Below, one piece after another: positions 1 through 64,000 of a DNA stretch of 64,000 nt; within the stretch, counting starts at the first letter, position 1; the number at the start of each line of letters is the position of its first letter. The DNA is from Giardia intestinalis (Eukaryota), in the NCBI GenBank assembly GCA_000002435.2, contig CM018792.1, one strand, 5' to 3'. The position numbers and the translations under genes are program-made. The notes under the pieces were generated by a model. The model was not told the origin of the DNA, did not search any database, and worked only from the letters and a program-made list of their open reading frames with translations.

Positions 1-7624: not shown

Positions 7625-9562
7625 TCAGCTTGGATACTTTTCATTGAGCTTCTTCTGTGCCTCCCACTCCTTCACCAACTTCTTGTATCGGCTTTTTGGT
7701 ATGGGCAAAGGATTACCGTCAGGCCCCGTCTCGGCCAAGTGAGTGGGAATCCCACGCTCATCAAAAGCTGAGAACTCCACGTTCTCTAGAAACATCTTCT
7801 CGGCTGGAATTAGGGCCTTTTCGCGCTCTAAACGCTGCTTCTCAAGCTTTTCCTGCTGCACCTTCTCTTGTTGAAGCCTTTTGGCTTCTGCTAAATCCAG
7901 TTCTCTTTGGCGTTGGACCTTCCACTCCTCAACGTTTATCGGCTTAATATAAGACTCCTTGTCTGCATCTTCGATAGCAAATCCTGTCAATGGTAGGTGC
8001 TCATCTCTGAGCCTGTCACACAACCCTAGAAGCATCTTCTTTAGAGTCTTGGTATCTGTCTCAGCAGTATTAGTGGTTGAGGCCATCAATAGATCCTTTA
8101 TTTCTCTCCTGAAGTTACAGACGACTCTAGCGACTTGCAAGGCGTTTTCTGCCGTTGAAGTTTCACCTCTTGCATACGAGAAACCCATAATTGAGAGGAC
8201 ATGTACAATTTTATCCCGTGCATTAGATAGGAGAAACGTGCTGACCTGCCTGCCTTCTGTCTGGCATGCAAAGATGTATGCCTTGCAGTTATCGATCAAC
8301 AACATCACATGACTCATAGCGGAAACAATGTTTATATCGTTGCGGAAGGCCGTATCCACGTTGGAGAGGAACTCTATGGTCTGCGCTTCAAGAGCCTCTT
8401 CCGTTGTACTGTATCTAAGGTTCTTGATTGGCTCAGAAAGCTCTTCCTCGTGCTGAATGATCTGGCGACAATTGGACAGGAAACTGGTGATTTTTTTGTC
8501 CTTGGCAACTGCAGCATCCATCATCGAGATGCTGTAATCCAGCGACGCGCTGTATGGAACCATGCAAAAAAGCATGCGAACTTGGTTTGCCGTAAAGATG
8601 CTAAGAATCTCACGCACGGTTTTAAAGTTCTTTTTAGACTTTGACATAACATCCCCTGCTATCTTCAAGTGCCCACTGTGCAGGAAGCATCCTATCATGT
8701 TCTTTTTCCCGGCCCAGGTCTCCAACTGGATCAGCTCATTGTCGTGGTGAGGGAATTGTAGGTCACAGCCACCCAAGTGGAGATCAAACGCCCCTCCAGT
8801 GTCCTTCCCTAACACAGCTGCCGCCATCGCGGAGCACTCTATGTGCCAGCCAGGCCGTCCGGGCAGGGTGATCAGTTCCGAGACAGCGCCATTTTTGTGG
8901 GAAAAGGTTGCATCCCACTTGGCATCCTCTGGTTCTGTTTCTTTCCATGCCTTCCAGAGTGCGAAATCTGAGGCTGAGCGCTTTTCTGAGACGCGATTCT
9001 TGCTGTCCATCCCATCTGCATTCTGGATCAGGAGCTGGAGCTCGTCAGAACTACTGCCCAGAGGCCGAAGCTTGGGATAGGAGTACCCAGCGCTGCGGGC
9101 TGCGGCCACGTCAAAGTAAACAGACCCCGCGCTCACATATGCAAATCCGTTGTCCATGATCTTCTGGATGAAGAGAATGATGTCGGCCATGTACTCGGTT
9201 ACGCGAGTGACCACTGTGAAGGGACGAACTGAGAGGGTGTGCATGTCGGAAAGGAACTCCTGCTCGTATTTACGGCAGATGTCGAAGATGGACGAGCCCC
9301 TCTCTACGGCGCGGGCGATGATCTTATCGTCGACGTCCGTGATGTTGCACTGGTAGCGAACGCGCAGCCCGAAGTAGTCCTCGAGGATGCGGCGGACGAC
9401 GTCGAAGGTGACGTATGTGCGCGCGTGGCCCAGGTGGGTCGAGTCGTAGACCGTGGGGCCGCAGATGTAGGCCAGGACTGTGCTGGGTGCGTGGGTCCTG
9501 AGCTCCTCGAGGCGCCCGGTGAGGCTGTTGGTGAGCCAGACGGAGGTCGGGAACGCGGCCAT
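7625..9562 (-). CDS. Cysteinyl-tRNA synthetase, class I, 645 aa, with a C-terminal K/E-rich extension
   Basis: HLGH variant of the HIGH motif ([17 protein letters not shown]) and KMSKS-like motif ([10 protein letters not shown]). Overall CysRS-like. ATG at 9560-9562 in the context gataaATG. Confidence 0.9.
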
Positions 9563-9587
9563 TTATCGGCGCCGGGCGGAGGCAAAA

Positions 9588-9659
9588 AGGGCCTGACCGG
9601 ATTTGAACCGATGACCACTCGGACTGCAGCCGAGCGCTCTACCCCTGAGCTACAGACCC
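9588..9659 (-). tRNA. tRNA-Cys (anticodon GCA), with U73 discriminator
   Basis: Minus-strand sequence GGGTCTGTAGCTCAGGGGTAGAGCGCTCGGCTGCAGTCCGAGTGGTCATCGGTTCAAATCCGGTCAGGCCC-T. The acceptor stem has 7 bp, counting one GU pair. D stem GCTC/GAGC; anticodon stem CTCGG/CCGAG with loop CTGCAGT; T stem ATCGG/CCGGT with loop TTCAAAT. Confidence 0.85.
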
Positions 9660-9722
9660 CTGCTGCGAGCCGGAAGGGATGAACATGCATCCTCGTGTAG
9701 CTTTGTGGCTCTTCCGAAAGCA

Positions 9723-10151
9723 ATGGCGTTCCAGACCCTCGACGCGATCAACGAGCTGGCCGCGCAGGCCGCCCGGGTGGCCGGTCCGGCGCAGCCCCCG
9801 CCGAAGGCCCCGCAGCTCGCAAGCCGGGCCTGCGACACCCCCGGGACGGCCGAGGAGACAGACAACGAGGACCTCGACGACGTCCCGGCCGGCGAGCTCG
9901 AATGCAAGGTGTACAGCGAGGAGCATCGGAAGGCCGTTCGGAAAGAGATACAGCGGACCATCAAGAGCGGGATCGTCATCACCATCATCAGCGTCGTCAT
10001 GGTCCTCGTCCTCACCTGGTTCATTGTAAGTAGATTCCCGCTGGTCCTGGTCATCGTCTGGGCCTCTATGACCGCCGTCCTCACGATCCTTGGTGTGGCT
10101 GCCTGGATATGGGTCTGTGCACGGTTCAAAAAGGCACGTGCAGAGACATAG
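9723..10151 (+). CDS. Small membrane protein with two predicted transmembrane helices, 142 aa, GC3-rich N-terminus
   Basis: The ORF-track start at 9705 is GTG; the first ATG is at 9723. Helices IVITIISVVMVLVLTWFIV and LVLVIVWASMTAVLTILGVAAWIWV. Strong GC at third positions in the first ~80 codons. Confidence 0.5.
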   Translation: MAFQTLDAINELAAQAARVAGPAQPPPKAPQLASRACDTPGTAEETDNEDLDDVPAGELECKVYSEEHRKAVRKEIQRTIKSGIVITIISVVMVLVLTWFIVSRFPLVLVIVWASMTAVLTILGVAAWIWVCARFKKARAET

Positions 10152-10290
10152 CCTGGCGCGCTCTTATGGAAATAGAAACAGTTCGGCAAGTAAACAGTTG
10201 TTAGCAAGGCATGTATGTTCATGGTTCCATCGGGTAAACAGGGCATGTAGTGTACACGTTCTTAAAAGCTAATTCTCGAGTGCCTTGTTT

Positions 10291-11496
10291 ATGACCGAAT
10301 GCCTGGAGAGTAATGAATACTGTATTTGCACGCCAACAGCAGATAATAGCGTAGTTATATGTAAGTGCAAGGAGGGATATGTTAGTAGAGACAACCAGTG
10401 CTACAGCAAAGAATGTTATGACAGTCTCACAGACAGCTTTTGTGGAAACTTAGGCTTTGCTACATGCGATAATAGTGCACAGAAGTGTAACTGTGGCAAT
10501 ACAGGCCTTACTCTAATGTCCTTTCATGGGCGATGCGTAACAGAGAATTGTTTAATTGGAAAAGAGCCTAGCCGGACTGAGTGTTGGAATAGAGGGTACT
10601 GTCAAATTAACTTAGCTGGAGGGATATGTCGTTGTTACTCTGCATACTTAAACGACACTGGGTGTACTAAGTGCAATCCAGAAACATCCCTGGAGAAGAA
10701 GGTATCAAATGGAGTTGAGTGCATTCCAAAAACGTGCATGGATAAGGAGAATCCTAGCGTCGATCTTGTATGTAATAACATCGGAACGTGTACTCCCTTT
10801 GTCAACTCAGAGTCAACCATGCTGTACATATGTAAGTGCAATAGCCATGCTTTCAGTGTAGGAGACTCATGCTATCCAAAGGAGTGTGTGATTACAGACC
10901 CTCTTGTCTCCAACAGCCTCACTGTCTGCAACTCAAAGGGATCTTGCGATTTCAAAACAAGTAGATGCAACTGCATCGCACCTTACACAGGAAGATTCTG
11001 CCGGTCTTGCTTACCGGAATATATCCACCAATATATTGCAACCGAGAACGGCTTTCTCTTTCTCTGCGTCCACGAGAACTGCTGGGATGAGTCGCTTAAT
11101 ACGCACTGCAGTGGTCACGGGAACTGTACAATGGATGCCGTGTCTAAGGTCTATAAGTGCTCATGTGAGCAAGGATACAATCTTGTGAAGGGCACGTACA
11201 ACATTTGTGCGTCAAACACCGTCCGTAAGCGTAATCGGCAAGGCTACCTTCTGCTGTCTGACGTCTTGTTTGTCGCGCTCTTTGCCGTGGCCATTCTTGG
11301 AATAGGTGTATATCTCCTTGTGAAGCTTTTGTCTGAAAAGAAGGCCAAGCGAGACCATGAGCTTTACATCCATCAAGAGAAGATCACAATAGCAAGGAAT
11401 CTCCATAATGATTTGTCATCAGCTAAGCAGGCGTCTGCTCAATCTAGCGTCCTTTCCACTGCCGAGTACATAGCTTTTCAGCGAAGGTACATGTAG
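10291..11496 (+). CDS. EGF-like cysteine-rich membrane protein (tenascin/HCMP-like), C-terminal TM helix plus cytoplasmic tail; no N-terminal signal peptide seen
   Basis: Repeated CxCxxGY/CxxC spacing. TM segment YLLLSDVLFVALFAVAILGIGVYLLVKLL. The ORF-track start at 10285 is TTG; the first ATG is at 10291. Confidence 0.65.
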   Translation: MTECLESNEYCICTPTADNSVVICKCKEGYVSRDNQCYSKECYDSLTDSFCGNLGFATCDNSAQKCNCGNTGLTLMSFHGRCVTENCLIGKEPSRTECWNRGYCQINLAGGICRCYSAYLNDTGCTKCNPETSLEKKVSNGVECIPKTCMDKENPSVDLVCNNIGTCTPFVNSESTMLYICKCNSHAFSVGDSCYPKECVITDPLVSNSLTVCNSKGSCDFKTSRCNCIAPYTGRFCRSCLPEYIHQYIATENGFLFLCVHENCWDESLNTHCSGHGNCTMDAVSKVYKCSCEQGYNLVKGTYNICASNTVRKRNRQGYLLLSDVLFVALFAVAILGIGVYLLVKLLSEKKAKRDHELYIHQEKITIARNLHNDLSSAKQASAQSSVLSTAEYIAFQRRYM

Positions 11497-11636
11497 TGCT
11501 CACACTGTATGTCAGCACCTCTGTTAGGTTCTTCCTGTTTCAGTTTAGTTAGTAAATTAATATGCCTTCAGCGTCTGTACAGCTTGCACAGTGGATTTCT
11601 TATCCTTGGCCAAGTCTCAATTAAATCAATAAGCTC

Positions 11637-12743
11637 ATGGGCATAGTTGAGCAAATAGCTGAGGTAAAGACTGAGATGGCACGTACCCAAAAGAACAAGG
11701 CCACAGAGCATCATCTAGGACGCCTGAAGGCCAAGCTTGCGCGACTGGAGAGTCAGCTCATCAGCGAGGTCACAAAGAAATCTGGAGGAAAGGGGTCTGG
11801 ATTTGATGTTGTTAAGCAGGGACAAGCTAGAATTGCACTCGTTGGGTTCCCATCTGTGGGGAAAAGCACCTTTCTCACGCGGTATACCAACGCGGAGTCT
11901 GCATCAGCAGCCTATGAATTCACCACTCTTACCTGTGTTCCAGGCACGATGGAGATAAATGGAGCGCCAATACAGATTCTTGACCTCCCAGGAATCATCG
12001 AGGGGGCCGCCACGGGCCTAGGGAAAGGACGACAGGTGATTGCAACCGCTAGAACAGCAGACGCCATAATAATGATGCTTAGCGCATGCAACGCAGTCAA
12101 GGAGAGGCGGATCCTTACAAAGGAGCTAGAGTCTATGGGAATCCGTCTGAACAAACGCCGACCAAGCATTGAACTACGCCCAGCCTCAATGGGGGGTATA
12201 CAGGTGCTTTCGGACAATGTATTGACCGTCCTAGATCACGACACAATACGGGCCACTCTTGCAGAGTATAAAATCCACAACTGTCAGGTGCTTCTCCACT
12301 GCGATGCAACCGTCGATGACCTAATTGACGTAGTAGAGGGCAACAGAGTTTATATGCCGTGTATCTACGCTATCAACAAAATTGACATGGTAAGTATTCC
12401 CGCTGCCGAGTACTATGCAAAGCAGCCGGACACCGTTGTTATTTCAGCAGAGTGCGATCTCAATGTCGATTACCTGAAGCGAATTATCTGGCAGCGGCTG
12501 CAGTTAGTACGCATCTATACCAAGAAGCGGAACTGTCCGGCAGATCTTAGTCAAAAGGAAGCGGTTTTTCTCAAACAAGGAGATACAGTCGAGAAGCTTT
12601 GTGCAAATATTCACAATGATATGGTATCCAATTTTTCGTATGCAATGGTGTGGGGTAGAAGTGCCCAACACTGTCCTCAGCGAGTCGGAAAAGACCACAA
12701 GCTAGCCGACGAAGACGTTGTCCAGATAGTTTTGAGAAAATAG
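11637..12743 (+). CDS. Developmentally regulated GTP-binding protein (DRG, Obg family), 368 aa
   Basis: G1 motif GFPSVGKSTFL, G3 DLPGIIEGA, C-terminal TGS-like region. The N-terminus MGIVEQIAEVKTEMARTQKNKATEHHLGRLKAKLA is typical of DRG. Confidence 0.9.
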   Translation: MGIVEQIAEVKTEMARTQKNKATEHHLGRLKAKLARLESQLISEVTKKSGGKGSGFDVVKQGQARIALVGFPSVGKSTFLTRYTNAESASAAYEFTTLTCVPGTMEINGAPIQILDLPGIIEGAATGLGKGRQVIATARTADAIIMMLSACNAVKERRILTKELESMGIRLNKRRPSIELRPASMGGIQVLSDNVLTVLDHDTIRATLAEYKIHNCQVLLHCDATVDDLIDVVEGNRVYMPCIYAINKIDMVSIPAAEYYAKQPDTVVISAECDLNVDYLKRIIWQRLQLVRIYTKKRNCPADLSQKEAVFLKQGDTVEKLCANIHNDMVSNFSYAMVWGRSAQHCPQRVGKDHKLADEDVVQIVLRK

Positions 12744-12799
12744 CATAAGCAGGATCAACCAGAACGCCCACGGCTCCCTTCTGCTCCTGGTGACGCACT

Positions 12800-12806
12800 A
12801 TTTACT
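12800..12806 (-). terminator. Putative Giardia-type poly(A) signal AGTAAAT overlapping the EB1 stop codon
   Basis: The minus strand reads cAGTAAATag with TAA as the stop codon, matching the AGTRAAY consensus. Confidence 0.4.
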
Positions 12807-13518
12807 GATGATACTCCGCATACAGAATATCCTCTATCTTCTTCACGACACTCTTAATGTAGAACGGAGAGTCTTCTGGCTCTGCAATCTCCACTTGTGT
12901 CATAAGTTCGTTCATTTGATCCATATATATCTCTATTTCATGCAACTTATCAAAGTAAAATTGTGACTCTAGCTGACCCTTTGCAATTTGACGACGTAAG
13001 TCCTCAAGCTCCTTAGAGTCAATTGAGGGCCCGGACGTGCTTGAGGCCTTGGGGTTCTGCATGGATGCAGCGGTGCTGCCTGACCTATTTCCTGGTTTTG
13101 ATGTTTTAGTAACAGCGTTGGCAGATCCAGATTCTGTAGCACCAGACTTGGATCCCTTGTAATTTTGGTCAAAGAACCACTTGAACCATTGGAAGAACTC
13201 GAAGTTGTCCATGTACTTCCCTGTGACTAGCTTATTGACGTCAATGCCCTTATCTATATTGTTACGACTCAAAACGTCCTGTATGATCTTAAAATTTTCT
13301 GACCTTTCCCACTCGTTGATAGCATTCATGCGAACACGATGCATGTTCACCTGTCCCGGATAAACAAGATTCAGGGCCATACAATAGTGGTGTCCCGATG
13401 CCAGGTCCTCAACTTTCTTGACAGGCTCATTAAGCAATTCTGATATCCACTTGAGCAAGGAGACGCGGCCTACAAAGTAGCAGTCAGACACATTTCCGGG
13501 TGCTTTTACCGGCGGCAT
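12802..13518 (-). CDS. EB1 microtubule plus-end binding protein, 238 aa
   Basis: Calponin-homology domain LLKWISELL...YCMALNLVYPGQVNMHRV...GKYMDNFEFFQWFKWFFDQNY and a coiled-coil EB1 C-terminus. The ORF-track start is TTG; the ATG is at 13516-13518. Confidence 0.9.
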   Translation of the reverse strand: MPPVKAPGNVSDCYFVGRVSLLKWISELLNEPVKKVEDLASGHHYCMALNLVYPGQVNMHRVRMNAINEWERSENFKIIQDVLSRNNIDKGIDVNKLVTGKYMDNFEFFQWFKWFFDQNYKGSKSGATESGSANAVTKTSKPGNRSGSTAASMQNPKASSTSGPSIDSKELEDLRRQIAKGQLESQFYFDKLHEIEIYMDQMNELMTQVEIAEPEDSPFYIKSVVKKIEDILYAEYHQ

Positions 13519-13576
13519 CAAGCGTGAATTTAAATTTTGAGCTTTTACTTACGTTTCTACCCAACTTAGCTCACGC

Positions 13577-14005
13577 ATGCAAGACACAAGGGCTATAATG
13601 GAAAGTATCACTCAGTTTGCTCTAGACTTGGAAGCCTTTTTTAGGCCCGAAGAGGAGCGCATTGTCACATGCTTTCATACGCCCATCAACGAAGACCATG
13701 ATTGTGGTACAGATGGCAGGGGATCACCTGCTACGTTGGCTGCAGCATTTCATGTACGCAAGAACTACTATGAAGACGGTATGATTTCGTCTTCTCCGTC
13801 TCCAGTCAGTGTCCATTCCTACCTGGAGGCGCACGATTGGAGCAGTGAAACTGACTCGCATGATGACAAGAGAGGTAGAGAGTATGACCAAGAGTCAGAG
13901 GACGGATCTACCGCCGGCACACTAGCCAGTGCGCACTCTTCTCTATTGCTGTCATCGCCAGTAACACCGGACAGGTCTGCTGGAAGTGACAGCGATGTAT
14001 GGTAG
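13577..14005 (+). CDS. Hypothetical acidic Ser-rich protein, 142 aa
   Basis: ATG-initiated ORF diverging from EB1 across a 58-bp spacer. No domain recognised; it could be spurious. Confidence 0.3.
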   Translation: MQDTRAIMESITQFALDLEAFFRPEEERIVTCFHTPINEDHDCGTDGRGSPATLAAAFHVRKNYYEDGMISSSPSPVSVHSYLEAHDWSSETDSHDDKRGREYDQESEDGSTAGTLASAHSSLLLSSPVTPDRSAGSDSDVW

Positions 14006-14017
14006 TTTACAGCTGTG

Positions 14018-17000
14018 TTATTCTCCAAGCAATGCATCAAGCATATGCACAAGTGTCAAATTGTGAGCCAATAGAAACCCCCCATATGTCTGTTCAAGAG
14101 CGACCAAGATTTGTTTCTTACATTTCTCTGCGTCTTCCTTCGGCATATGTTCTCCCTCATTTATATCGTTAATATGCAGCCGTTTAAATGCTTTAATATA
14201 CACATTGCTGTTGTCTTCATCGCACATGGACATAACTTTATAAACAAACCGCTTGAAGAGTATGGGAGAAGCCGCTTTCAAAATGTCTGTGCAGCGCTCT
14301 ATCCCGAGAAGAACAAACTGCGCCTGTGTAGTCTCGAAGACCTTGATCAGTGAGTAGAACAAAATCACAATAAGTACCCACAGATGTGCATCTGCTTCTG
14401 AAGCTTCTTCTAGGCTTCTACTACTTAAGAAGGAAAGGAGATACGGAAACGACCTGCTCACCTTGGTACTATTTTGCCGTGTAGAAAACGATAGCGCCAC
14501 AATGAGTTGCATAAAGAGCTTCGTGATAAAAGATAGGGGTGACTGCTTAGAATTGATATTGACCGTCACAGAGTCAAGAAGCTTAGTGATTAATTTTCCA
14601 CAAATGAAGGCACAAAGCGTTGAAATCCTCTGCGTTGAATATAAAATGAGGGGTAGAAGAACTTGGTAGATGAGCTCATTGATGTCTGCCGCAGATAAGT
14701 TGAGAAGTAGCTTTAGGTCCTCAGTAGTAAAGAGTTCGATGCTTTCCAGCTGGTCGTTTGAGGAGTCCCCACACTCTCTAAATGCGTTCCAAACAGTTGT
14801 TAGAAAGACATTTGACGCAGGAGACAGTGCTTGCGGCGGCGGTGCCATGAAGTAAAGTCCCGAAAGGTAGCGGATGTGTGGCAAGTACGTGCACTGGGCC
14901 TTGTTAAAGGTACTATAAAGGCTTTCCAAGAGACCGATGTTCTCCGACGCCTTGGAGGCAAGAGTTGACATGAAGTACAGAAGCTCGTTAACGGTGGAAA
15001 CGACGAGCTCCGACGTTTGCTCATAGGTCGAGACATTCTTCAATAGTATGGCCCATTTCCAGAAGGCGCCACTAGGTAATGCCTGTAGAAGCGGCAAAAA
15101 CGTGTCTGGATTAAGCAAGTACGCCGCAAGTGGTTCTGGCATGGAGTAGGTACGTGGACCACAAAGCAGTGGGCATTCTCCTATGCTCTGTATGCATGTA
15201 TCCGCGAGCATACTGGGAGACTTTCCATTAAGAAGAGACTCCGCTAAGGGAGACATGTCTGCAACTTCAGCGTTTGCTGAAGCGTCCATAAGGTGGGTAA
15301 TAAGCTCTCTCAAGCAGTACATTGCTGGAAGAGACCCAAACTTCAAGGACCCCATAAGATTTGCAAGCAAATATTGACCGGAAAGATCACTCGATGTTTT
15401 GCTAATGGTCCAATCGACATGAATTGTTAATCTGACAGCAACAGAGACATAGTTGCGATAGTAGCTACGGAGCCATCCACTTTCCCGAGATAGGTGATGT
15501 CCCGATCTGGCTTGCTGATCTAAGGAGACGTCGTCTAAACACTCATCAGTAATAGATTGTATAATCAGCCAGGTATAAAACTCCTGGACAAGTGGATGTG
15601 ATGAGATAATAATGCCGCAGAGAAGAGAGCGAATATCCGCCAGCTCGAGACGGCGCTTAACATATTCATGCACAAGAATCAAAGAGGTGGCCGGCAGAGA
15701 AGCAATGCTTGACATGACGCCAGAACAGTTTGTCAGACAAAGAACACTGATCAAATACTGTTCGATGAAGGACTTGAGCGTCACATAGTAGAAATTCCTC
15801 TTGCACTCTATGCCCGATAAAGCAGCCAGAAAAGAAGGACATTGTTTCACCTTCCTCGCGCAAGCAGAAATGGATGACAGCTCCTCCATGATAGCAGAAT
15901 ATATCTCCCTTCTATGAGTGAACCCCATTGTGCTTAGCTTATCCCACGCGAGAGATAGGGCCTCCTGACAGTACGGGGCAAAGAACAGATTAGCAATGAT
16001 TTGACCGACAAACCGGTAATCAGATGAATTAATGCTCCCCTCTAAGGCATGAGAATAGGAGTCTAGCGTTGGAAACACAGCCTTGTCTATACAGCATAAC
16101 GAGAAAGACTGTTCATAAAGAGTTCTAAGTATCCCACAATCCATCAGCCATGGAACTGTTGCATGGGCAAGCTTGAAGTGATCACTAGGAATGATGTTAG
16201 CAAGAGAACCATCACCTAATAAAGCGTACATGAGCATGTTGGCCCCTTCAGTTTCATTATGTTTGAGTAATAAGTAGATAAAGTTCAGAAAAACAAACCT
16301 CATGTTGTTATGGGAAAGCCAATAGACAGGGAGGTCCAGTAGACAGCTTATTGAGTCGCCCAGGGTTTGATACTTGTGCTTGATGTTCTCGCTTTTCGTG
16401 GCGATTTCAGCTGCAAAAGGAGGCGCTTTAGTTGGAAGGTTGCAGGTTGATAAGGGAGTAGAAAAAGTATAGATGTCATACAGCTCGGCAAGGTATGTAG
16501 TAAGCTCCCTCTGAACAGACGCTTGCGAGACGCCTTTGCAGAGCTTGATGCAGATGTATTTAAGTAGCTTATCGCATAATATATTTGGGCTGTCTTCACA
16601 GTTGAAGCCAGCGGACAAGATAGTTCTAAGTGACATTGACTCTGAAGACGGAGGGTCTTCTCTAACAATAGTGAGCATGGTTAAGATCCGCAGAATAAGT
16701 TTCTCTGTAGATAAAATGGAACTAGAGCAGGGTAAATAAAAAGATATAATGTAGTGAAATAGCATGGTAGGAAATGTTATGTCTTCAGCCCACCGAGGGT
16801 CGAGAAAAAGAGTAATAAATCCTTTAGACAAGCAGAACCGTAGTACCCCCTGTTGAAGAAATATGCGCATAGTGAACTGCATGCTAATTGGAACGGTACT
16901 CATTACCGAATAGAAAAGTGCATTCTTAAGTGCTGCCAGAGCTCGGCTTTGCTCTTCAGAGTCTACTGTCCCAGAGGCCTCTGGAGCTAACAGAAGTGCA

Positions 17001-17713
17001 ATTAACAGGATACGGACAGAAAGAGCCATGTCATGGAACGGTTCAGTCACGAATGTCAGTGCATCAACCTGGGCAGTGCGTAGTTCGTGGTTGCTGTAGA
17101 CGCGGGCAATGCGCAGCAGAACCTTTTGAGCGTCTGCAGGCAAAGACAGCTCCTTCACAGATGGAATAGCTAGCTCGGCCTGCAGTATATCTAGCGTAGA
17201 AACCAACTCTGCGACTCCACGTGAAAGGCCAACAAGGAGTCTGGATGGAGTCATGAGCTTTGTTGAGTGAATAGGTGAAAACCCGATAATTAGTGAGCAC
17301 AGGAGCGCTACCCATGCTCGGACCCCTGGAGACGACTTCAGGTCGGAGAGTAGCTGGCTTGCTGGTGTATCTGATTGAATCCCTAGAAGTGCCCCAACGG
17401 AGAAGATGGCACTGGTAACGGTGCAAAGCCGTTGAATGCTGATGTCTCGTTGATCTAGAATATAGGTATGGATCCGCTTTACAAGATAGTCTAAATCCAG
17501 CCTAGCGTGCGGCATCTGGACGCTTCTATCGTGCTTGAAAAATGTGTATCTATTTAGCTCCTGATGAGACGCATTTCCTTCCATTAGAACATACTTCCAA
17601 ATCAGCGCGACAATTGTCTGACTGGCTGATAAGCTTGTCTGGGCACCAACTGCTCGTTGCAAATCATTGAGGGCCGCGTTGTCAGAGATGTACTTGGGCC
17701 CTCCAGGTTTCAT
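14018..17713 (-). CDS. Large hypothetical protein, 1231 aa, alpha-helical repeat-like
   Basis: Uninterrupted ATG ORF in the context aattaATG. No motif recognised by eye. Confidence 0.65.
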   Translation of the reverse strand: MKPGGPKYISDNAALNDLQRAVGAQTSLSASQTIVALIWKYVLMEGNASHQELNRYTFFKHDRSVQMPHARLDLDYLVKRIHTYILDQRDISIQRLCTVTSAIFSVGALLGIQSDTPASQLLSDLKSSPGVRAWVALLCSLIIGFSPIHSTKLMTPSRLLVGLSRGVAELVSTLDILQAELAIPSVKELSLPADAQKVLLRIARVYSNHELRTAQVDALTFVTEPFHDMALSVRILLIALLLAPEASGTVDSEEQSRALAALKNALFYSVMSTVPISMQFTMRIFLQQGVLRFCLSKGFITLFLDPRWAEDITFPTMLFHYIISFYLPCSSSILSTEKLILRILTMLTIVREDPPSSESMSLRTILSAGFNCEDSPNILCDKLLKYICIKLCKGVSQASVQRELTTYLAELYDIYTFSTPLSTCNLPTKAPPFAAEIATKSENIKHKYQTLGDSISCLLDLPVYWLSHNNMRFVFLNFIYLLLKHNETEGANMLMYALLGDGSLANIIPSDHFKLAHATVPWLMDCGILRTLYEQSFSLCCIDKAVFPTLDSYSHALEGSINSSDYRFVGQIIANLFFAPYCQEALSLAWDKLSTMGFTHRREIYSAIMEELSSISACARKVKQCPSFLAALSGIECKRNFYYVTLKSFIEQYLISVLCLTNCSGVMSSIASLPATSLILVHEYVKRRLELADIRSLLCGIIISSHPLVQEFYTWLIIQSITDECLDDVSLDQQARSGHHLSRESGWLRSYYRNYVSVAVRLTIHVDWTISKTSSDLSGQYLLANLMGSLKFGSLPAMYCLRELITHLMDASANAEVADMSPLAESLLNGKSPSMLADTCIQSIGECPLLCGPRTYSMPEPLAAYLLNPDTFLPLLQALPSGAFWKWAILLKNVSTYEQTSELVVSTVNELLYFMSTLASKASENIGLLESLYSTFNKAQCTYLPHIRYLSGLYFMAPPPQALSPASNVFLTTVWNAFRECGDSSNDQLESIELFTTEDLKLLLNLSAADINELIYQVLLPLILYSTQRISTLCAFICGKLITKLLDSVTVNINSKQSPLSFITKLFMQLIVALSFSTRQNSTKVSRSFPYLLSFLSSRSLEEASEADAHLWVLIVILFYSLIKVFETTQAQFVLLGIERCTDILKAASPILFKRFVYKVMSMCDEDNSNVYIKAFKRLHINDINEGEHMPKEDAEKCKKQILVALEQTYGGFLLAHNLTLVHMLDALLGE

Positions 17714-17762
17714 TAATTCAAATTAAAATTGTTGGCCGCAAAAAACCCATTATTTGAAAGCT
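17714..17762. promoter_or_regulatory. 49-bp AT-rich bidirectional promoter/initiator region between the divergent 1231-aa gene and RPL32
   Basis: The sequence aattcaaattaaaattgttggccgcaaaaaacccattatttgaaagct lies between ATG 17713 (-) and ATG 17763 (+). Confidence 0.45.
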
Positions 17763-18173
17763 ATGGCCGGCGAGATGATCCACCCCCTCCCGCATAAGAT
17801 CATCATCAAGAAGAGGAAGAACAAATTCATCCGCTTCCAGTCCGAGCGCTTCGTCCGCGTCAAGCCTTCGTGGAGAAAGCCCCGTGGGATAGACTCTCCG
17901 ATGCGCCACCAGTACAGGGGTCAGCGCCCCATGGTTTCCATCGGCTACGGTTCCGATAAGGAGACGCGTTTCATGCTCCCCTGCGGCTTCTTCAAGCACA
18001 GGATATCCACTGTCCACGAGCTCAAGACCCTCTTCATGAACAACAAGACGCACGCTGCACAGATTGCACACGGCGTTTCTGCGAGGTCGCGCAAGCAGAT
18101 CCTTGAGGAGGCCAAAAAGATGGGCGTGCGTGTCCTCAACGCCGACGCCAAGCTGCGCAAGGAAGAACTGTAA
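17763..18173 (+). CDS. RPL32: 60S ribosomal protein L32e
   Basis: KIIKKRKNKFIRFQSERFVRVKPSWRKPRGIDSPMRHQYRGQ...IGYGSDKETRFMLPCGF matches the L32e family. The ORF-track start is TTG; the ATG is at 17763. Confidence 0.9.
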   Translation: MAGEMIHPLPHKIIIKKRKNKFIRFQSERFVRVKPSWRKPRGIDSPMRHQYRGQRPMVSIGYGSDKETRFMLPCGFFKHRISTVHELKTLFMNNKTHAAQIAHGVSARSRKQILEEAKKMGVRVLNADAKLRKEEL

Positions 18174-18193
18174 GGGGCTCTCCCGGCTTCTCG

Positions 18194-18200
18194 AGTAAAC
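18194..18200 (+). terminator. Putative poly(A) signal AGTAAAC, 21 nt after the RPL32 stop
   Basis: AGTRAAY consensus of Giardia 3' ends. Confidence 0.4.
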
Positions 18201-18257
18201 AGCAAGACGTTGGTGTGCTCTAGATTTACTGAGCCTAATGGCCAGCCGCGTGGGCAC

Positions 18258-19472
18258 CTATGCGTGCATGTGCAGGAGGCTGCCGTCTCCAGTAAGCTCG
18301 TAAGCGGTGACTGTGCTCGTACAATCAAGAAGCAGGGCCCGCCTCTGGCCCCATGCTATGGAACGTACGGAGAGATCTGCTTCTTGCTGCTCATCAGAGT
18401 CTGCTCCGCTGGGGGTATCACTGCCTTTAGTATTGGTAACTCCCGCCGGGGATAACTCTGGACGTGTGCCTCGCTCTGCTTGCGTGCTGGAAATAGGTAA
18501 CGAGAAAACAGCATGTCTAGTGAAAACCCCGTCGGAGAACTTAAACACCGTTACGGAGCCACTGAACTTCCCGCATGTCACAAAAACAGAGTCCTCTGCC
18601 TTGTGCACGCTAAGAATATAGTCATGCGACTTAGTAAGGGAACGGATATCCATGTTCTGGTAGAAGATAGCTCCATCTTCAGGATCTGCCAGAGCCATTC
18701 CCATGGACCCCGTCGTCAAGCATAAAGACTCGGTGGAGTAATAAACAACACCGAGCGGAAACGGATACGCCGATCCGAAAATAAATATGTCATCAGAAAC
18801 ATCTTCAGAGTTCCCAAAGAGCACCTCCCGCTGAGGCCCGGAAGCGTCGAGATTCAGAAAGCCCAACTCACTCACTGCGTTAATGAATAAAAGCTCTGTC
18901 GGCCGATTCCTGCAAAAGGACAGATCTGCAATATTAGATGTGCTTAGCTTGATAGGCGCCTGGAGCCCAGAAGTATCACCAGCCAACAATGGGCCCAGCT
19001 CATACGCACAGATGAAAGTCCCAATAGACGCTACCAGGACTGCTCCATTAGTGGCCAAACAACTTACTGGGCCCACAAGGGCCAGCTCTGCTACTGCATT
19101 AACCCAAAGATTTTTCTTGTTGTTTTTGTCAATTGTTACGGTGTAGACACAGACGATATTGCCAGCTGCAGCAAGGATTATGCAGAACGGCTCTGTGCCT
19201 GTCTTAGTAGCCTCCGGATCTGTCTGTAACAGTGACCACCGGGGGGTGCCAGGATCAGATAGGGAGAGGACAGTGAACACTTCGCACTTGGGGATTTCTC
19301 CAACCTGAGAGATGTGCCCCGCTTCATTAAGCAAGTATAGACGGAGGTATCCAGAAGATACGTGCACATAAAAGTAGCTATCACCGCCATCTAAGAAGCC
19401 AACAGACGTCCCCACTATAGCAGCACCCTGCCCAACGGAGTACGGCCGGTACAGGGGCGCGAGCATATACAT
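18258..19472 (-). CDS. Hypothetical protein, 404 aa, possibly beta-propeller-like
   Basis: ATG ORF with recurring short beta-strand-like segments. No motif recognised. Confidence 0.55.
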   Translation of the reverse strand: MYMLAPLYRPYSVGQGAAIVGTSVGFLDGGDSYFYVHVSSGYLRLYLLNEAGHISQVGEIPKCEVFTVLSLSDPGTPRWSLLQTDPEATKTGTEPFCIILAAAGNIVCVYTVTIDKNNKKNLWVNAVAELALVGPVSCLATNGAVLVASIGTFICAYELGPLLAGDTSGLQAPIKLSTSNIADLSFCRNRPTELLFINAVSELGFLNLDASGPQREVLFGNSEDVSDDIFIFGSAYPFPLGVVYYSTESLCLTTGSMGMALADPEDGAIFYQNMDIRSLTKSHDYILSVHKAEDSVFVTCGKFSGSVTVFKFSDGVFTRHAVFSLPISSTQAERGTRPELSPAGVTNTKGSDTPSGADSDEQQEADLSVRSIAWGQRRALLLDCTSTVTAYELTGDGSLLHMHA

Positions 19473-19532
19473 GGTGCACGGTCTAATAAATGTAAATTAC
19501 TAAAAGCAAATAGGACAGATTTTTTTAAAAGT

Positions 19533-19976
19533 ATGTCGATCAGTCTTGTATTCGTCAGCAGCGAGCAGGCCCCTGTGTTCACCGGCCAGATGCTTTTTAA
19601 TGGGAACTGGATGCCAATAGATGTCAAAGTGGAGATGTTCCTATTTTCGCTTCTGGATTTGGTTTATGCAAACCTTGCCAAGCAGATGGAGCAACCCACC
19701 GTAGATTGTCTCATGCTAAAGATTGCAGAATCGTTGGGCTATGTGGCCCATGCATATGTAACCGTTGACAGGTCCATACTCTTAATGTTAATTCCTGTAG
19801 AAGCCAAATGCAATTCTAATCAATTAAAGCTTTTTTTCCTTGCCGCAGAGGCTCTCCTTGCAGCCGAATCCATGAATCCGTTTTACAAGCGCTCGACACA
19901 CGTTATGGATGAACCCTTCTGCTTTGCTTTAGCCCAGAAGCTTCACGCCCATTTACTTAATAAAACTTGGGGTTAA
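19533..19976 (+). CDS. TRAPP complex subunit, sedlin/TRAPPC2-like longin fold, 147 aa
   Basis: The segment AESMNPFYKRSTHVMDEPFCFALAQKL resembles the sedlin C-terminal region (FSMNPFYEPNSPIRS). Size and hydrophobic pattern fit the TRAPP small subunits. Confidence 0.55.
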   Translation: MSISLVFVSSEQAPVFTGQMLFNGNWMPIDVKVEMFLFSLLDLVYANLAKQMEQPTVDCLMLKIAESLGYVAHAYVTVDRSILLMLIPVEAKCNSNQLKLFFLAAEALLAAESMNPFYKRSTHVMDEPFCFALAQKLHAHLLNKTWG

Positions 19977-20001
19977 ATTTTGAAATTAAAAAGACTCCCT
20001 C

Positions 20002-21105
20002 ATGTATAATGCCAATCCAAAGCCTTCACAGCAGGGTGGAGCCCGCGAAAGCAGAGATTCTAGGGATGTGCGACAGCAGTATATCTTCCTCAACATCATC
20101 GGAAGCGGCTCCTTCGGGAAGGTCCACAAGGTCCAGTCCAGGACGAACGGGCGGATCTTCGCGTGCAAGGAAATCGACTACGCCAAGATGAGCGAGAAGG
20201 AGAAGAAGCTCCTCGTCCACGAGGTCAACACGCTCAAGGAGCTCAGCCACGAGAACATCGTCTCCTACATCGACCGCTTTGTCGAGCGCGAGAACGCGAA
20301 GATGTTCATCGTCATGGAGTACTGCGAGAATGGAGACCTCGCAAAGTACATCAAGCGGCACAAGACAGACAGGCGCTACATCGCTGAGGAGAAGATCTGG
20401 TCTGTCTTTGTCCAGCTCCTCCATGCCCTTAACTATTGCCATAGCATCCATAGTGAAGACGAGTCAGGTGTCCACAAAGTTATCCACCGGGATATAAAGC
20501 CCGGTAACGTGTTCCTCACTCAAGATGGCTCCATCAAGCTGGGAGACTTTGGTCTCTGCCGTACCCTCGGAGAAGATTCTGTGGCCCAGACAAACGTCGG
20601 CACCCCCCTCTACATGGCCATAGAGGTCCTCCAGAAGCAGTCCTACACAGAGAAGGCAGACATATGGTCCCTCGGCTGCGTCATCTACGAGCTCTGTGCC
20701 CTGCAGCCCCCATTCGTGGCATCTAACATAGAGTCCCTCAAGACGAAGGTTAAGCAGGGTGCACGCCCTGCCATACCGTCTCACTACTCTAGCGATTTGT
20801 CAGCTGCAATCGACTTAATGCTCAACCCCAATCCTTCAGCACGACCATCTGCAACAGATATCCTTCAGCACAGTCGTATCATTGAGATGAATGAGAGAAT
20901 AAAAGCTATGCCTGCATATGCTGCACAGGCGCCGCCTGAAATACCAAAGAGTGCTCCACCAGGCGGTGGACATGCCCAACGTGAACGTGAACTTCGTGAG
21001 TGGGAAGAACGCCTGAACACGAAGGAGCAGTCCCTACGAGCACGTGAGGAGCACGTTGACCGCACACTAGCAGCTCTGAACGCCGGAACATATAAAGGCT
21101 ATTAA
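20002..21105 (+). CDS. NEK-family serine/threonine protein kinase, 367 aa
   Basis: GSGSFGKV, HRDIKPGNVFL, DFGLCR, GTPLYMAIE. The NEK-like signature is DIWSLGCVIYELCALQPPF. Confidence 0.9.
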   Translation: MYNANPKPSQQGGARESRDSRDVRQQYIFLNIIGSGSFGKVHKVQSRTNGRIFACKEIDYAKMSEKEKKLLVHEVNTLKELSHENIVSYIDRFVERENAKMFIVMEYCENGDLAKYIKRHKTDRRYIAEEKIWSVFVQLLHALNYCHSIHSEDESGVHKVIHRDIKPGNVFLTQDGSIKLGDFGLCRTLGEDSVAQTNVGTPLYMAIEVLQKQSYTEKADIWSLGCVIYELCALQPPFVASNIESLKTKVKQGARPAIPSHYSSDLSAAIDLMLNPNPSARPSATDILQHSRIIEMNERIKAMPAYAAQAPPEIPKSAPPGGGHAQRERELREWEERLNTKEQSLRAREEHVDRTLAALNAGTYKGY

Positions 21106-21140
21106 CCAAATGATAGTTTTTCCTTGATTTACAACGTGGC

Positions 21141-21147
21141 AGTAAAC
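21141..21147 (+). terminator. Putative poly(A) signal AGTAAAC downstream of the NEK kinase
   Basis: AGTRAAY match 36 nt after the stop. Confidence 0.3.
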
Positions 21148-21195
21148 ACATGTATAATCCGTATGTTAGAAGCTATGGGAGAAAAGCTTGGTGCC

Positions 21196-23343
21196 CTACG
21201 TGCCAGCGCTGTGGTTCTTATTATCTAAACGACGTTTGTCCCGTTCCTCGTGACTTTCCAGCAATGGGATAAAACGAGAGACAACATATCCTTCACAGTT
21301 GGTTGCCTGCTGGTTATCGAGACGGAGAATATTCCAAATATTGCGACGGAAGACCTCCAGCAGCCCAGCTATACTCGCTATCCAAAAGTCCCGTAGAGAC
21401 GGATGTGGAATAACTAAAGATATAGGCAAATAAATGCGGATTGCTATATTAAGAAAGAAGCAGAAGTACAGAGTTGGAATACTAAACAGAGATGATCGTT
21501 GCAAAATCCCTTTCCGGTATGCTTTCGAGTCTGAATGGATTTGCTTGAAAAGTAAGGCGCCCGAGCCCCCGCTGAATAATGCCCAATCCTCCACTGTATC
21601 CCAGTAAAGTTTATAAATTATCTCAACCCAACGGATAGAGTATAGCGTATACTTGATGCCCGATATTTTGACCAAAGCAGAGACCTCCATAAAGCAGCCT
21701 GGGATTGAAACCAAATACTTCAGCATATTGTGGATATTCGGATAGGCATTCCCGGACTCCTTATATCTACGCCCACACTGCATGGCTCGGATGATATTGA
21801 ATGTCGTCAGAAAGCATGCAGTAATGTAGTCCGGTATATAACCACCAGATAGGACGTAACACAAATCTATAATCATCACAGAAAGAGAAACACACTGATC
21901 CATGAAGAAGAATTGGGGAAAATTGATCCGTCGTACGCGGGGATTCAAGCAGCGGAGGAAGACCATCAAACAGTAATGCCTTAATTTGTGCCTTTTGGAG
22001 AAAAAGATGGCGGTTACGAGCCAGTAGAAGTAGAAGGCGAAAGGTATGCACAGCCAAAGCTCGTAAGGAGTCAACTGTGCAAGAGCTGCCAAGTATTTAC
22101 CAAATGGATAGGGAAGAGGTTCCGAAAAGGCCGGCTGGCCATGACTTGAGAGAGAGGTGTATGCACTGGCGGTGCCCATCACGATCGCAATGCAGTGGAT
22201 CGTTGAAAACCAAAGTGCACGGATAGCAATGGTGTTGGCCCCTGCAACCATATTCGCAGAGGGCAGCTCCAAGATGAGAACATAGTTGATACGCTTAACC
22301 TCATAGATAGCAAAAACCATAGCTAGGGAAAGGCTGTATATTACTATGCTTAAGTGAAAACGATTCAAGTGTCTGCAGATTGGAGGTAAATCTATTAAGT
22401 AGTGCTTTGACATGATTATGTTCAAGACAATATCCACCAGCATCAATGCTATGGGGACGAAGAATCCTAGGCTGACCCCTGTGTGCAGGGCTAGGCGCTC
22501 TCTTTGTCTGGAAAGATCCCCCATCGGAGTACAATAGGAGACCAGCGTTTTCTTTGCGCCCTTTCCTTTTGTATCATAGTGTTGGCCGTATACTCGTTCA
22601 ATGTCGTCCTCAAAGTCACTCAAAGCGGACTGAGATGCAAAGCTGGTCTTGATCAGTAACTCCTTTATTCTTTCGGTGCAGAATGCAGACGTGGGAAACA
22701 TTTTGTCATGCTTCTTAGCTATCTTGATAAAGCCTGTTTCATTGAGAGAGGTAAATTCCTTGAGCATGCGGACGCTCTTGTATAATTCAAAGATGTTCTC
22801 CTCCACGTCTTTAAGCTCTGATCTGGTAAGCTTGGGGTGGCTGCGTTTCTTTTTGCTCTCTTTAATAGCTCGATCTTTTCTGCTATGCCTGCTGAGACTT
22901 TTGTTGGTGATCACAAACTCCTTGGCTACTTTCAAAGACGACGTCTCAATGTCTTCTGATGGGGCTCCTGCATCTTTTTCAGATCCTGCATTATTAGCGC
23001 CGTCACTATTGTGCACTGAAACAAGTGGCTCTGGTGATAGGTGTCCTGCTTCTGAAGAAAGAATTGCTTGAATCGATTTCCACAGATTTTTGTATTCGCG
23101 GCATTTGCTCTGGTAAAAGCTCTCAACTTGTCCCACTGATAAGCGTAGTTTTTCATAGAAAGCCTCTGAAAACCCAGTCCTGTTCCACTCGCTACGCTCG
23201 GCTTCAAGCCGATCGTTGACCGGGAGAAGACGCTCTGAGTCGTTTACGTGCTCGTCGAGCAACTTCTTAAAGCCATTATAATCTAAATAGTGCTGTCTCC
23301 ACTCTGGAATGAGCGTACTTACAAGACGTTCGCCAAACTTCAT
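21196..23343 (-). CDS. SPX-EXS domain protein (XPR1/PHO1-like putative phosphate exporter), 715 aa
   Basis: N-terminal SPX signature MKFGERLVSTLIPEWRQHYLDYNGFKKLL. Multi-TM core and C-terminal EXS-like region. Confidence 0.8.
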   Translation of the reverse strand: MKFGERLVSTLIPEWRQHYLDYNGFKKLLDEHVNDSERLLPVNDRLEAERSEWNRTGFSEAFYEKLRLSVGQVESFYQSKCREYKNLWKSIQAILSSEAGHLSPEPLVSVHNSDGANNAGSEKDAGAPSEDIETSSLKVAKEFVITNKSLSRHSRKDRAIKESKKKRSHPKLTRSELKDVEENIFELYKSVRMLKEFTSLNETGFIKIAKKHDKMFPTSAFCTERIKELLIKTSFASQSALSDFEDDIERVYGQHYDTKGKGAKKTLVSYCTPMGDLSRQRERLALHTGVSLGFFVPIALMLVDIVLNIIMSKHYLIDLPPICRHLNRFHLSIVIYSLSLAMVFAIYEVKRINYVLILELPSANMVAGANTIAIRALWFSTIHCIAIVMGTASAYTSLSSHGQPAFSEPLPYPFGKYLAALAQLTPYELWLCIPFAFYFYWLVTAIFFSKRHKLRHYCLMVFLRCLNPRVRRINFPQFFFMDQCVSLSVMIIDLCYVLSGGYIPDYITACFLTTFNIIRAMQCGRRYKESGNAYPNIHNMLKYLVSIPGCFMEVSALVKISGIKYTLYSIRWVEIIYKLYWDTVEDWALFSGGSGALLFKQIHSDSKAYRKGILQRSSLFSIPTLYFCFFLNIAIRIYLPISLVIPHPSLRDFWIASIAGLLEVFRRNIWNILRLDNQQATNCEGYVVSRFIPLLESHEERDKRRLDNKNHSAGT

Positions 23344-23428
23344 GCCCAGGATGTTTATCTTCGCCGATCACAAATTAGTACGAATTGGGGTCTACACACG
23401 ATTTACAATACAAAGAGATTACCAAGAA

Positions 23429-26400
23429 TTAAGTAATAGACAGATTGATAGAGTCAAATATCATAGATTGACCAGTCCCTGAAGCGCCTGCAAGTAATTC
23501 TGTTGTTGAGCCGGGGAGATGCATACACCTGGTTCTGCTGAGTTTCCTTGCAGACAAAAGCTTCCAGAGAAGAATGCCCAAGGCAATAAGAAGAAGAGCC
23601 ACTGCAGTGACTGATAACCCTATGGTTAGCGACAGACGGGCGTTTGAGGCTGGGGGTACAACTGGCACGTATGGACCAGCTTCAGAAAGACATAAAATCG
23701 GTCCCGGAACTGCTGGGCCAACGCATGATAGGCATCCTTGCATTCCAACATATCCGTTTTTCCCTTCTTCGTCAGAGCATGCCACACAGTGAGAGGGATC
23801 AAAGACCTCATAATCAGTGGCTGCAAAGTATCCTTCTGCGCACTGGGTACACTGAAGATTACTCTTACAAGATGCACAGGTCTTGGGACACTGGACACAG
23901 CTATCCCCATAGTAGCCGTCGGAGCACACGGTGCATATATTGCTGGAGTACTCGCACGCCTGACAGTTTGTGCTCTCACACGGTGTACAGGATCCAGAGA
24001 GCGGTCCATATCCTAGCTGACACTTGCTGCATACGCCCAACCCCTCGTCAGTAGCAGACTGGGCGCAGACGTACGAGCCTGGAAGTCTGTCCGACTGATA
24101 ACACCCACCGGAATACAGGAAATATCCTGGAGCACAGTGGGTGCAGATACCATTCTTTCCATTCAAGCAGATGAGATCTCTTGCGGCCATGTGGCAGTCC
24201 CCATTGATAGGATAGTGACCAGATGTACACTGTGAACAGTACGCAGTGCCGAAAATTACTGCATTGCATAGAAGACAATTTCGGGAATTCTCGACACACG
24301 CGTCAGTACAAGTACTCGACCCTGTCCCAGCAGAGTGCGCCTTTCCCTTGATACACGTCAAACAGTCGCTCTCCCCTGGTCCAGAGCAGGTTAAGCATGT
24401 GCTGTGACAAGCTACACAGGTACCCTCTACCAAGTGGTAGCCAATCTTGCACCTACTACAGTTATCAGCCAAGTCTGTGCATTCCAAACAATTTTGATCA
24501 GTACATAAAACACAATGCTTGGAGGATGAGCTGACGCCGAAGCTAGGTACAGCACATTTAGGAACACACGATGATCCCGCGGGGTCCACTACGTACGCCT
24601 TAATGGTACAAAGCTCACAGATAGTAGGATCAGATACGCATTTAGCACATCCGCTTACCTTGCACAGAACGCACTCGTCTTTCTGCAAACTGTATCCATC
24701 GTGACATGCAGTACAGTAGCCTCTGAGAGAGGCCACACATATCCCATTGCCAGGGACGGCTGCTATGCTGTAGCATCCGTTGCCGTGGAAAAAGTAACCA
24801 GCTGTACACTCAATGCACCTACCAGCTAAGCAGTTATTTCCACGAGGATCCGATGTGCACAGACCATTAATTGGAAACTCCGATAGCACCGAGCAACGCA
24901 TGCACGCCCCCGTTTGCATATCGCATGAGCCTATCGCGCACTTTCCTGAACCCTCGCCTTCTGTACACATATTGTAACACTTTCCCATGCTCATAATCGA
25001 CCCTGATTGACACTCTAAGCAGAGTCCAGGGTTTTCTGAGGAGCAAGTTAAACAATTACCTCCACATGGCTGACACATTGGGCCATAGAAACCCTTTTCA
25101 CAAACGGTGCACTTACCCAATGCGTTGCAAGTTCTGCAATGAGGAATAGCGCACGCTCTGCATTTTTTAGTGCTCATGCACTTTGTACAGGTGTTTAGCA
25201 AACCGCACTCAGCACACTCCAAGGAGCTGCATGAGATGCATTCATTTTCCCATAGATAATAGTCATGGACACACACTTCACACACTGTCTTATCGGCATT
25301 GCACTGCATACAATTATTTGTTAGGCATTTAACACAGTGAGAACCTGTGTCATGAGTGCCACTGGGACAAGTCTTCATACAGTGGACAACTCCGTTGGAA
25401 TCGTATAGCTTGTAATTGGGAAGACATTCGCTGCATAATATCGTGTCCTCAACCAGCCGACAGATCTTACATCCGGTCGTCGTCTGGTCCCCCTGAGAAT
25501 CCGTAGTAAGTGCGCAGCTATGGCAACGGCCACTATCGGTCCTATCGGGGTCCTTCTCAAAGAATCCGTCCGCACATCCACTGCACACAGGAGCTGATTC
25601 ACAGATACACCCTAGAGGACATACCTTTGGCTCCTCAACACAGAGTCTTGCCTCCAGCTCAGGAGTATAACCATTGTTACACACACAGCGAGAAGCATTG
25701 CTATCAGATACCGGGGTGGAGTGAGAAGGGCACTCCGTATCACAGGAGACTCCATCAATACTTACAAAGTGTGCAGTGTTGCTGCACTCAATACACATGC
25801 TCTCGTTGCATACTTTGCACCCCGATCCACACTGGATACATGTACCGGAAGACGATAGCCTAAATCCATACTGACATCCAGTACACACAGCAGCATCATT
25901 AGCACACGTCAAACAGTTCTCATCGGAGCATCTGGCACATTTTAGGTCGGCCGTCAGCCTAAAACCTTCTTGACATATATCGCAAAAGTTATGTCCGGCT
26001 TGAGCACAAGACACACAGTTGTCAGCGCACACGGGTGGTGGGCACTCAACCGCCCCATCCGCTTTAGTTCCATAGAAACACTCTGTGCAAACGCTTGGAT
26101 CTTCTGCGCACAACTTGCAATATCTGTCACTGCAGTTCATGCAAGCATTCTTATTCTCTGCTAGACCATATCCAAAATCACATATGCATTTTGTTGGGGT
26201 ACTAGTGTCGGGTTTGGAACCAGTCGGACAGGCAGCAATACACTCTGTTCCTGCCAAATTCATGTAGGGTGTTTCCGGTAAGCACATTTCACAGGTATCT
26301 CCAGCATATCCAGAAGTGCACCTGCTACAACCTGAAACCTTACAGGGCACGCATGACATAAAGCCAGGATAATATCCAGGAGTGCACTCAGTACAGCTGT

Positions 26401-27436
26401 GAGAGCTTTCGCATATCTTGCAGTTTGCTGAGCAGGATCTACAAGACATCGAATAGGCATCACCGTATGTGCCAATGGGGCATGCAGCGTAGCAACTGAC
26501 AAAACCAGTTGCAGAGTCGGTAAGACTATAGTAATTCTGGAAGCACTTGTGACACTGCACTGGACCCGGTGTCGATGGAAGAGTACATTGGGAGCAGAAC
26601 TCTATACCTAAATATCCTTCGTGCTGAGAGCTAGTATCTCCGCACCCAATGCATACTCTTTTAGATCCGATCATCAGCTCTTGCGCGTTCGCTCGGCACT
26701 TGTCACAGTCGTCTTTAGAAGAACAGACAGCACAGTGATGCCTGCACAGCATGCACACGCCTGTGCTATCAAGGAAAAAGCCCTCCTTGCAGCTTGAGCA
26801 TGTGCTCTTGCCATTTGGACACGAGCTACAGTTAGGAACCTCGCAAGGAATGCACATTCCGGTTGCATCAGTGGAAAATCCGTCGGCACACTGTGTGCAT
26901 TTGCCATCACTCACAGTACCTGCACAGACAAGCTTTCCGAGACTAGAGCTCTTGGAGACACAACCACCATTGAACAGGAAGGAGGAAAACCCGCACTTGG
27001 TGCACACGTTATTGGCACAGGTATCGAACGGATTTGCACTATCACAAATGCCATTGACCGGCACATAATCCAAATATGCACACTGCGAACAATACGTGGC
27101 GCCCCCCAGAACATATCGATTTTCAACTGCACATATTAGTGGCGCATACTTTCCATTGAGATCGTAACAGCCGTCTTCAAACAGCATATAGTCTGAGGTG
27201 CACGATCCGCACTTAGTATTATAGCCCTGCAAGGTGATGCATATGTTAGGGTCATCGGGAACACATATACCGTTAATAGGAACGGTATTGAAGGTCATGC
27301 AATCAGTACAGACTGTGTCTTCTCCTAGCTTAAGAGAATGGTAACACTTTAAATCAGAAGTAGCTGTTTCCACAGAAGAAAAACCCTTTATGCGAGCAAT
27401 CCGAAGGGCTAGTAATCCAACGGAGAAGACCAGCAT
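23429..27436 (-). CDS. High-cysteine membrane protein (VSP-like), 1335 aa: signal peptide, many CXXC/GGCY repeats, one TM, short cytoplasmic tail without CRGKA
   Basis: Dozens of CxxC motifs, GGCY (FLYSGGCYQ), TM VTAVALLLIALGILLW. ATG in the context aaaataaaATG. Confidence 0.9.
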   Translation of the reverse strand: MLVFSVGLLALRIARIKGFSSVETATSDLKCYHSLKLGEDTVCTDCMTFNTVPINGICVPDDPNICITLQGYNTKCGSCTSDYMLFEDGCYDLNGKYAPLICAVENRYVLGGATYCSQCAYLDYVPVNGICDSANPFDTCANNVCTKCGFSSFLFNGGCVSKSSSLGKLVCAGTVSDGKCTQCADGFSTDATGMCIPCEVPNCSSCPNGKSTCSSCKEGFFLDSTGVCMLCRHHCAVCSSKDDCDKCRANAQELMIGSKRVCIGCGDTSSQHEGYLGIEFCSQCTLPSTPGPVQCHKCFQNYYSLTDSATGFVSCYAACPIGTYGDAYSMSCRSCSANCKICESSHSCTECTPGYYPGFMSCVPCKVSGCSRCTSGYAGDTCEMCLPETPYMNLAGTECIAACPTGSKPDTSTPTKCICDFGYGLAENKNACMNCSDRYCKLCAEDPSVCTECFYGTKADGAVECPPPVCADNCVSCAQAGHNFCDICQEGFRLTADLKCARCSDENCLTCANDAAVCTGCQYGFRLSSSGTCIQCGSGCKVCNESMCIECSNTAHFVSIDGVSCDTECPSHSTPVSDSNASRCVCNNGYTPELEARLCVEEPKVCPLGCICESAPVCSGCADGFFEKDPDRTDSGRCHSCALTTDSQGDQTTTGCKICRLVEDTILCSECLPNYKLYDSNGVVHCMKTCPSGTHDTGSHCVKCLTNNCMQCNADKTVCEVCVHDYYLWENECISCSSLECAECGLLNTCTKCMSTKKCRACAIPHCRTCNALGKCTVCEKGFYGPMCQPCGGNCLTCSSENPGLCLECQSGSIMSMGKCYNMCTEGEGSGKCAIGSCDMQTGACMRCSVLSEFPINGLCTSDPRGNNCLAGRCIECTAGYFFHGNGCYSIAAVPGNGICVASLRGYCTACHDGYSLQKDECVLCKVSGCAKCVSDPTICELCTIKAYVVDPAGSSCVPKCAVPSFGVSSSSKHCVLCTDQNCLECTDLADNCSRCKIGYHLVEGTCVACHSTCLTCSGPGESDCLTCIKGKAHSAGTGSSTCTDACVENSRNCLLCNAVIFGTAYCSQCTSGHYPINGDCHMAARDLICLNGKNGICTHCAPGYFLYSGGCYQSDRLPGSYVCAQSATDEGLGVCSKCQLGYGPLSGSCTPCESTNCQACEYSSNICTVCSDGYYGDSCVQCPKTCASCKSNLQCTQCAEGYFAATDYEVFDPSHCVACSDEEGKNGYVGMQGCLSCVGPAVPGPILCLSEAGPYVPVVPPASNARLSLTIGLSVTAVALLLIALGILLWKLLSARKLSRTRCMHLPGSTTELLAGASGTGQSMIFDSINLSIT

Positions 27437-27800
27437 TTTATTTTCATCTTTTCATAAAATTAGCAATAGCTGTTGCATAGTGTAACCGGAGTTGTAAGCA
27501 GTGATTCACTACCCCTGCTTCCAAATACAGCAGTAAATACCGGAACGCTTAAGCATGCCTTTTTTCCAGGCAGTAGCCAGATTTCAAGAGTGTTATGTTC
27601 CAGCGGATATTCCGTCATGCGCTAGCTGGCATGGAGCGATGGACACGCCAACGTTGCTGTCGGCTTGGGGCGAGACGTCCATCCAATCAATCCTCAAACT
27701 GACTGACTTTAGAGTCAGTCGTCTCACGGAGCAGTGGTTGCACTGTGTCTTTTATATGTGTCTGCACCAAGGAGGGTGTGGTTGAAAGGCCCAAAAAACA
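27437..27800. promoter_or_regulatory. Divergent promoter region between the HCMP gene and RFC1
   Basis: 364-bp spacer between opposed ATGs. AT-rich initiators at both ends: aaaataaaATG on the minus side and aaaaacaATG on the plus side. Confidence 0.4.
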
Positions 27801-30473
27801 ATGATAAATTTCCAGGCTGATGAGAGCGCATTTAACCAGCGATGCTTTCTTAATCCGCCTTATATGGTTAAGCCAGTGACTGAAGTCGCTCTTCCTCAGG
27901 GTGCAAGTGTGATAGAGCAGCAACTGCAGAAAGCACGAGGCCCCCGTGTTACGCTTGAAACGCCTGCTGCGGCGAACCATAACGGTTCACATAATAATTC
28001 AGCAGATAAAGAGCCAGCAAGCACTGCCCCCACATTTGTGACTTTTGAGGCGGCCCAGACTGTTTCCAATCCGCCCAAAGTGAAGTCTATGCAGCCCGAG
28101 AATCTGGGGCAAGAGGACGCCGCAGATATCTTTATGGATGTATTCCAGAGCGCAGCAGAGTCTCTGAATCCGGTCGCCCACATTGAGAGGCCACTTATAG
28201 ATGAGCCCTTTGCAAACCTCATTCCTGCAAATGTTGAGCAAAATAAGCGAGGGGCGAACCCATATAACAGCCGTACAAATGCATCCGTAAACTATGAAAC
28301 GCTTCGGCCACGCGGACTTGTCAACTCCCTTTCCAAGCTTATCTTTGTTCGCACTGGCAATCTACGGACGATGTCTGACACCGACTTCAAGCTTTATGTA
28401 GCTAACTTGGGAGGCACGGTAACTACGGCTGTCAGTGGGCGGACAAGTTACCTAGTCGTCGGAGATGATCCTGGTGTAACAAAAATTAGGGACGCAAAGG
28501 CCAAATTTGTACGTATTATTTCAGAAAAGGAGTTTTATGATCTTGTTGTGAAGAAGAGCGGCGTTCCCGATTGGGTACCTTGGGTATCCTTCACTGAGAG
28601 CCTCCAACCTCTTACTACAGACGAACTTGCAGATGTTATTGCAGAGCACAATAAGCAGTACGAGTCTTCTGGTCAGGGCGGAGCAGGAGAAGAGCTGGTT
28701 GCCTTAGGAGCTATAGCAAGTTCTTCTATTGGTGATTCCGCCACCTCTACTGTAAAAGCAGAAAACTTTGACCAGCCTGAAAAGAAAACTACTGGTGTTC
28801 AGGGATCCACGGCTAGCAGAGAAGAGCATGAAAAGCATAAAGAGCTTGTCCGCTTCCAAACACCTATGTCTGAACTAGATTGGTTGATGAAGCATACACC
28901 TACTCGCATTTCTGCGGTTGTTGGGAACAATATAATGATCAATCAGCTTAGGCTTTGGCTTACAGACTGGGCGGATGTCTTCATAAACAAAGTGCCGGTG
29001 GAGTCTGTCCTCTCTTCAGAAGGGTATGCGAGGTACAACAAGGGCATGGGAGAACGCTTTCAGTTCAAGGCAGCTCTGGTTTCGGGGCCTTCGGGTATTG
29101 GAAAGACCCTCGCCGTTAATCTTATCGTCAAGGAGAGTAGCTACTCTCCTTATTACCTGAGTGTCGCCGAGCAGCGCAGCAAGCTTTCACTCCAGGAGGC
29201 GCTATCCGATGTCTTTGAGAGCTGTGGGATCATTAGGTTCTTAGGCGGGGCACAGAGGTTGAGCAGGTCGACAAGCAACGATAGTAAGACAGGCCTATGC
29301 TTAATAATCGACGAGTGTGAGAGTATGGACGCTGGAGGTGCTAGTTACTTGCTCTCAGTAATGAACAAGGAGTCTAACCGTGTCCCCATAATCTTTATCT
29401 GTAACAATGCGCACGACCAGAAGCTGAAGACCCTACGTAGCAAATGTGCACTGTTCCCCTTTGAGCGACCTCAGAAGGACATGATCGGGAAGTTTCTTTT
29501 GTCTGTTGCCGAAGCAGAGAACGTGTCTCTCCAATCTGGTCATGCAAGTCTTATTGCAGAGCGTGTGCGCAGTGACGTCCGCTATGCCATCAATGAGCTG
29601 CAGTTCAGGACAGCAGGTAGCAAAGATTCGTCATACTCAGCGAAAGCGTTGTCGTCACTTCATATTGTCACGGCAGCACCAACGATGTTTGAAACCTGGA
29701 ATCTCATTCTCGACTACCGCGTGCTCAAGCAGTGGGTTGCCAACACAAAGCAGGATGGCTGCTATCGATCTCTTATAACGCTCCACATGGGAGACCCTTC
29801 TTTGAATACTGCGGGGATATTCCAGAACTATCGCACGAAGACAGCCGGGCTCTTGAGCTACACCTCTGTCCTGTCCGACTTGCTATCCACGAGCGAGACC
29901 ATGCTGGCTAGGATGATGTCTGTTGGTGACTGGTCGTGTAGCCGCGATCAGGCCGTGTTTTCTGCTGTACTGCCGAACCTCATACTTTCTACCCTTGATC
30001 TCACAGGAACAGGAAGCTTTGGAACCTTTCGCCAAAATACTTTCCCAGGAATGGTGTTGAATGCAGTGAGTTCTGCTAAGTCGGCAGCTGCAAAGGTGGA
30101 CGAGTTTTGGACAAGGTCGGCTAGGCTAGGCACCTCGGGGAGGGGCAGTATACTAGCGTCAAACATGCCCATGTTTGCGTCTTTAATTGCTAATGGATGG
30201 GAGCTTTGTGGAGACGCTCTTTTGCAACATATGAAAAAAGGAAGAGAGCTCGCTCCAGATGAAGACTGCTTTGCTTCTCTGCTAACGGACACATTTAGCG
30301 GCGTTTCTATGGATACGTGGAAAGAGTTCAAAGAGATTCAGGAGATACCTCTCGTCAGTGGGAAGTCGCAGACAGCCCTCACCAGCTACCTTCAAGGCAT
30401 TATGGACTACGACTATCGGTCTATAGCGCCTTCCTCTAAAAAGAATCCTCGTGCCCGAAAAGTAAAGCAGTAG
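27801..30473 (+). CDS. Replication factor C large subunit (RFC1), 890 aa, with BRCT domain and AAA+ clamp-loader module
   Basis: BRCT FKLYVANLGGTVTTAVSGRTSYLVVGDDPG. Walker A SGPSGIGKT. DEcD box LIIDECESMD. SRC-like motifs. Confidence 0.85.
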   Translation: MINFQADESAFNQRCFLNPPYMVKPVTEVALPQGASVIEQQLQKARGPRVTLETPAAANHNGSHNNSADKEPASTAPTFVTFEAAQTVSNPPKVKSMQPENLGQEDAADIFMDVFQSAAESLNPVAHIERPLIDEPFANLIPANVEQNKRGANPYNSRTNASVNYETLRPRGLVNSLSKLIFVRTGNLRTMSDTDFKLYVANLGGTVTTAVSGRTSYLVVGDDPGVTKIRDAKAKFVRIISEKEFYDLVVKKSGVPDWVPWVSFTESLQPLTTDELADVIAEHNKQYESSGQGGAGEELVALGAIASSSIGDSATSTVKAENFDQPEKKTTGVQGSTASREEHEKHKELVRFQTPMSELDWLMKHTPTRISAVVGNNIMINQLRLWLTDWADVFINKVPVESVLSSEGYARYNKGMGERFQFKAALVSGPSGIGKTLAVNLIVKESSYSPYYLSVAEQRSKLSLQEALSDVFESCGIIRFLGGAQRLSRSTSNDSKTGLCLIIDECESMDAGGASYLLSVMNKESNRVPIIFICNNAHDQKLKTLRSKCALFPFERPQKDMIGKFLLSVAEAENVSLQSGHASLIAERVRSDVRYAINELQFRTAGSKDSSYSAKALSSLHIVTAAPTMFETWNLILDYRVLKQWVANTKQDGCYRSLITLHMGDPSLNTAGIFQNYRTKTAGLLSYTSVLSDLLSTSETMLARMMSVGDWSCSRDQAVFSAVLPNLILSTLDLTGTGSFGTFRQNTFPGMVLNAVSSAKSAAAKVDEFWTRSARLGTSGRGSILASNMPMFASLIANGWELCGDALLQHMKKGRELAPDEDCFASLLTDTFSGVSMDTWKEFKEIQEIPLVSGKSQTALTSYLQGIMDYDYRSIAPSSKKNPRARKVKQ

Positions 30474-30493
30474 TTCTTACGTAAAACATTTAA

Positions 30494-31105
30494 ATGATTA
30501 ATTTGAGGGTAGAAGAGATCTATGAGCGGCTTGCCTCCGTAATGGCCGCTCTGCCGCTGCATGTGGCCGTGCGCCCCCATGGGATAAGTAAGCATATGCT
30601 CCTCGAACGTTTCGAGAACAACAGAAAGGCTGACAGCGAGCTTTTCAAGAAGCAAGAGCAGACACAGCCAGCGTTCACGGAAGAGGCCTCAGATGATACC
30701 TCGTCCAGTGCCTCTCCTGAAAGTGACACCGACGACATCCAGGCAGCTAATCTTGGCGCAGTTGGGAGCGAAAAAGTCCAGATACTCGACGGCATCCCCC
30801 GGTCCCGCAAGGCTGCTGATAAGCGTGCTTTGAAGGAGGCCATTGCAGCTAAGAAGGAACGGGAACAGGCGATTGCTGCGGCCGCTAAGGGAGACCGGGC
30901 CGCGATGGACAGCGTCGTTGACAAAGAGTACGACGTGGCAATGCGGCGGGCGTCTGGTAAAAAGGTGCGCGACGACCCCGCGCGGATTCGTAAGTCGATG
31001 AGGAACAATCAAGGCAGGCGGCCCCGGGGGAAAGCAGCTTCAAAGCCCCAGAAGCCGAAGTTCCCCATGAAGTCCCAGGCGGGGTTCGGAAGAGGCCCGA
31101 AGTGA
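30494..31105 (+). CDS. Hypothetical basic, K/R-rich, nucleolar-type protein, 203 aa
   Basis: ATG in the context tttaaATG. Charged low-complexity C-terminus with a KKVRDDPARIRKS tail. Confidence 0.45.
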   Translation: MINLRVEEIYERLASVMAALPLHVAVRPHGISKHMLLERFENNRKADSELFKKQEQTQPAFTEEASDDTSSSASPESDTDDIQAANLGAVGSEKVQILDGIPRSRKAADKRALKEAIAAKKEREQAIAAAAKGDRAAMDSVVDKEYDVAMRRASGKKVRDDPARIRKSMRNNQGRRPRGKAASKPQKPKFPMKSQAGFGRGPK

Positions 31106-31124
31106 GACGTAAATGCTGATCGAT

Positions 31125-31487
31125 TTACTTCGCATGCCCCTTGCCGGCGGTCTGCTTGGCCGTCTTAGCTGTCTGAGCGGCGATTTCCCTCAGAGCCTGG
31201 TTCTCTTCATTGAGGAACGACTCCAAGATGTGAGCACGGAGCGCAGACCCGCAGAGCTTGCCGCCGTAGGGACGCGAGACTTTTCGCTGCTGGCGCGTGA
31301 GGTGCTGGGGGATCACACGGGGAATGCCGTGGATCTGTTTGCCGGTCTCTGCGCAATGGGGGGCATTCGGCAGCTTCTTAACGCGGAGGGACGTCAGCCT
31401 GTTCCCGGGAGTGCGCTTGTAACGCACGATCTTCGAGCGAGTCCTGTATGTGGAGTGGAAGCGGCAAGTGACGCGACAGTCGGCCAT
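31125..31487 (-). CDS. RPL34: 60S ribosomal protein L34e
   Basis: YRTRSKIVRYKRTPGNRLTSLRVKK...CAETGKQIHGIPRV...RPYGGKLC matches the L34e zinc-ribbon protein. Confidence 0.9.
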   Translation of the reverse strand: MADCRVTCRFHSTYRTRSKIVRYKRTPGNRLTSLRVKKLPNAPHCAETGKQIHGIPRVIPQHLTRQQRKVSRPYGGKLCGSALRAHILESFLNEENQALREIAAQTAKTAKQTAGKGHAK

Positions 31488-31699
31488 CTCGGGCGGGCAG
31501 CTCTTTAGTAATTAAAAGCCAATTTAAAATTCTTTCTATTTTTAAAACGAGAATGTATCGAGCGAGCCTCGGAGGAACCAGAGAGGGGTAGTGATAGCGG
31601 AGACCGTGTCCCGGCCAGCGTGCAAGCGAGCCTTTGTGTACGATAACAGAGAAAATTATATCTTACAATGACGTCAAATCGCGATTTAAACGAAATAAA

Positions 31700-32404
31700 A
31701 TGATCACTCCTCTGCTCCTTGTGCTCTCCCTCGGCAAGGTTGTCGAGTTAGGCAAAGATGAATTCAACACGCTGCGCAATTCCGGCGCCTCCATGTCTGT
31801 TGTCTTCTATGCCCCGTGGTGTGGACACTGCAAGAATCTGAAGCCAGAGTACGCTAAGGCCGGGGCAGAGCTGGATGGTGTTGTGGACCTTTACATGGTT
31901 GACTGCACCAATGAGAGCAACGGGGGGAAGGATCTCTGTGGGGAGTTCGACGTTCAGGGCTTTCCCACGATAAAGATGATAAACACTGAGAAGGATAGTG
32001 TGCTCGACTATAACGGCGCAAGGGAGGCGAAGGCTCTTCGCTCGTTTGTCCTCTATAACATGAAGAAGCCGTTCAGGGACCATAGGACTCCAAAGGCCTT
32101 CCTGGAAGCCGTGAAAGCAGCGAAGGAGGACGGAAAGCTGCACCTGTTTATAGTCACTGAGAGCAAGGCAGCCAGCAGCTATCTCTTCAAGCTGGCCAAG
32201 AAGGTGTCCGAGAAGATGTCTATTCACGTGCTCCTCAACAGTACGGCGGACAAGATCAAAGAGCTCACCGAGGGCGGCTTGGAGAAGCACATCTCTGCTG
32301 GAAAGCTCTCCCTCTTCACTGTCAAGAAGAGTGCCACGGAGTCCTTCAGCGGGGCCAACACACCTGGCGAGATAGAGAAGTGGCTCCATAACCACGCCAA
32401 GTGA
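31700..32404 (+). CDS. Protein disulfide isomerase / thioredoxin-domain protein with signal peptide, 234 aa
   Basis: Signal peptide MITPLLLVLSLG. Active site APWCGHCK. The ORF-track start at 31634 is TTG; the first ATG is at 31700 in the context aaataaaATG. Confidence 0.85.
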   Translation: MITPLLLVLSLGKVVELGKDEFNTLRNSGASMSVVFYAPWCGHCKNLKPEYAKAGAELDGVVDLYMVDCTNESNGGKDLCGEFDVQGFPTIKMINTEKDSVLDYNGAREAKALRSFVLYNMKKPFRDHRTPKAFLEAVKAAKEDGKLHLFIVTESKAASSYLFKLAKKVSEKMSIHVLLNSTADKIKELTEGGLEKHISAGKLSLFTVKKSATESFSGANTPGEIEKWLHNHAK

Positions 32405-32454
32405 ATGTAAACGTTTACTGCGGGTCTAGTAGATTTGTTCCAGGACCTGTAAGG

Positions 32455-33240
32455 ATGACGCTACTCTGTCCGGAGGTGATGGCTGGGTCGCTGGGAATGG
32501 CGGCTGTTTTGACCGACAGCATAGTCCAGTGTGCCTTGCTGGGCATTTCTGGAAGAGCGCTAGCCGACTTTCTGTTGTATCCCGGCGGGGCCCTCGAATA
32601 TGCGTCACTGTTACACGCGTGCTTCTCCATCAGTAACCAGGTGTACAATATCCGCAAGAGAGATGGCAACAGCTGGGCCGATGTCACACGGCTAGGCCTC
32701 CAGTTGTGTGTCAGTGCCCTGTCAACAGGAGTCAGTGCGCTGCTTGTAGGTGAGCGATACTCGATACAGTTGACCCTCTCCGCCGTCGCTTTTGCACTGA
32801 TGATTGGGTTGCTAGGACTGACGGAGGCGCTATTCCAAAGGATGCTGCTGTGGAGGGCCGCAGTAGGGCTGCAAGTCGTCAGCCTACTGTACCGTCTGAT
32901 AATGCACTCTGTGCTGTATGCAAAGCGTGTCCACTGGGAGCTGGATGTCGAGTACTATCACGTCCAGGAGTACAATCTGTGCATAGCCATTTTTGTGACC
33001 TGTAGCACGCTCATATCCATTTCAACGAGCAACCCTGGGGCTGCAGTCTGCGCTGTCGCAGTATTGCTTGGCTTAACGATTCGAAGTACGCTGAAATGGC
33101 AGTTGGGGGCTTTTAGAAACATGTGCATTGGCTGCCTAGTCCTTGCTATTGTCAATGCCGCCCAAGTAGTCTATAACACGGAGGTCCGACACCCTGTCCA
33201 AAAATCGCAGCAAAGCAAATTAATTAAAAATGGCACGTGA
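32455..33240 (+). CDS. Hypothetical multi-pass membrane protein, 261 aa
   Basis: The ORF-track start at 32401 is GTG; the first ATG is at 32455. Several hydrophobic helices. The 3' end overlaps the NDK start by 11 nt, so it could be spurious. Confidence 0.35.
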
Positions 33241-33685
33241 ACGCACCTTTCTCATGGTGAAGCCGGACGGTGTCCAGCGCGGCCTCGTCGGCGAGATAAT
33301 CTCCCGCTTCGAGCGCAGGGGCTTCAAGCTGGTCGCCATGAAGTTCTTTGTGCCTTCGAAGAACCTTGTCGAGGAGCACTACAAGGAGCACGCCGCCAGG
33401 CCTTTCTTCGCCGGGCTCTGCAAGTTCTTGTCCAGCGGCCCCGTCTGCGCCATGGTCTGGGAGGGCGCCAATGTGGTGAGCATATCCCGCACCATGATGG
33501 GGGTCACGAAGCCGGCCGAGTCTGCTCCCGGCACGATACGCGGGGACTTCGGCATTGACGTCGGGAGGAACATCATTCACGGCTCTGCCAATCTCGATGA
33601 TGCGGCGCGTGAGATAGCTCTCTGGTTCAAGCCAGAGGAGGTGGCCTCGTGGAGCTGCTCTCTCGAGAGCCACATCTATGAGTGA
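33230..33685 (+). CDS. NDK: Nucleoside diphosphate kinase
   Basis: [31 protein letters not shown]...[20 protein letters not shown]; the active-site His lies in NIIHGS. ATG in the context attaaaaATG. Confidence 0.95.
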
Positions 33686-34208
33686 ACCCATTTGGCCGTT
33701 CCTAATTAGTGACCAGAAACTCTCATTGTGGTTTTGGTATTTCTCCAAAACCAAAGATTGGACTGGGTGAGTGTGTATTAGAACTTACGCACGACGCGCT
33801 CCTCGCTCCTGCGGCCCACTTATTTATCTGCTCATAACTAGAACACCGCGTGGGATGCTCCTTTCGGCCGGCATTCTCCCTTCGCTTATCTCAAGTTACG
33901 TTGGACAGACTCTACGACCGACGTCCCTGAAAAGGCCAGTCAATCAGCCTATTATGGGCATCAAGTGCTGGGGCCTGGCGTCAAGCTGCTCCTTCTTGAG
34001 TCTCAGCGGAGATGCGCTTTACTGTAGTGGAGTTGTCGGTCAATATTTTTCTGTAGGTACACTGAAAGCTATTGACTAGAGAGGATCCTTATCTGGGGGT
34101 TCTGATTCCAGCCACACCTCAGCGTGGGTTTTGAGAAAACACTGCGGGGGCGTCTTTTTCCGCCGGTCAACATTTTCACAGAGCTCGTTTTAAAATATCA
34201 AGGTATAC

Positions 34209-35978
34209 ATGCAAGTCGAAGACCCTGGTGCGCGTAGCACAGTTCTCACAGAGGTATCCGTGCAGGGCGCCGTGGAGGATGGATCTGCAGCCCAGCAGCA
34301 GGCCGCCAAATCTGCACCTCCGAAGAAGGCTGGATCGCATCTCTATTCGTACGGGACGATGATCGGCATCGCTATAAACTACATTATAGGAACTGGCGCT
34401 CTATCTCTTTCTGTTACCATGGGGAGTGCAGGCGTTCTCATGACAGTCATAATCCTCATCATTGGCTCGGGAATCACTCTCTTTCTTGCGATCTACTTCA
34501 CAGAGGTTTTGGCGCGTGCGTATGCTCTGGCCAGAGGCGGATTTGCTCCCGAAGACATCCTTAACAAGCTGCACGAGTACGAAAATCCCGTCTCGGCCAC
34601 TGCCTCTGCCGAGGGCTCCAACGCAAGCGCTGCCATTGGGAACGCTACTATTGAGGGCGGTAAGGCCTGCAACACACTCTCTCCCGATTACTCTCTTTCC
34701 ACAGAATGCGAGTTTTGCATTTCTGAGCTCATGAAGATGTTCTATGGGAAGCCAGGCTTCTACATCTATCAGGTTTCTAATTTGATCTACTTCTTCGGGA
34801 CGGTCTGGAGCTACGGAAACGTCGTCGCATCGTCTCTGACTTCCATTATTCCGATGTACAGTCTTCCGGGTAGTCCTAAGACGTGGGAGTGTGATGTTAA
34901 TAAGATGAGTAAGTTAGGTGATCCTTGTTATACCGCTTACTGGATTTGGCTGTGTATTGCCATGGTCATCGCTTGTATTCTGATATTCTTTGATTTGAGT
35001 CAGCAAAAGGTCCTGCAAACAATCTTCACTGGGTGCCGATTTGCTACCATTGCACTGGTTCTTCTTTTTACGATTGTGGGATATTCCAGGGGGCCATATT
35101 CTAAAACCTATTCTAAAGGAAATGCTAGCTCAGCCATAAGAATATTGGAAACGGATATATACTGGATTGCTAATCAGTTTTCATCCATTGTATTCTGCCA
35201 GGTTTGCCACCATTCCATTCCGGAAATCATCCGACCAGTCAAGAAGGAGCACCACGGGAAAATTAACTTCGGATTCACAATCACCTATATGGTCATCTTT
35301 GTCATAACGTCGCTTATTTTGTTCATGTGTGGATCGTACTTTGGGACGCTTGGTGAGGGGTTATTGACGCTGAACTTTGGTCAATGGCACGGTACAGACT
35401 GGAATCTCTGTGCTAAAGACAAAACAGGTGGTGCAGAGATGGTTCTTGGCTATATTGTGCGTGTGCTGCCGCCTATATACGTGACGACAGCAATCCCCAT
35501 CAATGCGCTTACAATGTCCAATAATCTTTTGTCGCTTTTCCCTCTGAGGCTCCAAAAGCATCTTGCTTTGGTCGTTTTTGCTAAGCTCATCTCTATCATT
35601 CCGGCTATGATGATGGCTGGGCTCGTTAAGGACCTGAACAAGATTGTCGGCTTCTCTGGACTGACGGGTTTTGTTATTATCAGCGTGTCTGCTCTCATGA
35701 TCATCAAGGGTAGAAAGCTTTGCAAGCAGCACTTTGGAGACGCCAACCTAAGAACGCCGTTCAACTCGTGGTCTTCCCACATCGCTATAATATATACGAT
35801 ACTTGTGATAACTGGCGTTGGGTTCATATTGACAACTTATTCCGTCGTTGCGGATGCAATAGGTAAGGCAAGTCCAAGGTATGTTAGTGAATACCCTGAT
35901 TGCAAAAATAACACGGGTACCACGTCCTTGTCTCTTGTTTCCACTACTGTTGATAATTGTCCGTACAATAAAAAATAA
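34209..35978 (+). CDS. Amino acid transporter-like permease (Aa_trans/SLC38-like), 589 aa, about 10 TM
   Basis: N-terminal motif NYIIGTGALSL typical of the amino acid/auxin permease family. Many hydrophobic helices. Confidence 0.55.
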   Translation: MQVEDPGARSTVLTEVSVQGAVEDGSAAQQQAAKSAPPKKAGSHLYSYGTMIGIAINYIIGTGALSLSVTMGSAGVLMTVIILIIGSGITLFLAIYFTEVLARAYALARGGFAPEDILNKLHEYENPVSATASAEGSNASAAIGNATIEGGKACNTLSPDYSLSTECEFCISELMKMFYGKPGFYIYQVSNLIYFFGTVWSYGNVVASSLTSIIPMYSLPGSPKTWECDVNKMSKLGDPCYTAYWIWLCIAMVIACILIFFDLSQQKVLQTIFTGCRFATIALVLLFTIVGYSRGPYSKTYSKGNASSAIRILETDIYWIANQFSSIVFCQVCHHSIPEIIRPVKKEHHGKINFGFTITYMVIFVITSLILFMCGSYFGTLGEGLLTLNFGQWHGTDWNLCAKDKTGGAEMVLGYIVRVLPPIYVTTAIPINALTMSNNLLSLFPLRLQKHLALVVFAKLISIIPAMMMAGLVKDLNKIVGFSGLTGFVIISVSALMIIKGRKLCKQHFGDANLRTPFNSWSSHIAIIYTILVITGVGFILTTYSVVADAIGKASPRYVSEYPDCKNNTGTTSLSLVSTTVDNCPYNKK

Positions 35979-36003
35979 ATAGTCAAGACGTTTTTCTTTT
36001 GCT

Positions 36004-37776
36004 ATGACGACCCTCCGCATCGATAACCTTACGCAGGAGGAGGCGGAACTCGTGCTGGCCACTGTCATGCAGGCACTACGGCCAGTGAAGGAGCTGCGCT
36101 CATATTGTGCGGTTGCCCTTTTCACCCCGTGCTCGTCGTCCCAGAGCCGCCTTTTGGCATTTTCCATGGACCTCACTGCCACCATTGTTTCTCAGGATGG
36201 TTCGACGCCCCCTGTGGTGCTGGCCATTCCACCACTTCCGCACTATCTGCTGGGCGGCGTCAAGTACGCAACGGCTATTTCGTGCATGGCGTTTACCACA
36301 CTTCTGCACCAAGATGGCCCTCCAGTGTTAATTATTGGGCTGAGCAACGGTGCCTGGGGCGTGTTTGACCTCGGCGGCTGCCTGCTTTTTCCATACATAG
36401 GAGACTCGAGATCTGGCTTATCAATTACAGCCGAACCTGTGATTGAGATTGTAACCCCAGAGAGCTACGATCTCTCGCCATCTGTTCACTTAACGGTCCG
36501 TCAGTATAGTCGCGTGCTCCATGTCACTCTTGAGGACCTCACTGCAGCCATTGCACGGAACATAGAAGCGGCTGGCTTTCAAGCTTGTTCATTTAGAGAC
36601 GCAGATCTTGAAACTAGCCAGCTTCCAGTCTCCGTTCACGACCAGAACCTATTCGCAATTGAACTGATGGACTCTGTAACTATGGAGGCGTTGCGTCCCA
36701 TTGGAAAGCTTAAGATAACCTATAAGTCTGTGGTGTACTACTACTCTGATGCCGTGTCCTTTATCGTGGTAGACCTTACCCAGTTCCATCCGTCGTGCAA
36801 TCTGAATCTGAAAGAGCCGCGAATACTTAGCGTCCCTGAGGATCAAGACACACAGAAGTTACTTGCATGTCCACTTCGAATAAATAGTATGCTTATTGAT
36901 GGGAGTCACTGCCTCATTGTAGGCCCCAATCCGTTTATTGTCCGCATCTCACCGGTCACTGTCGATATAGGCGCCATCAATCTACCAAGGGCCTTTCTGG
37001 ACACCATGGCCACCACTGTACTGCTACCAGACCAGGTGATATCCTTTTCTTCTAACGTCTTCAAAGTGGAGGTGCACGGATGTACACGCGAGCAAGCGGC
37101 GGTGTATGCCGCGCAATACATAGGTGGTAGCCTAGTAGATCAGGTCAACTACAGCATGGGATATCTCCGCGGCGATTTCAGAGCTGATGACCAAGACGTA
37201 GGTTGTGCCAGTGCCTGGGCATTGACAACAATGGATAACGTAGTACCGGAAATATGTAGCCCCATCTCAGACTTGGCTCTGGTACTCGACAAGGCAAAGG
37301 ATGCTATGGAGGAATTTGCTTCAAATAGATCAAAAGAGATTCAGAATGTATTTAGCTCGTATTTCCGTGTCCCATTCAGCATTTGGTGTGACAGCATGGA
37401 AGCCCCACACATCGTTGCACTGAGTGATGCCGGGCAAGTACTGTGCATGTCCCTTCGCTCCTTTGAAATCTGCGGGTCGCGATTTTTGTCCTTGCCTGCC
37501 ACCTCCTCTGATCTGTCCGGAGAACACTCATTCACTATCGCGGTGACCAGAGATGCTGGAGGGGCGCGCCTCCGTGTGTGGGCGTGGAAGCCAGACTTAT
37601 CCAATTTCTCCCAGACATATGAATGGGTCATTGCGTTACCGGGCCTAGAAATAATATCGGAAGGCATTCCTGATGGTCAGTGTCTGGTCCAGTCCAGAAG
37701 AACTGCTTATGCTGTTAAGGTAATACCCCAGGGTACACTCTACTCTTTAGAGTGGACCGTATTGGATAAGGGTTGA
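36004..37776 (+). CDS. Hypothetical protein, 590 aa
   Basis: Clean ATG ORF. No motif recognised. Confidence 0.55.
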   Translation: MTTLRIDNLTQEEAELVLATVMQALRPVKELRSYCAVALFTPCSSSQSRLLAFSMDLTATIVSQDGSTPPVVLAIPPLPHYLLGGVKYATAISCMAFTTLLHQDGPPVLIIGLSNGAWGVFDLGGCLLFPYIGDSRSGLSITAEPVIEIVTPESYDLSPSVHLTVRQYSRVLHVTLEDLTAAIARNIEAAGFQACSFRDADLETSQLPVSVHDQNLFAIELMDSVTMEALRPIGKLKITYKSVVYYYSDAVSFIVVDLTQFHPSCNLNLKEPRILSVPEDQDTQKLLACPLRINSMLIDGSHCLIVGPNPFIVRISPVTVDIGAINLPRAFLDTMATTVLLPDQVISFSSNVFKVEVHGCTREQAAVYAAQYIGGSLVDQVNYSMGYLRGDFRADDQDVGCASAWALTTMDNVVPEICSPISDLALVLDKAKDAMEEFASNRSKEIQNVFSSYFRVPFSIWCDSMEAPHIVALSDAGQVLCMSLRSFEICGSRFLSLPATSSDLSGEHSFTIAVTRDAGGARLRVWAWKPDLSNFSQTYEWVIALPGLEIISEGIPDGQCLVQSRRTAYAVKVIPQGTLYSLEWTVLDKG

Positions 37777-37811
37777 CGTTTTCGTTACACCTTTAAAAAT
37801 AAACAAACATT

Positions 37812-40800
37812 ATGAGCATAAGTCAAGGGGCAAGCGCCTTCAGCGATCAACCTAGTGATCTTCCTGCTGTGCTGCGCAAGAATGAAGTGAGCGCAGAGCA
37901 CCCCAAGATTAGCGTGTTCTATGACTCTTTACGGCTACGCGAGGGCTATCAAAGCAACCCGGTTCAGCGCGAGGTCCATATCCTCTTTAACAGTTGGGTT
38001 GGAATCTCTAAGCCGCCCCCCTTGCTTCCCCCATCGAAAGATCTTTCTCAACCATTTGGGTGCGACGTTCTTTTCGACTCTATCTCCAGCTCACCGTCCA
38101 CCCCTGTTATGTCCTCTGATCTCTCAACCCCGGGGTGTACATCGTTTAACACAGGATATTGTGAGCTTTCGTATTTGGACAGTCTGAACGAGTCTAGCCA
38201 AAGTGCATCTATAAATGCTGACCCCCACTCCAAAGACCTCACATTTCCTGGCCCTGCTCTTATCCAGCCACTGACACGGGACACCCTCACACGTACTAAT
38301 ACTTCCGGCCTGACTGCTGTTCCTGATTTGCCAACGCTCCCAGGTCTGTCTAATCTGCAGACTCTAAAAGTAGTTCCGAGTGACCTCACGCCACCTATAG
38401 TCTCTATACAATCGGCGCCTGTTCTAAACACTTGGGCTGCCCGGTCTCGTTCAGAAGTGACCAGTGGCGTCTCTCACACCGGCACGGCAAATCCATCCCA
38501 GGCCGACTCACAGACGACAAGTTCCTCCGGCACACGGCGTCAAAAGACTATGGAGCTCACCAACGCAGAAACGGGGATGCATGTTGTTGTTATCAAACCA
38601 GCAGTCAAGTCGCGTACCAAAAAACAGAAGAGAGAGACTGCACAAAACAGAAGCGGCAGCGAGAAGTTACATGCCAACCCCGAAGACGCTCCTCGACGGG
38701 TTGTCCAATCTTCTTCGGATACAACACAGATATTTCTTCCTGCCACTGTTACTCCAACTGCTCAATCATGTGCAGATTCTAAGAGTGATCCCCGCACAGT
38801 TATAGGTCTGACGTTTGAGTCAGAGCACAACAGATGTGAAGCTGATTTTGAGCCGTCCCCACGGAAAAGCAATCCCGATGGCTCATCCCCGGACACATCG
38901 CCCCTCAGTGCTATTGCAGACGATTTGAATCCCCCAATTTTCAATGGCCTGCTTAATGATGCTCTTCTAGATCCGAGGGAGCTGGAAGCAAATTATCTCA
39001 TCTCAAAGAATGACATCGCACTCGACATGGGAGGAGACGGTACCTACTCTGCTACTGATCCAGCGCACTTGCTGGGCTCTCCCCAAAACTGCACGGAGGT
39101 CATCTCAGACTTTTCAAGCACTGAAGTTACATATGAAACACCCCTAAGCGACCGACACCTCAAGTGGCGCAAGTCTGCGACGAAGGACGCTGTTCTTCTC
39201 CATCATACTCAAAGGACCCTGCTGTCTACTTCGGAGGGAAAGGGCTATACATACCAAGGCCGCACCAATTCAAGCACTCATGAACATTGCTTTATGGCTG
39301 ACTTCGACATTTTTCAACCATACAATGCTGCAGGCGTAGAGAGTGTTCTGCAGGCAAAGCGTACACGTAGGGACATTCTGAGTTTGTTGCTCTCTACTGG
39401 CTGTGGCGTAGCGATGAGACTAGGTTCATGGATGGTTACCATCTTATTGTTTGTAGCTTACCTTTTTGCTACGGGGGTGCTATTTGCCGTCAATAGGCTT
39501 TCATCGTTCATGCTCATGTCTCTTAGGGATCCTGTCCGTATCCTGCTACCCTTTGTATTGGTCACTTTCCTTAAGCGCTTGCTGTTTATCATTCCCTTTA
39601 TTTCTCATTATGTGGTGGAGTGGTTCTACCCCAGCATTATCGACGAAGCCCTGCTGGCCAATGGAAGCTACTACGGAGAGGGCAAAGTGCCAGATAAACG
39701 AGTGCTACCCACATATCTTTCATTGGATAGATCGTACAAAGACTTCTTCCCACCCATCTTTGTTCACTCCTCCAAAAAGAAAACAGGTTTTCTCGAGTAT
39801 CTCAAAGTGGTGATGGGGTCCATCCCAGTGAGCGATGTCCTACATAATATGCTCGACCAGACGTTTCAGTTGCGCCTTTACGCCCTCTATGGACAACCGG
39901 GACTGCGCCACGATGTTGGACTGTCCTCCAGCCTGAGCATAGCAACTCAAGACTATTTCGAGGTTCCTCTCAGCAGTTACAAGCTTTTTCATGACACCCC
40001 TAATGGAAGATTGCCACACAGTGGGAAGCAGCAGCTTAGTCGCTACTTTAACAGCTACCTCCCGATACAGGAGCACCATGTGAAGCCAATGACTTTTAGT
40101 TCCGAATACACTCTGGTCGGTAATGACCACTTAACTGAGAATGAGTATCGTCGAGCAAGTCTAAAGATGTACGATGTTGGTGAAAGGTTTAGACAGCCAG
40201 AAGGCAAGGATTATCAGGATATTTATTCTCACTACGGATTGCTAGCCGATCCCCATTCTATATATGAGCGACCGGGGGATGACATACGCTCTAAGAACTA
40301 TCGCTACAGAAGAATCATGGCCGGAGAGTACTTAGTTGTCGTTTCAGGGTCTGTTTCGGACTCCTTCTCGCCCACAGGTACGTCCGCAGATGCAGCAACG
40401 GTCCGGAAGTGGTTGGCCTATGGCTTTGTTCTTTTCGGCAGATCCAGCGTCTATGGGCCATTTATGGCCAAGGACACACATTACATAGTTAACCGAAGAA
40501 TCATTAATAATGACCATACAACGCTAACGGTCTCAGACAATACTGGAAACATTGTACGAATAACGTTGGAAGATCCTAACTTCACCCTTTACTGCCGCTC
40601 TCTGACACCAAGGCATTTGGAGATATCCAAGACTGCTAATGCAAGGGGCGACAACGACTCTATTCATGGAACCTTTGATAATTGTAATTTCAACGATTTA
40701 ATCATTTACTATAATCGCCCATTTACGTTTGATGAGAAGCCAGCGTTTATAAAGTTTGACACATTCGAGACTCTTGACGCCAGAGTGGCCCCCATTGCAG

Positions 40801-43800
40801 AGCGTAAGATCAAAGGCGAAGAGCGCTTGTTAACGGAGGACCTGCGGGTCACTCTTATAGACCCTACCTTCCCCCGCCTCTCCAAGGTCAACAACTCTGC
40901 CACACTGATCACCATCAACCCAAAAGTCCACATAAACGTGCTCTTTCAGAGCAGCAAGGTCCCCCTAGATAGAGTTGTAGAGTGCAGTGGTCGTGACTGC
41001 TCGAATAAGCTCTTGGCCGCGCCAGAGTATCTCCAATACTTTCGACCTGTGTCTGATGATTATCTCAGTTACCTTTCTATTAAGCCCCTTGTGGCGCCTG
41101 TGCCAGTGACACAGAACAGCCTATGGCCTTTCACAGATACTCAACTGGCATATTTCTATAAGGAATTAACGTTTTCCAGAGCACAGGTCACAAGGCAACT
41201 TGAAAGCTGCAGAAATAAAGATAAGAATAGCCACGGAGGCATCGACGAGTCCCAAAGGGATACGGGAATCTCCTCCATTCTCCAGCCGACTAAACATTCT
41301 CGGCATCGGTGCTCGCATTCATATATGGCTGACCTGCAGAACAACCTGAAGGTAATAGATTTGCAGATCCAGGACGTTGTTGCGTCTCAACAAGGCTATA
41401 CAGTCCTTACCTGTCTTTCAAACCGGAGCACAGACGAGCTGAAGACGACAACGCGGAGCCTGCGGACCATGGAGTGCACATTTCTTTTCCAGCGGATCGT
41501 CATTTCGCTTTTTTGTAGCTGGATTCTTTCGTGTGCGATCCACACTCATGCGAAGATTTTTTATGGTCTGGTTCATCAGGTGCAGAAGGGCACCTCACCT
41601 AAGAACAAGTCTAGTGCACATAGCGGCATTGCTGTGTCGTCGTATACGATGCTGTTTATTTCGCTGTGCTCTGGGATTCTCCGCCTCATCGACGCGTCAA
41701 GGAAGGGTGTTCGGAAGCGTACCGCCGTAGACTTTGCCACTTATCTTTTTGCACAAGCAATCAAGAGCTTCATCACCTTCTATCCGATGTACCTCATCTA
41801 TGTGAATGCGCCCAGATTGCTGGCGGCGCTGTACCTATCCAATCTACAGTATCGCTTGATAATAGCGTACGTCGTTGTGATGCTTCTTTCTGGTCAGTTC
41901 TTTGCCCACTTTGGGCTCTATAATCCTGCCAGCGGCCACCTCCCATATAGACTGCTCAAGAGCTTTAGTGAGAAGGTTGGCACGTTGACTCTGACCGTGG
42001 CCAAGAGTACAGCGTTTCGGTCCTTTTCGTTGTTATTATTGCGTGTACTTAACACAGAGCTTCTTCTTGTCGCCCCTGCGCTTATGTGGTTGTTCACTTC
42101 CGTTGTATTCCGGGTTATGTACCATCTTTCCATCGAGGGGATTTATGGGGGTGAGGAGCGGTTTTCGCACTCTCTCTACCGCGTGACTTTTAGTACTTTT
42201 GATTTTGTGATCCACCCTTCTCTATATTCCTCTTCGCTTTGTGTTTTACTGCTAAGTCTATTTCTGCTTCTTTCGTGTGATACGTTCGTTACTAACTGGA
42301 AGCTAACGTACTCTTTGCGACACATGCCCTCTTACACATCACCTGATCAGCAGCTGCCATCATCGTATCTTACTTCTACCTTTTCACAAAAGCCGTTTAT
42401 CCTTTTCGATACTGATTCCGCCCGCTTTGTTGACGAAGTGCGCAAGATCTATCCTGATCTGTTTAATGTGCAACTTGGGGCACAGCCCAAGCGGAAAAGC
42501 GCGCCATCTTCACGCCGGCATTCTGCAGCTTCACCAAGCACCTCCTCTGCCTCCAGCAGCGATGTCTTTTACTTCCGCCCCATCGAGGCTGTTACACCTA
42601 TTTATTATCTGGAAGAGTTGGGGCCTTGGTCACCCAAGATCTATCTTTACGGTAGCGCAGTGTATAAGAAGTTGTTTTCAGTGCCAGGCGTCTATGGATC
42701 CCTAGTTGCCACGACAATCTGGGTTTCTCCTCATGAACCTTATGTTTCGAGTGCGTGTCCAGCTAGTGATGCGTCCTGCACCTTTGCAAATGATATGTAT
42801 CAGGATATAAACTCTCTTCTGGCCCGGCCTCTTCGGTCATATCTCCAGGATTCGCGAAGGTTTTCGACAGTGATGTATGATCAGCCAGCAGATTTTCCGG
42901 GTAAGCATCAGCTGCAGAGCATATTGCATACTAGGGCAACTCTTTTCATTCGAACCACGAAGCGAATGGCGAGAACAGTGAGGCTGCAGTGCGCCACGCT
43001 CCCATGGTCTGTCTTTCTTCCAACCTATGAGTTTAAGATATCGCGATTTGTAATGCCATCCCAAATGCTTCATGCATTGGTATTCAACAATGCTCCTGGA
43101 CAGCCCATTGATCCTGTGATGAGCCTCGCCCTTTTCTTCAATGGAATAACTTTACCCTCGGCTCTGCTTCACCAAATGGTTCCGATGCAGTACACCTTCA
43201 CCGCTTCTCCTGAAGCAATACTCAAGTTGCAAAATTCTTTTGGGCACAGTCTTGTCAAGTATCTGCTTCTTCCTGTGAGTGGATATATGGTGACCAGAGG
43301 CTCGTCAGTTTCTCCGCCGAGCTTCCATTTGAACATTGTCGATCGCCCAGTCAGGCACGTTATCAATAGCGGAAGTGAGCAAGTGGAGACGGCCAGGTTC
43401 TTGTTAACTGACGACGAGGTGAACAGGGCAGTCAGCCTGGGAAACAACTTACTCGGAGGGCTCAAGGAGGTGCTCACTATTGACCAAGGAGAGCAACTGA
43501 GCAAGACCTCCGCTCCTCTGGGTGCCATAGTTCGTGACGACATGATTCCGAGGCTTACGCCACAAGATCTGCTGTTTGTGCTCTCGGTGTCGTTTTTGGA
43601 TTACTTTACAGTCGGCCACTTGCATCAAAGTCCTGATTCTCTGTCGCAAGATTTTCTACTACATTGCCCCAGCGACCTTGTACGCGCGAAGGACACAAGC
43701 CGGCACCGTGAGCATTCTGGAACCACAGACTCGCTGGGGAATCATATACCTTCTATCCGTGGTGGTATATATAATAATTATTTTCGACACGAGCTGAAGT

Positions 43801-45173
43801 GCTTGCGCTCAGACTATTCTCGACTTTTGCAGTACATCTGCCGGAAGGATGCCACCGAGTGTGGATATCTTCCTTTAGATCTCAGTGTGTATCGCCTCGT
43901 CTCCATCTTGGGGCGTCTGCCTCTTTTCAATCAGGGTTCTGTGTTAAGCCAGGGCACCCTATTCAACTTCAATCACTGCAATCTGCTGACCTGGATCGAT
44001 GGAGTGCTAGAGAAGGTTGCGGGTCATCGGGAAGTTCACAGCTGCTGTGCAGGGTTTGCTTCTGTGGTTTTCGAGGCATCCTCTGCGAGTCTCAGGTTCT
44101 TCGGACTAAATAAGAAAACAGTATCTGCCTTTCTTAGTAGGTTGGAACAGCCAGAGGAATACGTAGATACGGAGTTAGAGCGTGCCACATTTACTGAAGA
44201 TAAAGACTTAGATAGTACCTTGCTGGATTCCATTAACTTCGTCATCAACAGAATATATTTGCGCGTGCTGGAGCTTTCTGTCCTCAGCGTAGTTAGTCGT
44301 GCTGTCAGCACCATGTACCACTTTGTTCTTCAGGCATCCGGTTACACCACTGGTTCTTTGGAGCATCTCGCAGACGGGTTTAGGCGTGGAGAGGTCTACA
44401 CATCCTTCTTTATGGCGCTCCCGTCTTCTGTACGTCAGCTTTATAACGAAGAGCACAACCTGTTTTGCAATACATGTAACAGGGAGCTTCTAGAAATGTT
44501 TCGGCTTTCAGACGCGCACAGACTTGTAGCAGACTATGCCATGCAGAACCAGCTTTGTTCCTCGTGCTTTGCAAGCTATTACACCAACATTGTCTATCCT
44601 CTTGCTTCTTATGAGAGCGACATCACTTCGTTTCTCTTTAAGCGAATTGCAAAACAATTTACCAAGGCTTGGTGCTGTGAAGATGTGCTTTCGCTAATAT
44701 ATCATGCTGGCTTTGTTTCCGATGAGTACTTCCTCAAGCAGCTGTGCCACGAAGCTAATGCATTCATCAAAAAGGCACCTCCAAGCGCATATGCAATCAC
44801 CACCAGTGGATGCGTAGTAATAAGCTCTGGTGAGCTAAGTGAGGAGACACGCATTCTGAGACTGCATAAAGTATCCGAGGCCCTCTTGAGTGCGTTGCTG
44901 CAGATCCAAAGGATGCGTCATGTCTGCATGTTTAAGGCGCAGACATATCAAACTTGTGTCCCGTATGCTACATATTGCGAGTCTCGGTTATACGTCGAGG
45001 ACTCGCAACACCTAGCCTTGTTACACACTCTCTTAAACAACGAGAAGGAGCATGCGGGTGCTAAGGATATGTTCCTATATTCATCTAAACATGAACCACT
45101 AGGTCGTGCATGTAAGCAAGGGCTACGCACAGATTGGTATTATGCTCTCATCCAAAGCTGTAGCAAATCTTAG
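37812..45173 (+). CDS. Giant hypothetical membrane protein, 2453 aa, with S/T/P-rich low-complexity N-terminal ~450 aa and multi-TM segments
   Basis: Single uninterrupted 7.36-kb ORF, ATG in the context aacattATG. Helices VTILLFVAYLFATGVLFAV, LLAALYLSNLQYRLIIAYVVVMLLSG, LLLVAPALMWLFTSVVF. Confidence 0.7.
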   Translation: MSISQGASAFSDQPSDLPAVLRKNEVSAEHPKISVFYDSLRLREGYQSNPVQREVHILFNSWVGISKPPPLLPPSKDLSQPFGCDVLFDSISSSPSTPVMSSDLSTPGCTSFNTGYCELSYLDSLNESSQSASINADPHSKDLTFPGPALIQPLTRDTLTRTNTSGLTAVPDLPTLPGLSNLQTLKVVPSDLTPPIVSIQSAPVLNTWAARSRSEVTSGVSHTGTANPSQADSQTTSSSGTRRQKTMELTNAETGMHVVVIKPAVKSRTKKQKRETAQNRSGSEKLHANPEDAPRRVVQSSSDTTQIFLPATVTPTAQSCADSKSDPRTVIGLTFESEHNRCEADFEPSPRKSNPDGSSPDTSPLSAIADDLNPPIFNGLLNDALLDPRELEANYLISKNDIALDMGGDGTYSATDPAHLLGSPQNCTEVISDFSSTEVTYETPLSDRHLKWRKSATKDAVLLHHTQRTLLSTSEGKGYTYQGRTNSSTHEHCFMADFDIFQPYNAAGVESVLQAKRTRRDILSLLLSTGCGVAMRLGSWMVTILLFVAYLFATGVLFAVNRLSSFMLMSLRDPVRILLPFVLVTFLKRLLFIIPFISHYVVEWFYPSIIDEALLANGSYYGEGKVPDKRVLPTYLSLDRSYKDFFPPIFVHSSKKKTGFLEYLKVVMGSIPVSDVLHNMLDQTFQLRLYALYGQPGLRHDVGLSSSLSIATQDYFEVPLSSYKLFHDTPNGRLPHSGKQQLSRYFNSYLPIQEHHVKPMTFSSEYTLVGNDHLTENEYRRASLKMYDVGERFRQPEGKDYQDIYSHYGLLADPHSIYERPGDDIRSKNYRYRRIMAGEYLVVVSGSVSDSFSPTGTSADAATVRKWLAYGFVLFGRSSVYGPFMAKDTHYIVNRRIINNDHTTLTVSDNTGNIVRITLEDPNFTLYCRSLTPRHLEISKTANARGDNDSIHGTFDNCNFNDLIIYYNRPFTFDEKPAFIKFDTFETLDARVAPIAERKIKGEERLLTEDLRVTLIDPTFPRLSKVNNSATLITINPKVHINVLFQSSKVPLDRVVECSGRDCSNKLLAAPEYLQYFRPVSDDYLSYLSIKPLVAPVPVTQNSLWPFTDTQLAYFYKELTFSRAQVTRQLESCRNKDKNSHGGIDESQRDTGISSILQPTKHSRHRCSHSYMADLQNNLKVIDLQIQDVVASQQGYTVLTCLSNRSTDELKTTTRSLRTMECTFLFQRIVISLFCSWILSCAIHTHAKIFYGLVHQVQKGTSPKNKSSAHSGIAVSSYTMLFISLCSGILRLIDASRKGVRKRTAVDFATYLFAQAIKSFITFYPMYLIYVNAPRLLAALYLSNLQYRLIIAYVVVMLLSGQFFAHFGLYNPASGHLPYRLLKSFSEKVGTLTLTVAKSTAFRSFSLLLLRVLNTELLLVAPALMWLFTSVVFRVMYHLSIEGIYGGEERFSHSLYRVTFSTFDFVIHPSLYSSSLCVLLLSLFLLLSCDTFVTNWKLTYSLRHMPSYTSPDQQLPSSYLTSTFSQKPFILFDTDSARFVDEVRKIYPDLFNVQLGAQPKRKSAPSSRRHSAASPSTSSASSSDVFYFRPIEAVTPIYYLEELGPWSPKIYLYGSAVYKKLFSVPGVYGSLVATTIWVSPHEPYVSSACPASDASCTFANDMYQDINSLLARPLRSYLQDSRRFSTVMYDQPADFPGKHQLQSILHTRATLFIRTTKRMARTVRLQCATLPWSVFLPTYEFKISRFVMPSQMLHALVFNNAPGQPIDPVMSLALFFNGITLPSALLHQMVPMQYTFTASPEAILKLQNSFGHSLVKYLLLPVSGYMVTRGSSVSPPSFHLNIVDRPVRHVINSGSEQVETARFLLTDDEVNRAVSLGNNLLGGLKEVLTIDQGEQLSKTSAPLGAIVRDDMIPRLTPQDLLFVLSVSFLDYFTVGHLHQSPDSLSQDFLLHCPSDLVRAKDTSRHREHSGTTDSLGNHIPSIRGGIYNNYFRHELKCLRSDYSRLLQYICRKDATECGYLPLDLSVYRLVSILGRLPLFNQGSVLSQGTLFNFNHCNLLTWIDGVLEKVAGHREVHSCCAGFASVVFEASSASLRFFGLNKKTVSAFLSRLEQPEEYVDTELERATFTEDKDLDSTLLDSINFVINRIYLRVLELSVLSVVSRAVSTMYHFVLQASGYTTGSLEHLADGFRRGEVYTSFFMALPSSVRQLYNEEHNLFCNTCNRELLEMFRLSDAHRLVADYAMQNQLCSSCFASYYTNIVYPLASYESDITSFLFKRIAKQFTKAWCCEDVLSLIYHAGFVSDEYFLKQLCHEANAFIKKAPPSAYAITTSGCVVISSGELSEETRILRLHKVSEALLSALLQIQRMRHVCMFKAQTYQTCVPYATYCESRLYVEDSQHLALLHTLLNNEKEHAGAKDMFLYSSKHEPLGRACKQGLRTDWYYALIQSCSKS

Positions 45174-45264
45174 TTTTCTACCTGGACAAGTATTCATTAC
45201 TTCATTAGATGGCCATAGAAATAACTACTTGTACACAAATGGACCTAGAAGTGGTGCTGAAAGA

Positions 45265-45368
45265 CGCGCCCGCCCGGCCCTTGACCCTCGTGGCCCCGTC
45301 GTCGGTGTTGGGCACGACGCGCCGCTGGGCCCTCTTGATGGGCGACTCGTCCGGAGGCTCTCCCGTCC
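45265..45368. repeat. 104-bp GC-rich fragment homologous (97/104 identical, gapless) to nt 1530-1633 inside element ORF2; isolated in an intergenic region
   Basis: Direct comparison of cgcgcccgcccggcccttgaccctcgtggccccgtcgtcggtgttgggcacgacgcgccgctgggccctcttgatgggcgactcgtccggaggctctcccgtcc with the segment starting at 1530. The encoded peptide GEPPDESPIKRAQRRVVPNTDDGATRVKGRAG matches GEPPDEPPIKRAQRRVVLNTDDGTTRTKVRAG. Confidence 0.7.
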
Positions 45369-45733
45369 ACGTACTTAGCACTATCCACGAGTTCACTTGT
45401 GATAAGAGGGCAAACAGTGAGGCTTGGTCATAAAAATGGAAATTCATGTGGTTATCGATAGTGGACAGGCATACCTAGAGCCGTCACGCAAGTATTCTGC
45501 CTCATATAGGAAAGATCCTAGGCCAGAAATGGCCGAATGCGAGGGCTGGTCTGTATTTGCGGAACTGTCTCAGTTGTTGCGGAAAGCTGAGGAAGACGGC
45601 TTTCCTCTGCTCTAAAAAGTCCCCTTAGTGGCTATGGGCGGCATAGACAACTATCCTTTCAGCGACAACTAGGTTTTAGTAAATCTTTGAGCTCAACACC
45701 GGGAATCTTGACTTCAGTAAAATTTCCAGGTAA

Positions 45734-47398
45734 ATGCACAAGCCGCACACAACGTCCAAGTACAGGAAGGAAAGTGCTAGGCGTGTAGGGGAGGGAGGTA
45801 CTGGGGGAATATATATGGCACGGAACATAGCCACTGGGGAGCGCGTTATTCTTAAGGAAATAAAGTTAAGCAGTGCCGACGAGGGACTAGCAATATCAGG
45901 TCTTCGGGAGAGCTGCATATTATCTTCGTGCAGACACGAAAACATCATCAGAATTATCGAGACCTATTACTGGCGGAAAAACATCATCCTTGTGTTAGAG
46001 CTCTGTGAAAGGGACATCGGCGCTGTACTGAACGATGGATATACCATTCCAAAGGAGTTCCGCCAGTCCATTTTCTTTATGGCTCTACGGGGGTTGCATT
46101 ACCTCCACAGTAAGTGGATTTTGCACCGTGACATAAAACTGTCGAACATCTTGATTGCACACGACGGAACAATAAAGCTGACTGACTTTGGTCTGAGCAG
46201 GTATTACAAATATAATGGCTTTGACACTGGCAATGTAGGAACACAGACATATAGAGCACCCGAGCTAATTTTGAAGGGGCAGCAATCCACACCTGCATCC
46301 GATGTGTGGAGCATGGGCATCTGCTTCTGTGAAATCATTTTTGGGTGCGATGGATCAAACTACACGTTCTATGATATGGTCTCTTACGAGTTGAGCATGA
46401 TGACGCATGAACCTGGCGGCAGCGGCTGCCAGCGCCATAAGGCAATCAACGCCAAAGATTTTAGGGAAGAAATACCGAAGTCTCACGGGGACGTACGCGA
46501 CACAACAATGCTCACTACTCTAAAGGAAGCCCTTGGCTATCCATCTTTGGAGGAGCGACAAGGTCTTTCACAAAATGACATTTATCGTGTGATATTCCCG
46601 GACGAGAAACATAACAAGGAAAGCAACCATGCGCCGAGCAATCCTTCCAGACTACTTAGAGATATACTGCACAAACATGGCGGGTCTGAAGAGGAAATAG
46701 ACCTCATTCTTCACATGCTGAATTGGTCGCCCTATATAAGGTACACCTCAGATCAGTGTCTTAGTCACCACATGTTCGCTAATATTTACTCCAGTTCCAA
46801 AGTAGATTGTACAAATAAAGTTGATAGCCAAATTATTCACAGTAGCCCTTCTGTTGTGAAGCACAGATTATCAGAGTTTCCTCGCAACAACCACCTAACC
46901 ACACGGCCAGATCAGAAACACAAGCAAGTCGCTATACCACGACTCAATACGCACAGCATAGTTCAAGACCATGTCCTCGACTTTGACGCACAGGTGCAGT
47001 TTCATAGTATTGACGGTCAGCGAGACCTTTCGTATTCCTTTTTGCTTGGTGCCTCTATGCTTGGTGAAAACTCTAACACGCCCCACTGTGGTCGGCACGA
47101 GTCTAACAAGCAGGAGAACGGTGTGCTCTCCAGGTTGCCCCTTCCACTAGAGTGTTCGGACGACAGTTCATGCGTAGTGTCATCAAAGAGATCCCACCCG
47201 CCGGTATGTCGCGAACAGGACCAAGAAGACCCAGTGCTACTCAACATGCTCAACAGCCTTACAGGTGGGTGTAATGAAGATCAGCTAGAAAGCGTGCATC
47301 GAAGTAGTCCTTTTGGATGTTTGTCTAGAAATTGGCAACAGAGCGCGTTTCATCAAGAAGCCACCAATGTAGACAATTCTTGGGATGATGCTAGTTAG
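45734..47398 (+). CDS. CDK-like (CMGC) protein kinase, 554 aa, with long C-terminal extension
   Basis: GEGGTGGIY; PSTAIRE-like GLAISGLRE; HRDIKLSNILIA; DFGLSR; GTQTYRAPELIL. Confidence 0.8.
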   Translation: MHKPHTTSKYRKESARRVGEGGTGGIYMARNIATGERVILKEIKLSSADEGLAISGLRESCILSSCRHENIIRIIETYYWRKNIILVLELCERDIGAVLNDGYTIPKEFRQSIFFMALRGLHYLHSKWILHRDIKLSNILIAHDGTIKLTDFGLSRYYKYNGFDTGNVGTQTYRAPELILKGQQSTPASDVWSMGICFCEIIFGCDGSNYTFYDMVSYELSMMTHEPGGSGCQRHKAINAKDFREEIPKSHGDVRDTTMLTTLKEALGYPSLEERQGLSQNDIYRVIFPDEKHNKESNHAPSNPSRLLRDILHKHGGSEEEIDLILHMLNWSPYIRYTSDQCLSHHMFANIYSSSKVDCTNKVDSQIIHSSPSVVKHRLSEFPRNNHLTTRPDQKHKQVAIPRLNTHSIVQDHVLDFDAQVQFHSIDGQRDLSYSFLLGASMLGENSNTPHCGRHESNKQENGVLSRLPLPLECSDDSSCVVSSKRSHPPVCREQDQEDPVLLNMLNSLTGGCNEDQLESVHRSSPFGCLSRNWQQSAFHQEATNVDNSWDDAS

Positions 47399-47420
47399 CG
47401 TGCCTCACTTACTCACGTTA

Positions 47421-49718
47421 TTATTCAGATAACTTCTGCTCTATCGCAGCCTGCCGCACGTCATCATAAAATATTCTTACTTTCTTCCATGTGTCAAAGC
47501 GGGTGAACTCACAGTCGTTGAATAGCTCTGATAGATTGCACGTTTCCCATATTTCCTTGCAGTTCATGATACTATAGGGATAGCCCTGGTTGTAGCTAAG
47601 GTATGTGCGACGCTCAGCCGCGGTGTGTTGCTCATTTGTGTCCTCAGAAACCAAAATGTAAAAGTACGCGTTCTGGTCACCTGATTTCGGCCGTGATATC
47701 CTTCCCATTCGCTGGGCTTCTTGACGTCTGCTTCTTTCCTGCCAATCCAACTCGATAATTACATTGGCGTCAGGTAAGTCGAGGGATGTATCTCCAACGG
47801 ATGATAGCATGAGACAGCTGATCGTTCTGGTGGCAAACGCATTTACAAGGCACTCCCTCTCATCGTCACTGCAAGCGCCCATGATAAACGGGACATCGAA
47901 CATACGTGCGTACATCTTTGCCGCCATAATAGTATCGCAGAAGAGAAGCACTTGATCTCCCCGCCGGGTGTGGTACTCCTTCAGGTACCACGCAGTTTGG
48001 ACCTTGTACGGATTGAGGATCGTCAAGTACTTCATGTACGTCTTGCGTGTGATCATCACGTCGTTGACGCACACAGTAGTTCTGTCTTGATTGGTCGCCT
48101 GAGCTGTGTTTTGGTCTAGCCAGTCATCGTAAAAGATATGGTGCATTGGACAACGTATTTCAGCGCACTGCAATTTTGCGATAAAGCCGCGCTTTGCAAG
48201 ATCAGACCAGTTGGATTCGTAGAGCTTATTCCCGAGGAGATACAGATTTGTCATCTCGTCATCTTCTCGAAGAGGCGTCGCAGTGAGCCCTATTTTGCAG
48301 TATGACCGCAGGAAAAGATTTGCCTTGGTGTTAACATTGTCTGTAACAAACAAGGTCCTGTAGGTCTCTGCCATCACCTGATGCGCCTCATCAAACAAAA
48401 CAATCCCCCACATAAGTGAATGCACCTTGTTGAGCGTTTCTTTACTCTTAGCGCTCTTTGCATTAGTGAGCATCTGGTAGGTGCTTATGAATACGATATG
48501 GTACCCTGGGATAAACTCAGTCTCCTCGTCTTTGTTTGCCGAAAAAATATAGACACGATCGCTCTCGACTGTGGAGAATTGCAGAAACTGACTCTTCCAC
48601 TGTTTAGACGACAGATTTCCGTTAGTGACTACTATGCAGGAGTGCCCAAGACGACACGCACAAGCAACACCCAAGAGAGACTTTCCTGCGCCACATGGCA
48701 GAACGACTAACCCAGAATTACAGCGCTTAACGATCTGCGACGTGTCTAGCTGCACCTCAGATATGACTTTCTTTGAAGCATGGTCTTGGTAATCCCGTAG
48801 GTCGGTAGTGGGTTTTAGCTGTGCATTGATTTGAGGTGCTTTTACTTGGTATGCCTTTGCAAACTCCTCTTTGATCTTCTTAAGTTCGCACATTTCTGCC
48901 TCTGTATTGATCTCCGCGGCCATAAGAGACTGTAACCGCTGAACTTGCTCATTGCGAACGGCATCGATGCCCTCGTCAAGAAGAAGATATTCCTCTATGG
49001 TAATTAAAGAGCGCGTACCGCTCAGTGGGTCCCGCATTTCTTTTAGCTTCTTTCGAATACTAGTGAGTGCTTCGAGTGGAAAAAAGTATCGCTTCAATTT
49101 AGGAATGCTTGCGATCTTAAACGACTGTGTGTACCACAACGATTGGTCAGATTGCACACCTTGCTCGTGAGTCTTAAGCTCGCGTTTCTGCAGCTCCTCT
49201 GCAGTATCGTTCCGCTTTTTGCGCAGGAGCTCTTCGAAAAGCGTGTCAGCCACATTGTCAGAGGCATCCTCCAGAAGGTCCTTGATATCAGGGGTCAGGT
49301 CTAGGGTCTGGGGAACACGTAAAAGGAATCGGTTGCTGTCATAAATGGAAAAGCTAATGGTGCCTTGATTGTTAGCTAAGCGTCGCAGCGCAGAGAGAAG
49401 CGTGGGGGGAAGGCGGCGATACTTAGAGTAGTAGCCGAGCCGGATCTCTATCTCCGTTGCCGTGTATCCCAGAGAGAGACCTATGTGGAGTGACTCTTCT
49501 GTGATTCGATACTCGTGTACATAGGTCGGCCGTGTTTCGGCTTCTGCAAGGCTAACAAGGAAGTTGTAAGCCTCATCATACATCGGGGAAAACGTCTCCA
49601 AGAGTACAACATGATCGGCACTTAAAGCATTCGTTGAATAAGGAAAGACCGAAAGAGGCCTTTTGTGGTGATCGGGCTTTAGGTCTTCGAACGAGAGAGG
49701 AGCATCTTTGCTGCTCAT
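47421..49718 (-). CDS. XPB: TFIIH/NER helicase XPB (ERCC3/Ssl2), 765 aa
   Basis: Walker A LPCGAGKSL, DEAH box LFDEAHQV, GLTATPLREDDE, helicase C motifs. The ORF-track start is TTG; the ATG is at 49716-49718. Confidence 0.9.
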   Translation of the reverse strand: MSSKDAPLSFEDLKPDHHKRPLSVFPYSTNALSADHVVLLETFSPMYDEAYNFLVSLAEAETRPTYVHEYRITEESLHIGLSLGYTATEIEIRLGYYSKYRRLPPTLLSALRRLANNQGTISFSIYDSNRFLLRVPQTLDLTPDIKDLLEDASDNVADTLFEELLRKKRNDTAEELQKRELKTHEQGVQSDQSLWYTQSFKIASIPKLKRYFFPLEALTSIRKKLKEMRDPLSGTRSLITIEEYLLLDEGIDAVRNEQVQRLQSLMAAEINTEAEMCELKKIKEEFAKAYQVKAPQINAQLKPTTDLRDYQDHASKKVISEVQLDTSQIVKRCNSGLVVLPCGAGKSLLGVACACRLGHSCIVVTNGNLSSKQWKSQFLQFSTVESDRVYIFSANKDEETEFIPGYHIVFISTYQMLTNAKSAKSKETLNKVHSLMWGIVLFDEAHQVMAETYRTLFVTDNVNTKANLFLRSYCKIGLTATPLREDDEMTNLYLLGNKLYESNWSDLAKRGFIAKLQCAEIRCPMHHIFYDDWLDQNTAQATNQDRTTVCVNDVMITRKTYMKYLTILNPYKVQTAWYLKEYHTRRGDQVLLFCDTIMAAKMYARMFDVPFIMGACSDDERECLVNAFATRTISCLMLSSVGDTSLDLPDANVIIELDWQERSRRQEAQRMGRISRPKSGDQNAYFYILVSEDTNEQHTAAERRTYLSYNQGYPYSIMNCKEIWETCNLSELFNDCEFTRFDTWKKVRIFYDDVRQAAIEQKLSE

Positions 49719-49738
49719 CAAAAGCTTTTTAAAAAGAA
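49719..49738. promoter_or_regulatory. 20-bp AT-rich bidirectional initiator region between divergent XPB and Snu13
   Basis: The sequence aaaagctttttaaaaagaa lies between reverse-complement ATG 49716-49718 and ATG 49739-49741. Confidence 0.45.
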
Positions 49739-50107
49739 ATGCAAATTGACCCCAGAGCCATTCCGTTTGCCAATGAAGAGCTGTCGCTAGAGCTTTTGAA
49801 TTTAGTAAAGCACGGGGCTAGCTTACAGGCAATAAAGCGTGGGGCCAATGAGGCGTTAAAACAGGTGAATAGAGGAAAGGCAGAGCTTGTAATCATCGCT
49901 GCCGATGCAGATCCCATTGAAATAGTTTTGCACTTACCACTTGCATGTGAAGATAAGGGGGTACCATATGTTTTTATCGGGTCAAAGAACGCGCTTGGAC
50001 GTGCCTGCAATGTATCTGTCCCTACCATAGTGGCCAGCATTGGTAAGCACGATGCTCTCGGCAATGTGGTGGCAGAGATAGTAGGGAAAGTGGAGGCACT
50101 GGTATGA
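49739..50107 (+). CDS. Snu13/NHP2-like protein (L7Ae family, 15.5K), 122 aa
   Basis: LQAIKRGANEALKQVNRGKAELVIIAADADPIEIVLHLPLACEDKGVPYVFIGSKNALGRAC closely matches human NHP2L1. Confidence 0.9.
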   Translation: MQIDPRAIPFANEELSLELLNLVKHGASLQAIKRGANEALKQVNRGKAELVIIAADADPIEIVLHLPLACEDKGVPYVFIGSKNALGRACNVSVPTIVASIGKHDALGNVVAEIVGKVEALV

Positions 50108-50146
50108 CGGGAGTGCGTTTACAGTGCAAGCATCACTAGTAAATGC

Positions 50147-53100
50147 TCACCGGTACATGCTACACACTACTAGTATTTGGAGTGCACTATATACGAAGGC
50201 TAGGTTCTGCAGGCATGCATTTCTAGACAAGTCGGCTTCCAAATTCTTAAGGCCGAGACAAGCTGCGACATGCCGGCCAGAAAGCCCAGACGCCAACAAT
50301 CCGTTAATTCTATCGATGAGGTCACGAAAAGGCACGTCCTTTAAAGAGATCACTTCGCCGTGTTGAGAATTAGGAACTGAGACCGTTGATGAGTCCGGAA
50401 TGCCTTGCTTAGCTACGATGACTGCTATCTTCGGGAACGAACCACACGTGGCTTTCAGGCTGTCGAAGAAGGAGCAAACTCCGCCCGGAAGTAACCTGAG
50501 TAGAGTGACGCAGGATGGATGAAGACCTATGGCCCGAACCATGAGTTCAAGAAGCTCCTGCTGATCAGCTGTTAAATCTGTAGCTGTATTGGCATCATTA
50601 CTACGTAAATATGCCACAGGGTCAACGTATTCTAAACTTAAACCTAATAGCTCAAAGAGGTTCTCTGGCAAGTAGGCTAAGATATCTTCCAAAATACGTG
50701 TGGATAGAAGCTGATGAAAAATGGGGTATTGAAGACACATCTCCAGGTACAGCTTGTTCGAAAAGGTGTGGCAGATTGATGCCCCTGTGCACGCTATCAA
50801 CAGAAGCAATAAATCACCAGCCGGAAGATGTGATAAAAAGCACTGTACTAGCAGCGCAAATGAGATTGCGACAGGTGTATAGTCAGCGTCCTCCAAACCT
50901 ACGACGTAGCGGGCCTGACCTAATTCAGAAATAGCAGTCAACAGAAGAGACAGCTCATGTGGAAGGTAAAAGCCAGGAAAGAGTAGACACTTCAATGACA
51001 GGCTTTGCTGCTGGTGAAACGCAAGCAGGGTAGGGTCAACGAAATTGAGGTTCCACTGTGGCGCAGGATAGGGTTGTGAACACTGGGCAAAGTGTTTGAA
51101 AACAAACGAGGGAAGATCAGCCTTATGTAATGACTGGAGGGAGTCCAAGACTACGGCAAGACTCAGGATATCGTCGCTTGCAACAGGATGGTCCTCGTTA
51201 CTTGGGAAAGAGCTTGGTGTAACACTGTTCTCCTCTAAAGTGGTGCTGCCTACATCGTCTCGGCGGCTCTCTATTTTAGAGTCTACCTCCTCCGCAGTAT
51301 TATCTGAGGAATGCTGCATGATTAGGTCTCCACCAAAGACATAAGGTTCTTCTTGGATATCTCTAGGCAACACAGACGCATCTTTCTTGGAGGGAGATTT
51401 AGCCCAAAGGGGAGAGAAATCCAAGGTTGAAAGGTCTGCATCAAAAAGAGTTATCAATCGTAGCATAAGGGCGCGCAGAACTGCGCTTCTTACACAGTCC
51501 TTGAATGTAAAGTCAACAGCAACTGGAAGCAAGCTCTGTGAAAAGAGGTCTAGTATGCCAAGTGAGCACGACTTGTATGTGCGCTGGACACGAAGCTCTA
51601 GCTCGTCTGCCAGCCGATTGGATTCAGCAATGTACTTGCGTATGTATGCAAAGTCAATTGAGTTAAAAAGCTGATTGTTATGAAGATACTTGTCTGGGAG
51701 GACTTTTGAGGTGAGTATTTTCTCTATTACTGATATGTTCCCGTGAGCACGACATATAACCATGTTGTACACTACACGATAAAGAAGATAGATGGCGAGA
51801 TTTTCTTCGCGGATGGGATCTAGAGTATAAATGCTTTTGTGTCGCAGATAGATGCATGTCCATGACTGCTGTACTTCCTTGAGAACTGACCACCTTGAAG
51901 AAATGTCTTCAAGGGGTACACTGTCTTTATTTGCTGGGGCTGATTGTGCCTGTGATATGCGATAAGCAAAGCGAGCAGAGGCTTTATTGGAACCATCAAG
52001 GGGGAGGGGTAGAGGAACGATCAAGGTCTTGGCAGCACTTACTGCATAAATACAGGATTCCACATCATGTGGTCCTGCTGTCTGTTTATAGAACTTAACG
52101 TCAGGTAGCAAGCTCTGCAAATATTTCACAACATAAGGGAGGTCTGAAGAAGGGATACTCTTTGAAATAATTGGCTTTGTAGAGTCTTGTTCATATGCAC
52201 GTAAAAGAACTGTTAGATTATAAAAGTAGAATATGACAGGGTGAGAGCTGTGTAAGATATGCACGAGCTGATCAAGCTTGCGTGTCGGGACTCCTCTTTG
52301 AATGGCCCACTGTGCCTCTTCGCGCATAAATTGGGTGTAGAAAATCTGGAGTGTGCGTGTAAGGATGAGCTTAGTAAGGTCTTGAGCATTTTTTGCAGCC
52401 TCCGGTGAAATTACTGCATCTTCCTCGAAGACGGAATCTAATTCAAAAGTGTCCACACAATCTTTGTAATTCATATGCGTGATAAAGAACATATCCAAGA
52501 CATCTACCTTTAGTTGACCCGATGCTAAAAACCTAGCAAAACTGTCAACTACAAGAAGGAACATACGCCATGACGGGGTGTGAGACAAGCGTGCCGTCAT
52601 TCTCGAGAATGTTGTCGACGGGTCTGACATCAGTGGTTCTGGGGTATTAACGTACAGTTGATAGTCAGCGATAACCCGTAAATACACCATGAAAGATATA
52701 GCTATGTGCAAGAGCAACTTAACCAGTACTTTGGAGTGTGCTGGTAGGCGAGAAAGCACGCCGCGAACAATCAACGTTGAAAAATACCTGCTGGCATTTG
52801 CTGGAATAGCTAGAGGCTGAGATTGGGGAGATTGCTTAAAATAAATCTTTTCTTTAAAGATCTCTAGATTGAAGATGTCATTTAGTTGAGCTTCGAAGAT
52901 ATCATCTAGCTGCTCGGGACTCTTGTTCTGGCAGTTGCTGACCTCTTTCAGACACTGCTCATAGAATTGCATGAATCTATTATAGATTGCAGAATAGACC
53001 AGCCCCTTGTTAACGTCTCGAACTATTATATAATCCAGTACATGCCTTATGAGGATGTATATCGACTGGTCCCAGTGGAGGCCTGGAGCCGAGGATGGAC

Positions 53101-54721
53101 TTAAAAACGTTAACATCTCATAAGGAACATATGAATATGCGCATGTTCTCCTCTTCGTTGCAGTAGAAGAAGGTTGTGGGCCCACTAAATAGATGCTTTC
53201 AAGGAGCACTCGAATGAAGATGACTTCCGACGAGAGAGGGAGGATGGAGCGTTGCACAACAGTTAGCTGTGTCTGTAGGTCGCGTCCTATTATGTTCTTA
53301 ACAGGCGGAAAGGCCTCAATGACATCTTTGTACGGGCTTTGATTGATGAATGGATTCTTCTCTAGGAATTCTAACAGCTCGTGGGTCATGACAGCGTCGG
53401 CAGCTGCTCCGCGCCAATAGTAACCGGAAATCATAACAATGTTAGTATCCCTCTCTGCTTCTGCTTCTGCTTCTGCCGCTTCCTCAACCTCTGTTTCTGC
53501 CCTCAGTCTTACTTCAGTTCCCAGATCAGTAGTCACGCAGTTGGTAAGACACAGAGCTGCGTAGTCCTCAAGCGTAAGCGGTGATAGTGTCGCCAACGTA
53601 GGAGATGACCAGTCAGCAATGGAGGAATACTCATTGAAAATGCCCGAACTAAGAAACCAGATAAAGAGGGGATGTATAGACGTGTGTAGCTCATCGATGG
53701 GTGGCACAGAAAATGTGATATTCTGTATCATGTACATAATTAGCTTAGAGAAGAGGGCGTCGACATTCGAGGCACGGATTGTTGAAAGCTGGCCAGTCTG
53801 AAGCGAACTGAGTGGTAAGGTGGGGGGTAGACTAAAGAGCCAGTCCAAATATGCTAGCGATAGAATAAATTCATCTCCAATGGAGCACACAGGTTGAGCA
53901 TCGAGAACGGCCATCTCCGCTGACAGAAAGAGTCTGTTGAGCTCTGTATGAGAATTAGAGCGTAGAATGCTTTTCTGGATAAATGGTAATAGCTTTTCGG
54001 TTAGGTTATCAAGTAGATTTCTGCCCGAGTTGATACGTGAAAACAAATCCATCACAAAGCTCTTCTCTTTTGGCCTTTTGGACACAGGTAGTTCTTCCAG
54101 TGCTTTTTCAATGATATAAACCTCATAAATTTCCTGATAAAGGGGAAGCATGTGGCCCATATCACGGAGAGACTTAACTCCTTTCAGATTGATGTGGAGA
54201 TCTTCCTCGTAAAGCACACTTAAGACATCATCTGATCGCACACTGTATAAGAAATCTTTGTGAGACTTTGGGAGCCTCTTATAGTAGGTGAGGAGTAGCT
54301 TTTCTGAATAGTAGAAGGTGCCCCAGTCAGAAAGCTCACCAGAGGGGGTCCCCAATTCATTAGTTTGGAGCATCATGCCATCATCGAAATGCGCATTTAT
54401 CGGTGAAAACTCTGGCTTTTCTCCGCCAACAACTGTCCTCATCAGATGTTTAAACCATTTTCTAAATGATATCTCGTACATGGTGTCACTAGTTAAGGAA
54501 CGCATGGGGAGCTTCATATCCGTATCATGAAGATGCTGAGATCCACTAAGAACAGATTTGTCCAGTTCAACTAGGTTATTAAAAATGAGGTCGGCTGCAA
54601 TCTTTTTTAGCTTGGGGCTTGGCAACCTATCTACTTGCTCTGGTTCTGATGCTACTATATTGAGCTGAGGGTTATCTAAGGGAGTACTAGAGGGCACAGC
54701 TATCGGGGAGTCTGGGTTCAT
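50147..54721 (-). CDS. Large hypothetical protein, 1524 aa
   Basis: Uninterrupted ATG ORF. Helical repeat-like. No motif recognised. Confidence 0.65.
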   Translation of the reverse strand: MNPDSPIAVPSSTPLDNPQLNIVASEPEQVDRLPSPKLKKIAADLIFNNLVELDKSVLSGSQHLHDTDMKLPMRSLTSDTMYEISFRKWFKHLMRTVVGGEKPEFSPINAHFDDGMMLQTNELGTPSGELSDWGTFYYSEKLLLTYYKRLPKSHKDFLYSVRSDDVLSVLYEEDLHINLKGVKSLRDMGHMLPLYQEIYEVYIIEKALEELPVSKRPKEKSFVMDLFSRINSGRNLLDNLTEKLLPFIQKSILRSNSHTELNRLFLSAEMAVLDAQPVCSIGDEFILSLAYLDWLFSLPPTLPLSSLQTGQLSTIRASNVDALFSKLIMYMIQNITFSVPPIDELHTSIHPLFIWFLSSGIFNEYSSIADWSSPTLATLSPLTLEDYAALCLTNCVTTDLGTEVRLRAETEVEEAAEAEAEAERDTNIVMISGYYWRGAAADAVMTHELLEFLEKNPFINQSPYKDVIEAFPPVKNIIGRDLQTQLTVVQRSILPLSSEVIFIRVLLESIYLVGPQPSSTATKRRTCAYSYVPYEMLTFLSPSSAPGLHWDQSIYILIRHVLDYIIVRDVNKGLVYSAIYNRFMQFYEQCLKEVSNCQNKSPEQLDDIFEAQLNDIFNLEIFKEKIYFKQSPQSQPLAIPANASRYFSTLIVRGVLSRLPAHSKVLVKLLLHIAISFMVYLRVIADYQLYVNTPEPLMSDPSTTFSRMTARLSHTPSWRMFLLVVDSFARFLASGQLKVDVLDMFFITHMNYKDCVDTFELDSVFEEDAVISPEAAKNAQDLTKLILTRTLQIFYTQFMREEAQWAIQRGVPTRKLDQLVHILHSSHPVIFYFYNLTVLLRAYEQDSTKPIISKSIPSSDLPYVVKYLQSLLPDVKFYKQTAGPHDVESCIYAVSAAKTLIVPLPLPLDGSNKASARFAYRISQAQSAPANKDSVPLEDISSRWSVLKEVQQSWTCIYLRHKSIYTLDPIREENLAIYLLYRVVYNMVICRAHGNISVIEKILTSKVLPDKYLHNNQLFNSIDFAYIRKYIAESNRLADELELRVQRTYKSCSLGILDLFSQSLLPVAVDFTFKDCVRSAVLRALMLRLITLFDADLSTLDFSPLWAKSPSKKDASVLPRDIQEEPYVFGGDLIMQHSSDNTAEEVDSKIESRRDDVGSTTLEENSVTPSSFPSNEDHPVASDDILSLAVVLDSLQSLHKADLPSFVFKHFAQCSQPYPAPQWNLNFVDPTLLAFHQQQSLSLKCLLFPGFYLPHELSLLLTAISELGQARYVVGLEDADYTPVAISFALLVQCFLSHLPAGDLLLLLIACTGASICHTFSNKLYLEMCLQYPIFHQLLSTRILEDILAYLPENLFELLGLSLEYVDPVAYLRSNDANTATDLTADQQELLELMVRAIGLHPSCVTLLRLLPGGVCSFFDSLKATCGSFPKIAVIVAKQGIPDSSTVSVPNSQHGEVISLKDVPFRDLIDRINGLLASGLSGRHVAACLGLKNLEADLSRNACLQNLAFVYSALQILVVCSMYR

Positions 54722-54727
54722 TTTTTG

Positions 54728-55237
54728 ATGGGCACCTTTGATACTTGCTACGGAGACTTACTGGACTATGCTGCCAAGGGATGTTTTGATGTGATTGTTC
54801 ACGGGTGCAATTGCTTCTGTACAATGGGCGGTGGAATCGCAGCCTCTATTAGTTCCCGCTTTCCGGCTGCACTGAAGGCCGACAGTGAGACTGCTGAGGG
54901 GGATAGGAGCAAGCTGGGATCATATACTTCGGCCACCGTTGCTATAGGCTCCACAACAAAGACAAATCGAATGGCTCTTACCGTCGTGAATGCTTATACG
55001 CAATACATGTACAGGCCAACCAGAGAAACGCCCATTCCATGCGACTATGATGCAATTGATAAGGTAATGGCGCGCATCAATCAAGATTTTGCCGGAAAGT
55101 CCATCGGTCTACCACAGTTAGGGGCAGGGCTCGCGGGTGGCGACTGGAAGACAATTGAGGAAATTATTAGGAAGCGATTGCATTCCTGTCACATAACTAT
55201 TGTGTTGTTTAAAGCGTCGCAGACGCCCTCTGAGTGA
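54728..55237 (+). CDS. Macro-domain protein (ADP-ribose binding / O-acetyl-ADP-ribose deacetylase-like), 169 aa
   Basis: YGDLL...FDVIVHGCNCFCTMGGGIAASI...IGLPQLGAGLAGGDW matches macro-domain signature glycine motifs. The ORF-track start is TTG; the ATG is at 54728. Confidence 0.75.
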   Translation: MGTFDTCYGDLLDYAAKGCFDVIVHGCNCFCTMGGGIAASISSRFPAALKADSETAEGDRSKLGSYTSATVAIGSTTKTNRMALTVVNAYTQYMYRPTRETPIPCDYDAIDKVMARINQDFAGKSIGLPQLGAGLAGGDWKTIEEIIRKRLHSCHITIVLFKASQTPSE

Positions 55238-55304
55238 ACTTCTGCTGAGTTTCTGGTTTGAAGAATTCAAAAAGTTTAGCTTTGATCGGTACTTGTACTT
55301 TCCA

Positions 55305-57353
55305 ATGGGCAACCTTACTCTCGATGACTGGTTCGATGCAGTTACCAATGCAGATATCTTCAAGATCAATGTCATGTTTGGTAAGTACGCTTGTAGCCGT
55401 GACGCTAATGGAGACACTGCACTTCTGCGGGCTGTCCGGGCAGGAAATGAGACGCTTGTGAAACTATTGTTAGCAAAGGAGGGTGAGATGGTCGATAAGA
55501 ACGGCTTTGGCGCTTTACTTTTGGCTGCGCAGCTGGACCGCGCCCGCATAGCGATTCTTTTAGCGAAAGTAATACCTGACCAGACAACACCGGATGGGAT
55601 GAATGCGTTAATGGTTGCTGCAGCCAATTCATCCATGAACACTGCTCAGGCCATTCTGCCGCATTTCGCCAACGTAGCAGATGACAATGGTTTGTTTGCC
55701 GTGAACCACGCAGTATCATCCGGCTCTCTGGAGATGGTTAAGCTTATCTGCAAGCGGTTTCCCCCAGCAGGTGATGCTCTACACAGAGCACTTAATCTTG
55801 CACGTACAGCGGCATACATTGAAATTACACACTACTTAGAAGGATTTGTACAATCAAGTACAGCCTCGTCTATCGGCCCCAGTGTTTGCTTGTCATCTAG
55901 CAATGTCTCAATGCCATTTGGGACCGTTATCAACGGGGTATATGATGCAAGTCAACCCAGTGTAATTAATGATATGAGAGACCAGTTGAATCACATGAAC
56001 GTCAGCATTTCCAGACTTGCCGAGCCGAACTCTGTCTCAGAAAGCTCTCTACTATCCACTCTTCTTCTCTCGACTGGTGGTGCACCCGTGGATGCGTGGG
56101 CCTCTCTCAACACTGCTCCACAGTTTCTGGATGCACTCACTGGCGCAGCTGTGCTTACCACTGATAATGGGACAGTCATAACAGCGGGGGAGCTCTTAAA
56201 GGAGCTAAATTCACTGCATATGGAGCTCGAAAAAAAGGACCTGGCACTAGCACGACAGGGTATGGAGGTAGAGTCTCTACGAGAGCAGCTTAATCAACTT
56301 GCGACCAAAACGGGGTCCGCTGACCTTTCAGAGTTTTTGTCGCACTTTGACCAGAGACTTTTTCAGGAGTCTGCTGAAGGAACGCTTCCATTGTCAACTG
56401 AACAAGAACTTTTATCGGAACTGAAGCAGCACATTAATAGTCTTGCAGTGTCAGCTGACTCATTGGCCTTGAAGTACGTATCAACTAAGCTTCCGGGTCA
56501 TATGAAGGAAGAATCCAATCAGGAGCTTGATAAAGATATGCACGAGCTCAACCAGCACACAGCAGAAGCCTTAGAGGCCATCGATATGTTGCAGTGTAGT
56601 CCTGGTTCCAGACACGGTAGCTCCCTGCTTGGTATCGATGGAACTTGTCTTAGAGCCTCCGGGCTTACACCTCTCATGCGAGCAGTTATTTCTGGTAAAG
56701 ATCTCGACCCGATAAAAATGCAAGAGTTTGCAGGAAAGGTCACTAGCGACGGAACCACTGCACTCATGCTTGCCGTGCAGTGTGGCAACATAGGCGCTGT
56801 GACAGCGTTAGCTTCCTTAGAAGCAGGCATGGTGCGTGCAGATAAAAAGACTGCTCTGGCGTTAGCTATTCAGAATGACTTCTATGAAGCAATCAAAATA
56901 CTTCTGCCTTTGGAAGGCATAGACATTTCGCAAAACAATGTAATAGCGACTGATAACCAGAAGAATCCACTGACGCTTGCTGCAGAGCAAGGGGACATTA
57001 TAGCAGTCTATTGCTATCGAAGCCTATTCGCTCGTCTGCACGATGAGTATGGTCAGACAGCTCTCATGCATGCAGCCAGTGTCGGAGAAGAGAGGGTAAT
57101 AGATTTGCTTATTGACTATGAGTGCGGAATGCAGACACCAGAGGGCATCACTGCACTGATGTTAGCTGCTCAGCGCGGGCACATCGGCTGTGTCGAAAGG
57201 CTTCTTCCGCATGAGCGTAATTTGCGTGACAATAATGGTAATACTGCTTTACACTACGCCACGAAGTTGGCTCAGTATGACAGGACAGACGCTGAGCTAC
57301 ACAGTTCCTTAGTGAGTCTCCTGAGCGAGAATACTGATTCCACCGTAAATTAG
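55305..57353 (+). CDS. Ankyrin-repeat protein (Giardia protein 21.1-like), 682 aa from first ATG
   Basis: Repeated GDTALLRAVRAGNETLVKLLL / TALMLAAQRGHIGCVERLL ankyrin units. The ORF-track start at 55200 is TTG; the first ATG is at 55305. Confidence 0.8.
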   Translation: MGNLTLDDWFDAVTNADIFKINVMFGKYACSRDANGDTALLRAVRAGNETLVKLLLAKEGEMVDKNGFGALLLAAQLDRARIAILLAKVIPDQTTPDGMNALMVAAANSSMNTAQAILPHFANVADDNGLFAVNHAVSSGSLEMVKLICKRFPPAGDALHRALNLARTAAYIEITHYLEGFVQSSTASSIGPSVCLSSSNVSMPFGTVINGVYDASQPSVINDMRDQLNHMNVSISRLAEPNSVSESSLLSTLLLSTGGAPVDAWASLNTAPQFLDALTGAAVLTTDNGTVITAGELLKELNSLHMELEKKDLALARQGMEVESLREQLNQLATKTGSADLSEFLSHFDQRLFQESAEGTLPLSTEQELLSELKQHINSLAVSADSLALKYVSTKLPGHMKEESNQELDKDMHELNQHTAEALEAIDMLQCSPGSRHGSSLLGIDGTCLRASGLTPLMRAVISGKDLDPIKMQEFAGKVTSDGTTALMLAVQCGNIGAVTALASLEAGMVRADKKTALALAIQNDFYEAIKILLPLEGIDISQNNVIATDNQKNPLTLAAEQGDIIAVYCYRSLFARLHDEYGQTALMHAASVGEERVIDLLIDYECGMQTPEGITALMLAAQRGHIGCVERLLPHERNLRDNNGNTALHYATKLAQYDRTDAELHSSLVSLLSENTDSTVN

Positions 57354-57555
57354 CGACATCACTTGCATTTTCACATTCATGTAAACTGTCCTAGGTAGTG
57401 AAGGAAGAAGTTCGCATGGACGGTAGCTAGGACTATGTGCTGAGGGGTCTGACTACTCAGGGTGCTTTTCTGATCCTCTCGTCCATCAACGATGCGGCAG
57501 CCACCCTTCCTACCCTTTGCTTCCCGAGAGAAAATTCAAAAATACAACAATTCGC

Positions 57556-64000: not shown

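Follow-up and report, generated by a model that had tools for sequence, protein, structure and literature searches.

Several described systems bring a tRNA or its gene together with the expression of a second gene. In Saccharomyces cerevisiae, tRNA genes transcribed by Pol III exert position effects on Pol II promoters only tens of bp away; one such effect, tRNA-gene-mediated (tgm) silencing, is a repression that requires TFIIIC, condensin, and nucleolar clustering. In Firmicutes, the T-box, a leader RNA of ~200-300 nt, binds uncharged tRNA in trans and by this logic ties synthetase expression to the cognate tRNA. A third arrangement is that of Yarrowia lipolytica, whose dicistronic Pol III units have a co-oriented tRNA gene immediately before a 5S rRNA gene, no internal terminator, and a small RNA as the downstream product (PMC2566860, cited in PMC3369914).

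In Giardia intestinalis, a tRNA-Cys(GCA) gene immediately precedes the gene for its cognate enzyme, cysteinyl-tRNA synthetase (CysRS). Literature searches found no published description of this adjacency. The question is whether the two genes are functionally connected or are simply neighbors in a very small amount of intergenic DNA.

Anatomy of the locus

The window is the whole stretch of G. intestinalis WB DNA that was analyzed, 64 kb in length. Its features around the tRNA gene are as follows.

7625..9562, minus strand: gene for cysteinyl-tRNA synthetase (class I, 645 aa), with its ATG at 9562..9560, identified by ORF translation and PF01406
9563..9587, minus strand: tRNA-to-CysRS spacer of 25 nt, between the discriminator base at 9588 and the A of the ATG at 9562
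9584..9588, minus strand: T5 run in the sequence that begins at the discriminator base; expected Pol III termination signal
9588..9659, minus strand: tRNA-Cys(GCA) gene, 72 nt, without intron, identified by ARAGORN and Rfam RF00005
9660..9722, no strand assigned: divergent spacer of 63 bp, from the 5' end of the tRNA to the ATG of the 142-aa gene
9723..10151, plus strand: ORF of GL50803_14046, a hypothetical membrane protein of 142 aa and the divergent neighbor
9000..10000, no strand assigned: GC spike (0.59-0.66 per 500 bp), centered on the tRNA and spanning the 5' ends of both flanking genes

ARAGORN reports one tRNA in the 64-kb window, a tRNA-Cys(GCA) at 9587-9660 on the minus strand. The Rfam tRNA family, RF00005, matches 9659..9588 (-) over its full length (model positions 1-71 of 71) with 64.7 bits (E=8.7e-12), relative to a gathering score of 29, and no other Rfam family was found in the window. 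In the cloverleaf (-25.9 kcal/mol), 21 of 21 pairs are standard, 19 of them Watson-Crick and two G.U, and they make up an acceptor stem of 7 bp (with one U.G), a D stem of 4 bp, and anticodon and T stems of 5 bp each. The anticodon loop, CUGCAGU, carries the anticodon GCA, and the last base of the Rfam match is the discriminator U73, at 9588. Both the GCA anticodon and a discriminator U73 are CysRS identity elements. The plain MFE fold of the sequence (-29.7 kcal/mol) is not a cloverleaf; it was set aside because the covariance model and the count of pairs give the cloverleaf, and non-cloverleaf MFE folds are common for unmodified tRNA sequences.

The gene does not encode CCA; instead, TTTT follows the discriminator, as in a nuclear-type tRNA gene. 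An A-box-like TAGCTCAGGGG and a B-box-like GGTTCAAATCC are present. In Giardia, homologues of TFIIIC, TFIIIA, and B'' have not been found, and there are only TBP and BRF (PMC3369914); the role of the A and B boxes of this gene may be just that of tRNA structure. When the body of the tRNA was used as a 57-mer to scan metagenomes, there were no matches. A 25-mer matched four short contigs; these carry tRNA-Gly/tRNA-Cys pairs of bacterial appearance and are uninformative.

The downstream gene encodes a protein whose residues 26-351 match PF01406, the tRNA-synt_1e catalytic domain, with an E value of 7.8e-89, and whose translation contains both signature motifs, HLGH (the HIGH motif) and VMSKS (the KMSKS motif). 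The protein is identical to G. intestinalis WB XP_001706067.1/AAG37230.1, which is annotated as a cysteinyl-tRNA synthetase; it is already in public databases, and both the tRNA-Cys gene and the CysRS gene are ordinary. A 691-aa CysRS call that spans the tRNA in one Logan assembly (P0017) was rejected as a start-codon artefact, as the other four lineages have the downstream ATG. At the start of the gene, GATAA (9567..9563) together with the ATG forms an A-rich, initiator-like context. A preliminary description of this DNA had proposed a cleanly folding tRNA-Cys(GCA) with a 7-bp acceptor stem and U73, upstream of and co-oriented with CysRS, and these assignments are borne out by the agreement of ARAGORN, Rfam, and the pair count, by the shared minus strand, and by the PF01406 match and database identity. 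It had also placed the 3' end of the tRNA 26 bp from the ATG; the closeness stands, and the distance is corrected to 25 nt. Its attribution of the DNA to Giardia is right.

Between CysRS and its divergent neighbor, the intergenic DNA measures ~160 bp in all, of which tRNA-Cys takes up 72 bp. The 142-aa protein encoded by GL50803_14046 has no Pfam match above threshold, and the six homologues found are all in assemblies of the G. intestinalis complex. Beyond it lie the genes for a Cys-rich EGF-like membrane protein of 401 aa and for a DRG-type GTPase and then, on the opposite strand, EB1. A gene for a PsiE-family protein lies downstream of CysRS.

In the 12.6-Mb WB genome, 4963 protein genes and 65 tRNA genes are counted, and intergenic distances have a mean of 470 bp and a median of 81 bp (PMC7641422, Table 1); in G. 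muris, the median distance is 37 bp (PMC7641422). Given the median of 81 bp, a gap of 25 nt is ordinary for the Giardia genome. What is less ordinary is the identity of the neighbor. By rough arithmetic from the published counts, rather than by permutation of the annotation, a random gene order would produce ~65 x 2 / 5000 = 0.026 neighboring pairs of a tRNA gene and its cognate synthetase gene per genome, and about a quarter of this, ~0.0065, would be co-oriented pairs with the tRNA upstream. To find a cognate pair in any one genome is thus uncommon, although this instance was picked post hoc among many windows and many possible coincidences.

Conservation in the G. intestinalis complex and its limits

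The five members of the G. intestinalis complex that were compared all have the tRNA-Cys/CysRS arrangement. They are WB, P15, and three Logan assemblies (L002, L005, and L006); the CysRS proteins of these assemblies are 82-86% identical to that of WB and to each other. The distance from the tRNA to the CysRS ATG is not the same in each:

WB (64-kb window): 25 nt
P15, assemblage E (L012): 25 nt
Logan assembly L002: 15 nt
Logan assembly L005: 39 nt
Logan assembly L006: 35 nt

The tRNA itself is identical at 72 of 72 positions in the five lineages, versus 36-66% identity in its flanks, and this comparison of sequences indicates that tRNA-Cys is probably under purifying selection. In each lineage, a run of T4-T5 has its first base at the discriminator or one position beyond it, and, as in Pol III genes generally, this run is presumably the terminator of tRNA-Cys. 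In each, too, the CysRS start codon has either ATAA or GAAA directly 5' of it. The T-run and the ATAAATG/GAAAATG are the only conserved parts of the spacer among the five lineages; the remainder cannot be aligned. Over the 25-nt spacer, identity is 65.5% between WB and P15 and 44% between WB and L002, which is not above that of other intergenic DNA. Indeed, the two spacers that flank the tRNA are 64-66% identical between WB and P15, as against 76-85% in the four neighboring intergenic regions of the block. A conserved element that might couple the two genes was sought in the tRNA-flanking spacers of the five lineages, and none was visible.

The divergent side of the tRNA presents a different picture. 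Here, the length of the 63-bp spacer is invariant in the five lineages and the alignment is free of gaps, while its sequence is just 53-64% identical. All of the others compared, that is, four intergenic regions and the tRNA-to-CysRS spacer, do change in length. A possible conserved motif ~30 nt before the tRNA (CA.A..ATG) was discarded, since it is broken in P15 and, with n=5, cannot be distinguished from chance. The GC spike at tRNA-Cys is seen in five of five lineages (0.6-0.72 per 200 bp). In WB, GC3 in CysRS is 0.92 in the first 100 codons versus 0.59 in the remainder, and elsewhere in the window, just one ordinary gene exceeds a GC3 of 0.8 at its 5' end. Four-fold sites within the first 50 codons of CysRS show a pairwise divergence of 0.29, versus 0.42-0.58 elsewhere.

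Together, the fixed 63 bp, the GC spike, and the low four-fold divergence could conceal a constraint. These local features may reflect a requirement for a certain spacing between back-to-back initiation complexes, or they may come from a hotspot of GC-biased repair or recombination at the tRNA gene. Alternatively, the low divergence at the 5' end of CysRS may arise simply because a strongly skewed base composition caps how different such sites become. None of the three features alone argues for a coupling that is specific to cysteine.

Outside of the complex, CysRS loci were located by protein search, and their flanks, ~2-5 kb upstream depending on the contig, were scanned for tRNAs with ARAGORN and with Rfam at the gathering threshold. 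In the flanks that were fetched, no tRNA was found near CysRS in G. muris (L001) or in a G. muris relative (L004) whose CysRS is 87% identical to that of G. muris. The same was true of three Giardia-like lineages (L003, L007, and L010), which group with Giardia or close to it and have the standard genetic code, and of Spironucleus salmonicida (L008) and Hexamita inflata (L009).

The order of the neighboring genes indicates where the arrangement may have come from. In G. muris, just 17 bp separate the stop codon of EB1 from the downstream ATG of CysRS. EB1 is oriented in the same way relative to CysRS in G. intestinalis, but there, three opposite-strand genes and the tRNA lie in between. In a contig from the G. 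muris relative (L011), which ends at the DRG gene, the upstream neighbor of DRG is CFAP91, and no tRNA was found at this DRG locus. The proximity of EB1 to CysRS in G. muris and the presence of CFAP91 beside DRG in its relative identify the junction as a lineage-specific rearrangement point. The tRNA/CysRS junction is then one edge of the rearrangement by which the G. intestinalis complex differs from G. muris; we infer its direction to be an insertion in the former. Thus, in the ancestor of the complex, a block consisting of the genes for the DRG GTPase, the 401-aa protein, and the 142-aa protein, with the tRNA at its edge, would have been inserted between EB1 and CysRS, and the arrangement would afterwards have been inherited along with the remaining local gene order. 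Within the complex, the order of neighboring genes is the same on both sides wherever the contigs reach, and consequently, the linkage of tRNA-Cys and CysRS within it is expected from shared local gene order alone. Among the lineages compared, no linkage kept beyond shared gene order and none of independent origin was found; it is confined to the G. intestinalis complex.

Probable separate transcription units and other readings

With these gene identities, this anatomy, the phylogenetic distribution, and the lack of constraint on the spacer, we consider it likely that tRNA-Cys and CysRS are independently transcribed genes that lie end to end in a hyper-compact genome and that their cognate pairing is coincidental. 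In this model, Pol III would transcribe tRNA-Cys and end within the T4-T5 run that starts from the discriminator, leaving a trailer of at most a few nt. Pol II would start the CysRS mRNA 15-39 nt beyond the tRNA, at the A-rich initiator that overlaps the start codon (ATAAATG), so that the mRNA would begin within GATAAATG. Transcription of CysRS would then require nothing from the tRNA-Cys gene. We infer the assignment of the two polymerases, as well as the sites of termination and initiation. The presence of the T-run in all five suggests that the tRNA unit ends before the CysRS start.

The initiator that this model needs is of a kind already described for Giardia. The 5'-UTRs of this organism are mostly <20 nt, and TSS-seq has revealed start sites with an AT-rich consensus that spans -5 to +5, e.g. 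AAAATAAAATG, and no motif in the 150 nt upstream of them (PMC3792122). The supplements of that paper have no gene-level entry for the CysRS locus (PMC3792122). The resemblance of the conserved ATAAATG to such an AT-rich initiator suggests that CysRS needs no upstream DNA.

Another hypothesis holds that the tRNA-Cys gene is part of the CysRS promoter, such that the output of CysRS mRNA tracks the transcription of tRNA-Cys. Either the actively transcribed Pol III gene or a TBP/BRF complex on it would keep the 15-39 nt downstream open, or it would dampen Pol II initiation. The position of the tRNA is suited to this, as it sits where any upstream promoter element of CysRS would, with only 15-39 nt of other DNA in between. 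Such a hypothesis would also give a place to the conserved GC spike and the reduced synonymous divergence at the CysRS 5' end, both of which are unexplained, and the chance expectation for the pairing is low (~0.03). Moreover, the adjacency has been kept in five lineages, and the flanking DNA has diverged to 36-66% identity while the arrangement survived the deepest splits sampled in the complex, which counts against coincidence; however, shared local gene order alone predicts conservation inside the complex. Furthermore, Giardia Pol II genes have no upstream motif and apparently need only the AT-rich initiator (PMC3792122), and the variable length of the spacer (15-39 nt) argues against a fixed architecture that links the two genes. 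Finally, the CysRS loci of the other diplomonads compared have no tRNA in the fetched flanks, which speaks against any general need of CysRS for one, and CysRS of G. muris works with the stop codon of EB1 17 bp upstream. On this evidence, we regard such positional coupling as unlikely.

The two genes might also be transcribed together. In this case, a single precursor would run through the tRNA into the CysRS ORF, and RNase P and RNase Z would excise the tRNA and release the mRNA, in the manner of dicistronic transcripts with a tRNA in other organisms. The precursor would be made either by Pol III that reads through or by Pol II that starts at the divergent promoter upstream of the tRNA; Giardia promoters are reported to be bidirectional (PMC1885649). 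The very short distance between the tRNA and CysRS fits such a precursor, as does the GC-rich start of the CysRS ORF, which has no T-run in the 80 nt read. The T-run behind the tRNA is just T4 in P15 and L005 and is possibly leaky there, but a T-run is present in five of five lineages and is characteristic of a separate Pol III unit. In addition, the CysRS ATG lies in a conserved, A-rich context that resembles an initiator, and an mRNA released by RNase Z would have no cap. We regard co-transcription as a very unlikely explanation of this locus.

The preliminary description had left the choice between regulatory coupling and a coincidence of genome compaction. Conservation that goes with shared gene order, and that brings no extra constraint on the spacer, favors coincidence; regulatory coupling of tRNA-Cys and CysRS has no support here and is of low probability. 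Likewise, positional conservation, on which the same description had made its claim depend, extends to five lineages of the G. intestinalis complex and stops there, with G. muris, the other relatives, Spironucleus, and Hexamita having no tRNA in the flanks that were fetched.

It is very doubtful, then, that tRNA-Cys has been co-opted as a promoter or chromatin-opening element of CysRS, or is co-transcribed with it, so that a single site sets the supply of both the tRNA and its enzyme. If co-option were true, the invariant 63 bp and the GC spike would be the footprints of a shared Pol II/Pol III initiation hub. Were the pairing functional, it would be one of the rare eukaryotic examples of a synthetase gene linked in function to the gene for its tRNA, and it would open a way to study how promoter DNA is shared by the two polymerases in a eukaryote without TFIIIC. 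Coupling of this kind would be useful to an organism with a very cysteine-rich surface proteome. As the evidence stands, the value of the locus is modest. If the two genes are independent units, it illustrates how little upstream DNA a Giardia Pol II gene needs, here 15-39 nt beyond the probable terminator of a Pol III gene, and it marks a point of rearrangement between G. intestinalis and G. muris.

Comparison with known systems

The locus resembles yeast tgm silencing in its geometry, with only tens of bp between a Pol III tRNA gene and the start of a Pol II gene. It is unlike it in two respects: Giardia has no detectable TFIIIC (PMC3369914), and CysRS is an essential housekeeping gene. The likeness to the T-box of Firmicutes is one of logic, as a coupling would tie the expression of the synthetase to the cognate tRNA. 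In its anatomy, the locus differs: no T-box or leader was found at CysRS, where the spacer of 15-39 nt is largely unconserved and too short for a leader and where Rfam recognizes no family besides the tRNA.

The dicistronic units of Y. lipolytica share with this locus a tRNA gene that immediately precedes a second gene in the same orientation (PMC2566860, cited in PMC3369914). There, the tRNA is followed by a small RNA, with no terminator in between; in Giardia, it is followed by a T4-T5 run in five of five lineages and then by a 1.9-kb protein gene. The closest counterpart is therefore the ordinary nuclear tRNA gene beside a protein gene in a compact genome, with which this one shares a canonical structure, the lack of an encoded CCA, a T-run, a neighbor within tens of nt, and minimal 5'-UTRs. 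It differs from that common situation in one feature, namely that the neighbor here is the cognate synthetase.

Spacing between tRNA-Cys and the divergent 142-aa gene

The distance from the 5' end of tRNA-Cys(GCA) to the divergent 142-aa gene (GL50803_14046) is 63 bp in all five lineages of the G. intestinalis complex, and sequence identity across this spacer of constant length is only 53-64%.

The 63-bp spacer in the five lineages:
Window (WB), 9660-9722
P15 (L012), 3938-4000
Logan assembly L002, 4851-4913
Logan assembly L005, 575-637
Logan assembly L006, 721-783

All the remaining intergenic regions that were compared, unlike this spacer, have changed in length. The constant 63 bp may reflect a spacing constraint on back-to-back start sites. 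The Logan gene call for CysRS in L006 (P0017, 753-2828, 691 aa) runs through the tRNA from a start 30 nt ahead of it. That start was rejected as a start-codon artefact; the other lineages place the true start at L006 891.

Beyond the 142-aa gene, there is a gene for a cysteine-rich protein, two genes away from tRNA-Cys and CysRS:
Window 10291-11496, + strand, EGF-like, Cys-rich membrane protein, 401 aa
The closeness of a cysteine-rich gene to the cysteine tRNA and its synthetase is probably a coincidence.

Base composition around tRNA-Cys and elsewhere in the window

A spike in GC content at window 9000-10000 has the tRNA gene at its centre and takes in the 5' end of the gene on each side. The spike at tRNA-Cys is common to the five lineages (the window, L012, L002, L005, and L006). 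Within WB CysRS, codons 1-100 have a GC3 of 0.92, versus 0.59 for the remaining codons. At four-fold sites in CysRS, divergence over codons 1-50 is 0.29, versus about 0.5 elsewhere. A strong rise in GC3 at the 5' end is seen in just one further ordinary ORF in the window, 20002-21105 (+), where codons 1-100 have a GC3 of 0.82 and the rest 0.58.

A separate 4-kb island at window 900-4900 is 74-76% GC, while the remainder of the window is 45-50% GC. It holds two protein-like ORFs:
876..2450, - strand, 524 aa
2463..4781, - strand, 772 aa, GC3 0.95
This island is not rDNA; it has no match in Rfam.

The CysRS neighbourhood in other genera and species

In G. muris (L001 4255-5001), EB1 directly adjoins CysRS, with a gap of 17 bp, whereas in G. 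intestinalis (window 9562-13521) the two are separated by the tRNA together with three genes on the opposite strand. DRG in a G. muris relative (L011) adjoins CFAP91 instead. The EB1/CysRS neighbourhood marks a synteny break between G. intestinalis and G. muris.

At the CysRS loci of Spironucleus salmonicida (L008) and Hexamita inflata (L009), translation of the called genes with table 11 differs from the database protein. Hexamitinae read TAA and TAG as Gln, and the mismatch is consistent with this code.
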